DNA of 64,000 nt from the human T2T-CHM13v2.0 reference genome, Homo sapiens: NCBI RefSeq assembly GCF_009914755.1, contig NC_060928.1; one strand, 5' to 3'. The notes beneath the pieces are model-generated. The model was not told the DNA's origin. It did not search any database and was given only the letters and a program-made list of their open reading frames with translations. Shown here piece after piece: positions 1 through 64,000 of the stretch. Made by a program: the position numbers and the translations under genes. Position 1 is the first letter of the stretch. Every line of letters begins with the position of its first letter.

Positions 1-80
1 AAAAGTAAAATGAATTATCTTGCTGCTTCTATAGTATTTACATTATGAGGAGTGGCTTTCACTCCAATATGCATCATTTA

Positions 81-406
<326 letters not shown>

Positions 407-1034
407 TAATTTCCACCTTTTTGTCCTGGAATTTCAACTAATGAAAAGACACATGCTAGTCTGAATTACTATTTGATAAAAACCTGACTAGATACATGTT
501 ATTATTTATGGGGTAATATTTTAAATCTTCACTTCAAAAGAAACAGTAGAATTTTACGTCTAGTATCATCCCTAAGGCAGAATTTCTTACGATTACTATG
601 AAAACACCTTAATTCACCCTGTAAATAAGTTTTATCATTTTGTCTAAATTTGTTAGTGTTTGTCTGTGTCCCCCAGTTTATTTCTTCAGTTTTTTTTTTC
701 TTGAATGTCTGATCACTACCCTGGTTTCTAGTTATTAGAAAAATATATGAGGCTACATGTGTGGGCTGTGGTTGGAAGGGGGTCATCATTGTTTACATGT
801 TCTTGCTGCAGTCAGCTCACTTTGGTACTTGGCAGTGGCAGCTTTTCTTGCCTGTGGCTGCACCCTTATTCTGTGAGATGGAAGAAGATACCACACTATT
901 TAAATTGATTTTCTTTTTTAAAACTTCAAAAAAGTTTAAAAATATTCTTGGTAACTGGCAATATTTAAATTCAAGTACATTGTACCTTGTGACTCCATGT
1001 AATGCCTTTTTATATCTATTTCCTTTCACTACAG

Positions 1035-1177
1035 GAATAACTTGACTGTTATTGACATGATTGGCGTGGAAGGATTTGGAGCAAGAGAGTTATTAAAAGT
1101 GGGTGGAAGACTTCCTGGTGCAGGAGGCTCACTCCGATTTAAGGTGCCCGAGTCCACGCTGATGGACTGCCGTAGAC
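1035..1177 (+). CDS. TMEM131L: TMEM131L internal coding exon (A; first in window)
   Basis: ttcactacag|GAATAAC...CGTAGAC|gtgagt; reads [51 protein letters not shown]131-family lumenal region; phase-compatible with next exon. Confidence 0.93.
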
Positions 1178-1437
1178 GTGAGTTCATATGTGTGGCACTC
1201 TGACAGGGGAGGTTGGCATTAAAGCTGAGAGTGAAAGGATTCTATAAATTCTAAATTTTAAATTCTAAAATTTTAAATTTTTAAATTCTAAAAATTTATA
1301 GTAAATTCATTGTATTGATGCAAATAATTAGGCAAACATTTGTGCATATATAGGCTGGTACCCCTGGATTAGAGTGGTATCTTTAGATATTTAACTCAAC
1401 TTAGATAATAGACATAAGTTAGATAGTGGTGCAGGCC

Positions 1438-1861
1438 TTTATTAGTCTGTTCTCATATTGCTGTAAAGAAATTCCTGAAACTGGGTAATTTATGAACAAA
1501 AGAGTTTTAATTGGCTCATGGCTCTGCAGGTTGTGTAGGAAGCATGATGCTGGCATCCGCTCAGCTTCTGAGGAAGCCTCAGGAAACTTACAATTATGAC
1601 AGATGATGAAGGGAAAGCAGGCACATCTTACATAGCTAAAGCAGGAGCACGAGAGGGGAGAAGGTGTCACACACTTTTAAACAACCAGATCTCACGACAA
1701 CTCACTATCACAATGACAGCATTGCGGGAGTCGGGGGAGGGTGCTAAACCATGAGAGACCACCCCCATGATCCATTGACCTCCCATCAGGTCCCACCTCC
1801 AACATTGGGGATTAGAATTGAACATGAGATTTTGGTGAGGACGCAGATCCAAACCGTATCA
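1438..1861 (-). mobile_element. MST-type MaLR LTR inserted into a monomeric Alu (FLAM-like, 1424-1975)
   Basis: t(t)tattagtctgttctc...ccaaaccgtatca; Alu-like sequence on both sides (gtggtgcaggcc / gcacctgtagtcccagctactc). Confidence 0.8.
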
Positions 1862-2119
1862 GCACCTGTAGTCCCAGCTACTCAAGAGGCTAGGGTGAGA
1901 GAATCACTTGAGCTTAGGAGTTTTAGGCCAACCTGAGCAACACAGCAAGACCCCCTCTCTAAAACAAACAAAAAAGATACAGAGGGAAAAAAGATTGTGT
2001 AATTGCTAAATTATCAGAGTACTGTTAAATATTTAAAATAAATACATGAAGCAGTTAATTTGGCTGTCAGTTACCTAACCACAGAAAATCACTGAAATGA
2101 TGACTGGAGAAAACATCAA

Positions 2120-2926
<807 letters not shown>

Positions 2927-3236
2927 GATTTAGAAATACATTAACATGTTGCACTAGAAAATTTTAAAATTATGCATGTATTTAAACGAAATGCCTTTAA
3001 ACTACTTATGTTAGTTTCAGCAACTTCCTCAGGAACTGAAACAGAAATAAACAATGTAAAATGCTTTTAGTGAATTCTTATTTTCCTATTACTATTTTTA
3101 ATTTTATAAAAACACAGAAAGCATTTTAGTGTAACTATGTTTTCTACAGAGAAACCTGGCTGGTGAAACCATTGGATAATTTGCAGGACTATTTTAATGG
3201 CTGAGCAGATTTTTGTTTGTTTGTTTTAGAAAACTA

Positions 3237-3569
<333 letters not shown>

Positions 3570-3692
3570 GATTTGTTAGTAATTTTACATTCCGAATTCT
3601 TCTTTACAATATTTATTATTCCATTTATTCATTCAGTTATTTAGAATTGACTTTGAATGATAGAATTAAGAAGTAATATAAAAACTATAGAA

Positions 3693-3985
3693 CCAGACCT
3701 GTCGCCATAGCTCATGCCTGTAATCCCAGCACTTTAGGTTTCTGAGGTTGGAGGATTGCTTGAGCCCAGGAGTTCAAGGCCAGCCTGGGCAACATAGTGA
3801 GCCCCATCTCTACAAAAAATTAATTACCTGGCTGTGGTGGAGTGTGCCTGTAGTCCTAGCTACTTGGGAGGCTAAGGTCAGAGGATTGTTGGAGTCCAGG
3901 AGTTCAAGGCTGCAGTGAGCTATGATCTCACCACTATACTCCAGCCTGGGCAACAGAGTGAGACCCTGTGTCTAAAACAAACAAA
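3693..3985 (+). mobile_element. Alu (AluJ-like)
   Basis: Dimeric Alu. Confidence 0.88.
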
Positions 3986-4597
3986 CACCTGTAGAACCAG
4001 ATAAAATATTAGTCCTTATGTGGGATAGATTGTGTGTTATAAATTCACAAGGATATTTAAAAATTGTCATAATCTTTCTTTTTTCAAACTCAGTATAAAA
4101 TGTGTTCTCATAATAGTATAGCACATGTTTGAACTGTGTTTCTAGCAGCTGTGATGGATTTATACAGAAGCACTTATACATCCTCTTAACTGGTGCCTGG
4201 TTCAATGTGAGTGAGAATTACAGGGCATGGGGCATATGGTGGCTTATAGTAAGTAAATCAAACTATTTGACTTTTGAGAAGAACCAACTTTTAACCTTAA
4301 CCTTTAACAAGTAAAGGGACCAAAGAAGAGATTTTAGTTACTTTTTGTATCTTGGTAGAGCATTTCATGTAAGAAAAGTCTTGCCTACTTAAGTATCTCT
4401 GTTATATCCTAGAACAGAATCTATAATTGTTCTAGAAATTAGGTAGAAATCATTCTTTGAGCTTATGTTGGATTTTTTTCGCATTTTAGTCATGTAGATC
4501 ATGGTTTGGTTTATTCAATAAATATCGATCCAATAAATTATTTTAAATAAATTTTATAGTTCACATATACTAAATATCTTTTTTTGGTTCCCATTAG

Positions 4598-4784
4598 AAC
4601 TGAAAGACAGTAAGCAAATTTTATCTATTACAAAGAACTTTAAAGTTGAGAATATTGGACCTCTTCCTATAACTGTTTCGTCTCTGAAAATTAATGGGTA
4701 TAACTGCCAAGGTTATGGATTCGAGGTGCTGGATTGTCATCAGTTTTCCCTGGACCCAAACACATCCCGCGATATCAGCATTGT
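4598..4784 (+). CDS. TMEM131L: TMEM131L coding exon B
   Basis: cccattag|AACTG...ATTGT|gtaagc; (Q)[61 protein letters not shown](V). Confidence 0.93.
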
Positions 4785-4987
4785 GTAAGCATTGGGCTTT
4801 AACTTGATTTCAGTTTTGTGGTGCGTTTAACAATGTGAGGAGGAAAACTTTTTCTATTGTTAAGACATCTTATGTTGTTTTAATGTAAATATTTCTTTTG
4901 TAGGAGTATGATGTGTTGTCATTATTTTGCCTTGTGGCTAAAATCAAAACAATTAAAAGTTCATAAAGATGACTCTTTTATTTTCAG

Positions 4988-5173
4988 GTTCACTCCAGAC
5001 TTTACCTCCTCCTGGGTAATTCGGGACCTAAGTCTTGTAACCGCAGCGGACCTAGAATTTCGCTTCACTCTCAATGTGACTCTCCCTCATCACCTGTTGC
5101 CCTTGTGTGCAGACGTGGTTCCAGGACCCAGCTGGGAGGAGTCATTTTGGAGGCTCACGGTCTTCTTTGTCAG
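4988..5173 (+). CDS. TMEM131L: TMEM131L coding exon C (start of transmembrane helix)
   Basis: ttttcag|GTTCACT...GTCAG|gtaaac; [16 protein letters not shown]...[17 protein letters not shown], matches ORF 4908..5177. Confidence 0.93.
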
Positions 5174-5748
5174 GTAAACCACTACTGTCTCCCTTGTTCT
5201 CTCACTGAGTAGAGAAGTCATCCAGGCAAGTTGTGTGAAAACGTGAACTGCCCGAGTGTAGTCAAAGTATATGAATTGAGTGGAATTGTTACTGCTTCAA
5301 GAACTGTGACATCCATGAAGTATTCACTGGTACACTTTAAGGTTATAGTAAACTAATCGTAAGAGAGTCATAGGACCTAGAAGTATCATAGACAGTTGTG
5401 CTCCATATATAGTGTGTTCATAGGCAGTCATGGTGGATGATATGAATGTTAATTACTTGTGTTAGCTCATGCAGTGATGATTTGAGATTAGGAGGCTGGA
5501 ATGACCCTTTTTGAGTGATTTCATAAAAATGGAATTGTAATGTCAAATTTATAAATATGCACAATTTTGGAAACTTTTGTGTGTGTGTTTAAGGAACATC
5601 AGAAATTATGTGATAAATCTTAGGGAATTTTAATACTGCATCTTCAGATGTTTTTCGTAAATCATTCCCCACTCTTCTGTAATGAAACTAGTCTTTTGAA
5701 TGCCAGTCAGAACCATGCAATACTGAACCTTGTTGCTTTCTTCCTCAG

Positions 5749-5898
5749 TTTGTCCCTGTTGGGTGTGATTTTAATAGCCTTCCAACAAGCACAGTACATT
5801 CTCATGGAATTCATGAAAACAAGACAGAGGCAAAATGCTAGCTCCTCTTCACAGCAAAACAATGGTCCTATGGATGTAATCAGCCCCCATTCTTACAA
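5749..5898 (+). CDS. TMEM131L: TMEM131L coding exon D (end of transmembrane helix)
   Basis: ttcctcag|TTTG...TACAA|gtaaga; [28 protein letters not shown]...PHSY. Confidence 0.93.
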
Positions 5899-6247
5899 GT
5901 AAGAATTCTTATAGTGTGGTTGGGAGCGGGGGCGGTTTCTCACTTTTGATATTACTCATTTCTGATTTAATTTTAAGTAAACATAAATTTTGATTCTACA
6001 TTTGCTTTCATAAAATTTTAAGTCATTATGTGAACAGCTGCCCCATTATTATTATGAGATAGTCTCCATGCAAGGACTTAGTTGATGGGTATTCTCATTG
6101 GCAGAAAACTCTTGGAGCTTTGGAAGAAGGGAAGGTAAAACTTACACTCAGTACTGATTGCTACCCTTTTCTCATGGATATGGAAGCAGACAAGTAGAGT
6201 TTGATTTGATTTGCCTCTATGCTAAATGTTTTTCTTCTTAAATTCAG

Positions 6248-6876
6248 AAGCAATTGCAAGAACTTTCTCGATACATATGGCCCCTCTGATAAAGGCAGGG
6301 GGAAGAACTGCCTTCCAGTGAACACTCCCCAAAGCAGGATCCAGAATGCTGCAAAGAGGAGCCCAGCCACCTATGGTCATTCTCAGAAGAAGCACAAATG
6401 CTCAGTGTATTACAGTAAACACAAAACCAGCACAGCTGCGGCCAGCAGCACCAGCACGACTACTGAGGAAAAACAGACTTCACCCCTGGGCAGCTCACTG
6501 CCTGCTGCTAAAGAGGACATTTGCACTGATGCCATGCGTGAGAACTGGATCAGCCTCAGATATGCAAGTGGCATAAATGTCAACCTGCAGAAGAATTTAA
6601 CCCTTCCCAAAAACTTACTGAATAAAGAAGAAAACACACTGAAAAACACAATTGTTTTCAGTAATCCTTCTTCAGAATGTAGTATGAAGGAGGGAATACA
6701 GACATGTATGTTTCCTAAGGAAACTGACATTAAAACTTCAGAGAACACAGCCGAGTTCAAGGAACGGGAGCTCTGTCCACTGAAGACCTCCAAGAAACTA
6801 CCTGAAAACCATTTACCAAGAAACTCACCTCAGTACCACCAGCCAGACTTGCCAGAAATTTCCAGGAAAAATAATG
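6248..6876 (+). CDS. TMEM131L: TMEM131L large coding exon E (629 nt, cytoplasmic tail)
   Basis: aattcag|AAGCAAT...AATAATG|gtaatc; inside ORF 6219..6980 ([11 protein letters not shown]...EISRKNN); tandem CAGAAG acceptor. Confidence 0.93.
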
Positions 6877-7148
6877 GTAATCTTTTCATCCCCTTTGATA
6901 ATTCTCTCCTGTTTGTACCCAGTCTGTTTTTAATGGAATTGTTCTCACCTGTGACCGTTAGTTTTAATTGTGGATGCTGAGTTTTAGCAAAGGTTTAAAT
7001 ATTGAAAAAAGACAAAATGAAAAGTTCAAGACAAGACATCAAGCTTTTAAAATGTTGTGACTAAGAGGTTTAAATTTTAGTACATAAGTTTAGAAGACTA
7101 TGAATATCATATTTTCTTGTTGGGATGGACATGGACACCTTTTTCTAA

Positions 7149-7448
<300 letters not shown>

Positions 7449-7774
7449 TAAATTATTTTTTTTAGCTCAGATTTTCAGACTATCTGTAAAAATTAATCAG
7501 CCCATGAAATGTTTCTGACTGAACAAAACTTCAGCTATTTTATTTAACAGCTGCCACCATCTCAGGTTGCCTGGCCCTGGTTCTTCTCTAATTGTATTCC
7601 TTGGTTAAAAGAAGACAGATGTTCTCATGTACCAAAAACAGTTAAGGAAAATACAAGCCAAAGTAGACTAGGAGGATGACCTCCATTGGGAATTGTCATT
7701 ATCCTTTAATAGATCCCTTTGGCCTCTAGCATAAGGGCCTGTGCTTATTTATTTTCTTTTTTTGTCCACCCTGA

Positions 7775-8100
<326 letters not shown>

Positions 8101-10292
8101 TATGGTCAGATTTTTGACAATTTTTAATCTGGAAAACTCAGTCACCTTTTGTCTTATTTGAAGCATCTAAATATAACTTCATCTTTTTCACTTCTTGATA
8201 TTGGAGAAGAGGTACAGAAATATTATGGATTGACTACTTCTGATGAGCTTTTATGCATTTGGTGAAAATCCTCAACTGAATTTTAAATGTTCTGTATAAG
8301 GACATTTCTAATTTAAAAGAAAGTTGGAGTCCTCTGAGGGGAATGTGGTCTAGGCAGCTGCACACATGCATTCTTGGTGCATTTAGTCCAACCCGTTTGT
8401 ACCGTTTCCCCTGGCAGTGGTGCACACGCCTGAAGTGGACTTATGTCTGCAGGGTGGACACTGTGCCCTGTCTCCTCCACCTGGCGTGTGAGTATGCCCC
8501 CTGGTAATGCAGTTCACCCAGATCTTCAAATCAAACCATGGCATACCTTGTCTGTGGATGTATTATGATGGGGTGATTGGGTGTCTTATTCTGTTTCTCT
8601 CCCAGACACTCTCTGGGGTCTAGAATACAAAACATTTGTGAAAAGGTGAATTATGGAGTGAGTCCTGTTGGACATTTCCCCTGTTACGTGAGTCTTTTAG
8701 GCTTGAGCACAGTCTTTGACATAGGATGACTTTGCACACACTTGAAATTAGAGTTGAGGGAATCCTCCCTCCAGAAGTGCTTCTTCTGTGATCGCTTGTG
8801 CCCACAAGAGATATGTGCCTGCAAGATGCAATGCCCGTGGCAGTGTGGTAGATGGATGGGAGGGACCTTCTATATCTTAATACTTTAAAGCAGTTGAAAT
8901 ATAAAGGCATGGATGAGAAATGTAGTGTCAGAGTAGGTCAGAGGATTTGAATTCTTCTTCAGGATCCTCCTGTCTAGTACTTGACATTCAATGCCAATAG
9001 CTGAGCCAAGATGAGCAGGTAATAACACTTTAATAAGCGTGAGTAAATTTAATATGGGAGTCTGGAAACATAGAGTTTGCCTGTATCATTGTAGATGGTA
9101 AACCTGCCCAGAATCTTTCCTTCCTGTACAGATTACTAGTATGCTTATAATGTTTTAAATGGCAACAAATCTTTCACTGCCAGAATTTAAAAATACTGTT
9201 TGGCTGGATCAGCAGCATGTTAAGTGGTACCAGAGTGATTGTTGATCAGATCAAGTAAGAGCTGAGGAAAGAACTTTTGCTTTCCACCATGTTCAGACCA
9301 GCAAATTCAGAGGTGCTAATTCACAGTCCTCTACGTGTCTGCAGAAGTTATATGTTAGCAGGAGATTCCTCCCAGGGAAGTTTGTACATGGACATGCATT
9401 TTGTTCTGACTGTTTTATGTTCACAGCACTGTCCTGGGAAAATATCCGAGATGTTAAAAAGTGAATAAATTGCCTGCTATCCATGTACAATTTAAAATTG
9501 TTCAAGAATTTTAAATATTAAAAATAAGAAAGGACTGAAAAATCTAGGTAAAGATAATTATAGTCTGAAGGGAGGGTTTGGAGTTTTTTTAGTAATATTA
9601 AGGGTTTGGGGCTCTGTTGAATTTCAGAGGAAAGCATTGCAATAACTTGGCAAATGATAAACGCGTATAATTGACAGGTAAGTCACAAGTGCAAAGAATG
9701 CTTGAGAATGAGAAAAGCATATATATAAGAACCTTTAAGTTTTTACTTCCAGCTTTGAGCATTAGTTCTTTGCTAGTTTTGAAAAGTATTTTACTTTGTG
9801 AAATGTGTGCTGTTTCCATTGTAAGATCTTTTCTAGAATCTGAAGAAAACAGCTTGGTCTTTGAGCTGGACTCAACCTGCCTGATAGCTGAGAATCCTAA
9901 GTGCCAGTCATGTTGTCTCCTGTGTGACTGGCAGTTAGGATTCCAGCAGAATGGGAACTCACTCAGTGTGTTTGCCACATTTTAGCCATTTCTCCCAAAG
10001 TATACAAATGGTCTGTAGAAACCATTCTAGTCATAAGATTGCCTTTAAAGGGAAAAAGGGAAAGGTGGGGACAGTCCCGCCTCTTAAGAATACCTTAAGT
10101 GATTTTCCTAACTATCAGAACTCCTGGAGGCACCTGAATAATCTGCCTTCTCCTATTCTGAGGCTTCCCCCCACCCCCAGGTGTAGCTTATTGTGTGAGA
10201 AGAAAATGTTCTAGGGTATGTATGAATGGCTTTGACTACATACTTGCCATCAAGAAACATAATATTTTGTAAGTAATAGAAAATGTGTCATA

Positions 10293-10613
<321 letters not shown>

Positions 10614-11543
10614 CTACTCCATTTCCCCTGCCTGCTTCGGAGAGGCCTGTAGTAAATAATTAATTAAAATTCTCAATAGAAATAAAGTCTGCTGACATTC
10701 TTTAGGGCTCTGTTTTTCTACACTTGTTTTTTGGCATCAACTTGTCAAACAACTATCAAACAGTTAAACTTGTCAAACATTCGTTATACGTTCCAGAACC
10801 TCTTGGTCATCTGACAAGAGTGGGGCTTTATGTGTAATGTAAATGATCTTGTGAATATAGCTCTTTTTAAATGTTTGTAACCATTTTCACTGTCTGATCA
10901 AAATAATGTAGATTAGAGTTATGGCTAAAGACAAGCTATGGTTGGCCGCAGCACTACCAAGGAGAAATAGTGAGCAAATTATTTCACGGGTTTCTACCTG
11001 TAATAATGTAAAGGTATAATTAAATTTGATAATAGCTCAAGCCTTGAGCTTAACAGTACCTGAAAGTTTTCACTGAATTACATTCCTCACCTTTCTGAAA
11101 TTATTGGTATTTGCAGAAATTCCAAAAATGTTCCTATTTACTTACAGATACTATTAACTTGAAATGAAGATTTAATGGTTTATTCAAAACAGACCACGTG
11201 ATTGTGATTAGATTTGAGACAGTACAACTTTAAGCAGGTTACTGAGGAGATCACTTGTGTCTTGTTCTTCCATTTGTTTCTGTTTTTTAACCACTTTTAA
11301 AAGGAATTACTGACCTATAAAGCTGTACATACTTAATGTATGCATCTTGATGAGTTTGGGAATAAGTGTACATCGTGAAACCATTACCACCGTGAAGGGC
11401 ATTAACATGTGCACCTCCCAACGTCTTCTCCTGCCCCCTTTATTATTATTAGTGTTCTTTCCATTTGTTTTTGATTTTTAACTGTGGTACACTCTTACTC
11501 AGTGAGGTCATGGGGAAGTTGCACACTTAATAGGATGACTTGG

Positions 11544-11923
11544 TGTATTAGGCTGTTTTTCACTGCCATAAAGAAATACCAGAGACTGGATAATTTATAA
11601 AGAGGTTTAATTGGCTCACAGTTCTGTGGGCTGTACAGGCTTCTGCTTCTGGGGAGACCTTAGGAAACACAGTTATGGTGGAGGGGTAAAGGGGAAGCAA
11701 GCACGTCTTGCATGGTGGGAGCAGGAGGAAGAGAGAGTGAAGGGGGAAGTGCTACACACTTTTAAACAACTAAATCTCGTGAGAACTCTCTCACTATCAT
11801 GAGAACAGCCAGGGAGAAGTCAGCCCCCATGATCCAGTCACCTCCCACCAGGCCCCTCCTCCAACATTGAGGATTACAATTTGACATGAGATTTGGGTGG
11901 GGACACAGAACCAAACCATATTG
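11544..11923 (-). mobile_element. MST-type MaLR solo LTR
   Basis: tgtattaggctg...ccaaaccatattg; near-TSD cttgg/catgg. Confidence 0.8.
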
Positions 11924-13889
11924 CATGGATTGGCCCCATTTGTAAATGACGTATGTGTTTGGTATCCCATATTCTTGAATGCTTTCATGTTAGAATTTCT
12001 CAGAGTCACTGCAGAACTTGTTGTTAACATTCATTTTATTGTTTGTCCTGATTCTTGGCCCCATAGAAGGCATTACTGATTTTCTAAAAGTCTGCACATT
12101 ATTACTTTTTGGGGATGGTTTTGTACTGGCTATTAAATTTGGATCCTTCCTAAGAAACTTTGATGACTAATACTTTTAGTACTATATTCTTGGCCTGAAG
12201 AAAACTTAAGGAAATCCATTTTCTCACAAATTAGGACACCAGGAGAGTAATGGCACCTATTTTTTTGAGGCAAATATCTGTATTGTATTTCATACTTATG
12301 GCTTCCAGAATCCAAAGGGATATTCTTCTTATGCTTTCTTTTTCTGGTACGGACCCTGTCTGCCTTGCTTTTGGCTGTCTGCTTTACTGTTTCATAGTGC
12401 TTGATGTTTTCCTTTGTGGATATCTAACCGCCAGTTTGTGTTTTAGAAGGAATTAAATTTCAAAGGTGATCTGTCCTAAAGAATGACTTTTAATTTTGAC
12501 AAGGTAGGAAATGGAGGGTAATGATGATTCCACAGGGCTGCTGTTAGATGCTCTTGGTTCGGAAATGCACAGGTTTGAAAGGGATCTGAAAGTTGTGTCC
12601 CAGCAGTCCTCTAAATGAAGTTGATCTAAACCCTCTAGGCAAATAGTTGACTGTCCTATAGAGACAGAAATTCCCGGGAAATAGCATTAGTAGCCTTTGA
12701 TTCAGATCTTCACTAATTCTAAGTTATTCCCGGTTATTAAAGGAAGCAGTTGATAGTGATCAGCTTTGTCTCTGGATATGACTTTGGCCATTGTATTTCC
12801 ATCACAGCCAAAAGCATTAAAAACATGCCATGATGCTTTATTTTATTTATGTAATGAGTCTGGCCAAAGGATTATTTTCTGTATTCATTTTGTGACATTT
12901 GGAGAATATAACCTTAATTTTGGGATAGAGCCCCTTTTTCTGAAAGTATAAGACCTAATATGTCCTGGTTGTACTTAAACCGTAAAAGCCTGCATTACTT
13001 TACAAGGTGTGTGCCATTTGCTTGCCTGGCATTTTTATGGTTACATAATATTTATATAGTTTTCTGTTAACCAAATAAAAGTATGTTTACCTGGTAAGTG
13101 TTATTTGAAAACTTTATGTATCTTGCTTTGAGTGAGTTTAATTTGTAGCCTCAGAATTTCAGAATCAGAGGGGACTTGACTGCTCCTTTCCTTCTGTGGG
13201 TGAGAGACCTGCCCTGCCTCAAGTCCCACAGAAGGGCTGGATTGGAGCCTCTGCTGGTAATCTGGTTAGATGTCCATCCTACCAGAGCCTGCAGTCTGCT
13301 TTGCTGGGAAATATTTGCTCTGCCCTATGGTCATCTAGACTTCTCAAATTTCAAAGGTATTGTTAGGGATTCTTAGTTCAAGAAAAAAGAAGAAGGTACT
13401 GAAATACATCGTTTCAAATTAGAAAACAGGCCAGTTATTGTGGGGTTGAAGTTCATTTGCCTTTATTGTGGGATAAGAGATAGAAGAAGTATACTTATGA
13501 AATCACTTAAAAGAAAAATGGAAGAAAACATATTTTCAGAAAAGGTTCCTCCCAGCACCCACTTTTGCCATCTGATTAATCAGCTGTTGGCTCCTCTGCC
13601 GATTGGCTGCTCCACAGGGGCAGGGCGGGCATTCACTGTAGCAGGGAGGACCTTCCATGAAACAGTCATGTGTCCTTTGGTGGGGATGCTTTACGTTTGT
13701 ATCTGTTCTGTTTTCATCTTTACAACTGTCAAACAAGAGAGGCAAGGAAGCTGGGGTTGTGTTCATTTTATAAATAAGAAAACTAAGGCACAGGCAGCTT
13801 AAGAGACTTAACTTTGACTGTAAAACTAATTAGTGGCTGTCGTGACCAGAATCCAAGTCTTTATCCTTCTCTGCCTCTTTGCCAGCTTA

Positions 13890-14462
13890 AAAACATGTAT
13901 ATATAAAATATACATCACAGAAAACTTATTTTAACCATTTTAAATTACCAAATGCAGTGGCATTAAGTATATTCACATAGTTGTGCAGCCATCACCACTG
14001 TCCATATCCTTTTCCATTTCCAGAAGTTTTAATAATCTCAGACAGTAAATCTGCACCCATTACATAATAAATACCCATTATCTCCTTTCCCCAGCCCCTG
14101 TTAACCACCAGTCTACTTTCTGTCTCTATGAATTCGATTACTCTAGCTCCCTCATGGGTGGAATCATAAAACATTTGTCCTTTCATATCTGGCTAAGTTC
14201 ACTTAGCATGATGTCTTCAAGGTTCATCCATGTTGTAGCATGTGCCAGACTTTCATTCCTTTTTTGAAAAAACCATCTTGACCATCTTAACCGTACAGTT
14301 CAGTAGTTTTAAGTATTTCACATTGTTGTGCAATGAGTCATGCTGAATGGTATTCTGTTGTATGTATATACCATATTTTGTTTATCCATTTATCCGTCAA
14401 TGGACACTTGGCATTTTCCCACCTTCTGGTTATTATGAATAATGATGCTGTGAATATTGGTG
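13890..14462 (-). mobile_element. Old L1M 3' fragments
   Basis: gtggcattaagtatattcaca, cttcaaggttcatccatgttgtagc, atggacacttgg motifs. Confidence 0.7.
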
Positions 14463-14698
14463 TCCCCCCCCCACCTTTTTCCCTTGACCTCTTTTAAAGA
14501 CTTTTTGTAGAACTCTTAATATAAGTATACTTTCATCTATGAACAAAATAAATTTCTAGAGCATCATGGATGTTAAAAACAATGCTAAATTTAATTTAAC
14601 TCTCATGAAGTCAAATTAGATGTTTGGTGTAGGAAAGAAGATGGGGAATGTGAGTGGAAACTATTAGCTAGAAATTGAATTGTTTTTGTTTATTAAAG

Positions 14699-14847
14699 GG
14701 AATAACCAGCAAGTACCTGTCAAGAATGAAGTAGATCATTGTGAAAATTTGAAGAAGGTGGACACAAAGCCTTCTTCAGAAAAGAAGATTCACAAAACAT
14801 CTAGAGAAGACATGTTTTCTGAGAAACAGGACATACCTTTCGTAGAG
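14699..14847 (+). CDS. TMEM131L: TMEM131L coding exon F
   Basis: tattaaag|GGAAT...GTAGAG|gtctgt; (G)[19 protein letters not shown]...QDIPFVE; phase 1 in, phase 0 out. Confidence 0.9.
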
Positions 14848-15239
14848 GTCTGTATTTTTTTTCTTGCCTATTAAAAACAAAATCCATTTTTAGGACTGTG
14901 TATTAAGTGAATATGTGTATTTCATATGTTTCACTGCATTTGAATCCATATTAATAACTGGTGAGTTTGATGTGTGTGTGTTCAGAGAATTTTATTTACC
15001 TTCTAATTATATAGACGTTACTACAGTAATTTTTAGAGAAACCAGATAGCTTTTACTCTGAAGAGAATCTGTTCTTAAGCAAATGGGTCATTCCTAGGTA
15101 ATGATGGCAGAGTAGAACTTGACTAACATATTCCTTCTATCTAGTTATTACTGAACATCTATATTTTAGGGCATACTCTTGCTGAGTTGTATTGCTTTTT
15201 GTCTGTCTTTGTCCTCATATCTATTATCGTCTTCTGTCT

Positions 15240-15700
15240 AAAAGATGAGAAAAGGATTCATGATATAATAGAAGAAAATTTTCCTGATATGAGGGAAGAA
15301 CTAACTTTGCAGATCAAAAGGGGACAATGTGTACAACAGGAAAAATTGATACATCATAATGGGAATAGGCACTTAGTTAAATTAATTGAACTTCAAATAT
15401 AAAGAGTTGTGCATAGACAGAAAAATCAAGAAGTACAAACTTAAGCTTGCCTCAGACTTTTCAATAGGAACATCTAACACCAGGAAACAGTGGAGCAGTA
15501 TCATTGAGAGAATGGAAATGTAAACAAAGAATATTGCATCCAGCCAAGTTAATACTCAAGTACAAAGGCAACAGGCAGACATCCTTAAATACAAATGAAA
15601 TCATAAGCTGTTCTTGTAAAATCAAGTTAACGAAATTTATCCAAGCAAGATAGAAGTTCAAATAAACACGCAGATGGAAGAAGGCATAATAAAGGTCTCT
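15240..15700 (+). mobile_element. Highly decayed L1 ORF1 remnant
   Basis: ORF 15187..15402 contains IIEENFP...LQI typical of L1 ORF1p; atattgcatccagccaagttaat motif. Confidence 0.6.
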
Positions 15701-18700
15701 TGTTGAGGTTTCAATCCATTTTATATCCAGAATGAAGACTAAAAATTTGGCAATTATAACCACAGAACAGATTGGAAAATTGAAATTTTAACCAAGTAAA
15801 AATAGTAATATAATCTGCAAAAACCAGGAGGTGGGATTGAGAGGTAGGTGAAAATAAATTTTAATTTTAATCTTTCTCAGTAGAGAGCCAGTTCTATGAA
15901 AACATGAAACGTGTAGTTTAAAAGGGTGATAACTTAAGAAAACATTTTTACAGTCTTTTTCTTAACCTTAGAGAGATCCTTAGGGAATTAATATTGTATG
16001 TATTGAAGAAATAATTATTTGAAACTTGACAGTTCCCTTGGTTCTACTTTGGTTTATTTTTCTTATGTTAAATTTATATAAAATTGACCCTTACATTTTT
16101 AGTTAAAAATTATATATATTCCTAGTGTTATAAATTATTCCCATCATCTGTACTGCCGTTCTTTCATGTGTGTAGGCTCATAGAAAAATACTCACAAATG
16201 AGGTTTGCAAAGTAATTAATGGGAGACCCTAGTTATTTCTGAGTGGTGGGATTTTGGATTATTTCTTTTTCCTTCTTTATTTTCTTCTCTTTTATTAAAA
16301 CTTTATAACAAGCATGAGTTTTTTGATTCAAATAAAGTAGAAATGATACAAAATAAGTATGTTGCAAGCAGTCCAAACTACGAATTTACAGTCTGTTTGG
16401 AAAGACAAGAGGTTTCTGTGTAACCAAACACCAAGATTCATAGTAGAGGGGACTTCAGAGATTGAAAAGTCTGTGTAGGCCAGGGTGCCGTGGAAAGCTC
16501 CCAGAGGAGGTGGAAACTTGTGCAGGTAGCATGTGGAAGAACAGGGAAGGGAAGATGGGCAGCGGGCAGCACTGAGCCCTGCAGGTAGAGGAACCATTGA
16601 GGCATAATTGGGTGCAGTTAGGGAGCCATCCGACTTGGAAGAAGCTACCTTTGGGGAAGTAATGGGAGGGAGGGGTCAGAGTCCTCCTAGGTCGGAAGGC
16701 CATTGAATGCTGATTGAAAGTTCAGACTTTCTTCCCTAGGTCTTGATGGGAAGCACAAATGGTGACATAGGCTAAGTGAAAGCAATAGGAAGGTGGTGGT
16801 ATCCGTAGAGAACTGAATTGTTGCCTGCTAAGGAATTTCAGAATCAAATTTGTTAAAAGCACATTTGGCCAAACAAAAAGTTGTTTTGGAGGATTTGGCC
16901 TGACGATTGCTGCTTTGGCACCTTTCTGCAGATTTGGGGGAGCTATTGAAGGTTTCTGAGTTGGTGGGGGGCGGCGGGGTGGACAGTGGTTAACAAATTG
17001 AAAGCAACCTGTGGACTGTGATCTTCCTGAATGAAGGTAATAATTGGATGTTGTTCAATTCATTTTTATAAAGACTGTCAGGATGCCTGTTACGTAGAAT
17101 CAGTGTAGTTGAATAAATGCTTGAATGAATGTGAATATAAGACATTATTGGAAGATCATTCTCATGTTTTGGCAATTGAATTAGAGAGGGAAGAAGTGGA
17201 TACCAGCTCTTTTCTAACAAAGAGGCTGTTACTCTGCGGGGAGATATGATGTAATCAAGGCTTACATTTGAGCAGGAGTAAAGGATAGGAAAGTAGATAA
17301 GAGACATTTTAGAAGAGAAAACCATCAGGACTTCTTAGCACTAAATGCATACAGGAGAGGAGTCATTTTTTCACATGGCCATTTACAAAAGATAGCTCCA
17401 AGGTTCCAAGCCTGGGTGACTAGAATGGGGAATTCTGATGGGGGTGATGAGCTCATTTTTATGTCTGTCAAAGCAATGCTGTTATCACGTTAAGAGCATG
17501 CACTTTACAGCCAGGCTTCTTCTGGGTTTGAATCTGCATCATCATGTATTCATTCTATAATATTCGGTTAGTTATTTAACATTGCATTTTTCTCCTTCTG
17601 CAAAATAAGGATGATAATTGTATACCTACCTCAAAGAGTTGTGAAGATTAAATGGGCTAATTGAGAATTACCTTAGAATGGCAGCACTTACAAAGTATTG
17701 ACAAGCAGTAAGTCTCAAAGTGATAGGTATAATAATGATTCCTACCAACAGAGAGGGATGGCTGAACATTGAAGAGAGATGTGTAGTAGACAGTGGGAGG
17801 TGGGGAACTAGAGCTTCGGCAACAAGTTAGGCCTGGAGCTTGAGGTTTGGGCGTTACCCATGTGGTGGTTGGACATGGAGTCTGTGAGGTGTGCACAGAG
17901 AAAAGGCGAGGGCCTTGAGTTCAAACTTTGGGGAGGAGGCAGTGTTGAATTTGCAGACTGGCTGAGGGTGCAGGTATAGCAAGTATACAAAAAGCTAGGC
18001 CTAAAGGTGAGGATAGGACACACTTTCAGGAGCAGAAATAGTCATTGAATTTGGGATAGGTGGGAATGAATGAAGTTAGGAGTTGAACTTAACATCCTTT
18101 TGATATGGGCTTTGGAGTCTTACCTGTTGCCCTGCAATGAAGTAGAAACTGATGCTGCCATGCACTGACTCCAGCAGATACATAGCGTTGTGTGCTGGGA
18201 GGAGAGGCTGGAATGGATTATCCCAAGGTCCCTTCAACCTAAGATGGCCCTAAGGAATAATGGTGCTGCCACTGGCCTCCACCTGCCACATGCATGGGTG
18301 CCATCGCCTATTTCAAACTCTCCTCCCAGTACTGAAGTCTTCCTGGCTCTCTGTGCCAGGCTTAGCTGTGCCCTTGGTTATGGCAGTTTTCTTAATTTCT
18401 TCAAGTTATTTTCTTCTGTGTGTCTTTACCATTAGATCCCTGAGGGCATGGGTCTTGCCGTTTACCTCTGTCCCTAGAGCTCAAGGCGGTTCTTGCTGTC
18501 GGTCTCAGTGGTTATATAAGACCCTCCCTCCTTGTTTGGTCTGTAAACCTGTGTAGGACAGACGTCTGCATCTAATGGTGGCATTGGGTTCACAGGAGAC
18601 AGGCCCATCTGAGGGATGTGGATGGCATAGGCTGTACTTTGTGGCCCAAGGTTGTCCCCAACCAAGTCAACCAAGGTGGATTCTCTGGTGCAGATTTGCG

Positions 18701-19455
18701 GGCAGTGGTTTGTCATTTCTTTCCTGTCTCTGTGACTCACTCCTTGTTTTGTAGAGCTGTTCTTTAAAATCCCTTGAGTGTATTAATACTTTCCATTTCA
18801 TTGTTCATTTGGCGAAAATCATTCTTAATAAGTACATTCTCAAGTGCAGTGCCCAGTGTTTGTTTTTCTTGCACATTCTTAGAGCCTAATTTTGCAGCTT
18901 ACAAAATTGTATAAATCTGTCTGTATAATACACGTGGAACATTCCTCTGGATTTATTGGCAAGGAAGGTTGAAGCCCAGGTTTGGAATCCGCAAACTAAA
19001 TTTTAACCCTAGCTTTGGCTTTTTATTTTCTTTTAAGCAGACTTTTTTCCCTTAGAAAAGTAATTCATGATTATTATAGAAGCATAAAGAATAAGGTAGA
19101 AGAAGATCTATCCAGAATAAACCACTTTTAACATTTTTGTATTCTTTTCTATGCAGATTTTTAAAAACTATTATCTTAAAATAGTTAAGATAATTATTAT
19201 TGTCTGTAGCTTTGCCATAAGATTATAACTAAATTTTCTATAAAAATTAAATGGGGAGCTTTGTTTTCAGTGGTTACATAACATTTCATCATTTAACTGT
19301 GCCATAATTTAAACCATTCTCCTGCAGTTGGACATTAAGATTGTTTCCAACTTTTTACTTTCATAAATAAGTCTGTGATGAACAATTTTGTTCCTCTTAC
19401 CTGTGTACCTGGTAAGTCTTTGTTATAGATGTCAAAAAATAGAATGAAAGGGTAT

Positions 19456-19810
19456 TGATATGGTTTGTCTGTGTCCCTACCCAAATCTCATCTTGAATTG
19501 TAACTTCTACAATTCCCACATGTCATGGGAGGAACCCTATGGGAGGTGGTTGAATTATGGGGGTGGGATTTTCCTGTGCTGTTCTCGTGATAGTAAGTCT
19601 CACGAGATCTGATGGTTTTAAAAATGGGAGTTTCCCTGCACAAGCTCCCTTCTCTTGTCTGCTGCCATGTGAGACCTGCCTTTCACCTTCTGCCATGATT
19701 GTGAGGCCTCCCTAGCCACATGGAACTGTGAGTCCAGTAAACCTCTTTCTTTTGTAAATTGCCCAGTCTTAGGTATGTCTTTATCAGCAGCGTGAAAACG
19801 AACTAATACA
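19456..19810 (+). mobile_element. THE1-type MaLR solo LTR
   Basis: tgatatggtttg...aactaataca; near-TSD ggtat/gggat. Confidence 0.85.
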
Positions 19811-20684
19811 GGGATCAACTGTGTAAAGCTCCTATGTGTGCTGACAGATTGCTTTCCAGAAAGTTGGTAACAATTTGTTCACATGTCATGTCTGAGAATG
19901 CTACTTTCATTCTCCTCTGTGCGGCAAAAATTGTTTGCAAAATCTTAGTCAGTGTGATAGGTGAGCAGTTGTGTTTTGGTTTTCTTACTAGGGAAAGGTG
20001 AGCATTTTCCTTCATTTTTTGTAGAAGGCTGAAAAACACAAAAAAAACTATCCATCCAAAATGCTACCACTGAAAAGAAGTTCTGGAAATGTAGAGGTAA
20101 ATGTCTAACCTAGTTCTGCTTCCACACTTCAGAGGCAGACACAGTGAACAGGATCCTGCTTCCCCAGCCATTTCCTAGTGCTTATGCATCATAAACACAT
20201 TTGTGTTTTCTAAAACCAAAATGGAAAGAGGAGACACAAGGTAGTCTATAATTCACCTTTTCTAAAAACATTATTTTATGATGGAATATTTTAGACGAGC
20301 TCTTCGTGGTTTTTTTTTTTTTTGCTTTTGCATTTGTTTCATGAATTTATATTTCATGTCCTTTGCCCATTTTTCTTTTGAATGTTTTATTCTCTGTAAG
20401 AGCACTTTCTGTGTTAAAGATATCAACTCTATCAAATATTGTGTATCAGAGATTTTTCTTAGTTTGCTAAGAAACTAAGCAAACTTAGTTATTGCTTATT
20501 TGATTTTACTTATACACAGTGAGTGGCTTTAAGAATGACTTTTGCAGTAAGTTTGTGATTTCTCTTCTTTGATTTCTTCCTTTGCTTTTAGTAAAGCTTA
20601 GGAAATGTTTCTCCACACTGCCATCTGTGAAATCATCACCTCTATCAGAGAGATCAGCAAACGTAACTAGTTCAAATAGTTCAG

Positions 20685-20955
20685 CTGACGCAGGAGAATC
20701 TCTTGAACCCAGGAGTTCAAGACCAGTCTGGGCAACACAGCAAGACCCCATCTCTGCAGAAAATAAAAAAAAAATAGCTGGGCATGGTGGCACTTGCCTG
20801 TAGTGTCAGCTACTCAGGAGGCTGAGGTAGGCGGTTGCTTGAGCCTGGGAGGTTGAGGCAGCAGTGAACAATGATTGCCTCACTGCACTCTAGCCTGAGC
20901 AACAGAGCAAGACCCTGTCTCCAAAAAAAAAAAAAAAAAAAAACCCACCAAAAAA
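20685..20955 (+). mobile_element. 5'-truncated Alu (AluJ-like)
   Basis: Alu body and poly(A). Confidence 0.85.
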
Positions 20956-23204
20956 ACCTCCAAATAACTCAATAATAATGATGACGATAACTAAGTCTCA
21001 TTTAAATGGCTTATGAGATGCTAGGTAATTTAGTCCACACAATGCTTTGAGGATGACTCGGGAAACTGAGGCAGAGAGGCTAAGTAACTTGCCCAAGGTT
21101 ACACAGCCAGTAATCAAGGCACGAGATTGAAACTAGGCAGTTTAGCCTCCGAGATATACTCCTAATTGCAGCTCCATGTGACTCTTCAGTTTCCTGGTTA
21201 GTCCTGTCCTTCTCTCTCTGGGATCCTCTGCACCAGAAAGCAGGCAGGTGGTGCTTTGCTCTTCCTCGGATTTCTTGACAAGTCTGTTGCTGTGTGCTCT
21301 GGCTCACTTTCCCTCCCTGTTCTACCTGCTGTCTCCATTGCAGGCCTGTTCTCTCTCAGCCACATCCCTCCTCACTGCCCAGTGCTTCAGAAGGTGCTCC
21401 CTGCCACTCTTTCTGGGATATGTCTCACGCCTCTGAATCTAGCTTGTCCTGCATTCCCCTTTTCTTTGTCATACTCACGGAGAACTCTTTGATGCTTCTG
21501 GTCACCGAGTCCCGCCTCTCAGTAGTCCTGAATGTACTCACCCTTTCGCTTGCACAGGATGACAGTTCCAACCAGATGGATTTGAGAAAGGCAGCCAAGT
21601 ATCAGTGACTGCTTACCAGCTCACGCTTTCTCAGACCCCACTGAGAGACTGATTTTTTATTTGTACCTGACCTTGGAGGGATGGATAGGCTCAAGTACTT
21701 GCTGTGTCGACAAGCCTTTGCTGGCCCTTGAGTGGACGGGGGTGGGAAACCTCCCCACCAAGTTAGAAAGACACAAAGGAACAATACATGAAGAAATGTG
21801 GTGCATGTCTGTTTAACATTAAATCCCGAGTCTGCATATCCTTCAGTTTAGCTTCAAACTTAAGCAATTAGCATAAGGTCCTGTACAATAGGGCTTTGTA
21901 TGCTTAACTTGTCAGGTTTTTAAAATACCTTCAGAATCAGAAAAAGGTTAATACATACTTATTGGGGGAAACAAAGGTGTATAAAGGAGAAATAAAAAAT
22001 GTCATAATCCCACTGCCTACGCAGTTACAAATCCCATTTCGCTTCTAGTTTTTATTTACTGTGGTGTGCACATTGCTTTAATAGATGCATAAGGGTTCTA
22101 ATATCTCAGACATAGAACTTGTAGGTATTGCAGGTTACCTAAAACCTTTTTCTCCTTCCAAGTTATTCGTGTTAGTTGAGTGTATGTTTCAACTTCACAA
22201 TTCCTACTCTGATTGCTGGGCCAACCTTCTGAAAGAGAAGGTAAAATGAGCCAATCTTTGCTTTCCATGAAGTGTGAATCCTTCAGTCAGTAGGAAGGGG
22301 ACTCTTCTGGATCTAGGGAATTTGCCTCTGTGAGGTGCCTGGAGAAGATATATCTTCCTCCTGAAAGGACCTAACACACTGAAGAGTTGTGTCTTTTAAG
22401 CCCTTGGGTCTCAGTGTGTGAGCTACCACCACCGCCCACCCACTGACAGTGTCTCTGTTTTAAGAGGGCAACATGTGGAAGGAAGAAGAATAATAAGGAT
22501 TAGAATATGTTAAAGACTTGAGCTACTTCATAGTTTGAAAGGGCAAAGGGAATCCCTCTCCCGTTGGGTCTGTTAATAGACCATGCCTGACACTGAAAAG
22601 AGGAAAAGGCTCCAATTGAGGAAACTATACTTATTTAATACTTATATATATAATGTTTATGCATCTCATGCTGATGCTTTTCAGAACCACATTTTTGAAA
22701 CATCAGGCATATTCTTGCCTATTTACCTGAGAAGCTTACACTAGTTTGGAGCATTCTATAGAGATTTGGCTGTTCTCCTAAAGTTCGTCTATAAACAAAA
22801 ACATAAAGACACAACTTGATCCTAAGTTGAGTTTTTACCTAATTTTTCTTCATAGTACAGTAATTTATGTGAGTTGCACATACCAAATTAACAGGTGAAG
22901 GTTGGAGGATTTATTGCTGCAAAGTTAACAGCAAGCTGGTCATAAATTGCTAGCAGATGTTTTTCCTTTTTAGCCTCTTAGGAATTTTATAGGCAACAAT
23001 TCTTTTTTCTTCTTTTTCTGTGGAGCTTGAGGGAAGTAGCGCAAGAGGGGAAATGAAAACAAACTAGAGGCTGAGCAACATACTTCTCAGTTTTCAACAG
23101 CACTGGGACATTCTGAATTCAGATGGAGTTGGTCTTCAAACATTTAAACATGTTTTTATTCATATTTAGTTTAAACCATTAAACATTTACTTTCTCTTCT
23201 TTAG

Positions 23205-23329
23205 CAAGAAGATCCTTATAGGAAGAAAAAGCTTCAGGAGAAAAGAGAAGGAAATTTACAAAATTTAAATTGGAGTAAAAGTCGAACATGTAGAAAGAAC
23301 AAGAAAAGGGGTGTTGCTCCAGTCTCAAG
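23205..23329 (+). CDS. TMEM131L: TMEM131L coding exon G (Lys/Arg-rich)
   Basis: ttctttag|CAAGAA...TCAAG|gtgcgt; [41 protein letters not shown]. Confidence 0.9.
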
Positions 23330-24131
23330 GTGCGTAATTCTTACTATCTCTAATATTTTGATCTATTTTTCACTTTATAATTTTGCATTTGGCTATTCAC
23401 TTTTAAACTTATTTCGGTGATATTAGATACCGATAATATGAGAGTGTAAATGTTTATATCTTAAGATTAAAATACATTTGTAAAATTAACATTTTCCCAT
23501 TATGTTTTTATTTTGTTAAAAATACCTTAAAGTGACCATTTTGTATCTTTCCTTTATAAAATGCTAACAGATTTGGTAGTTTTTAGGGGAAAAGCATAAG
23601 CCATCCCTCCGTGTGGAGACCTTCATTCTGCTTATGAGAGGCAGGGGCATTTGTGGAGCAGGAACTAGAGAAAACCACGGGGCACAGGCAGGCCTCTGCT
23701 GTTCCCTGTTCAGCCACTGACCCACCTGCGCTATCTGGGGTCATAATAATGAAACAGAATAGTTACCCCTCAGGTCACCCTTGCTTCAGTCCTGCAGAAG
23801 GTAGGTTCTTACAGCTGCAGGAAGTGAGGTACCCAGACAATATGTGGTTTGACAAGCTGGTAAGGGGCAGATCCAGAATTCGAACCCAGGCAGTGTGGCA
23901 CTCTGCCTTGGAAACCTTGCTTCTTTGAGACACTTAATTTCCCTGACAAAATCATTTTCTTATTGGTATCCCTTTCTGCTCATCATACTCTTCCACCAGA
24001 CCCAAAGAGAGGAGGACTCCTATTGTCCCAGATTCATATTTTCACCTCTAATAAGTGTCATGGAAAGGAAGTCTGCATGTGTACATGATAAAATACAGAT
24101 GTGTTTTTTTTTGTGTGTGTGTCTTTTCCAG

Positions 24132-24298
24132 GCCTCCTGAACAGAGTGATCTAAAGCTTGTGTGCAGTGACTTTGAGAGGTCTGAGCTGAGCAGTGACAT
24201 CAATGTAAGAAGCTGGTGTATACAGGAAAGCACTAGGGAGGTTTGTAAAGCAGATGCCGAAATTGCAAGCAGTTTACCTGCTGCCCAGAGAGAGGCAG
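24132..24298 (+). CDS. TMEM131L: TMEM131L coding exon H
   Basis: cttttccag|GCCTCC...GGCAG|gtatgt; [22 protein letters not shown]...AAQREA. Confidence 0.92.
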
Positions 24299-25346
24299 GT
24301 ATGTAATGATACTGAGCTACAAATGGTGCTTCTGTGGGAATTTTTGTTTCCTCAATGAAGTATCTAATAAGAGAAATGACACCTCAGTGATTTTATCTCT
24401 ACAGGCAACTTAGCTAATAACTAAAGCCCCAGTGGAAAGCTTTCAGGGTGAGACCAGAAAACTAAGATTTGGTTGAGTCTCAGTAGGCCTCTAGTGCTGC
24501 CCCCCAGCCCCCCAGTCTGGCCAGTCGCAACTATCCTCAGGCATATTGCTGAAGGAATGATGCTTGCTTGCTGCAGATAGGTCCCCTTTGGTGAAAGGGG
24601 GGAGTAGCCAAGTGAGATAGTGCTACCCCCGTGCCTGAGTCCAGCAGTTCTGCAGAGCCATGCTGCTGCCCCACCCAAGGCCTGCTGGGCAGTGTCCCTG
24701 GGAGTGGTAGGCAGAGGGACACCCAGTGCTGAGTCCAGGGTCTGGTACCGGATAGTGGGGGCTAGGGCAGTACATGTGGGGTATGGGGTGGTGGGGGTTG
24801 CAACCCTCCCAACCAACACCCACTTTCTCCAGACGCATGCCCCATGTCCCGACGCAGGCCAGCACACCTAGCTGGTTTCTATCTCCACCCTCTCTTTTTC
24901 ATTCCCTTGACACGTGTGTGTTGCTTTTGGTCTTACTGAAGAGTCTTCCCATTCATGTATCAATATTTTGAAACTCTTAGTGGATATCTTATTAAAAGAG
25001 AGGGGGAAAATCACCTATGAATCTCTGGTGCAATAGAGTAGCCTCAGTCTTCTTGATATAAGTTATTGGTTAATTCTAGAATCATTATTAGATCATGCTT
25101 ATGTAGTTGGTGTTGGCCCTCTTAGCCCCTAATTGCTCCTGCCATAGGCAGAGTAGACGGCCCATCCCCTATTATTTCTCAAAGTGCAACCATTAGTTTC
25201 CATGAACTCCTCCTTTCTTGCTAGATGAGCAGAGGTAGCTGAAGGTGAACCTGGCCCTACTCCTCCTGTCACCTCTCTCTTTCTGTTAGAAATGCATGAG
25301 GTTGACAGTTGTTTCAGGGAAACATGACTCCTTTCACTTCCTCCAG

Positions 25347-25532
25347 AAGGTTACTACCAGAAGCCTGAGAAGAAATGTGTGGACAAGTTCTGCTCCGATT
25401 CCAGCTCTGACTGTGGGAGCTCCTCTGGCAGCGTGCGTGCCAGCCGGGGCAGCTGGGGGAGCTGGAGCAGCACCAGCAGCTCCGACGGGGATAAGAAGCC
25501 CATGGTGGACGCCCAGCACTTCCTGCCGGCCG
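25347..25532 (+). CDS. TMEM131L: TMEM131L coding exon I (Ser-rich)
   Basis: cttcctccag|AAGGTT...GGCCG|gtgagt; (E)[61 protein letters not shown]; tandem CAGAAG acceptor (alt start 25350). Confidence 0.92.
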
Positions 25533-25829
25533 GTGAGTCCTGAGCAGAGCCCCAGGCACTCTCAGTGGCCCTTCCCTCTGCCCTCCCACGTACCCAGTCC
25601 ACACAGTCTCGATCTGCCTTCAGGAGTGCAGAGGACAGATGGGACAGTGGCCTTGACCTTTGCTTTGGACTTACTCACTTTCTTTTTCTTTCCTCCCTCC
25701 CCCTTCCCCTCCATCCTTGTCATAATCATCATCATTGTTTGTTAGTGTCTGTCTTGGAAATAGTTCAGAGAGCTTCTGTATTTAGTTTGTCATTTGTACA
25801 TTCTTAATGACACCGCATTTGCCATTGTG

Positions 25830-26240
25830 ATGTTTCTTAGGTGTGGACTTCTGTGGCACTAAGTGCATCACATTGTGCAGCCATCACAACTGTCCATCTC
25901 CAGTATTTTTTATCTTGCAAAACTGAAACTGTACCCATGAAACAATAACTCTGCATTGCTCCCTCCCTGTAACCCCTGCTCACCCCTCTTCTACTTTCTG
26001 TGTCTATAAATCTGCCTACTCTGGCTATCTTATGTAAGTGGAATCACACAGTATGGTTTTCTTTTTGTGACTGGATCATTTCAGTTAGCATAATGTCTTC
26101 AATGTTCAAAAACATTGTAGCATGTGTCAGCATTTCCTTCCCTTTTATTGCCGGGTAATACTCCATTGTATGTGCAGACACTTGGATGATAACTTTCACC
26201 TTTTGGTTTGTTCTAATAATGCTGCTGTGAACATTGGCTG
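25830..26240 (-). mobile_element. Old L1M 3' fragment
   Basis: caaaactgaaactgtaccc, tgtaagtggaatcacacagt, aatgctgctgtgaacatt. Confidence 0.7.
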
Positions 26241-26553
26241 TCCCTTATTTTTGAGAAAGTTTGAGAAAGTTAAAGATGTCGGAGAGGTCACAGAAGCATC
26301 TGTGTTTCAGTTACCCAGAACTAACAACTCTTAATTTTGCCATATTTGCTTTTTTTTTTTTAAATCATCTGTTCACTTCTCCCTTCCCAAGAGAATCACT
26401 GTTTACTGTCATGAATTTGGTCTGGGTACTTTTAGTCCATTTTAAATTTTACATTCATATATCCATCAACAAAATATTGACTGTTAGTCTTTAACTTACA
26501 TAAATGAAATCATACTTCAGTGTAGCCTTCTGCATCTTGCTCTTTTCACTCAG

Positions 26554-26938
<385 letters not shown>

Positions 26939-27579
26939 TCAACATAGTAAACTTTTAACTTTAGTAAAAAGAAAGGGTGGTGAGATTGTGCAGTTCCTGT
27001 TTGTATGGCACCTTGCATTTGTCAAGCATGCTCATGGGTGCCCACACGCCCCGTGAGAAGGGCAGGGCAGGTGTCCCTGTTCTCACTGTCATCTGAAGAC
27101 TCAGCCTCAGAGAGGATGCCCGAATCCTTTGACACCATGCAGTCAGTAGCTGAGTCTTGAACCCCGGGCTTCTTCCCCCAGATCCCAGTGCACTTCCCAC
27201 CTCATCTCCTATTCTCCTCATGGGCTGTTCTACATGATGAACACAAGCCATAGAGAATTTCCTTCAGCAGCCTGCAAGCTGTACTATTTCTTCTCTCTCC
27301 CACCAGCAGTGAGACCTTAAAAGAAAGTCTTGTCTGAGAGACTAGTGCAGTAGCAGCCATGAAAACCTAGAGGAAGTGCCCACGTGTACGCGATTCCACT
27401 CAGCAGTTCTCCGCGTTTTCAGTTTTCCCTGTCTTGTCTCGCTCAGCCTTTTTAGACATTGTTGTCTTAATGGCCCCGCATAAAATGTTCACAGCACTGA
27501 TAACGTTCTGTGCATGTGCATCTACCACAGAAGACTGAAGGTTTGCCTGATGATTCCAGTGTGGGATTTTAAAAATGGA

Positions 27580-27850
27580 GGCCGGGCGCAGTGGCTCACA
27601 CCTGCAATCCCAGCACTTTGGGAGGCCGAAGCAGACAGATCACTTGAGGTCAGGAGTTCAAGACCAGCTGGCCAACGTAGCAAAACCCCATCTCTACTAA
27701 AAATTCAAAAACCAGCTGGGCGTGGTGACGAGCGCCTGCAGTTACAGCCACTGGGAGGCTGAGGCAGGAGGCGGAGGTTGCAGTGAGCCGAGATCGCCAC
27801 TGCACTCCAGCCTGGGTGACAAAGCGAGACTCTGTCTCGACAAAAAAAAA
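27580..27850 (+). mobile_element. Alu with internal deletions
   Basis: ggccgggcgcagtggctcac...poly(A). Confidence 0.88.
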
Positions 27851-27990
27851 GGGGGTACATTAGTTAAGAAAAACTACAAGTGTGTCTTTTGCTTGAGGGA
27901 AAGGCTAACATTAGTAGAATGATGAAAATTATTAATGGTGTTGCTGTACAGTAGCATAGTATGCAGTCTTTAAGTTGCATTTGAAGGTTA

Positions 27991-28413
<423 letters not shown>

Positions 28414-28596
28414 TCATAATTGTAGTATAATTGCACGATTCATGTTTAATGTTTAATTAAAAAATGTGAGAATATCAGTTTAAAGTGAAAAATCAGTCAT
28501 GCATTAATGATATTAATAACCTATGCATTTTAATACCGAATATACAGTTGAAGTGTACTTTTTGAAACTTGTGATAATGTGTTTCTTTTAATGCAG

Positions 28597-28675
28597 GAGA
28601 CAGTGTTTCACAAAATGATTTTCCTTCTGAAGCTCCCATCTCCTTGAATCTTTCTCATAACATCTGCAATCCCAT
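28597..28675 (+). CDS. TMEM131L: TMEM131L coding exon J (79 nt)
   Basis: taatgcag|GAGAC...CCCAT|gtaagt; (G)[25 protein letters not shown](M). Confidence 0.9.
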
Positions 28676-28877
28676 GTAAGTTTTTTATTTTCCAGCTTTT
28701 ACAGTATGTTTTGTGTACTGCTTTTTCTACCAATTATTGTGTTTCTTCTTTGTACTTGGTTCTGCAGGTTAAAATATGAAAACTTTTTAAAGATGCAGGA
28801 AAGTAAAATCTGATTTTATTAATTCAGGAGTGGCGCAAGTAAACATGGTTCATGTGGGAGAGGCTCAGGTATCGCTA

Positions 28878-29222
<345 letters not shown>

Positions 29223-29637
29223 ACACCTTATTTCTGAATATAGAAGGAGGAAGCAGTAGTTATTATAAAGATGGGAATCATTTACCCTTTGCTAGGCCTT
29301 GAAATAAAACTGAGCATTGATAATTGAGGAAATTTTGCAAGAACCTAGTAGATACATGTTTCCAGTTCTGCCCTATGATGATTTCTGCAGCACTGGACAA
29401 AATAAACAAGTACAATTTATTGAGTGAGAGACGAGGAGCGTGGGTAAGAAGGAGGAGAGTTCAGTGTGAGAAATGAACTTGGTTTCTTAGGTACCTCCCT
29501 CTTGGTAAGAGGACAAAGGATGCAGTTAAGAGGGTGAGTTTGTGAGGAAGGAAACTTGACTAGTGCACAGGAAAGCTCTTCATGGGTTTATTGGGGGTAG
29601 GTTGTCAGCAAAGGAGTAAGAGTTGCTGCTAACTGCT

Positions 29638-29731
29638 AGCCTAGGCACACTCCCCAGTCAGCCTCCTTCCCTTGGGCCACGCATCTCCCTTCTGTACTTT
29701 TCTGTCATCTCTGACTAGGGAAGGTGAACTA
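29638..29731. repeat. Left arm of 94-bp inverted repeat flanking exon K
   Basis: agcctaggcacactcccc...gggaaggtgaacta is the reverse complement of 30434-30527 at 92/94 positions. Confidence 0.97.
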
Positions 29732-30054
29732 CCTGGAAATACAGACAGGTGGCTACCTGTCTGAAAATCTACCTGACGGGTAGATTTAAAACCACAGGTT
29801 ACCTCATAGTTATGTTAGTTAATTTTTTTTGTTGTTGGTTATGACAAGACTTTGCTAGATTTGGGAATTTAATATTCCTCAATTCTTTTCTGGCTGTGTA
29901 ACTTTACATCCTTTATATCTGTATGTTTCTTCCCCAAGAAACTCTTCCCCAAGACTTCAATTGAGTGAAAACTCAATCAGACGTGGTTATACAATATCAG
30001 TATTTCCTCGTGCAGAAAAAATGAGTCGTTCCTCCTTTGCCCTCTTCCCCACAG

Positions 30055-30137
30055 GACCGTGAATAGTCTCCCACAATACGCAGAGCCTTCCTGTCCCAGC
30101 CTTCCTGCCGGGCCCACAGGTGTTGAAGAAGATAAAG
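30055..30137 (+). CDS. TMEM131L: TMEM131L coding exon K (83 nt)
   Basis: cttccccacag|GACCG...TAAAG|gtgaga; TVNSLPQYAEPSCPSLPAGPTGVEEDK. Confidence 0.9.
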
Positions 30138-30433
30138 GTGAGATGCATTCGTCTTGCTGCAGACATCAGCCAAGGGTTCTGTGCTGTCTGTATTCCTGGC
30201 TGATGAGTTTGAGAAGACAGAGCAGGCGGGGTGGGACAGGGCCATTTCCCCACCAGCCCCTTCTGCAAGCCACACGTTCATACATCAGGAAGGCACCTAC
30301 TCTGTGGACGGGCATCATTGGGGCCCCAGCTGACCTTGTGCATCAATAGTGAGCCCCTTCCCTACAGCTGAGGCACAGATGGCCTATGTCCTGGAATAAT
30401 CCCAGGCCCCTCACAGCAGACTCCTGATTCATT

Positions 30434-30527
30434 TAGTTCACCTTCCCTAGTCAGAGATGACAGAAAAGTACAGAAGGTAGATGCGTGGCCCAAGGGAAGG
30501 AGGCTGATTGGGGAGTGTGCCTAGGCT
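30434..30527. repeat. Right arm of 94-bp inverted repeat flanking exon K
   Basis: tagttcaccttccc...ggggagtgtgcctaggct; reverse complement of 29638-29731. Confidence 0.97.
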
Positions 30528-32424
30528 GAGGGTGCAGCACCTCACCTGCTTACCACTTTCCCTGGCCTGCTTCCCTTCCTCCCCAACTCACTTTGTGTTA
30601 GAAGCCTACTAATTCAGCCTCAGCAGCCTTGGGGACCCGCCTTGCTCAGGCATCAGTGCTGAGACCTTCTGCCTGCGGGGAAGGCAGTTGCCTAGGTGCA
30701 TGGAAGTAGGAATGGGTGGGAAGGAAACCTCTCCTGCCTGGGGGCTCTGATGGGAGGTGAATTCCAGTCCTCCCTCATTTTTCTTCTCTTTTCCTCCTCT
30801 TCTGCCTCTCTTTGTCTTTTGTTTTCTGTTTGATTCTAGGGCTTCTTTCTTGCCTAACGTGGGTCAGGAATTGTGGCAGGATAAACCTGATTTTTATTCT
30901 CTGTGTCTTTAATACACATACTTGCTTTTGGTCATAGAATTTAACACTGGATTTAAAAGCCGCTCTGCACATTGGAGAATTTTAACCCTTGAAGGTGAAA
31001 TACTTTATGTCGTTCCTTGGATGAATTTTGGACTTGTCCAGTTATCAACAGAAATAGCGAACCTAGTGACTAGTCCAGTAAAATAAGTGTTTTCAATTAA
31101 AAAAATCTAAAATTAAATAATCCATAGTTTGCAAAGGCAAGATGTGGGGGCGGTTTAGATGGTACTACCTTTTTTTCTGTGAGAGAAAGGTAGGATTTTA
31201 ATGGTGTGGAAAAATAAAAACTGTCAGAGCATCTACCCTTCAGCATGTGCCGTTCTGCTTTGCTATCAGTTGGAGATATACGTGCGGTTTGGTGTTCTAA
31301 CCCAGGTTTGTGTGTGTACTTCAAGTGCCTTTACCTTGGCCCCACTGACAGAGTACATCTTGTCTGCAGTCTGTTGCCTGCAAAGCTGTGGGCCCATCAC
31401 CTTTGTACTCCCTCACCTCCCTCACAGCCGTGTTTTCCTTCTTGCCCAGCTGAAATGGCCTGATCCATTGTTACAGTCATTTCCTCGACTCCTCTCCCTT
31501 TATTGCAAAGCCCCAGCCATGGTTTTGCCTAGTGCCCCACCTGCTCCTGTGCAGGCAAGTGAAGCTGGAGAGCAGCATTCCCCATGCCAGCTGCCCCTGT
31601 GGATTCCCCACCACCCACTTCACATAGTGCCTGTGTCCTCCCGCCCTGCCCCTCTGTCACCACAGTTCCAAAGCCTCATGCCTCGTTTACTTGATCTTGC
31701 TTCTTGCTTTACTAGAAGAGAGAGAAGTGGTTACAGGCCTTCAGCAAGCTCCCACTGCCCTCTCCACCAGCCCACCATGTCATGCCATTCTCTGCCTCTC
31801 TCCTGTTGTAGCCTGAAGAATTGTCAGTGCAGCCCTTCTCTCCAAGGGTATTACTGCAGATTTCCCTTCTGCATCATCAGTTTTTCTCTAATGGGTCATT
31901 TTCATCAGCACACAAATCTACTATAATACTTCCCGTCATTAAAAATTCAACAATAGCCAAAGCTCTCTCTTGACTGCCTTCTTCAGTGGCTGCCCTGTTT
32001 CTCTGCCCCTGTCATTAGGAGACTCCTTAGAAGAATTATGTGAGTTGCCCATTCAAATTCCTCTCCTCCCTGGAAACCCCTGTAATCTGGCTTTTGCCAC
32101 CATTGCTCTTTTGAAACCGTGCTGTCGGGGTCCCTGGTGATTTGCACATTGCTGAGTGCTTGGTTAAGTCTTTTCAGTCCCCATATTGGCCTGTGACAGA
32201 CACTGGACGTTCTATTCTGGCTGGTAGACCTTAGGTTCCTGACCCAGCTTCTCCCCATCTCCCCACCTCATGACCCTGGAGCCCTCCAGAGAGCAGGCCT
32301 TGGTGCTGTGCTTTTCTCTGTCTGTGCACACTTTCTTGGTGATCTCATCCACTTTCAAAGGTCTGAGTCTTTCTTTGACCCAGACAACTACCAAATGTAT
32401 ATGCAGGAGACATTCACTCTATTG

Positions 32425-34148
32425 TGTTGTACTTGAAGCAAACTTGTGCCTGGCCCCAAAGGGAGACACTCTTCCTTCTGAGACTTTGCATAACAAATGC
32501 CCTGGGAAAGATAGGTCAGAATAAAGGAGCCAGTGTTGCTTCTCATAAGAAGCACAGAAACCTGAAAGACCCAGGGAGAATTGTCTCACAACATACACAC
32601 CCCTTATTTCTATGTAGCCCTGGCTTCTGGTAGATTTTCACATGCGTACATCATTCCATAAGCAATTCTTAATCAGACCTAGGGAAGGTGGAACCAATCT
32701 GCTTTGTCTGTCTCATACATTTATTAACAGCGGCTGTCCACAGGAGCCTACGCAGCAGGATGAGGCCACTTTGCAGTATTGACCTCAGCCATGCCCTAGA
32801 GTCTCAGACCCAACCAGCTGAACAAATCCCACAGACCACCAGGGTCTACCTTAGAGAGCCAGATGGCTTTCTCTTTAAGTTTCTGTGTTGATCTCTCCAC
32901 TTGGCCAGAGGCATTACTCCAGGTACAGCAGGATGTGTTAGTGATTGCATAGACTGCACCTTGGCCTGCAAGGAGAACATCTGGAGCCATTCTGTCATCT
33001 GTAACAACCACGGCCAGTGAGTTGAGGCTGATCCAAATGCCTTCCAGGGACCAGGTGCTGTCTTCAGTCACTTCAGCTAGTATCAGCAAATTCCATACCA
33101 GCCATTTCTAACTGGATAGCTCCTTCCTAGTGATTACTGCCCATAGGATGTGCGTGAACCAGTTATCCTTCCAGGAAGCCTACTGTGTGCCCGTTGTGTG
33201 ATGCTGGAAGTGTTGCCATGTCTGGGGCAATGATGCACCCAGGCAACAACAATGGCAGCCTGGGTGATGCAGACCTGATCAGTATCTTGATTCCAGCTGG
33301 CCGCAGTGGAGAACATACCCTTACCAAGGACCTCTATCTTGACTGGCTGTAAGGTTTAATCAGAAGCCAAGATCCATTTTCACATTTCAGAGCCCTGGAG
33401 AACAGTGTCTTCAATCTGCCCATCTGTTGCTTCCCAAGTGGCAGACCAAGCACCTAAACCATTGGCAATAGCCTGAGAGTTGTTTACACCTAGCAGGGTT
33501 TCATCAGGGCAGAATTAGCCAGAGCTGTGAGAACCACTTTGGGTTCTGCCCACTGATCAAAATGGTTGTGGTCCTTTTCAGTTCTGCATGGTGGGCATTG
33601 AGGTGGGACAGCTGCAGCCTCCCAGTAGATGCTGTCTGATTTCAGCCTGATCCAGCCATCAGTGAGCCAGGCCCAGGCATTTAAGGGAGCCCTTGGGAAT
33701 TGAGGGCCCACTGAGCCAACAACTTCACTTCAGGTGCAGAGTGGGGGATAAAGTTTCCCTAGAGGGGTACCTGCCATTTTTCCACATAAAGCTGAAATAT
33801 AGGTGGGGCAAGCCCACTGCATGAGCACCAGCCTCTTTGCATGAGTTCCCCTGAGCCCCATGGGGATATTTAATCACAGAATATCTAATATCTAATATAG
33901 GGGTGACTCAGACAGCCCTAGATGGATGCCACACACAGTGGGTTGTGCTACAGGAGAAGAACCCTGAGCTTTGGGACCCCAAAGCTTTTATAATAGGCAA
34001 CAAGCATGCCTGCCCTTTGCTCCAGAAAGAGACACTATATGTTCCGAGGCTTTTGCTTAGCAAACATCTATGAAAAGATAGTCCAGGAGAAAGGTTGCCA
34101 GTGCCTCTGGCAGAAATGGGAGAGATCCCTAGAGACTTGTGTCCAAGA
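32425..34148 (-). mobile_element. Degenerate, internally deleted endogenous retrovirus with two LTR remnants and env TM remnant
   Basis: ORF 32796..33089(-) resembles Env TM (DRMAPDVLLAGQGAVYAITNTSCCTW: decayed immunosuppressive domain and CX6CC); similar LTR-like segments at ~32425-32593 and ~33830-34148; purine-rich PPT-like tract next to TGTTG start on - strand; LTRs resemble MER54/73/74 group. Confidence 0.75.
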
Positions 34149-34481
34149 AGTCAACTCTGCTCAAAACCTTCCAGTAGCTTCAAAGTAAATGCCTAAATTC
34201 TTCAAGGGGCCCACAGGCTCTGTCTTCTCTGCTCCCAATCCGCTCTCTATAGCCTCATCCCCTACTCTTCCACTTTCCCCTCTCCTTCCTGGCTACACTG
34301 ATATCCTTGCTGTTTGAACTCCCCAGGCACACCTTGCTTCAGGGCTTTTGTGGTACTGTTTCTGCTGCCTGGAATGTGCTTCCCTGTACCCACTGGACTC
34401 ACTTCCTCACGTCAATCACGTCTTTGAGGAGCTGTTTTCTCAGTGAGGCCTTTGACCATCCTATCTTAAATCATTGTATTT

Positions 34482-34794
<313 letters not shown>

Positions 34795-35167
34795 TCATGG
34801 CACGCACATTATCTGGCATGCTACACTTTGTTTGTTGTTTGTCTTTGCTCACTTGAATGTAGCTTGTTCACTGCTGTATCCTCAGTATCTTTAATGGGGC
34901 CTTGCAGAAAGTAGTTCCTCAAATATTTGTTATGTGAGTCTCATCTTGTCATCCAGGTCAAGAGACAATCGGACACTGTCTGAAGAAACGGTCAAAACAA
35001 TATGCTGTATTTCAGAATTATATCCTGAAATTATATTCCGAAAGGAGTTAGTCAGCATGTGTGGGTGACATTAGGGAGTGTTTTCTGGAGGGAAGGGCAG
35101 GTGCAGGAAGGGTAGGATGAGGGCCAGGTGAGGATAGGGTGGACTCAGGCCTTGTTCTCTTCCGTAG

Positions 35168-35288
35168 GTCTTTACTCACCTGGAGACCTGTGGCCCACTC
35201 CGCCAGTGTGTGTGACAAGCAGCTTAAACTGCACCCTGGAGAACGGCGTGCCTTGTGTGATTCAGGAGTCGGCCCCGGTTCATAATAG
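35168..35288 (+). CDS. TMEM131L: TMEM131L coding exon L
   Basis: cttccgtag|GTCTT...AATAG|gtacag; (G)LYSPGDLWPTPPVCVTSSLNCTLENGVPCVIQESAPVHN. Confidence 0.9.
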
Positions 35289-35654
35289 GTACAGCTTCAC
35301 TTCTCTGATTGGTGCCTTGCTTAGTCTAAGGGCTTGCAGTTGGAATTTGAGTTCAGTTTCTTAGGGTTTCCTTACAAAAATGAAGGCTAGGCTTCTTCCT
35401 TGGTGTACTTTAGCTGTGCGTTTCCTTCTGCCTTTTAGAGTTGCACTGGGACTAAACCAGGCATTGAGAGAAACATGAAATGAAAGAAAGCTGGTGACAG
35501 TGTCGTTATTTTTTAAAAACGTCTTTAAAAAAGACGATTTTTTCATATATTAGAGGCAGATTTGAAAAAAAAACACTCATAATTCCTAACTGCTAGCAGA
35601 GCAAAGCTGTTCATTTTTCTGTGGCATTATTCTTGAACACGTTTAACGTTGTAT

Positions 35655-35969
<315 letters not shown>

Positions 35970-36632
35970 CAAATTTAAAGTTTTAAAAGATCAAATAATT
36001 TGAATATTGAAAAATAGTTACACAATGGCAGTTTCTCAAATTTGCTATTTGACATTAATATGTCATTCTATTAGGGAGTCTTAAGAAAATGTTAGATATT
36101 TAATCACAGAATCCATTTGATGGTTTTCTTGGTTCAGCTTATTACAACAGTATTTCCTATCTCATTTCTATAATAAGAATCTAGGTTGCAATAGGGATCA
36201 AAGTATAATGAAGTATAGTCTTTATAGTTATGCTTGTCTAAGATGAATGCTGGTCTTGCTCTGAGTGGACGTTTTTAATGGAACATGTTTAAGTCCTTCA
36301 GATGTGCACAAAGACACTTAAAGGTATTCCAGCTGTTCTTTCACAGTGCTGATAAAGCCACGGCTCTCTATTCTGTCTCTAGTTAGACTTAACAAGCATA
36401 GTTAAAAACAAGTGTGCTCCTAGTCCAGCCGTCCATCCTGCAGATGGCATGTCACTAGTGATCAGCATTTAGTAAGCCTTTGATTCTGTGACTTGAGAAA
36501 GTACATCTTTTATTTTCCAAAATTGGGGAATTCACAGTGATTAGGATGCTAGGCAGTAAAATCATTTTCCATTTTCTTTACTTGATGTCTTGACATCCTG
36601 TTTCTGATTAGACCACTTGTTTTTTGTGGCAG

Positions 36633-36721
36633 TTTCATTGATTGGAGTGCAACATGCGAAGGCCAGTTTTCCAGCGCATACTGTCCATTGGAATTGAACG
36701 ATTACAATGCCTTTCCAGAAG
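36633..36721 (+). CDS. TMEM131L: TMEM131L coding exon M
   Basis: tgtggcag|TTTCATT...CAGAAG|gtaagg; [29 protein letters not shown]. Confidence 0.9.
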
Positions 36722-37872
36722 GTAAGGGCTCTTCAGACAATCCCAACGCCATTATTTTATTCTTAGAAGGTCAAAGCAGGAAGTGTGTGGACTAAGAAGA
36801 ATCCTTTTAACAGCGAGCAGACTTTGAGAATGAGCTTGCAGTAGACTGCCGAATGGCTTCATGTGGATCCAGTTGTGCACTGATGCCATATATAATTTTA
36901 TATGACCCTCAAAAAGCCCTCAATTTTGGGTGTCTGGGGGCTTCAAAAATAACCCTAATCCATTTAGTCCTTCCAGTTAGGTAGAACTAGGTCATTTGGA
37001 TCCATGTAGATGTAACATTGTTGGGTATCCATTGGGAAGCCGGGGCTTTAGCTGCTCGCTCTTCTTTTTAGGCAGTCAAGTCCCATGTGAAATAGAAACA
37101 TTGGCCTGCTTCCTATTATGTCCTTAACTTCTCTGCCCTTGGGTGGTGCTGCAGAAGGAAGGAAAGAAGCTTGGAGGGGAAATTGTGGAAAATTGCAGAT
37201 GCTTGGGCTCAAGCATCTGTAATAATAAAAAAATGAGAGCTATGGGATATCCCTGGTCAACTGGAAAATGCTCTATTGTGCACTACTGTTGGATCATGGT
37301 TTCTTATACTAGAGCTGCCCTTTCAGGGAAGGGATGTATCATTCTTATCTAGATTTTGATACATGCATTGCTCCATGCTAACCACAAGGGGGTGCTTTGG
37401 GAATGTTATGATTGTGAGGGTCTGTGTTCATTATGTTCTTAATGGTATCTAAGGAGTCCTTGGTTTTGGATTGCTGTATCAGCCCAGATGATATATGTGT
37501 AGGTCGCTGAGGTTGGCATGACAGGTAATAAAAACATTTTAAAGACTGGCAAGAACCTTGACACTATTTAGATATCTAGTAGTATTTTAATGTATTTTGT
37601 GTAATAGAAAGATTCCCATCAAGTGATCAAATAGAGAAAAACAAGCCAGGAGGAAGACCTTCCACATTGAGGGCTTCCCAGGTTGTGTGTCTGATAAAAA
37701 GTTTTAATCTTGAGAATGATGTTGCAACGACTCTCCTGGTCCACACGGACCAAGTATTTATGTCTGTAACTTGTCAGTATAGTGAGACCTTGAAAGCTTT
37801 TTTGCCTGAGAGTGAGAATTCAGTTCTCAATGAAAATGTTTACCTATGATGATATTCTCCCATTCTTTGTAG

Positions 37873-38012
37873 AAAACATGAACTATGCCAATGGCTTCCC
37901 CTGTCCTGCAGATGTTCAGACAGACTTTATTGATCACAACTCTCAGTCTACCTGGAACACCCCACCCAACATGCCTGCTGCCTGGGGACATGCCAGTTTC
38001 ATCAGCTCTCCG
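37873..38012 (+). CDS. TMEM131L: TMEM131L coding exon N
   Basis: tctttgtag|AAAAC...CTCCG|gtcagt; (E)[46 protein letters not shown]. Confidence 0.9.
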
Positions 38013-38738
38013 GTCAGTGTTGCCCATCCTGTGCCGTGAACCCCTGGGCAGCTCTGAATTGTTTCCACTGCTTCCTTAATCCTGGTGTCAGCTAGCTTTA
38101 GCGTTGGGTTTGGACCAGCCAAAGCCTGGCTTGCTTCTTTTAGATCACAGAAGCCAGGGCTGGCCACCCTCTGAAGGAAACTGACATGTAATAATTAGAT
38201 GGGTGGGGTCTTGCAGACATTGACATTCTGGCCACCCCAAATGAAAAACATCCCCAAACACACCAAGCAATGGTCCTTTGTAGATAAAATTGAACATGGG
38301 CCAGCCCTCTGTGTGACACAGCTGTCTTTATGTGGACTCACTGATCTTTACTTCACCGATACGAGATGAAAGTCCCAGGAAGGTCAGTGGGTGGTCAGGG
38401 TCCCAGAGCTCCCTGCCTGTGAGCACACCCTCCCTGCTCAGAAGCCCGATGGCTTCTCCTTTCACATCCGCTTGACACTTGTTTTTGTTTTTTTCCAGAT
38501 AAAGGGTATTTGGCCTGTGGGTTCTTCCCCGGGTTGCAAATAAGTTCATCCCATTAGATGAGGATTTCACAATCCTCCCTTTGAGAAAAAATGGAGTTAA
38601 AGCAACCCAGATTTAAATTGAGAGTAGTCTAATAACTTCCAAGTAACTTGATAGCATTGTAGTATTCGCTGATGTATTCACCTTTCTAAGGCTTTTTTTT
38701 TCTTTTAACTTATTTTTCCTTCCTCATTTATACTTCAG

Positions 38739-39014
38739 CCCTACCTCACAAGCACCCGAAGCTTGTCTCCAATGTCTGGACTTTTTGGTTCCATCTGGGC
38801 CCCGCAAAGCGATGTGTATGAAAATTGCTGCCCCATCAACCCCACCACGGAACATTCGACCCACATGGAAAACCAAGCGGTCGTGTGCAAGGAATACTAC
38901 CTGGGGTTCAACCCGTTTCGCGCCTATATGAACCTGGACATATGGACTACCACAGCGAATAGGAATGCAAATTTCCCACTGTCTAGAGACTCGAGTTACT
39001 GTGGGAATGTGTGA
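38739..39014 (+). CDS. TMEM131L: TMEM131L terminal coding exon O
   Basis: long polypyrimidine tract, tacttcag|CCCTAC; [22 protein letters not shown]...[27 protein letters not shown] then TGA at 39012-39014. Confidence 0.93.
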
Positions 39015-39040
39015 AAATAATTGGATTTTTAAACAATGTG

Positions 39041-39136
39041 AATAAAGAGGCTTGTGTTTTGATTACTAGTGTAAACTGGTTATTGAGATAGATTATGACA
39101 TTGGTGGATATTTTGGCACTTTTATATGAAAATAAA
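39041..39136 (+). terminator. Tandem polyadenylation signals of TMEM131L
   Basis: AATAAA at 39041-39046 and 39131-39136; the second is followed by a GU/U-rich tract (ctgggtgctctgttttttt); a further AATAAA with U-rich flank at 40028-40033. Confidence 0.75.
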
Positions 39137-39267
39137 TTTTTTAATGAAATCTGGGTGCTCTGTTTTTTTTAACTCTTCATAAATCAGTGGTAAAAACAAA
39201 GCATCCATATGTCAGAACTTTCAAAAGTCAAGAAGTGTGTCAGGCATGCCGAATGTTTTAAATCTGA

Positions 39268-39519
<252 letters not shown>

Positions 39520-40319
39520 AACAAGGGAGACTTCTAAGAAGGTAGGAGTTGAGCAAGAAATGGCTGCTATGGTTTTCCTCCTCCTGAGCATCACAACCAT
39601 CTGGGGAGCTTTCAAAAAATGAAGTTGCTCAGCCGTTGAGAACTGCTGGAAAGCCCAGCTTAACAAGTTGTTTGCTTGGGTGGACTCTGCTTGGGGGTGC
39701 AGCGGGGGGTTCTTTCCAGTCCTGGTGTGTTGCTGGGATGAAGCAGAGAGCCCTAGAACTGTTCTCTCCATCCCACTTACGGCAAGGGCTGTTCCTCTGT
39801 CAGGCCAGTCCTTGGGGGCAATGACAGCAGCAGGAACATTCTGGTAAGTGTGTGGTTTCCCTCCCAGTGAGCAGGCTAACCCTGAGTATAGGAACTTAGG
39901 GGAGGTTAGGTGGCTGATGCATGTTTTCCAGACCGGTTTGTATCTGCTTGTCATTGATCTTAGAAGTTCATATTATGGTGGAATTATCTATTTGCATGTG
40001 TAAACTTTGAATATGTTTTTAACTTTTAATAAAAAGTTATTTTTACATTTTGTTTTGTCTTTATATTAGAAATTCAGTAGGCGTGATTTGTGAGTGGAAT
40101 GCAGGGTTTGCTTGCTTTGAATTTATTTCTCTTTGCTGTGGTTGTGTGGAGGCCTGAGACAAGTGTCTTGTAAGCTTGGGGCTGCCCTGCACGGAGAGCC
40201 TCCAGGCATGCACTGCCTCTAGAAAGTCCCAAGGTTGCCAGGTTAGAATCCTGATCTGCGTGAAGCAGACACTTCCCTCCCCGACCCCCAGTATTGAATA
40301 ACATTAAAAATAATTATGT

Positions 40320-40735
40320 TCTAGGCATATAGCCAAAAGAAAGCAAGGATTAGACATATTTTCACACCCAGGTTGATGGCAGCGTTATTCACAATAGGCA
40401 AAAGGTGGAAACAGCCCAGATATCCATTAACACGTAATGAACAAAAGTGTAATGTGTCCATACAAAGGAGTATCATTCTGCCCTAAAAGAGAATGAAATT
40501 CTGATACATGCTATACTATGGATGAACCTTGAAAACATTATGTAAGTGTAATAAGCCAGACACAAAAGGACAAATAATATGTGATCCCACTTCTATGAGG
40601 GATCTAAAGTCAAATTCAGAGACAAAGAACAGTGGTGGGCAGGGGCTGGGGGAAGAGGGAACAGGGAGTTACCGCTCGATGAGTGCGGAGTGTGTTTGAG
40701 ATAATACGAAGTTCTGCGGATGAATGGTGGTGATG
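40320..40735 (+). mobile_element. L1MB-like 3' fragment
   Basis: ttattcacaatag, atggatgaaccttgaaaacattatg, ataagccagacacaaaaggacaaata. Confidence 0.75.
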
Positions 40736-41248
40736 TCTCCCATTCCTACTAGAGAGAATGAGACATTAGATGTTATTCTGCTTCGGTGCTATTGTTCTAA
40801 TTTATTTTTCTACGTTCATCGATCCTCATTTCCCTATCAGGAAAATATGAGAAAGCAAAATAAGATTTTATTGCACTATATATACAAAGGAAAACACAAA
40901 TACCCACTTTTATTGGAATATTATCTTTAGCCCTAAGACTAAATACGGAAACTGGAAGTTTTTTTATTGAAAAACATTTACTGGGTACCTCCTAGGAGCT
41001 GTCCCCGGGACCTTGGATACAGCAGAGAGCAAGACAGACACGGTCCTGCTGCCAGGTCACATTCCAGAAGGGGAAGGTTAGGGAGGAAAAGGTTCAAACA
41101 ATATTTCAGGTACTGATGTGTGCTGTGAGAGCAACAAAATGGTGATGTGACGAACTGGGGGGAGGTGGCAGCCGGTCCTTCTGAGTGGTCGGGGAAAGTT
41201 TGTGAAGAGGTACATTTGAGGTAAAACTTGAATAAGAAGAAAGCCAGA

Positions 41249-41546
41249 GGCCAGGCATGGTGGTTCACGCCTGTAATCCCAGCACTTTGGGGAGGGCAAG
41301 GCGCACAGATCACCTGAGGTCAGGAGTTTGAGACCAGCCTGGCCAACATGGTGAAACCCTTTCTCTACTAAAAATTCAGAAATCAGCTGGGCGTGGTGGC
41401 AGGCACCTGTAATCTCAGCTACTCGGGAGGCTGAGGCAGGAGAATTGCTTGAACCCAGGAGGCAGATGTTGCAGTGAGCCGAAACAGCAACACTGCACTC
41501 CACCCCGGGCGACAGAGCAAGACTATCTCAAAAAAAAAAAAAAAAA
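41249..41546 (+). mobile_element. Alu (AluS-like)
   Basis: Dimeric Alu with poly(A). Confidence 0.9.
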
Positions 41547-41743
41547 GGCAGTGTGCCAAGATCCCTGGGCAAATCTTCCCTGCAGAGCAAACAGCAAGTG
41601 CAAAGGTCCTGAGGCAGGAGGCCACAGTGGAAGGAGGTGAGGCTGAACAGGCAGGCAGAGGCCACCTTTATAAAGCCTTGTAGCCACCAAAAAGAGGATA
41701 GGTTTTACTCAAAGTGCAATTAGGAGCCATTGGAGCATTTTCT

Positions 41744-42018
41744 ATTTTTTGAGACAGGATCTCACACTGTCACCCAGGCTGGAGTGCAGTGGCACAATCA
41801 TGGCTCACTGCATCCTTGAGCTCCTGGGCTCAAACGATCTTTCCACCTCAGACCCTGAGAATAGCTGGGACTACAGGTGTGCACCAACCATGCCCAGCTA
41901 AGAGACTGGGTTTTACCAAGTTGTTCAGGCTGGTCTTGAACTCCTGGCCTCAAGCGATCAGCCCGCCTTGGCCTCCCAAAGTGCTGGGATTACAGGTGTG
42001 AGCTATTGAGCCCAGCCC
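41744..42018 (-). mobile_element. Alu (AluJ-like)
   Basis: Antisense Alu, central linker deleted; TSD ccattggagc. Confidence 0.85.
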
Positions 42019-42469
42019 ATTGGAGCTTTTTAAGTGAGAAAGAACGTTATCTGACTTAAATTTTTTGAAAATCAGCTGGCGGTTGAGTGGAGAAAGGATT
42101 CTGGGAGTTCAGGAGTAACGTAACACCAAATCAAGGTCAGCTGCAACTGTGGAGATGATGGAGGTTGGGCTTGTTATATGTGCACATTCAGGCTGGCGGG
42201 GTGGGGTTGACGGGGAGTAGGAAGGCAAGAAATTCTGGTTGGGCCTTGAGACCTGGGTCCCGGACTGAGAGGAAGCTCTTATGGTTAGGATCTGGTGGGA
42301 GGCAGGGGATGGAGAATTGTGGCTGGACATGTTCCGTGTGAAAGGCCCAGCATATCCATGTGGATAGGCAGTCAGGCAGTCCACCCACAAACCTGAAGCT
42401 CTGTGAAGTTCCGGGCTGGAGACATCAATGGGGCGCCTTTGGTCTGTTGACAGTGTCTAAAGCGAGGGT

Positions 42470-42707
42470 GGGAGGGAGCCTCTTGGGGAGGAGCATTTGG
42501 GGGCCCAGTGTTGAGAGGCGGGGCAGGAGAGGCAGCTGCGGGAATTAGGAAGGAAGGCTCGCTGATGAGGGAGCAGAAGCCATGAAGGGGAGGGAGAGGT
42601 CACATGTGTCGGTGCCACAGACTGAGTCACGTGGACAAGGAGCGGGTGTGCATGCTGGGGTGGTGTCGGCGGCTGGCGTCCTTGCAGCCAGCCCAGCTAG
42701 AGTAAGT
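42470..42707 (+). promoter_or_regulatory. Candidate promoter / first exon (GC-rich, CpG-enriched)
   Basis: GC-box gaggcggggc (~42515), E-boxes GTCACATG (~42599) and GTCACGTG (42626-42633), AP-1 site TGAGTCA (42623-42629), consensus donor AGA|GTAAGT at 42702. Confidence 0.5.
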
Positions 42708-43139
42708 GGAAGAGAGGACAGAAGGTGAGATGGATGCAGAGGCGGCCAACTGTAAAGGGGAGCTGAAAAGGTCAGTCGCCGGAGGGGATGTGAAGCTGGC
42801 AGTAGGAGACTGCTAGGCGCCAGGAACCAAGGCTCAAGCTTAGGTCTAAGCATGAACTGGAGCAGGAACGCTTCGCCCTTTGGAATGTGTGTGGACAAGA
42901 ATGTGAGCAGGTGGGTTTCATGATGGGAAGAGACGCTTTAGCTGCGTGCCTGCTTCTCAGCTTGCAGACTATTTTTCTGCCTCCCCTGTACCCAGGTGGG
43001 ACTGCGTTGCATGTGAGCAGAAGTGATAGGTCAACTCTAAGGAAGGGGTGTGCCCTTCCCTTTCCCTCTATCCACTGGGAGAAATACTCAGTAGACTGGG
43101 GGCTGATGAGGACAGCACACTAGGGCCTTGCTAAAAGAG

Positions 43140-43423
43140 TGGTCTGTCCACTGCTTTGACTTCATCCCAGGGCTTGTTAGAAATGCAGATTTACTGCACC
43201 TGAATTCTCATTTCGTCAAGTTCCTCAGGTGATTTGTATGCACATCAAAGCCTAAGGAGCACTGCTATAGGGGAAGGATCAGCAGATTATGGCCTGTGGC
43301 CTGCTTTTTGAATAAAATTGTATTAGAACACAAACACTCAGTTACCTGCAAATACAGAGTTTTGGCAGGCACAGCCTAAAATAATTACTCTCTGGCCCTT
43401 TACAGAAAGTTTGCCGACCCCTG
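43140..43423. mobile_element. Adjacent MER5A-like and MER58A-like elements
   Basis: cttgttagaaatgcaga...caggtgatttgtatgcac; ctggccctttacagaaagtttgccgacccctg. Confidence 0.65.
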
Positions 43424-43706
43424 CTCCAGGTTAGAGAAGAGCAACAAGGTAAGTACCTGGGCCTTCTAAACCAGAGAGGCCCTTGCCATTCTAAGCCCTG
43501 GGCTCCTGCCCCGGGGACTGTGAAATGGAAGAGAAATAGATTGTCTTGTTTGAACTACTGTTGGGGATCTGTGTTGCAGTATCACAACTAATACAGCCTT
43601 GTCTGCTTGTCTGAGTGTTGTCTCTAGTACTCATGGTGGTATCTGGTGTACAGTAGTGTGTGTGAAGGAAAAAGTATGGGGAAGGATACAATTACCCAGT
43701 GGTTAA

Positions 43707-44033
<327 letters not shown>

Positions 44034-44472
44034 TAGAGAATATTTCAATTATCCTATGGTTGTGAGACGAAGTACCACAGGCAAAGACAGGACTACAGTC
44101 CTTACAATGTGAACTTTCACACACCAGTCACCATGTATAGACATCCACGTGATGATTATTACACACTGGATTATGCTCATGCTGGGGGAAATGAGAACCA
44201 CCTGAGTAATAAAGGAGGCGGGGAGAAAAACCACTGCTGGTTTCTAGAACTTTCCATTTTAGTAGAGGCTCCATTAAACAGCATATTCTTTGGGGCCAGG
44301 CTGCCTGGATTCTAACTCCAGCTTCACCACATACTTAACCTCTCCGTGCCTCAGTTTCCTCTTCTGTAAAACGGGGATGATAATAGCAACATACCTCATG
44401 CAGTTGTGAAGTTTAATGAATTAGCGTTTGGATGGTGTTTGGCACATAGCACCCCTAATTGACTACTCTTAT

Positions 44473-44852
44473 TGAAACTGACCAAATTTTCCCACAAGCG
44501 GGGTGCCCATAGAACTGAAGCTTGAGAACTTACAGTGAAACGCACTGCTACCTGCTGACCGACTCCTCTTCCTTACCCCTCTCTAATTCCCATTTCCCCA
44601 CAGTGGTTACAATGAGACACTAGACTCCTCATTCAACTGTCTGCTCCCTTGCCCCGCCTGTTTTCCTTCCTTGCTATATAAATCCTTAACTTTAGGCTTG
44701 GGGAAGGAACGGATTGGAGGTTTGGCTTCTGTTTCTTCGGCTGACATCACCCGTAATGCAATAAAGGCTTCTTCCCTGGCAACGCTTGTCATCTTAGCGA
44801 TTGCCTCTCTGGTGAGCAATGGGGCCTAGACTGAACTGGTGTTTCGGTAACA
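44473..44852 (+). mobile_element. Solo ERV1-class LTR (380 bp)
   Basis: TG...CA termini (tgaaactg...tcggtaaca), 4-bp TSD TTAT both sides, TATATAAA 44675-44682, AATAAA 44760-44765. Confidence 0.85.
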
Positions 44853-45366
44853 TTATTGTTCCATAAAATTGCTATGGTCAATTTAAATGAAAGAACATGA
44901 AACAACAGGAAAAATATAAAATTGGGCCTCAGTACTGGTGGGGGCAAGTGAGGCAGGCACTTTTATACATTGTGGGATGGGATTATAAATTGGTTGGCCA
45001 TATATGTCATGCACCTTAAGAACTTCCAGGAAGTAACTTCTAAGGAAAATAGCAAAAGATATGCACAACAATTAGGTATTAGTGTTTTTTTAAATGCATT
45101 CATTATTGTAACTAACTTTCTCCCAAAATAGATTTATAGCATTTAATAATTAAAACACATACAACCAAAACATTGTGTAGATATAAACATATTTAAAAAA
45201 TTACTAGTAAGTATGAAAATCAAAAACACAATTCCTAAGGTGGTGTTTTATTTTCCCTCCATTACTGGCTCTTTCCCCATTTGGAAGCTTCCTTCATGTT
45301 TTTTGAAGCTGAGCAAGGATGACATGACTCATGTCATGTATATTATACAATGTAAAGAACAAAACT

Positions 45367-45506
45367 GGCTGTGCGGTAGCTCACACCTATAATTCCAGTG
45401 ATTTGGGAGGCCATGGTGGGAGGATAACTTGAGGCCAGGAGTTTGAGACCAGTCTGGGCAACAAAGTGAGACCCTATCTCTTTAAAAAAAAAAAAAAAAA
45501 AAAAAA
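45367..45506 (+). mobile_element. Alu monomer (FLAM-like)
   Basis: Single arm plus poly(A). Confidence 0.75.
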
Positions 45507-46034
45507 GGAAACTAAAACAAGGCCACATTGATACATTGATTGGGCACTCTGGACAGAAAAAAAGTGATTGTACTGATGTGTAATTGATAGGTATGCTTGA
45601 TAAAAAAAAAAAAGGATTCCATTTTTCATGACTTTTTAATGCACTACATGATTCTGTGCATGACTTTCAGAGCACAATGATCATGTCTACTTGATTTCCT
45701 TCAAAAATTAAAAGAAAAATCTTTTACTTGAGAGGGTGAGGTGGGAGGATTGCTTGAGGCCAGGAGTTGGAGACCAGCCTGGGCAACATAGGGAGACTTT
45801 GTCTCTACAAAAAATATAAATAAAAAATAAAAAGAGAAAGCTCCTAAGACTTCACTCAGTAGGTTATCCTACTAAAATAACTGGTTACTGATGGTTTCAT
45901 GCAGTTCACAAAATTAACTGATGATTTTAGTTGCAGCTTTTATCTTCCTGACTTCTGCCACTCATGTCTCTGCTTTCACTTCCTGTATCCGCAATCTGAC
46001 TGTGATATGTGATTATTAAAGGTATAGTCTATGT

Positions 46035-46046
46035 TGCCCCCTAGTG
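46035..46046 (-). promoter_or_regulatory. Candidate CTCF site
   Basis: CACTAGGGGGCA on - strand, close to CTCF core consensus, in non-repeat AT-rich DNA. Confidence 0.4.
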
Positions 46047-46386
46047 ATTAATATGAACATAGGAAAAGTCCTGTAGACTTCCTCAGCTATTCAGAGCTGT
46101 GGATATGCTTCTTATCATGCAGAATCTACCTACTACTTTCCATCATTTTATTGTTTAAGTCCTTTAATAGCGTCAATTTTTACATTTTATTATGTTATTA
46201 CACAAGTCCAAGCTAAACTGTTTATTCTATATAAAAGACAAGCAAAAACCAAGAAAACATTATAATCAATAAAATATTATCAAACAAGAAAAAGAAATAC
46301 ACCTCCTTTTAAAATTTATTTCTAACTCTATTTTTGTGGAGTGCTTTTAACCAGAGAAATAATTAACCTAAATGCATGGTCTATTA

Positions 46387-46719
<333 letters not shown>

Positions 46720-46795
46720 TTAGTATTTCCTGAATATAAAGAATGACAGGCAGGATTGAATACCTTGTGAAAAAGTCTGAGATAATGCACAGTGA

Positions 46796-47309
<514 letters not shown>

Positions 47310-47639
47310 CCTTTGATTTTTTGTTTTTCTTCTGTTTGCTTTACTCATAGGAAAAAACATATACATTTATAAATCCTGATTCAAAGACTACTTTTGTGTG
47401 AGGGTATTGAGTTTGCTTTTTTTTCTCCTTTCATCTAGGTCATGTGGCCTTTGGGAGATATGTGTGTGTGTGAGGGGTAGGATGTGTGTTTAATTTTTTA
47501 AATTTATATTTTGGTGCTGTATGTTGTGAAAGATTTGCTCATAGTGGATCAATGAACCATCTTTTCTAGGCAGTTTTGTTGAAAATGAAGGTTTCTCTTT
47601 GATTTCAAGAATGACCAAATTAAAAAACAAAAACAAGGT

Positions 47640-48100
47640 ATTAATTTTCTATTGCTACCATAAAAAATTCTCACAAACTTAGTGGCTTAAAACAACACAA
47701 ACTTAGTTTTGTATATCAGAAATCTGACACCTATCTCCCTGGGCTAAAATCAAGCTGTGGCAGGGCTGCATTCCTTTCTGGAGGCTCTAGGGGGCAGTCT
47801 GTTTCTGTCCTGGCCTTTTCTAGCTCCTAGAGGCCATCCACATTCCTTGGCTTGTGGCCTCTTCCTCTGTTGTCAGAGCCAGGAACGCAGCATCTCCCTG
47901 ACCTTTCTTCCATCTCACATCCTTTTCTCTGACCACAGCTGGGAAAGGTTCACTTATTTTAAGGACTCCTGTGATTAGACTGGGCCCATCTTAAGGTTCT
48001 TAATTTAATCACATATTTTATTATGTAGAGTCACATATTCAGGGGTTCCAGGTATTAGGATGTGGACCCCTTTGGGGCAGGAATTATAATTCTGCCTATT
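47640..48100 (-). mobile_element. MLT1-type MaLR LTR
   Basis: cacaaacttagtggcttaaaacaacac, cagggctgcattcctttctggaggctctaggg motifs. Confidence 0.7.
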
Positions 48101-49378
48101 ACAAATGATGTAAGAGCATATACAGTACAGTGTTTAAAATAGTAATGAGTTGGAAATAAATGTTCCAAAACAGGAAAATACTTAAGTTATAGAACAAACA
48201 AATGTTGGAGTACTAGGAAGCCTCTAAAAATCATTGTAAGAGAATAACATAGGCGATGAAAGAAGTAGAATACAAAGTTTATAAACAGTGTGATCCTGTA
48301 CTGCATGTGGGGTGGGGTGATGCCCCACTGGGTGTGTAGAATTTTGAGTGATTTTCATTTTCTTTTTTTTTTTATCTTTCTTTTCTGGGGAGGGGGGGTA
48401 CTGTCTGCTGTAAGCATGTGTTACTACTATCACATCCATCTCCCCCAAAACTTTTAATTAAATCTTAAGGGAAAGTGTATTTTATTTAATAGTGGTAAAA
48501 AGTAAGTATCTTAAAAGCAAATGCTAAAGTCCTGATAAAATGTACATTATACTATAAAAGGACATAATCTAAAGGCAAAGGCAAAGGGAAACTTTCAGTA
48601 AGCATTCCCTAATAGAAGACCTATAAAATGAGGTATGTAGTAATTACTTGGGCTGGGATTAAAGGGACATAAGAATGTCTTTACATACAAGTATAGCCAA
48701 TATACAAAATGCACAACAGTCTAGTTACCATTAATCAAAATGGTGGGCAAGTACTATAAAAGTCACCATTAAAATACAGCCTTATTAAAATACATATATT
48801 TATGGAAACGAAAACTGACATTTCAAAATAATTATTTCTGTGTGCCCTAGACATTTGAGCAATTTAATACTTCTGCTGGAGTACAGAGAGGAAGTCAGTA
48901 AGATGGAATGTATTTGGATTTCAAGCAGTTATTTTTAAAGGAAAGCTATTACTTTAGAAACTAAAAGCAAAACAGAAAACAAAAACTTTAACCAGTATCC
49001 TTTCATCTAGCTAATTAGATGTTTGTTCATTCACTATAGATATAGAATTTATTTAAAACCTCAAAATGATTGAAGTAACAGACTCAGCACTGTGACTTTG
49101 GGATTGAGTAGGCTATAAGAGTGGGGTGAAATATGACCATTCATTCTATAATTCAATTTTAAAACAAATTCCTGCAACCAAAGAAATAGTAGTACTGGGT
49201 TAGGCCAGGTTCCCAAGTTCATTGTGTATTCTAGATCTATAGTGCTAATAAAGAGAAGACAATAACTTGTTTGCCTACCTTATTTCATTGTTAAAAAAAA
49301 TCACTAGGTCAAAATAATGGGTCAAGTTGTTGATTGAAAAACCCAGAATTGCTTTTGTATTTGCTGGGATAAGCTAGA

Positions 49379-49726
49379 TGTCTTAGTTCATTTTGTGCTG
49401 CTATAACAGAATACCACAGACTGACTAACTTCTAAAAAACAGAAATTTTCTTGCAGTTCTGGAGACTGAGAAGTCCAAGATCAAGGCACTCTCATCTGGT
49501 GAGGGCCTTCTTGCTGTCTCATCACATGGCAGAAGGCAGAAGGGCAAGAGCACAAGAGAGAGAACCCATTCCAGAGAGTGCTTTTCATAATGGCATTAAT
49601 CTATTCTTAAGGGCGGAGCCCTCATGGCCTAAACACCTCCCATTAGACCTCACTTCCCAGTGCTGTTGCATTTGGGATTCAGTCTCTAACACATGAATAT
49701 CTGGGAGACACATTCAAACTATGGCA
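49379..49726 (-). mobile_element. MLT1A-type MaLR LTR
   Basis: tgtcttagttcattttgtgctgctataacagaatacc...caaactatggca; near-TSD ctaga/ctagg. Confidence 0.75.
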
Positions 49727-51273
49727 CTAGGTTATGCTGTAGTAACAACTTATTCCCTTAACAGGCACAGATGATGGTCCAGGGCAACTGTCCCCTGGTG
49801 TGAATCAGCAATTCAGGTCACTTGACTCTTGTGACTGTGGCATCACAGGGAGACAAGAGGTCTCCCTGTTTTCAACTACAGCAGAAAGCACGAGGAGTAT
49901 GCAGCCCACCTATTCTATGCTTGGCCCAGTGGTGATACACAGTACCTCTCTTCTGCTTACAGCACATTGGCCTGAAATGGTCATGTGGTCCCACTCAAGG
50001 GGGAAGGAGGCTGGGAAATGGAAGCTTCTATGTGTCCTGAAAAGAAATTATAGGCATACTGCTGAGTGCTACTTATGTTTAAACACACCTATACAATTTT
50101 GGAGAAGCTTTCCTTTATTTTTTATCCAGTTGGAAAGACTCTGTTCTCTAAACTTCAGAGCTGCAGGTAGGACCTGGTCCTCATTCTAGAGAAAGTAGCT
50201 CTGCAGTCCCAGCAGAAAGAAGCCTGACTTGAAGCTCCACCACTTTGGCTATCTGTTGGGTGTTCTTCAAAAGTGAGTGCCAATTCACTGTAGTACCCGG
50301 CACTTGGTCTTCCATGCTTTCATTATTAGGGAAACTAGATTTGTAGCACAGCTACTGGAGAGTACTAGGATCCTAGTAAGCTGGCTTTACAAACATGGTG
50401 TGTACTGCCTATTTTTGCTTTTATTTCAGAGAAAATAAAACGTAAGATAATAGGAACAAATACATGTGAACTGCTGGACGGCTATTCAAAAATAGTTTGC
50501 CAGAGTAACTGGTAAGCCTGAAATCTGTGTAGCCATGAAAGGGCTCATCATCGGCTTAATTCTGAAGCAAAACTTGGTGAAACACGTGGTGGTTATCTTG
50601 GAGGTAAAATGCTGGCTTCCCAGTGGGAAGTGAAAGTGTCAATCAGGTTGTGTTGGGAGATGTGATAAAGGCTGAGGCAGTCTTGCAGCTCATGATTTTA
50701 TGCAGGGGCTAAGATGAGAAGGATGTTCAAAAAAACCAGGGGATGTTATTCTAGCTTTTGAGCATGAGACAGCCTCAAAGCACTGGGAAAGCTGGATGCT
50801 AGCAGGAGGCAGTAGAAATGCAAGTGTGAGAAAAATAAAGGCTGGGCTGGCGTGCTGGCAGGAAATGGATTCGAAAGGCAGGTCTGATAAATGTTTCAGA
50901 AAAAGAGAGCTGTCAGGATGAGGTAGAGTGAGCTTGGCAGCCTGGGAGTTGGCATGCCATTGATGGTCAAGACCAAATGCTGTTTCTCCTATCCAGCCAG
51001 AAATTTTGCTTTAGAAATGACACTAGGGCTTTGCTCTCAACAACCACTGTCCTCTCTCTCATTCTCCCTCTCACTGGGTTACCTCCTCCTTGTCAGTGAC
51101 TTCTTCTGTGATACTGACTCTTCCATCCATCATGGGTTTTTTCTCTGATTTTTAAGAATAAGTGGAAATTCCTATATTGTTTGTTCTTTCAATTGTAGAA
51201 AATATTGAAAACCAAAAGGAAATAATTTAAAAACACTGTAATTGCACTACGAAGAAGCACTTAGTTTGGTATA

Positions 51274-52460
51274 CAGCCATGTGTTGCTTAATGGTGGGGA
51301 TATATTTTGAGAAATGTTTTATTAGGTGACTTCATCACTGTACAGATATCATAGAGTACTTACACAAACCCAGATTGTATAGCTGACTACACACCTGTGA
51401 TATATGGTATAGCTGAGTGCTCCTAGTCTGCAAACCTGTATAGCATGTTACTGTACTGAATAAGGCAGGAAATTGTAACACAATGGGAATCATTTGTTTA
51501 TTTAAATATATCAAAACATAAAAAGGTACAGTAAAAATGCAATATAAAAGATAAAAAATGGTAGGTACCCGTGTAGGGCACCTACCATGAATAGAGCTTG
51601 CAGGACTGGAAGTTGCTCTGGGTGAGTCAGTGAGTGGTAAATGGATGTGAAGGCCTAGGACACGGCTGCACACTACTGTACAATTCGTAAGCACTACACT
51701 TAGGCACACTAAATTTATAAAAAATATTTTTCTTTAATAGGAAATTAAACTTAGCTTACTGTAATTTGTTACTTTATGAACTTTTTAACTTTTAACAACT
51801 TTTAGATTGTTTTTAAGCAACATTTAGCTTAAAACACAAACTCACGTACAGCTGGACAAAAATATTTTCTTTTTAAATATCCTTACTCTATAAGCTTTTT
51901 TCATTAAAAAATTATTTTTACTTTTAATTTTTTTTTGTTAAAAACAAAGACACAAATATACACATTAGCCTGGGTCTACACAGGGTCAGGATCATCAATA
52001 TCACTGTCTTCCACCTCCACATCTTATCCTGCTCGAAGGTGTTCAGGGGCAATAACACGCACGGAGCTGTCATCTCCTATGATAACAGTGCCCTCTTCTG
52101 GAGTACCTCCTCAAGGAACTGCCTGAGGCTATTTTAGAGTTAACTTAAAAAAAATAAGTAGGAGTACACTCTAACAATAAAAAGTATGTAAATACATAAA
52201 CCCAGTAATAGTCTATTATGATTAAGTGTTATGTACTATACATAAATATATATGCTATATTATTGTAAGACTGGCAGTGCAGTAGGATTGTTTACGTACA
52301 GCGTCACCACAAACATGAGCAATGCATTGTGCTACAACGTTCTGATGGCTATGACATCATTAGGTGATAGGAATTTTTCAGTTTTGTTATGATCTTATGG
52401 AACAACTGTTGTATCTGTGGTCCATTGTTGGCCAAAGTGTCATCAGGAGTTGCATGACTG
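51274..52460 (+). mobile_element. Tigger3 (Tigger3b/MER7-like) non-autonomous DNA transposon
   Basis: TA|cagccatg...catgactg|TA terminal inverted repeats with TA TSD; ~1.19 kb; characteristic internal sequence (catcatagagtacttacacaaacc). Confidence 0.85.
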
Positions 52461-52728
52461 TATCTCCTTCCAGACTTGTGTTTATGTGTGTGCTTTTACA
52501 AAAATGGAATATATACACTATTCTAGGAACTCCTTTTCTCATTTAATATTCTGTGAAAAGCTAGACTTATTTATGAATGCTTATGAGATGTTTTACTGGC
52601 ATTTCACACTCAATGTGACAACACCATCCTTATCATTTCTAACCTATACTTCATTTTTTTCATTTTTCATTTCATTAACTTTTTCAACATCTTTTGAGCC
52701 CACAGTAGGGGTCTAACCACTTGATAAT

Positions 52729-53110
52729 TGTCTTAGTTTATTTTCTGTTGCTATAACAGAATACCATGGACTGGGTAGTTTATAAAGAAAAGAAGTTTAT
52801 TTAGCTCATGGTTCTGGAGGCTAGGAATTCCAAGAGCATGGCACCACCAGCATCTAGTGTGGGTCGTCCCATGGCAGAAGCGGGGAAGGACAGAAGGTGG
52901 AAGCAAGTGCACAAGACAGAGAGAAAATTGGGTAAAATTCATCTTTTTTATAAGGCGCCCACTCCTGTGATAACTAACCCACTTTATGATAATGACATTA
53001 ATTCATTAATCCATATAATCACCTCTTAAAGTTCCCACCTCTCATCACTGTTACAATGGGGATTAAGTTTTCAACACAAATTTTTGGGAGGACACATTCA
53101 AACCATAGCA
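52729..53110 (-). mobile_element. MLT1A-type MaLR LTR
   Basis: tgtcttagtttattttctgttgctataacagaatacc...caaaccatagca. Confidence 0.75.
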
Positions 53111-53389
53111 ATGGTTAAAATTAAGCTCAGATACTCTCTTTTTTCCCTACCCTTCTCATATTTAATTGTCTCAAAATCACTCATTCATTCAATAAATATT
53201 TTTTTCATCTGTCCTTACATGGCCTGTGTGCAGCCTGTGCCCTCATGATTTTCTCATTCAGTGAAATTGAGCACCTACTATGTGCCAGACTTTGTTTTTG
53301 GCTCTGGGCATACCAAAGTGAACCAAATGGGGAAGGTACCTTCTATCATGGTGCTAGTATTCTAGAGGGGGAATAAATAATACATCAAT

Positions 53390-53932
53390 ATGTTAGCTAT
53401 CCATTATTGCGTAGCAAATTACCCCAAAACTTAGTGACTTACAATAATGACATTTACTATTTTACTGTGTTTGTGGGTTAGGAGTTGGGGCATGCTTTAG
53501 CAGGTCCTCTGCTTCAGGGTCTCTCACAGGCCGCACTCATCTCAAGGCTCAACTAGGGGAGAATTGGCTTTCAAAGTCATTCATGTGGTTGTTGGCAGGA
53601 TTCCATTTCTTGCTGTGTTGGCTACAGGCTACTGCCAATCCTGGCCACATGCACCTCTCTGTTAGGGCAGCTCACAATAGGGCAGCTTGCTTCATCAGAG
53701 TAAGCAAGCAAGCAAGAGCCAGAGAGAGAGAGAACGAGAGGGAGAGTGCCGGTAAAACAAGAGTCATGGTCCTTTATGACCAATCTTGAAGTGACATCCC
53801 ATCACTATACCATATCCTATTTGTTAGGAACAAGTCCCTAGGTGGCCCATTGAAGGGGAGGGTGTTACACAGGGTTTGAATACCAGGAAATGGGGATCAT
53901 TGTGAGCCGTTTTAGAAGGCTGCCTCCCACAG
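53390..53932 (-). mobile_element. MLT1 (F/G-like) MaLR LTR
   Basis: caaattaccccaaaacttagtg...ggctgcctcccaca. Confidence 0.6.
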
Positions 53933-55644
53933 TCAAGAAACAAGACAATTCCAGATCATACTCAGTGCTAGAGAGAAAATAGGACAGGGATAAGACGAAG
54001 AGCATCTGGGAGTGTTGGGGAGGTAGTCTTCATTGAGTGTTTAGAGAGGACCTCACTGAGGAGATAACAGTGAAGCAGAGAACTAAAGGGCAAGAAAGGG
54101 CCCACCCGGAAAGATTCAAGCCTTCCAGACAGAGGAAACAGAAAAGGCAAAGTGGCAGAATGAGCTCTGCCTGTTTGAGGAAGAGGGTGGAGCCCAGTGA
54201 CATGGAGTGAATGAGCACGAAGGAAGTGGGCGCCTGCTGAGATGAGGCCCGGGTAATGAGTACATGAAGTGAATAGTGTCTGTGTTTTGAAATACTGAGT
54301 AACTTCCCTATGTCACAGCTTGTAAGTGACACAGCACACACAAGGATTTGAACCCGAGTCCATCTGATGCTAAAATCCATGTTTTTGCCACACTAGTGCC
54401 TTGCAGAATTTACTAGAAGGGGATGCTGCTGGGTGGTGGTCAGCCACTCCAGGTGCTCATGATGTAAGTAAGACTTTCAGGGCTAAAACCAGGATAGTCC
54501 TGAGGAAATTGGGATAGCTGGTCACCCTCAAGACACGACAGGAACACTGAGTTCTCTGATGTGATATGAAACCCAGGATGAGCCGGCAGCCCTGAGTCAG
54601 CCTGATGAGAAGTCGGCTGTGCCTTTTGTTACCAAGAAAACAAAACTGTAGCATAACCCCACCTTGTTGTTAAAACAAAATGTTTACATTCTTCTGTTCT
54701 GCTTCGCTCAAGTCATTCCTGTGGGACAAGCCGACCTAACATACAGGTGTAGTCAGGGGCTAGGAGAGACCTAGGCAGGCCCTTGTCCATTCTCAGTCAC
54801 TGAAGTGAGACCTAGGGACTCAGGAAGGACTCAGAGTTCCCTTAGTCATCATTCCCTCTGGGCATCCTGCTTTTGGCATAATTACTGATACGAGCACCTC
54901 GTGTCCCCTCCTGAATTATACCTACCCCCCCGCCTCCCCACCCCCTGCAATTGCTTAGCACAGTATCTGGCCCATGGAAGTGACTTCATGGAAATTCAGC
55001 GGATGAATGACTGGACAATGAACAACGCACAGCAATGTGTGGTGTGACAGAAAAGGCTGCACCAGCAAAAATTGGAAGCTGATCTTTGGGTATTTCCTTG
55101 CCTTGGTCACTTTGCAATTTCCTGGGTGCTTGAAACAGGAAGTCAGTGACTCTAAGCCCCTGTGGGATCTGGCACCTCACATCAAGGTATCTGGAAAGTC
55201 CTTATTCTTCACTTCTCCATGCGATCCTACCCTACAGACCAGCCCTCCTTTTGGAATCTCTCCTGCTACACATTCTGTGACCCTGGGACTCTCTCTTATT
55301 TTATTTATTTATTTTTATATGCCCGTGTTTCCAAAGGAATAATAGGGCAGTTAAATATAGCTACGACTGTGCCTTTCCAGAGCCCAGAAAAGTCTGGAAA
55401 ACTGGGAATATCCAAAGCTCAGGATGATATTGCGCACACAAAAAGTACTAGGCAGAGTAGTGTTTAGATAGAAACAGAGTAATGTTTAGATAGAAAGCAG
55501 ACTCAGTCATATAAAATATATGCATATACAGCATGATCTGCATTTCTGTGATGCTTCTGAAGTACAGAAGCATTCAGCACTCCAGTAACTCTTATTGCAA
55601 GTTACCTCTTCAATCATTTTTCTTCAATCATTAAAATGCTTTAA

Positions 55645-57085
55645 AAAATTTTTTAGCTTATTGAGGTATGACTGACAAAAATTTTAATATATTTAAAGTG
55701 TACAACTTGTTTTGATATATGTATACATTGTGAAATGATTACCACAATCAAGCTAATAAACATGTCCATTATCTCACGTTACATTGTGTGAGAACACTTA
55801 AGATCTACTCTTAGCAAATACCAAGTATTTCGAGTATATCAAGTATGCAATATATTATTACTATACACTCACCATGCTGTACATTAGAGCTTCAGAACTT
55901 ATTTATCTTATAACTGAAAGTTTGTACCCTTTGACCAATGTCCCCATTTCCACCATTCCTAGTGACCACTGTTCTACTCTGTTTTTATGAGTCTGGCTTT
56001 TTTTAGATTCCACATGTAAGTGAGATTATACAGTATTTGTCTTTCTGTGACTGGCTTATTTTACTTAGCATAATGTCCTGCTGGTTCATCCATGTTGTTG
56101 CAAATGGCAAGATTTCCTTATTTTTTTAAGGCTGAATACTATTTCATTGTGTAGTATACACCACATTTCTTTATCCATTCATTCATTGATGGACACTTAC
56201 GTTGATTCCAAATTTTGGCTATTGTGAATAATGCTGCAATAAACATAGGAGTGTAGACAGCTCTTTGACATATTGATTTCATTTTCCCTGGGTATATGCC
56301 TAGAAGAGGGATTGCTGGATCATATGGTGGTTCTGGTTTTAATATTTTGAGGAAACTCCATATTGTTTTCTATGATGGCTATACCAATTTACATTCCCGC
56401 CAATAATGTATAACAGTTCCCTTTCTCCACATCCTTGCCAACACTTATCTTTTGGCTTTTTGGTACTAGCCATCCTAACAGGTATGAGGTGATGTTTTAT
56501 TGTGGTTTTGATTTGCATTTCCCTGATGATTAGTGATGTAGAGCACATTTTTATATGCCTGTTGGCCATTTTTATGTCTTCTTTGGGAAAATATCTATTC
56601 AGATTATTTTCCCACTTTAAATCCAGTTATTTGTTTTTTTGCTATTGAATTGAATTTTTTATGTATTTTGGATAGTAACCCTTTATTATATATAAGGTTT
56701 ACAAATTTTCTCCCATTCTATAGGTTCTTTTTTTCTTTATTTTACTATAAAGTTTAAAATCTTGTTTTAATTTTTGTGGGTACATAGTAGGTGTATATAT
56801 TTATGAGGTGTGTGAGATGTTTTGATACAGGCAAATTGTGTCACAGAAAATCCCCTCAAGCATTTATCTTTTGTCTTATGATACAATTAAACTCTTAGTT
56901 ATTTTAAAATGTACAATTAAATTATCGACTATAGTCACCCTGCTGTACTATCAAATAGTCGGTCTTATTCATTCTTTCTAACTATTTTTTGGGTACCCAT
57001 TAACCATACCCATCCCCCCGCCTCCCCCTTACCCACCTCTATAGGTTCTTTTCATTTTGTTAATTTTTTTCCTTTGCTGTGCAGA
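55645..57085 (-). mobile_element. L1MA-like 3' region with a second L1 3' fragment nested at 56732-57037
   Basis: Antisense L1 3' UTR and ORF2 end (ORF 56339..56569: [10 protein letters not shown]); 15-bp TSD tctataggttctttt at 56717-56731 and 57038-57052. Confidence 0.85.
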
Positions 57086-57152
57086 ATAAAATGCTTTTTC
57101 AAAGCAAGTTAAAGCTGCTCTCTACTTAGATTAAGAAATCAACTTAAAGTAT

Positions 57153-57183
<31 letters not shown>

Positions 57184-57189
57184 AAAAAA
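57153..57189. repeat. (TA)n microsatellite followed by A-run
   Basis: tatata...ta then A-tract. Confidence 0.9.
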
Positions 57190-57360
57190 GAAAACATCTG
57201 AAGTGGCTCCAGCAGAAGGAAAGGCAAGATGGGAATCAAAGTTTAATCTACATTCTTTCTGCTTCTCCTTTTCTACCAACACTGTGTTCAACTGCATAAC
57301 AATAGTACCAATGAGCACGAGAAAGATAGTTTTTAGTTTAAAGACTATTTCAGTTTTAGT

Positions 57361-57860
57361 CAGACTACTTCAGACCTCAGACTCCAGACTTCAGACTCCA
57401 GACTTTAGACAACAGACTCCACATGCCACACAACAGACTTTCAGACTCCAGCTTCAGACTCCAGACTCCAGATCGCACACTTCAGACAACAGACTCTAGA
57501 CAACACACTCCAGTCTCCACATTCCACACGACAGACTACAGACTCCACACTCCAGACAACAGACTCCACACTCCAGACAAGAGACTCCACAATCCAGACA
57601 AGAGACTCCACACTCCAGACAAGAGACTCCACACTCCAGACAACAGGAGACTTTTAGACTCCAGATCAGACTTCGAACTTCAGATTCACTCCAGACTTCA
57701 GACTCCAGACCAGACTTCAGACTCCAGACCCAGATTTCAGATTTTAGACTTCAGACTCCAGACCAGATTTCATATTTCAGACTCCAGACCAGACTTCTGA
57801 CTTCAGACTTCAGACTCCTGACCCTGGATTTCAGACTCCAGGCTTCAGAGTTTGGACTTT
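57361..57860. repeat. Heptamer tandem repeat (CAGACTC/CAGACTT)n with a 21-bp higher-order block
   Basis: ~500 bp of cagactt/cagactc units; agactccacactccagacaa(c/g) repeated about five times at ~57540-57644. Confidence 0.92.
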
Positions 57861-59544
57861 GGACTACTTCAGCTTTAGTCAGACAGACAACTTCAGTCAC
57901 ACCACTTTTCACCTCTGCCATCTAATCTCATCTTTTGAACAACCCCCTAAAAAGGTAACATTCCCAAGAAACCCAGACCCAGAAACACTGAATGACATAC
58001 TCAAGACTACCCAACTAGTAAGGGGGAGGCCACAGTTTCCCTTACCCTGGCAACATGCACATGGCAGGCCCTTCACTTAGCTGGTAGAAGGAACACAGGC
58101 TTGGGAAGGAGATGTCTGATGTTCACTCCCTGACGACACTCTTACTTGCTTCAATGATCTCTCTGAGCCTTGGGTGGCCCATCTGCTAAACAAGGATGAG
58201 TTATTTCCTGGGGATGCTAAGAGACTTCTGCCTCATGCCTGCAGTGCTGCTCATGTTGCCCCCTTGGAATTACTTGTTCAACTTCTTTCTTCCCCACTAG
58301 ACTGTGAGCTTCTTCAGGTCAAAGACCAGGACTTTCTTGCCATTAACCCCAGCAACTAGCATCATGCCTGACCAAAGGGCATGCTGATGACAATAAACAT
58401 TGATTGTCCGAAATCACATGCCTGGTCCCCAGTAGGCGCTTGCTGGTTACTGCTTTCTTCCCATCCTCCCTCTGCCACCCCTTCCTCTCTGAGTCTGGAG
58501 GGGATGGCCATGTACTAGCCAGGGGCAGTGTCCACAGGAAATTCAGGTCCTTTGCAGCAGTCAGTTTCATTTCCTATGATTAAAATTTCTGTGAAACATA
58601 TTATGCAAGAGCAGAATTTTAATGTAGTTATTCCCTGGACGGTCTGGGCAAGACAGACCTACCCTGTACCAGTTCCTGGCACAGCTGGTGTTGGCCCAGT
58701 TACGCAAGTTTCTGAGGTTTAAAACAGAACAACAACCTTCCAGTGTTTCTTTCAATGCCAAAGCAAACTTTCTCAGTAGAGCGGTCCCTCATTCTTGGAA
58801 AAGAGAGGAATGTCCTTTTCTTTTCCCTGTCTCCTCTTCTCTGATAGAAAAGTGATAATTTATTATTGAGATTGCAGATTGGGCCTCGACCCCTCCTTTG
58901 ACAAAGAGGCAAAACACTCCTAGAAATAAAGTTTTCATTAATGCATTCCTCTCTCCCCTTTCTCTGTCCCCTCCTCCCCTTTCCTGTTCTCTAGGTCTCT
59001 GCTTCTAAATGTATCCCCAACTTCTTTCCAAATACTTCCTCCTGCACTGTCCCACCTGAACCTCTGCTACGTAATGCCCTCTGCTCCCTTTTTGCCATCG
59101 ATAGTCTCATTTCCTGAGAGACACTGAGCTCATCTAGTTGGTTAGAGGAAAACATTATGATTGATCTAATTCATATTAAAGTGTGAATGACTGACAGCCC
59201 AATATATTTACATTACTTCATATAATTGCCTTTTTACCAAAGGCGCTTATTAATCCAAGTAAACACTTTCCACATAGAATTCCCCTAAAGAGTTTTGGGC
59301 TAGTTATTCCTCTGCGTGTCCCTCAGGGAATGACTATTTCTTCATAACTTCTGTCTTTCTTTTCAAGAGTAAAATGAAGGGAAGGTCAGTGATCTCATAT
59401 TGGGTCTACACTGGGGATTATGCCCTCAGTGAGCTAGAGATGGGACAAGTTTAGGGACTGATTTTCTTAGAGGCAATCATTACCTGGTATTTTCCTGTCA
59501 ATTGAATTATGATCTTAGAAACAAATGCTTTTAAACAAAAGGTC

Positions 59545-59902
<358 letters not shown>

Positions 59903-60149
59903 TCATATTGTTTTTCTCTTATAATTTTTATTCTTTGCCAATACAGCTTTGAAACTCTGTAGTTTCCTTAGTAACTCTGCAGTGTCTAAAAGTTCCTCAG
60001 TCAACTGACGTATAACTCCTCTTTCATGTCATTCACCCCATAATTATGTACTTTTGTCAACCTATCATTATAATTAGTATTCATATGCCTAATGTTTTTG
60101 CATATCTGTTGTATAGACAGGCAGCTTTGTTTCTCCACTCGATTCTTCT

Positions 60150-60836
<687 letters not shown>

Positions 60837-60915
60837 TTATAAAACAAATATACTTATTCATTTGGCTCTACTTACCAAGGAACTCATATCTAGCACTTAC
60901 AAGCATTAGGTACTG

Positions 60916-62488
<1,573 letters not shown>

Positions 62489-63444
62489 ACAAACATCAGG
62501 TACTGTTGGTAATTTACATGTGCCATCTCACCAAATTTTCAACCCTATGAAGTCCATTTTACAGAGATAATAACTTGCTCAAAATCATGCAGTTAGCAAG
62601 ATGGCTCAGAATCTCTATTCATAACCTCTATACATACTGCCTTTGTTATGTTTCATGTTATCAGAAATGTTTAAAAATCACTTTGGAATGTTATTTATCA
62701 CAACAAACAAAAGTTACATCATCCTAAGCTTCTAAAAGCCAATCTGAACAGTTTGACCAAATGAAAACTTAAGGTAGACTAAGACCCCATTGTACCCAAC
62801 CTTGCATACTCAAGGTTGATGAGGTACTATTCCTGCTATTCTCTAGTTACTTGGTGAGGCCATCACTAATCTCAACAGATTCTGGTGGTTTGAAGGCAGT
62901 GGCCACCTGAATCAAGAAATAAAATGTTGACTACAAGCAGAGCAAGTAACTGTATGATATTCCTTTTTCCCCAGGACAAATGTTTCCACTATTTTCATTC
63001 TGATCCATCAACAATGTGATTAGACTTCCTGGTCCCACTGAAAAATGGAACTAAGTTCTCACAGTTTAAATCCTAAGGCCTTTCTTGAAAATAATAGCTA
63101 GCACTGAACATTTAACCAGGTTCTAGGTACTATATTCTGGATAAGAATTATCTCCATTTAATAAATGTGAAAACTGAGTCTTGGGAGATCTGCTCAGTTA
63201 TAAAGATAACATGTGGAAGAATTAAGATTTGAATCCAAGTCTGTCTGACTGCAAAACATTTGCCCTTACAAACCATGGTACATTGCTCCCATAATGTGGA
63301 GGGTGGGCATGACTGAATCGTGCTGAGCCCCAGGAATCAGTGGACATAACCTTGGATCTGAGGCACGTGGGCCACAGTTGATGGCTGCCTTGAGACAATC
63401 CAGAAGCTGATTTATGGCAGTGATTCATAGTGTGTCCTTTAGAG

Positions 63445-63728
63445 CAGGAGTCCCCAACCCCATGGTACTGGTCCATGGCCTGCTAGGAACCAGGCCGCAC
63501 AGCAGGGCATGAGAGGCAGGCAAGTGAGCATTACTGCCTGAGCTCTGCCTCCTGTCAAATCAGTGGCAGCATTAGATTCTCATGGGAGCATGAGCCCTAT
63601 TGCGAACTGCACATGCAAGGGATCTAGGCTGTGTGCTCCTTATGAGAATCTAATGCCTCTGAAACCATTCGTCCTCCTCCCCGGTCTGTGGAACTGGTCC
63701 CTGGTGCCAAAAAGGTTGGAGACTGTTG
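63445..63728 (+). mobile_element. MER1 (hAT-Charlie) element
   Basis: caggagtccccaaccc...aaggttggagactgttg with perfect 8-bp TSD ctttagag (63437-63444 / 63729-63736). Confidence 0.85.
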
Positions 63729-63832
63729 CTTTAGAGCCAGTATAGCATATTTTAAAGATACTATATTGTAGTATTATGCAATAAATAAATGAAAAATTCC
63801 AATGAAGAGTTCTTGCTATGTCACAGGTCAGG

Positions 63833-63883
63833 GATGATGATGATGATGAAGATGATGATGATGATGATGATGATGGTGATGAT
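63833..63883. repeat. (GAT)n microsatellite
   Basis: About 17 units with two interruptions. Confidence 0.95.
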
Positions 63884-64000
63884 ACTAGCTAACAATGATT
63901 GAATTCTTTCTTTGTGTCAAGCATTCTGTTAAGCACATTATATGCATAACCTCATTTAAACAGGAAAGAAAATCAACTGTCCTTTGAGTGGTATCCGGTA

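What the first reader, a model, noticed from the sequence alone, without database searches (positions are those of the whole stretch)
29638..30527. 94-bp near-perfect non-Alu inverted repeat enclosing one frame-shifting TMEM131L exon
Seen: 29638-29731 and 30434-30527 are reverse complements at 92/94 positions. In RNA one difference is a G-U wobble, so the stem has a single true mismatch. The 702-nt loop contains the whole 83-nt exon K (30055-30137) with its acceptor and donor. The arms are not Alu or any repeat I recognise. Worked out from sequence: skipping K joins J to L out of frame and hits TAA at 35283-35285, well upstream of the M/N and N/O junctions, so it would be an NMD substrate. Co-skipping J+K (162 nt) or K+L (204 nt) is in frame. 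Inference: this may be a pre-mRNA hairpin switch that loops out exon K (structure-controlled unproductive splicing), an ADAR substrate, or a substrate for a ~0.7-kb exon-inverting rearrangement. The high identity means either a recent template-switch duplication or arm homogenisation/selection.
Basis: partly seen in the sequence, partly recalled or inferred. Interest (0 to 1): 0.85.

Follow-up and report, generated by a model that had tools for sequence, protein, structure and literature searches.

The report
Unique inverted repeat flanking TMEM131L exon
Two 94-base stretches that are almost exact reverse copies of each other sit in the introns on either side of one small coding exon of the human gene TMEM131L; they are real, found only here in the genome, and could fold the pre-mRNA into a long hairpin, but whether that changes splicing is untested.

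Summary
Arms 29638-29731 and 30434-30527 are reverse complements at 92 of 94 positions. In sense RNA the two differences are one G-U wobble and one C-U mismatch. They enclose a 702-nt loop that carries the whole of exon 31 (30055-30137, 83 nt). Skipping this exon gives TAA at 35283-35285, while J+K or K+L co-skipping stays in frame.

The arm matches the genome only at these two places. Two masked repeats used as controls gave 14,387 and 6,475 first-look candidates. The arms end sharply. The predicted duplex is -198.6 kcal/mol.

My reading is a fairly young inverted duplication at a single locus, probably made by a replication template switch. It makes an intronic dsRNA that should be edited by ADAR and may cause some exon-31 skipping that ends in NMD, as a by-product rather than a proven switch. 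An 83-nt circular RNA is unlikely, because short exons circularise poorly.

I could not reach primate genomes, RNA-seq, editing tables or duplex maps, so age and function remain open. I found no paper that mentions this structure. It is a new member of a known kind, of moderate interest.

The parts
29638..29731 (+). Arm 1 of the inverted repeat, in intron 30. It is pyrimidine-rich on the sense strand (63% C+T) and starts 962 nt after the exon J donor.
30434..30527 (+). Arm 2, in intron 31: the reverse complement of arm 1 at 92 of 94 positions. It is purine-rich on the sense strand and ends 4640 nt before the exon L acceptor.
29732..30433 (+). The 702-nt spacer, which is the loop of the predicted hairpin. 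It holds exon 31 with both of its splice sites.
30055..30137 (+). Exon K (exon 31 of NM_001131007.2), 83 nt, not a multiple of three. It has a long pyrimidine tract with AG at the acceptor and AAG|GTGAGA at the donor.
   Evidence: hub annotation
29657..29657 (+). G opposite T at 30508: a G-U wobble in the sense RNA.
29687..29687 (+). C opposite T at 30478: the one true mismatch. It splits the stem into helices of 49 and 44 bp.
28597..28675 (+). Exon J (exon 30), 79 nt. J+K totals 162 nt, which is in frame.
35168..35288 (+). Exon L (exon 32), 121 nt. K+L totals 204 nt, which is in frame.
35283..35285 (+). The premature TAA reached when J is joined directly to L. Two exon junctions lie more than 55 nt downstream of it.
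29742..29787 (+). Two perfect 9-bp hairpins with 4-nt and 5-nt loops (29742-29763 and 29765-29787), starting 11 nt after arm 1.

Best explanation
A 94-bp piece of TMEM131L intron was copied in reverse orientation to the other side of exon 31. The most likely cause is a template switch during DNA replication or repair, in the primate lineage. The point estimate from 2 differences in 94 is 10-21 million years, with a wide range of 1.3-77 million years. The result is a non-transposon inverted repeat found at this one locus.

When the gene is transcribed, arm 2 emerges about 0.9 kb after arm 1. The two arms can zip into a 94-bp duplex of 49 bp, one C-U mismatch and 44 bp, with a predicted energy of about -199 kcal/mol. 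This duplex holds exon 31 and both its splice sites in a 702-nt loop.

Expected consequences, in order of likelihood:
1. Promiscuous A-to-I editing of both arms by nuclear ADAR.
2. A minor, possibly variable fraction of transcripts in which exon 30 is spliced straight to exon 32. These carry a premature TAA and would be removed by NMD.
3. Little or no 83-nt circular RNA.

I take any splicing effect to be a by-product of a young structural mutation that strong splice sites, co-transcriptional splicing and RNA helicases tolerate, not a selected regulatory switch.

Shown here: the anatomy, the uniqueness, the thermodynamics and the frame consequences. Inferred: the origin, the age, the editing and the size of any splicing effect.
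For: - The repeat is real and far beyond chance.
- It is single-locus. The arm gave 2 first-look candidates and 2 matches in the 3.1-Gb assembly. Region 29250-30900 matched only itself and the two arms at E <= 10. Two masked repeats from the same window gave 14,387 and 6,475 candidates, with scored matches from 68% to 92% identity, the full-length ones mostly 72-88%.
- Identity drops abruptly at all four arm ends. The only extension is a weak 18-nt outer one, roughly two-thirds matched. This fits the copying of one discrete segment.
- 98% identity between the arms contrasts with 73-88% for the other 13 inverted pairs of at least 60 nt in the window.
- In 200 kb of randomly drawn genome, no inverted pair of at least 40 nt and at least 90% identity within 3 kb was found, apart from one AT microsatellite.
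- Template switching is documented to create new inverted repeats and to homogenise existing ones in human and ape genomes (passages, PMC5453318; PMC8794818).
- Two perfect 9-bp hairpins lie 11 nt from arm 1, against 13 distinct such hairpins in the whole 64 kb. This is what a locally switch-prone site would leave.
- The stem dominates the fold (z = -20). The duplex is -198.6 kcal/mol and stays at -165.8 even when every A is read as G.
- Exons looped out by complementary intronic pairs show lower inclusion, more so for stable pairs (passages, PMC8052449).
- Exon 31 has a long pyrimidine tract and an AAG|GTGAGA donor, which argues for mostly constitutive inclusion.
Against: - No outgroup genome was available, so neither the age, nor which arm is the copy, nor template switching itself has been demonstrated.
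- Reported short-range template switches involve fragments of tens of bases close to their source. A 94-bp copy 702 bp away is larger and more distant than those.
- I saw no microhomology at the arm ends (reading).
- High arm identity could instead reflect an old repeat kept alike by gene conversion or by selection for pairing, which would favour a functional reading.
- Loop-outs of exons are depleted genome-wide, and increasingly so for stable structures. An extremely stable loop-out of a frame-shifting coding exon is therefore not what neutrality alone predicts.
- No expression, editing or duplex data were examined, so the ranking of consequences rests on general knowledge.
Confidence: 0.5

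Rival explanations
1. A selected hairpin switch. Pairing of the arms loops out exon 31, so that a regulated share of transcripts is frameshifted and destroyed by NMD. This would tune TMEM131L dosage, with ADAR, helicases or dsRNA-binding proteins setting the balance.
For: - The geometry is ideal. The arms sit 323 and 296 nt from the exon, and skipping the exon alone shifts the frame while co-skipping does not.
- The stem is extreme in stability.
- The sense RNA has one mismatch where the antisense RNA would have two.
- Looped-out exons have lower inclusion (PMC8052449).
- RNA-structure-controlled unproductive splicing is documented in other genes (BRD2/BRD3; abstract as listed, PMC10789245).
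Against: - There is no evidence of skipping, regulation or conservation.
- The splice sites of exon 31 are strong.
- The 2% arm divergence fits a young neutral duplication.
- Several RIC-seq-supported loop-out pairs showed no splicing effect when blocked (passage, PMC10573301).
- The gene is absent from the loop-out texts, and from the 3 supplement files held as text.
Confidence: 0.12
2. A driver of back-splicing. The flanking inverted repeat brings the exon 31 donor and acceptor together and yields a circular RNA, either directly or from an exon-containing lariat after skipping.
For: - Inverted repeats of 30-40 nt flanking an exon are sufficient for circularisation (abstract and passages, PMC4201285).
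- This pair is 94 nt and lies within about 320 nt of both splice sites.
- An exonic circRNA from KIAA0922 appears in a microarray list, without coordinates (PMC7388456).
Against: - ZKSCAN1 exons of 400 nt or less circularised poorly or not at all.
- Only laccase2 inserts of 300 nt or more circularised efficiently. Exon 31 is 83 nt.
- Increasing hairpin stability can inhibit circularisation.
- A search for circTMEM131L/circKIAA0922 names found one paper, seen as a listing only and on an unrelated topic.
Confidence: 0.06
3. Inert in RNA. The repeat is a neutral DNA scar. In cells, co-transcriptional splicing, hnRNP coating and helicases prevent the stem from forming or from mattering, so there is no measurable editing or splicing effect.
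For: - Arm 1 is predicted to be occupied by other pairings before arm 2 is made.
- Exon 31 has strong splice sites.
- Intronic near-perfect inverted duplicates are tolerated in pre-mRNAs far more than in mRNAs (passages, PMC7006430).
Against: - A duplex of -199 kcal/mol with a 702-nt loop should outcompete local structures.
- Complementary intronic regions are enriched in A-to-I sites (figure legend, PMC8052449).
- From general knowledge, long near-perfect duplexes are the preferred ADAR substrates.
Confidence: 0.25
4. Two copies of a transposable element or its terminal inverted repeats, or an assembly or individual-specific artefact.
For: None beyond the formal possibility. I had no repeat-family annotation for stretches under 100 nt, and only one assembly was available.
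Against: - There are only 2 genomic matches, while control repeats give thousands of candidates.
- No target-site duplication is visible at the outer ends.
- The spacer holds a coding exon of a gene whose family is conserved across animals (passage, PMC7015688).
- Two differences between the arms are not what a fold-back assembly artefact would give.
Confidence: 0.04

Closest known systems
Intronic complementary pairs that loop out an exon (inverted Alu pairs; pairs of conserved complementary regions, PCCRs, Kalmykova et al. 2021, PMC8052449)
   Same: Two complementary segments in the introns either side of an exon on the same pre-mRNA. The predicted effect is that the outer splice sites are brought together and inclusion of the enclosed exon falls.
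   Different: The arms are neither Alu nor any detectable repeat. Conservation is unknown. At 94 bp, 98% identity and -199 kcal/mol it is far more perfect than the Alu-like pairs in the same window, which are 73-88%. No splicing effect has been measured.
Template-switch mutations that create perfect hairpins (four-point model, Loytynoja and Goldman 2017, PMC5453318; Monttinen and Loytynoja 2022, PMC8794818)
   Same: A reverse-complement copy of nearby sequence with sharp ends that creates a near-perfect stem in one step. The same process can also homogenise existing arms.
   Different: The described events are mostly tens of bases with the copy next to its source; the largest pattern mentioned in the rRNA study was 59 bp. 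Here the copy is 94 bp and lies 702 bp away. The ancestral state was not seen.
Flanking inverted repeats that promote exon circularisation (Liang and Wilusz 2014, PMC4201285)
   Same: A short inverted repeat close to both splice sites of one exon. 30-40 nt is enough in minigenes.
   Different: The enclosed exon is 83 nt, well below the 300-500 nt needed for efficient circularisation in those systems.
Long, nearly perfect intramolecular dsRNAs that are ADAR substrates (Barak et al. 2020, PMC7006430; dsRNAscan preprint, PMC11838218)
   Same: A near-perfect inverted duplicate (over 96% identity) inside a pre-mRNA, lying in introns.
   Different: It is shorter than the 'long' class of over 300 bp treated there, it is not derived from mobile elements, and its editing status is unknown.

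Membership tests
Exon loop-out RNA structure (intronic complementary pair) | Complementary segments in the two introns that flank an exon of one transcript | tested here: met
   The arms are in introns 30 and 31, 323 nt upstream and 296 nt downstream of exon 31 (hub annotation).
Exon loop-out RNA structure (intronic complementary pair) | Thermodynamically stable pairing that dominates the local fold | tested here: met
   MFE and centroid both contain the full stem, z = -20.1. The duplex is -198.6 kcal/mol.
Exon loop-out RNA structure (intronic complementary pair) | Conservation or compensatory changes across species | not testable with these tools
Exon loop-out RNA structure (intronic complementary pair) | Exon inclusion changes when pairing is broken and is restored by compensatory mutations; duplex seen in vivo | not testable with these tools
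   No RNA-seq, RIC-seq or PARIS data. The gene is not named in the texts of PMC8052449, PMC10573301 or PMC10691357, nor in the 3 supplement files of PMC8052449 held as text.
circRNA-promoting flanking inverted repeat | Inverted repeat of at least 30-40 nt close to both splice sites | tested here: met
   94-nt arms about 300 nt from each splice site. The criterion comes from PMC4201285.
circRNA-promoting flanking inverted repeat | Enclosed exon long enough to circularise (about 300 nt or more in tested systems) | tested here: not met
   Exon 31 is 83 nt.
circRNA-promoting flanking inverted repeat | Back-splice junction reads | not testable with these tools
   No circRNA database is held. The name search found nothing specific.
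ADAR hyper-editing substrate | Intramolecular near-perfect duplex of several tens of base pairs | tested here: met
   Helices of 49 and 44 bp separated by one mismatch, with 17 and 26 adenosines in the arms.
ADAR hyper-editing substrate | Clusters of A-to-G mismatches in RNA | not testable with these tools
   No editing table is held. A search for the gene names with dsRNA and A-to-I found only 2 papers, both about TMEM131 protein function.
Interspersed repeat / transposon terminal inverted repeats | Many copies elsewhere in the genome | tested here: not met
   2 matches for the arm and only self-matches for 29250-30900, against 14,387 and 6,475 candidates for control repeats.
Interspersed repeat / transposon terminal inverted repeats | Target-site duplication outside the arms | tested here: not met
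   The bases outside 29638 and 30527 are not direct repeats of each other (reading).
Template-switch mutation product | Reverse-complement copy of nearby sequence with abrupt ends | tested here: met
Template-switch mutation product | Derived state absent from an outgroup, with the source present | not testable with these tools
   No outgroup sequence is available.

The most novel reading that the evidence does not exclude
A single template-switch mutation in the ape or Old World monkey lineage created, in one step, a new RNA hairpin that converts a constitutive, frame-shifting exon of TMEM131L into an exon whose skipping sends transcripts to NMD. This unproductive-splicing valve would be sensitive to ADAR or helicase activity and would couple TMEM131L dosage (a Wnt antagonist in thymocytes, as stated in PMC9106294) to the cell's dsRNA-handling state. 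It would be a dated example of de novo birth of a splicing regulator from non-repeat DNA.
Probability: 0.1. Interest if true: 0.65.

Novelty: new member of a known kind. Interest (0 to 1): 0.4.

Why it matters
Exon loop-outs by intronic pairing are known, but nearly all human examples are either Alu pairs, which are imperfect and multi-copy, or short conserved pairs. This one is unique in the genome, near-perfect and very stable. It encloses a single strong exon whose loss shifts the frame, which makes it a clean natural test.

If exon 31 is still included at about 100%, it shows how well co-transcriptional splicing and helicases neutralise even a -199 kcal/mol loop-out. If exon 31 is skipped, it shows how one structural mutation can create unproductive splicing.

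The locus is also a likely non-Alu ADAR hyper-editing site. It could in principle support a 0.7-kb inversion that would remove exon 31 from the sense strand.

Tried and rejected
- **Rfam** scan of 29400-30800 at E <= 10: 11 matches, all far below their gathering scores (best 20.4 bits against 87). No known RNA family.
- **Tandem Repeats Finder** on 29500-30700: 0 rows.
- **Search for a more diverged, longer inverted repeat around the arms**: only an 18-nt weak outer extension and a 21-nt purine/pyrimidine-rich hit at E = 0.04. I take both as chance.
- **Third copies of the arm in the window**: none longer than 22 nt.
- **Which arm is the copy, from base composition**: contradictory. The GC content of the arms fits the arm 2 neighbourhood, but the strand skew does not. 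I dropped this.
- **Microhomology at the four junctions**: none seen by eye.
- **Soft-masking in window.fa**: the file is all upper case, so it gives no repeat information.
- **Background rate of such repeats**: only 200 kb of random genome could be drawn.
- **Literature**: my first search was too broad to be useful (25,547 papers). Later searches are. None of the papers I read names this structure. PMC11682891 holds the word circKIAA0922 once; I saw it as a listing only and did not read it.

Full report
**1. The observation**

The window sequence shows the two stretches as described. The repeat finder reports arms 29638-29731 and 30434-30527, 94 nt, 98% complementary, 702 nt apart. A base-by-base comparison gives 92 of 94. 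The two differences are:
- 29657 G opposite 30508 T, a G-U wobble in the sense RNA.
- 29687 C opposite 30478 T, a C-U mismatch.

The expected number of such pairs within 3 kb in 64 kb of random sequence is about 2e-44. In the whole window, 14 inverted pairs of at least 60 nt lie within 3 kb of each other. This is the only one above 88% complementarity; the other 13 are 73-88% and sit on stretches the hub lists as masked repeats.

**2. Gene context and frame**

I used the hub's exon table and the reading frame that is open up to the annotated TGA at 39012-39014. The results are all:
- Skipping exon K (30055-30137, 83 nt; exon 31 of 35) gives TAA at 35283-35285.
- Skipping J+K (162 nt) or K+L (204 nt) keeps the normal stop.
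- The premature stop lies 3 nt before the end of exon L, but two further junctions lie more than 55 nt downstream. By the usual rule, which is general knowledge, the transcript is NMD-eligible.

The exon has a long pyrimidine tract before its AG and an AAG|GTGAGA donor. By comparison with the consensus, recalled rather than scored, both sites look strong.

The distances are:

| From | To | nt |
|---|---|---|
| J donor | arm 1 | 962 |
| arm 1 | K acceptor | 323 |
| K donor | arm 2 | 296 |
| arm 2 | L acceptor | 4640 |

**3. It is not a repeat family**

- The 94-nt arm, searched against the 3.1-Gb assembly that holds the window, gave 2 first-look candidates and 2 matches: itself and the other arm.
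- The 1651-nt region 29250-30900 at E <= 10 gave only itself and the two arm cross-matches.
- The tool warns that very common words are skipped, so I ran two positive controls with stretches the hub lists as masked. Region 2182-2852 gave 14,387 candidates, of which 40 were scored, and 53 matches. Identities ran from 68% to 92%, and the near-full-length matches other than the self-match were 72-79%.
- Region 3267-3579 gave 6,475 candidates and 41 matches. The near-full-length matches other than the self-match were 85-88% identical.

The search therefore does see interspersed repeats, and the arms are not one, at least at this sensitivity. Very old, highly diverged families cannot be excluded. 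They could not in any case explain 98% identity between the two arms.

**4. Boundaries**

A permissive blastn of the left half against the right half extends the match by only 18 nt on the outer side (29620-29637 with 30528-30543). That extension adds 5 mismatches and one gap opening. It does not extend at all on the inner side. No target-site duplication and no microhomology is visible at the ends. No tandem repeat and no Rfam family lies in the region.

**5. Background rate**

I drew 20 random 10-kb stretches of the same assembly.

In these 200 kb, a self-blast found no inverted pair of at least 40 nt and at least 90% identity within 3 kb, apart from one AT microsatellite. In the 64-kb window the only such pair is this one. 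The sample is small and bounds the rate only to fewer than roughly 15 per Mb.

**6. RNA structure**

- The fold of 29600-30560 gives -433.2 kcal/mol against -296.4 ± 6.8 for 20 shuffles (z = -20.1). The full stem is present in both the MFE and the centroid.
- The two arms alone co-fold at -198.6 kcal/mol as 49 bp, one mismatch and 44 bp. Each arm alone folds at only -21.5 or -23.6 kcal/mol.
- Before arm 2 exists, arm 1 is predicted to pair with purine-rich stretches of the downstream intron at 30206-30221 and 30363-30386. These pairings are much weaker.
- As a crude stand-in for inosine, I read adenosines as G. The duplex falls only to -184.6 kcal/mol at 50% and -165.8 kcal/mol at 100%. Editing alone would therefore not melt it in this approximation, although I-U pairs are weaker than G-U pairs.

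**7. Origin and age (inference)**

A discrete 94-bp reverse-complement copy, with sharp ends, at one locus, is what a template switch in replication or repair produces. The four-point model paper describes event types that create inverted repeats, and also the classic conversion of near-perfect into perfect repeats (passages, PMC5453318). A later paper shows that perfect stems can be created in one event (passages, PMC8794818).

The described events are smaller and closer to their source than this one. I count that against simple membership of the family.

Two perfect 9-bp hairpins lie 11 nt beyond arm 1 (29742-29763 and 29765-29787). Only 13 distinct hairpins of that kind occur in the 64 kb, many of them AT-rich. 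This post-hoc clustering is weak support for a site prone to such switches.

From 2 differences in 94, and per-lineage rates of 0.5-1e-9 per year (recalled), the arms separated 10-21 million years ago, with a Poisson range of 1.3-77 million years. Error-prone synthesis at birth would make it younger. Gene conversion would make it older.

**8. Likely function**

What is shown is anatomy and thermodynamics. What follows rests on published generalities.
- Complementary pairs that loop out exons are depleted, and the exons they enclose have lower inclusion. Both effects are stronger for more stable pairs. Complementary regions are also enriched in A-to-I sites (passages and legends, PMC8052449).
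- Several loop-out pairs with RIC-seq support had no splicing effect when blocked with oligonucleotides (passage, PMC10573301).
- Near-perfect inverted duplicates are strongly depleted from mRNAs but much less so from pre-mRNAs (passages, PMC7006430).

With strong splice sites on exon 31, I therefore expect editing of the arms and at most a minor fraction of skipped, NMD-bound transcripts. I rate a selected switch at about 0.12.

Repeats of 30-40 nt suffice (PMC4201285). However, exons of 400 nt or less (ZKSCAN1) or under 300 nt (laccase2) circularise poorly, and exon 31 is 83 nt. I rate it at about 0.06.

**9. What is in print**

- Searches for the gene names with circRNA names found one paper, seen only as a listing.
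- Searches with dsRNA and A-to-I found 2 papers, both about protein function.
- Searches with alternative splicing and NMD found 3 papers. I read a passage of one, which was irrelevant.
- One microarray list names an exonic KIAA0922 circRNA without coordinates.
- The gene is not named in the main texts of PMC7006430, PMC11838218, PMC8052449, PMC10573301 or PMC10691357. It is also not in the 3 supplement files of PMC8052449 that are held as text.
- The large data files of these studies (Zenodo and track hubs), the supplements of the other four papers and of the bioRxiv preprints, and editing databases were not visible to me. They may list this pair.

**10. Gene consequence**

Exon 31 encodes part of the cytoplasmic C-terminal region. 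A frameshift there removes about 197 residues, since the stop comes after codon 705 instead of 902 of the part of the protein encoded in the window.

In the paralogue TMEM131, the extreme C-terminus binds TRAPPC8 (passages, PMC7015688). Whether this holds for TMEM131L was not shown there.

**11. Verdict**

The structure is real, unique in the genome and unusually perfect. It belongs to a known kind, intronic pairing around an exon, with a plausible known origin in template switching. No functional or evolutionary evidence could be gathered here.

- Interest: 0.4.
- Novelty: new member of a known kind.

Noticed in passing
window 29742-29763 and 29765-29787: Two perfect 9-bp hairpins with 4-nt and 5-nt loops lie back to back, 11 nt after arm 1. 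Only 13 distinct hairpins of this kind occur in the 64 kb, many of them AT-rich. A third short palindrome of related sequence follows at about 29795-29803.
   Followed up: partly
window 34601-34754 / 35685-35838; also 26559-26833 / 28111-28385 and 26743-26869 / 28923-29049: Exon L (35168-35288) is itself flanked by an inverted pair of masked repeats at 77% complementarity, and further inverted pairs lie upstream of and around exon J. I take them to be Alu from memory of the sequence, not from a tool. These pairs could compete with or add to the exon 31 hairpin.
   Followed up: no
window 30938-30994: The 57-nt alternative exon of other transcripts lies 411 nt after arm 2, outside the loop. It is in frame and open, adding 19 residues, and it has an AG acceptor and a GT donor.
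   Followed up: partly
window 27531-27596: This alternative exon has an in-frame TGA at 27536-27538 and no GT after its annotated end. It runs into a sequence that I recognise from memory as the start of an Alu, so it is probably part of an alternative terminal exon.
   Followed up: no
window 29673-29716 with 30206-30221 and 30363-30386: Before arm 2 is transcribed, the pyrimidine-rich arm 1 is predicted to pair with purine-rich stretches just downstream of exon 31. These weaker pairings would also enclose the exon.
   Followed up: no
window 29620-29637 with 30528-30543: A weak outer extension of the inverted repeat, with 5 mismatches and one gap opening over the 18 nt. It may be chance, or the remnant of an older and longer pairing.
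   Followed up: partly
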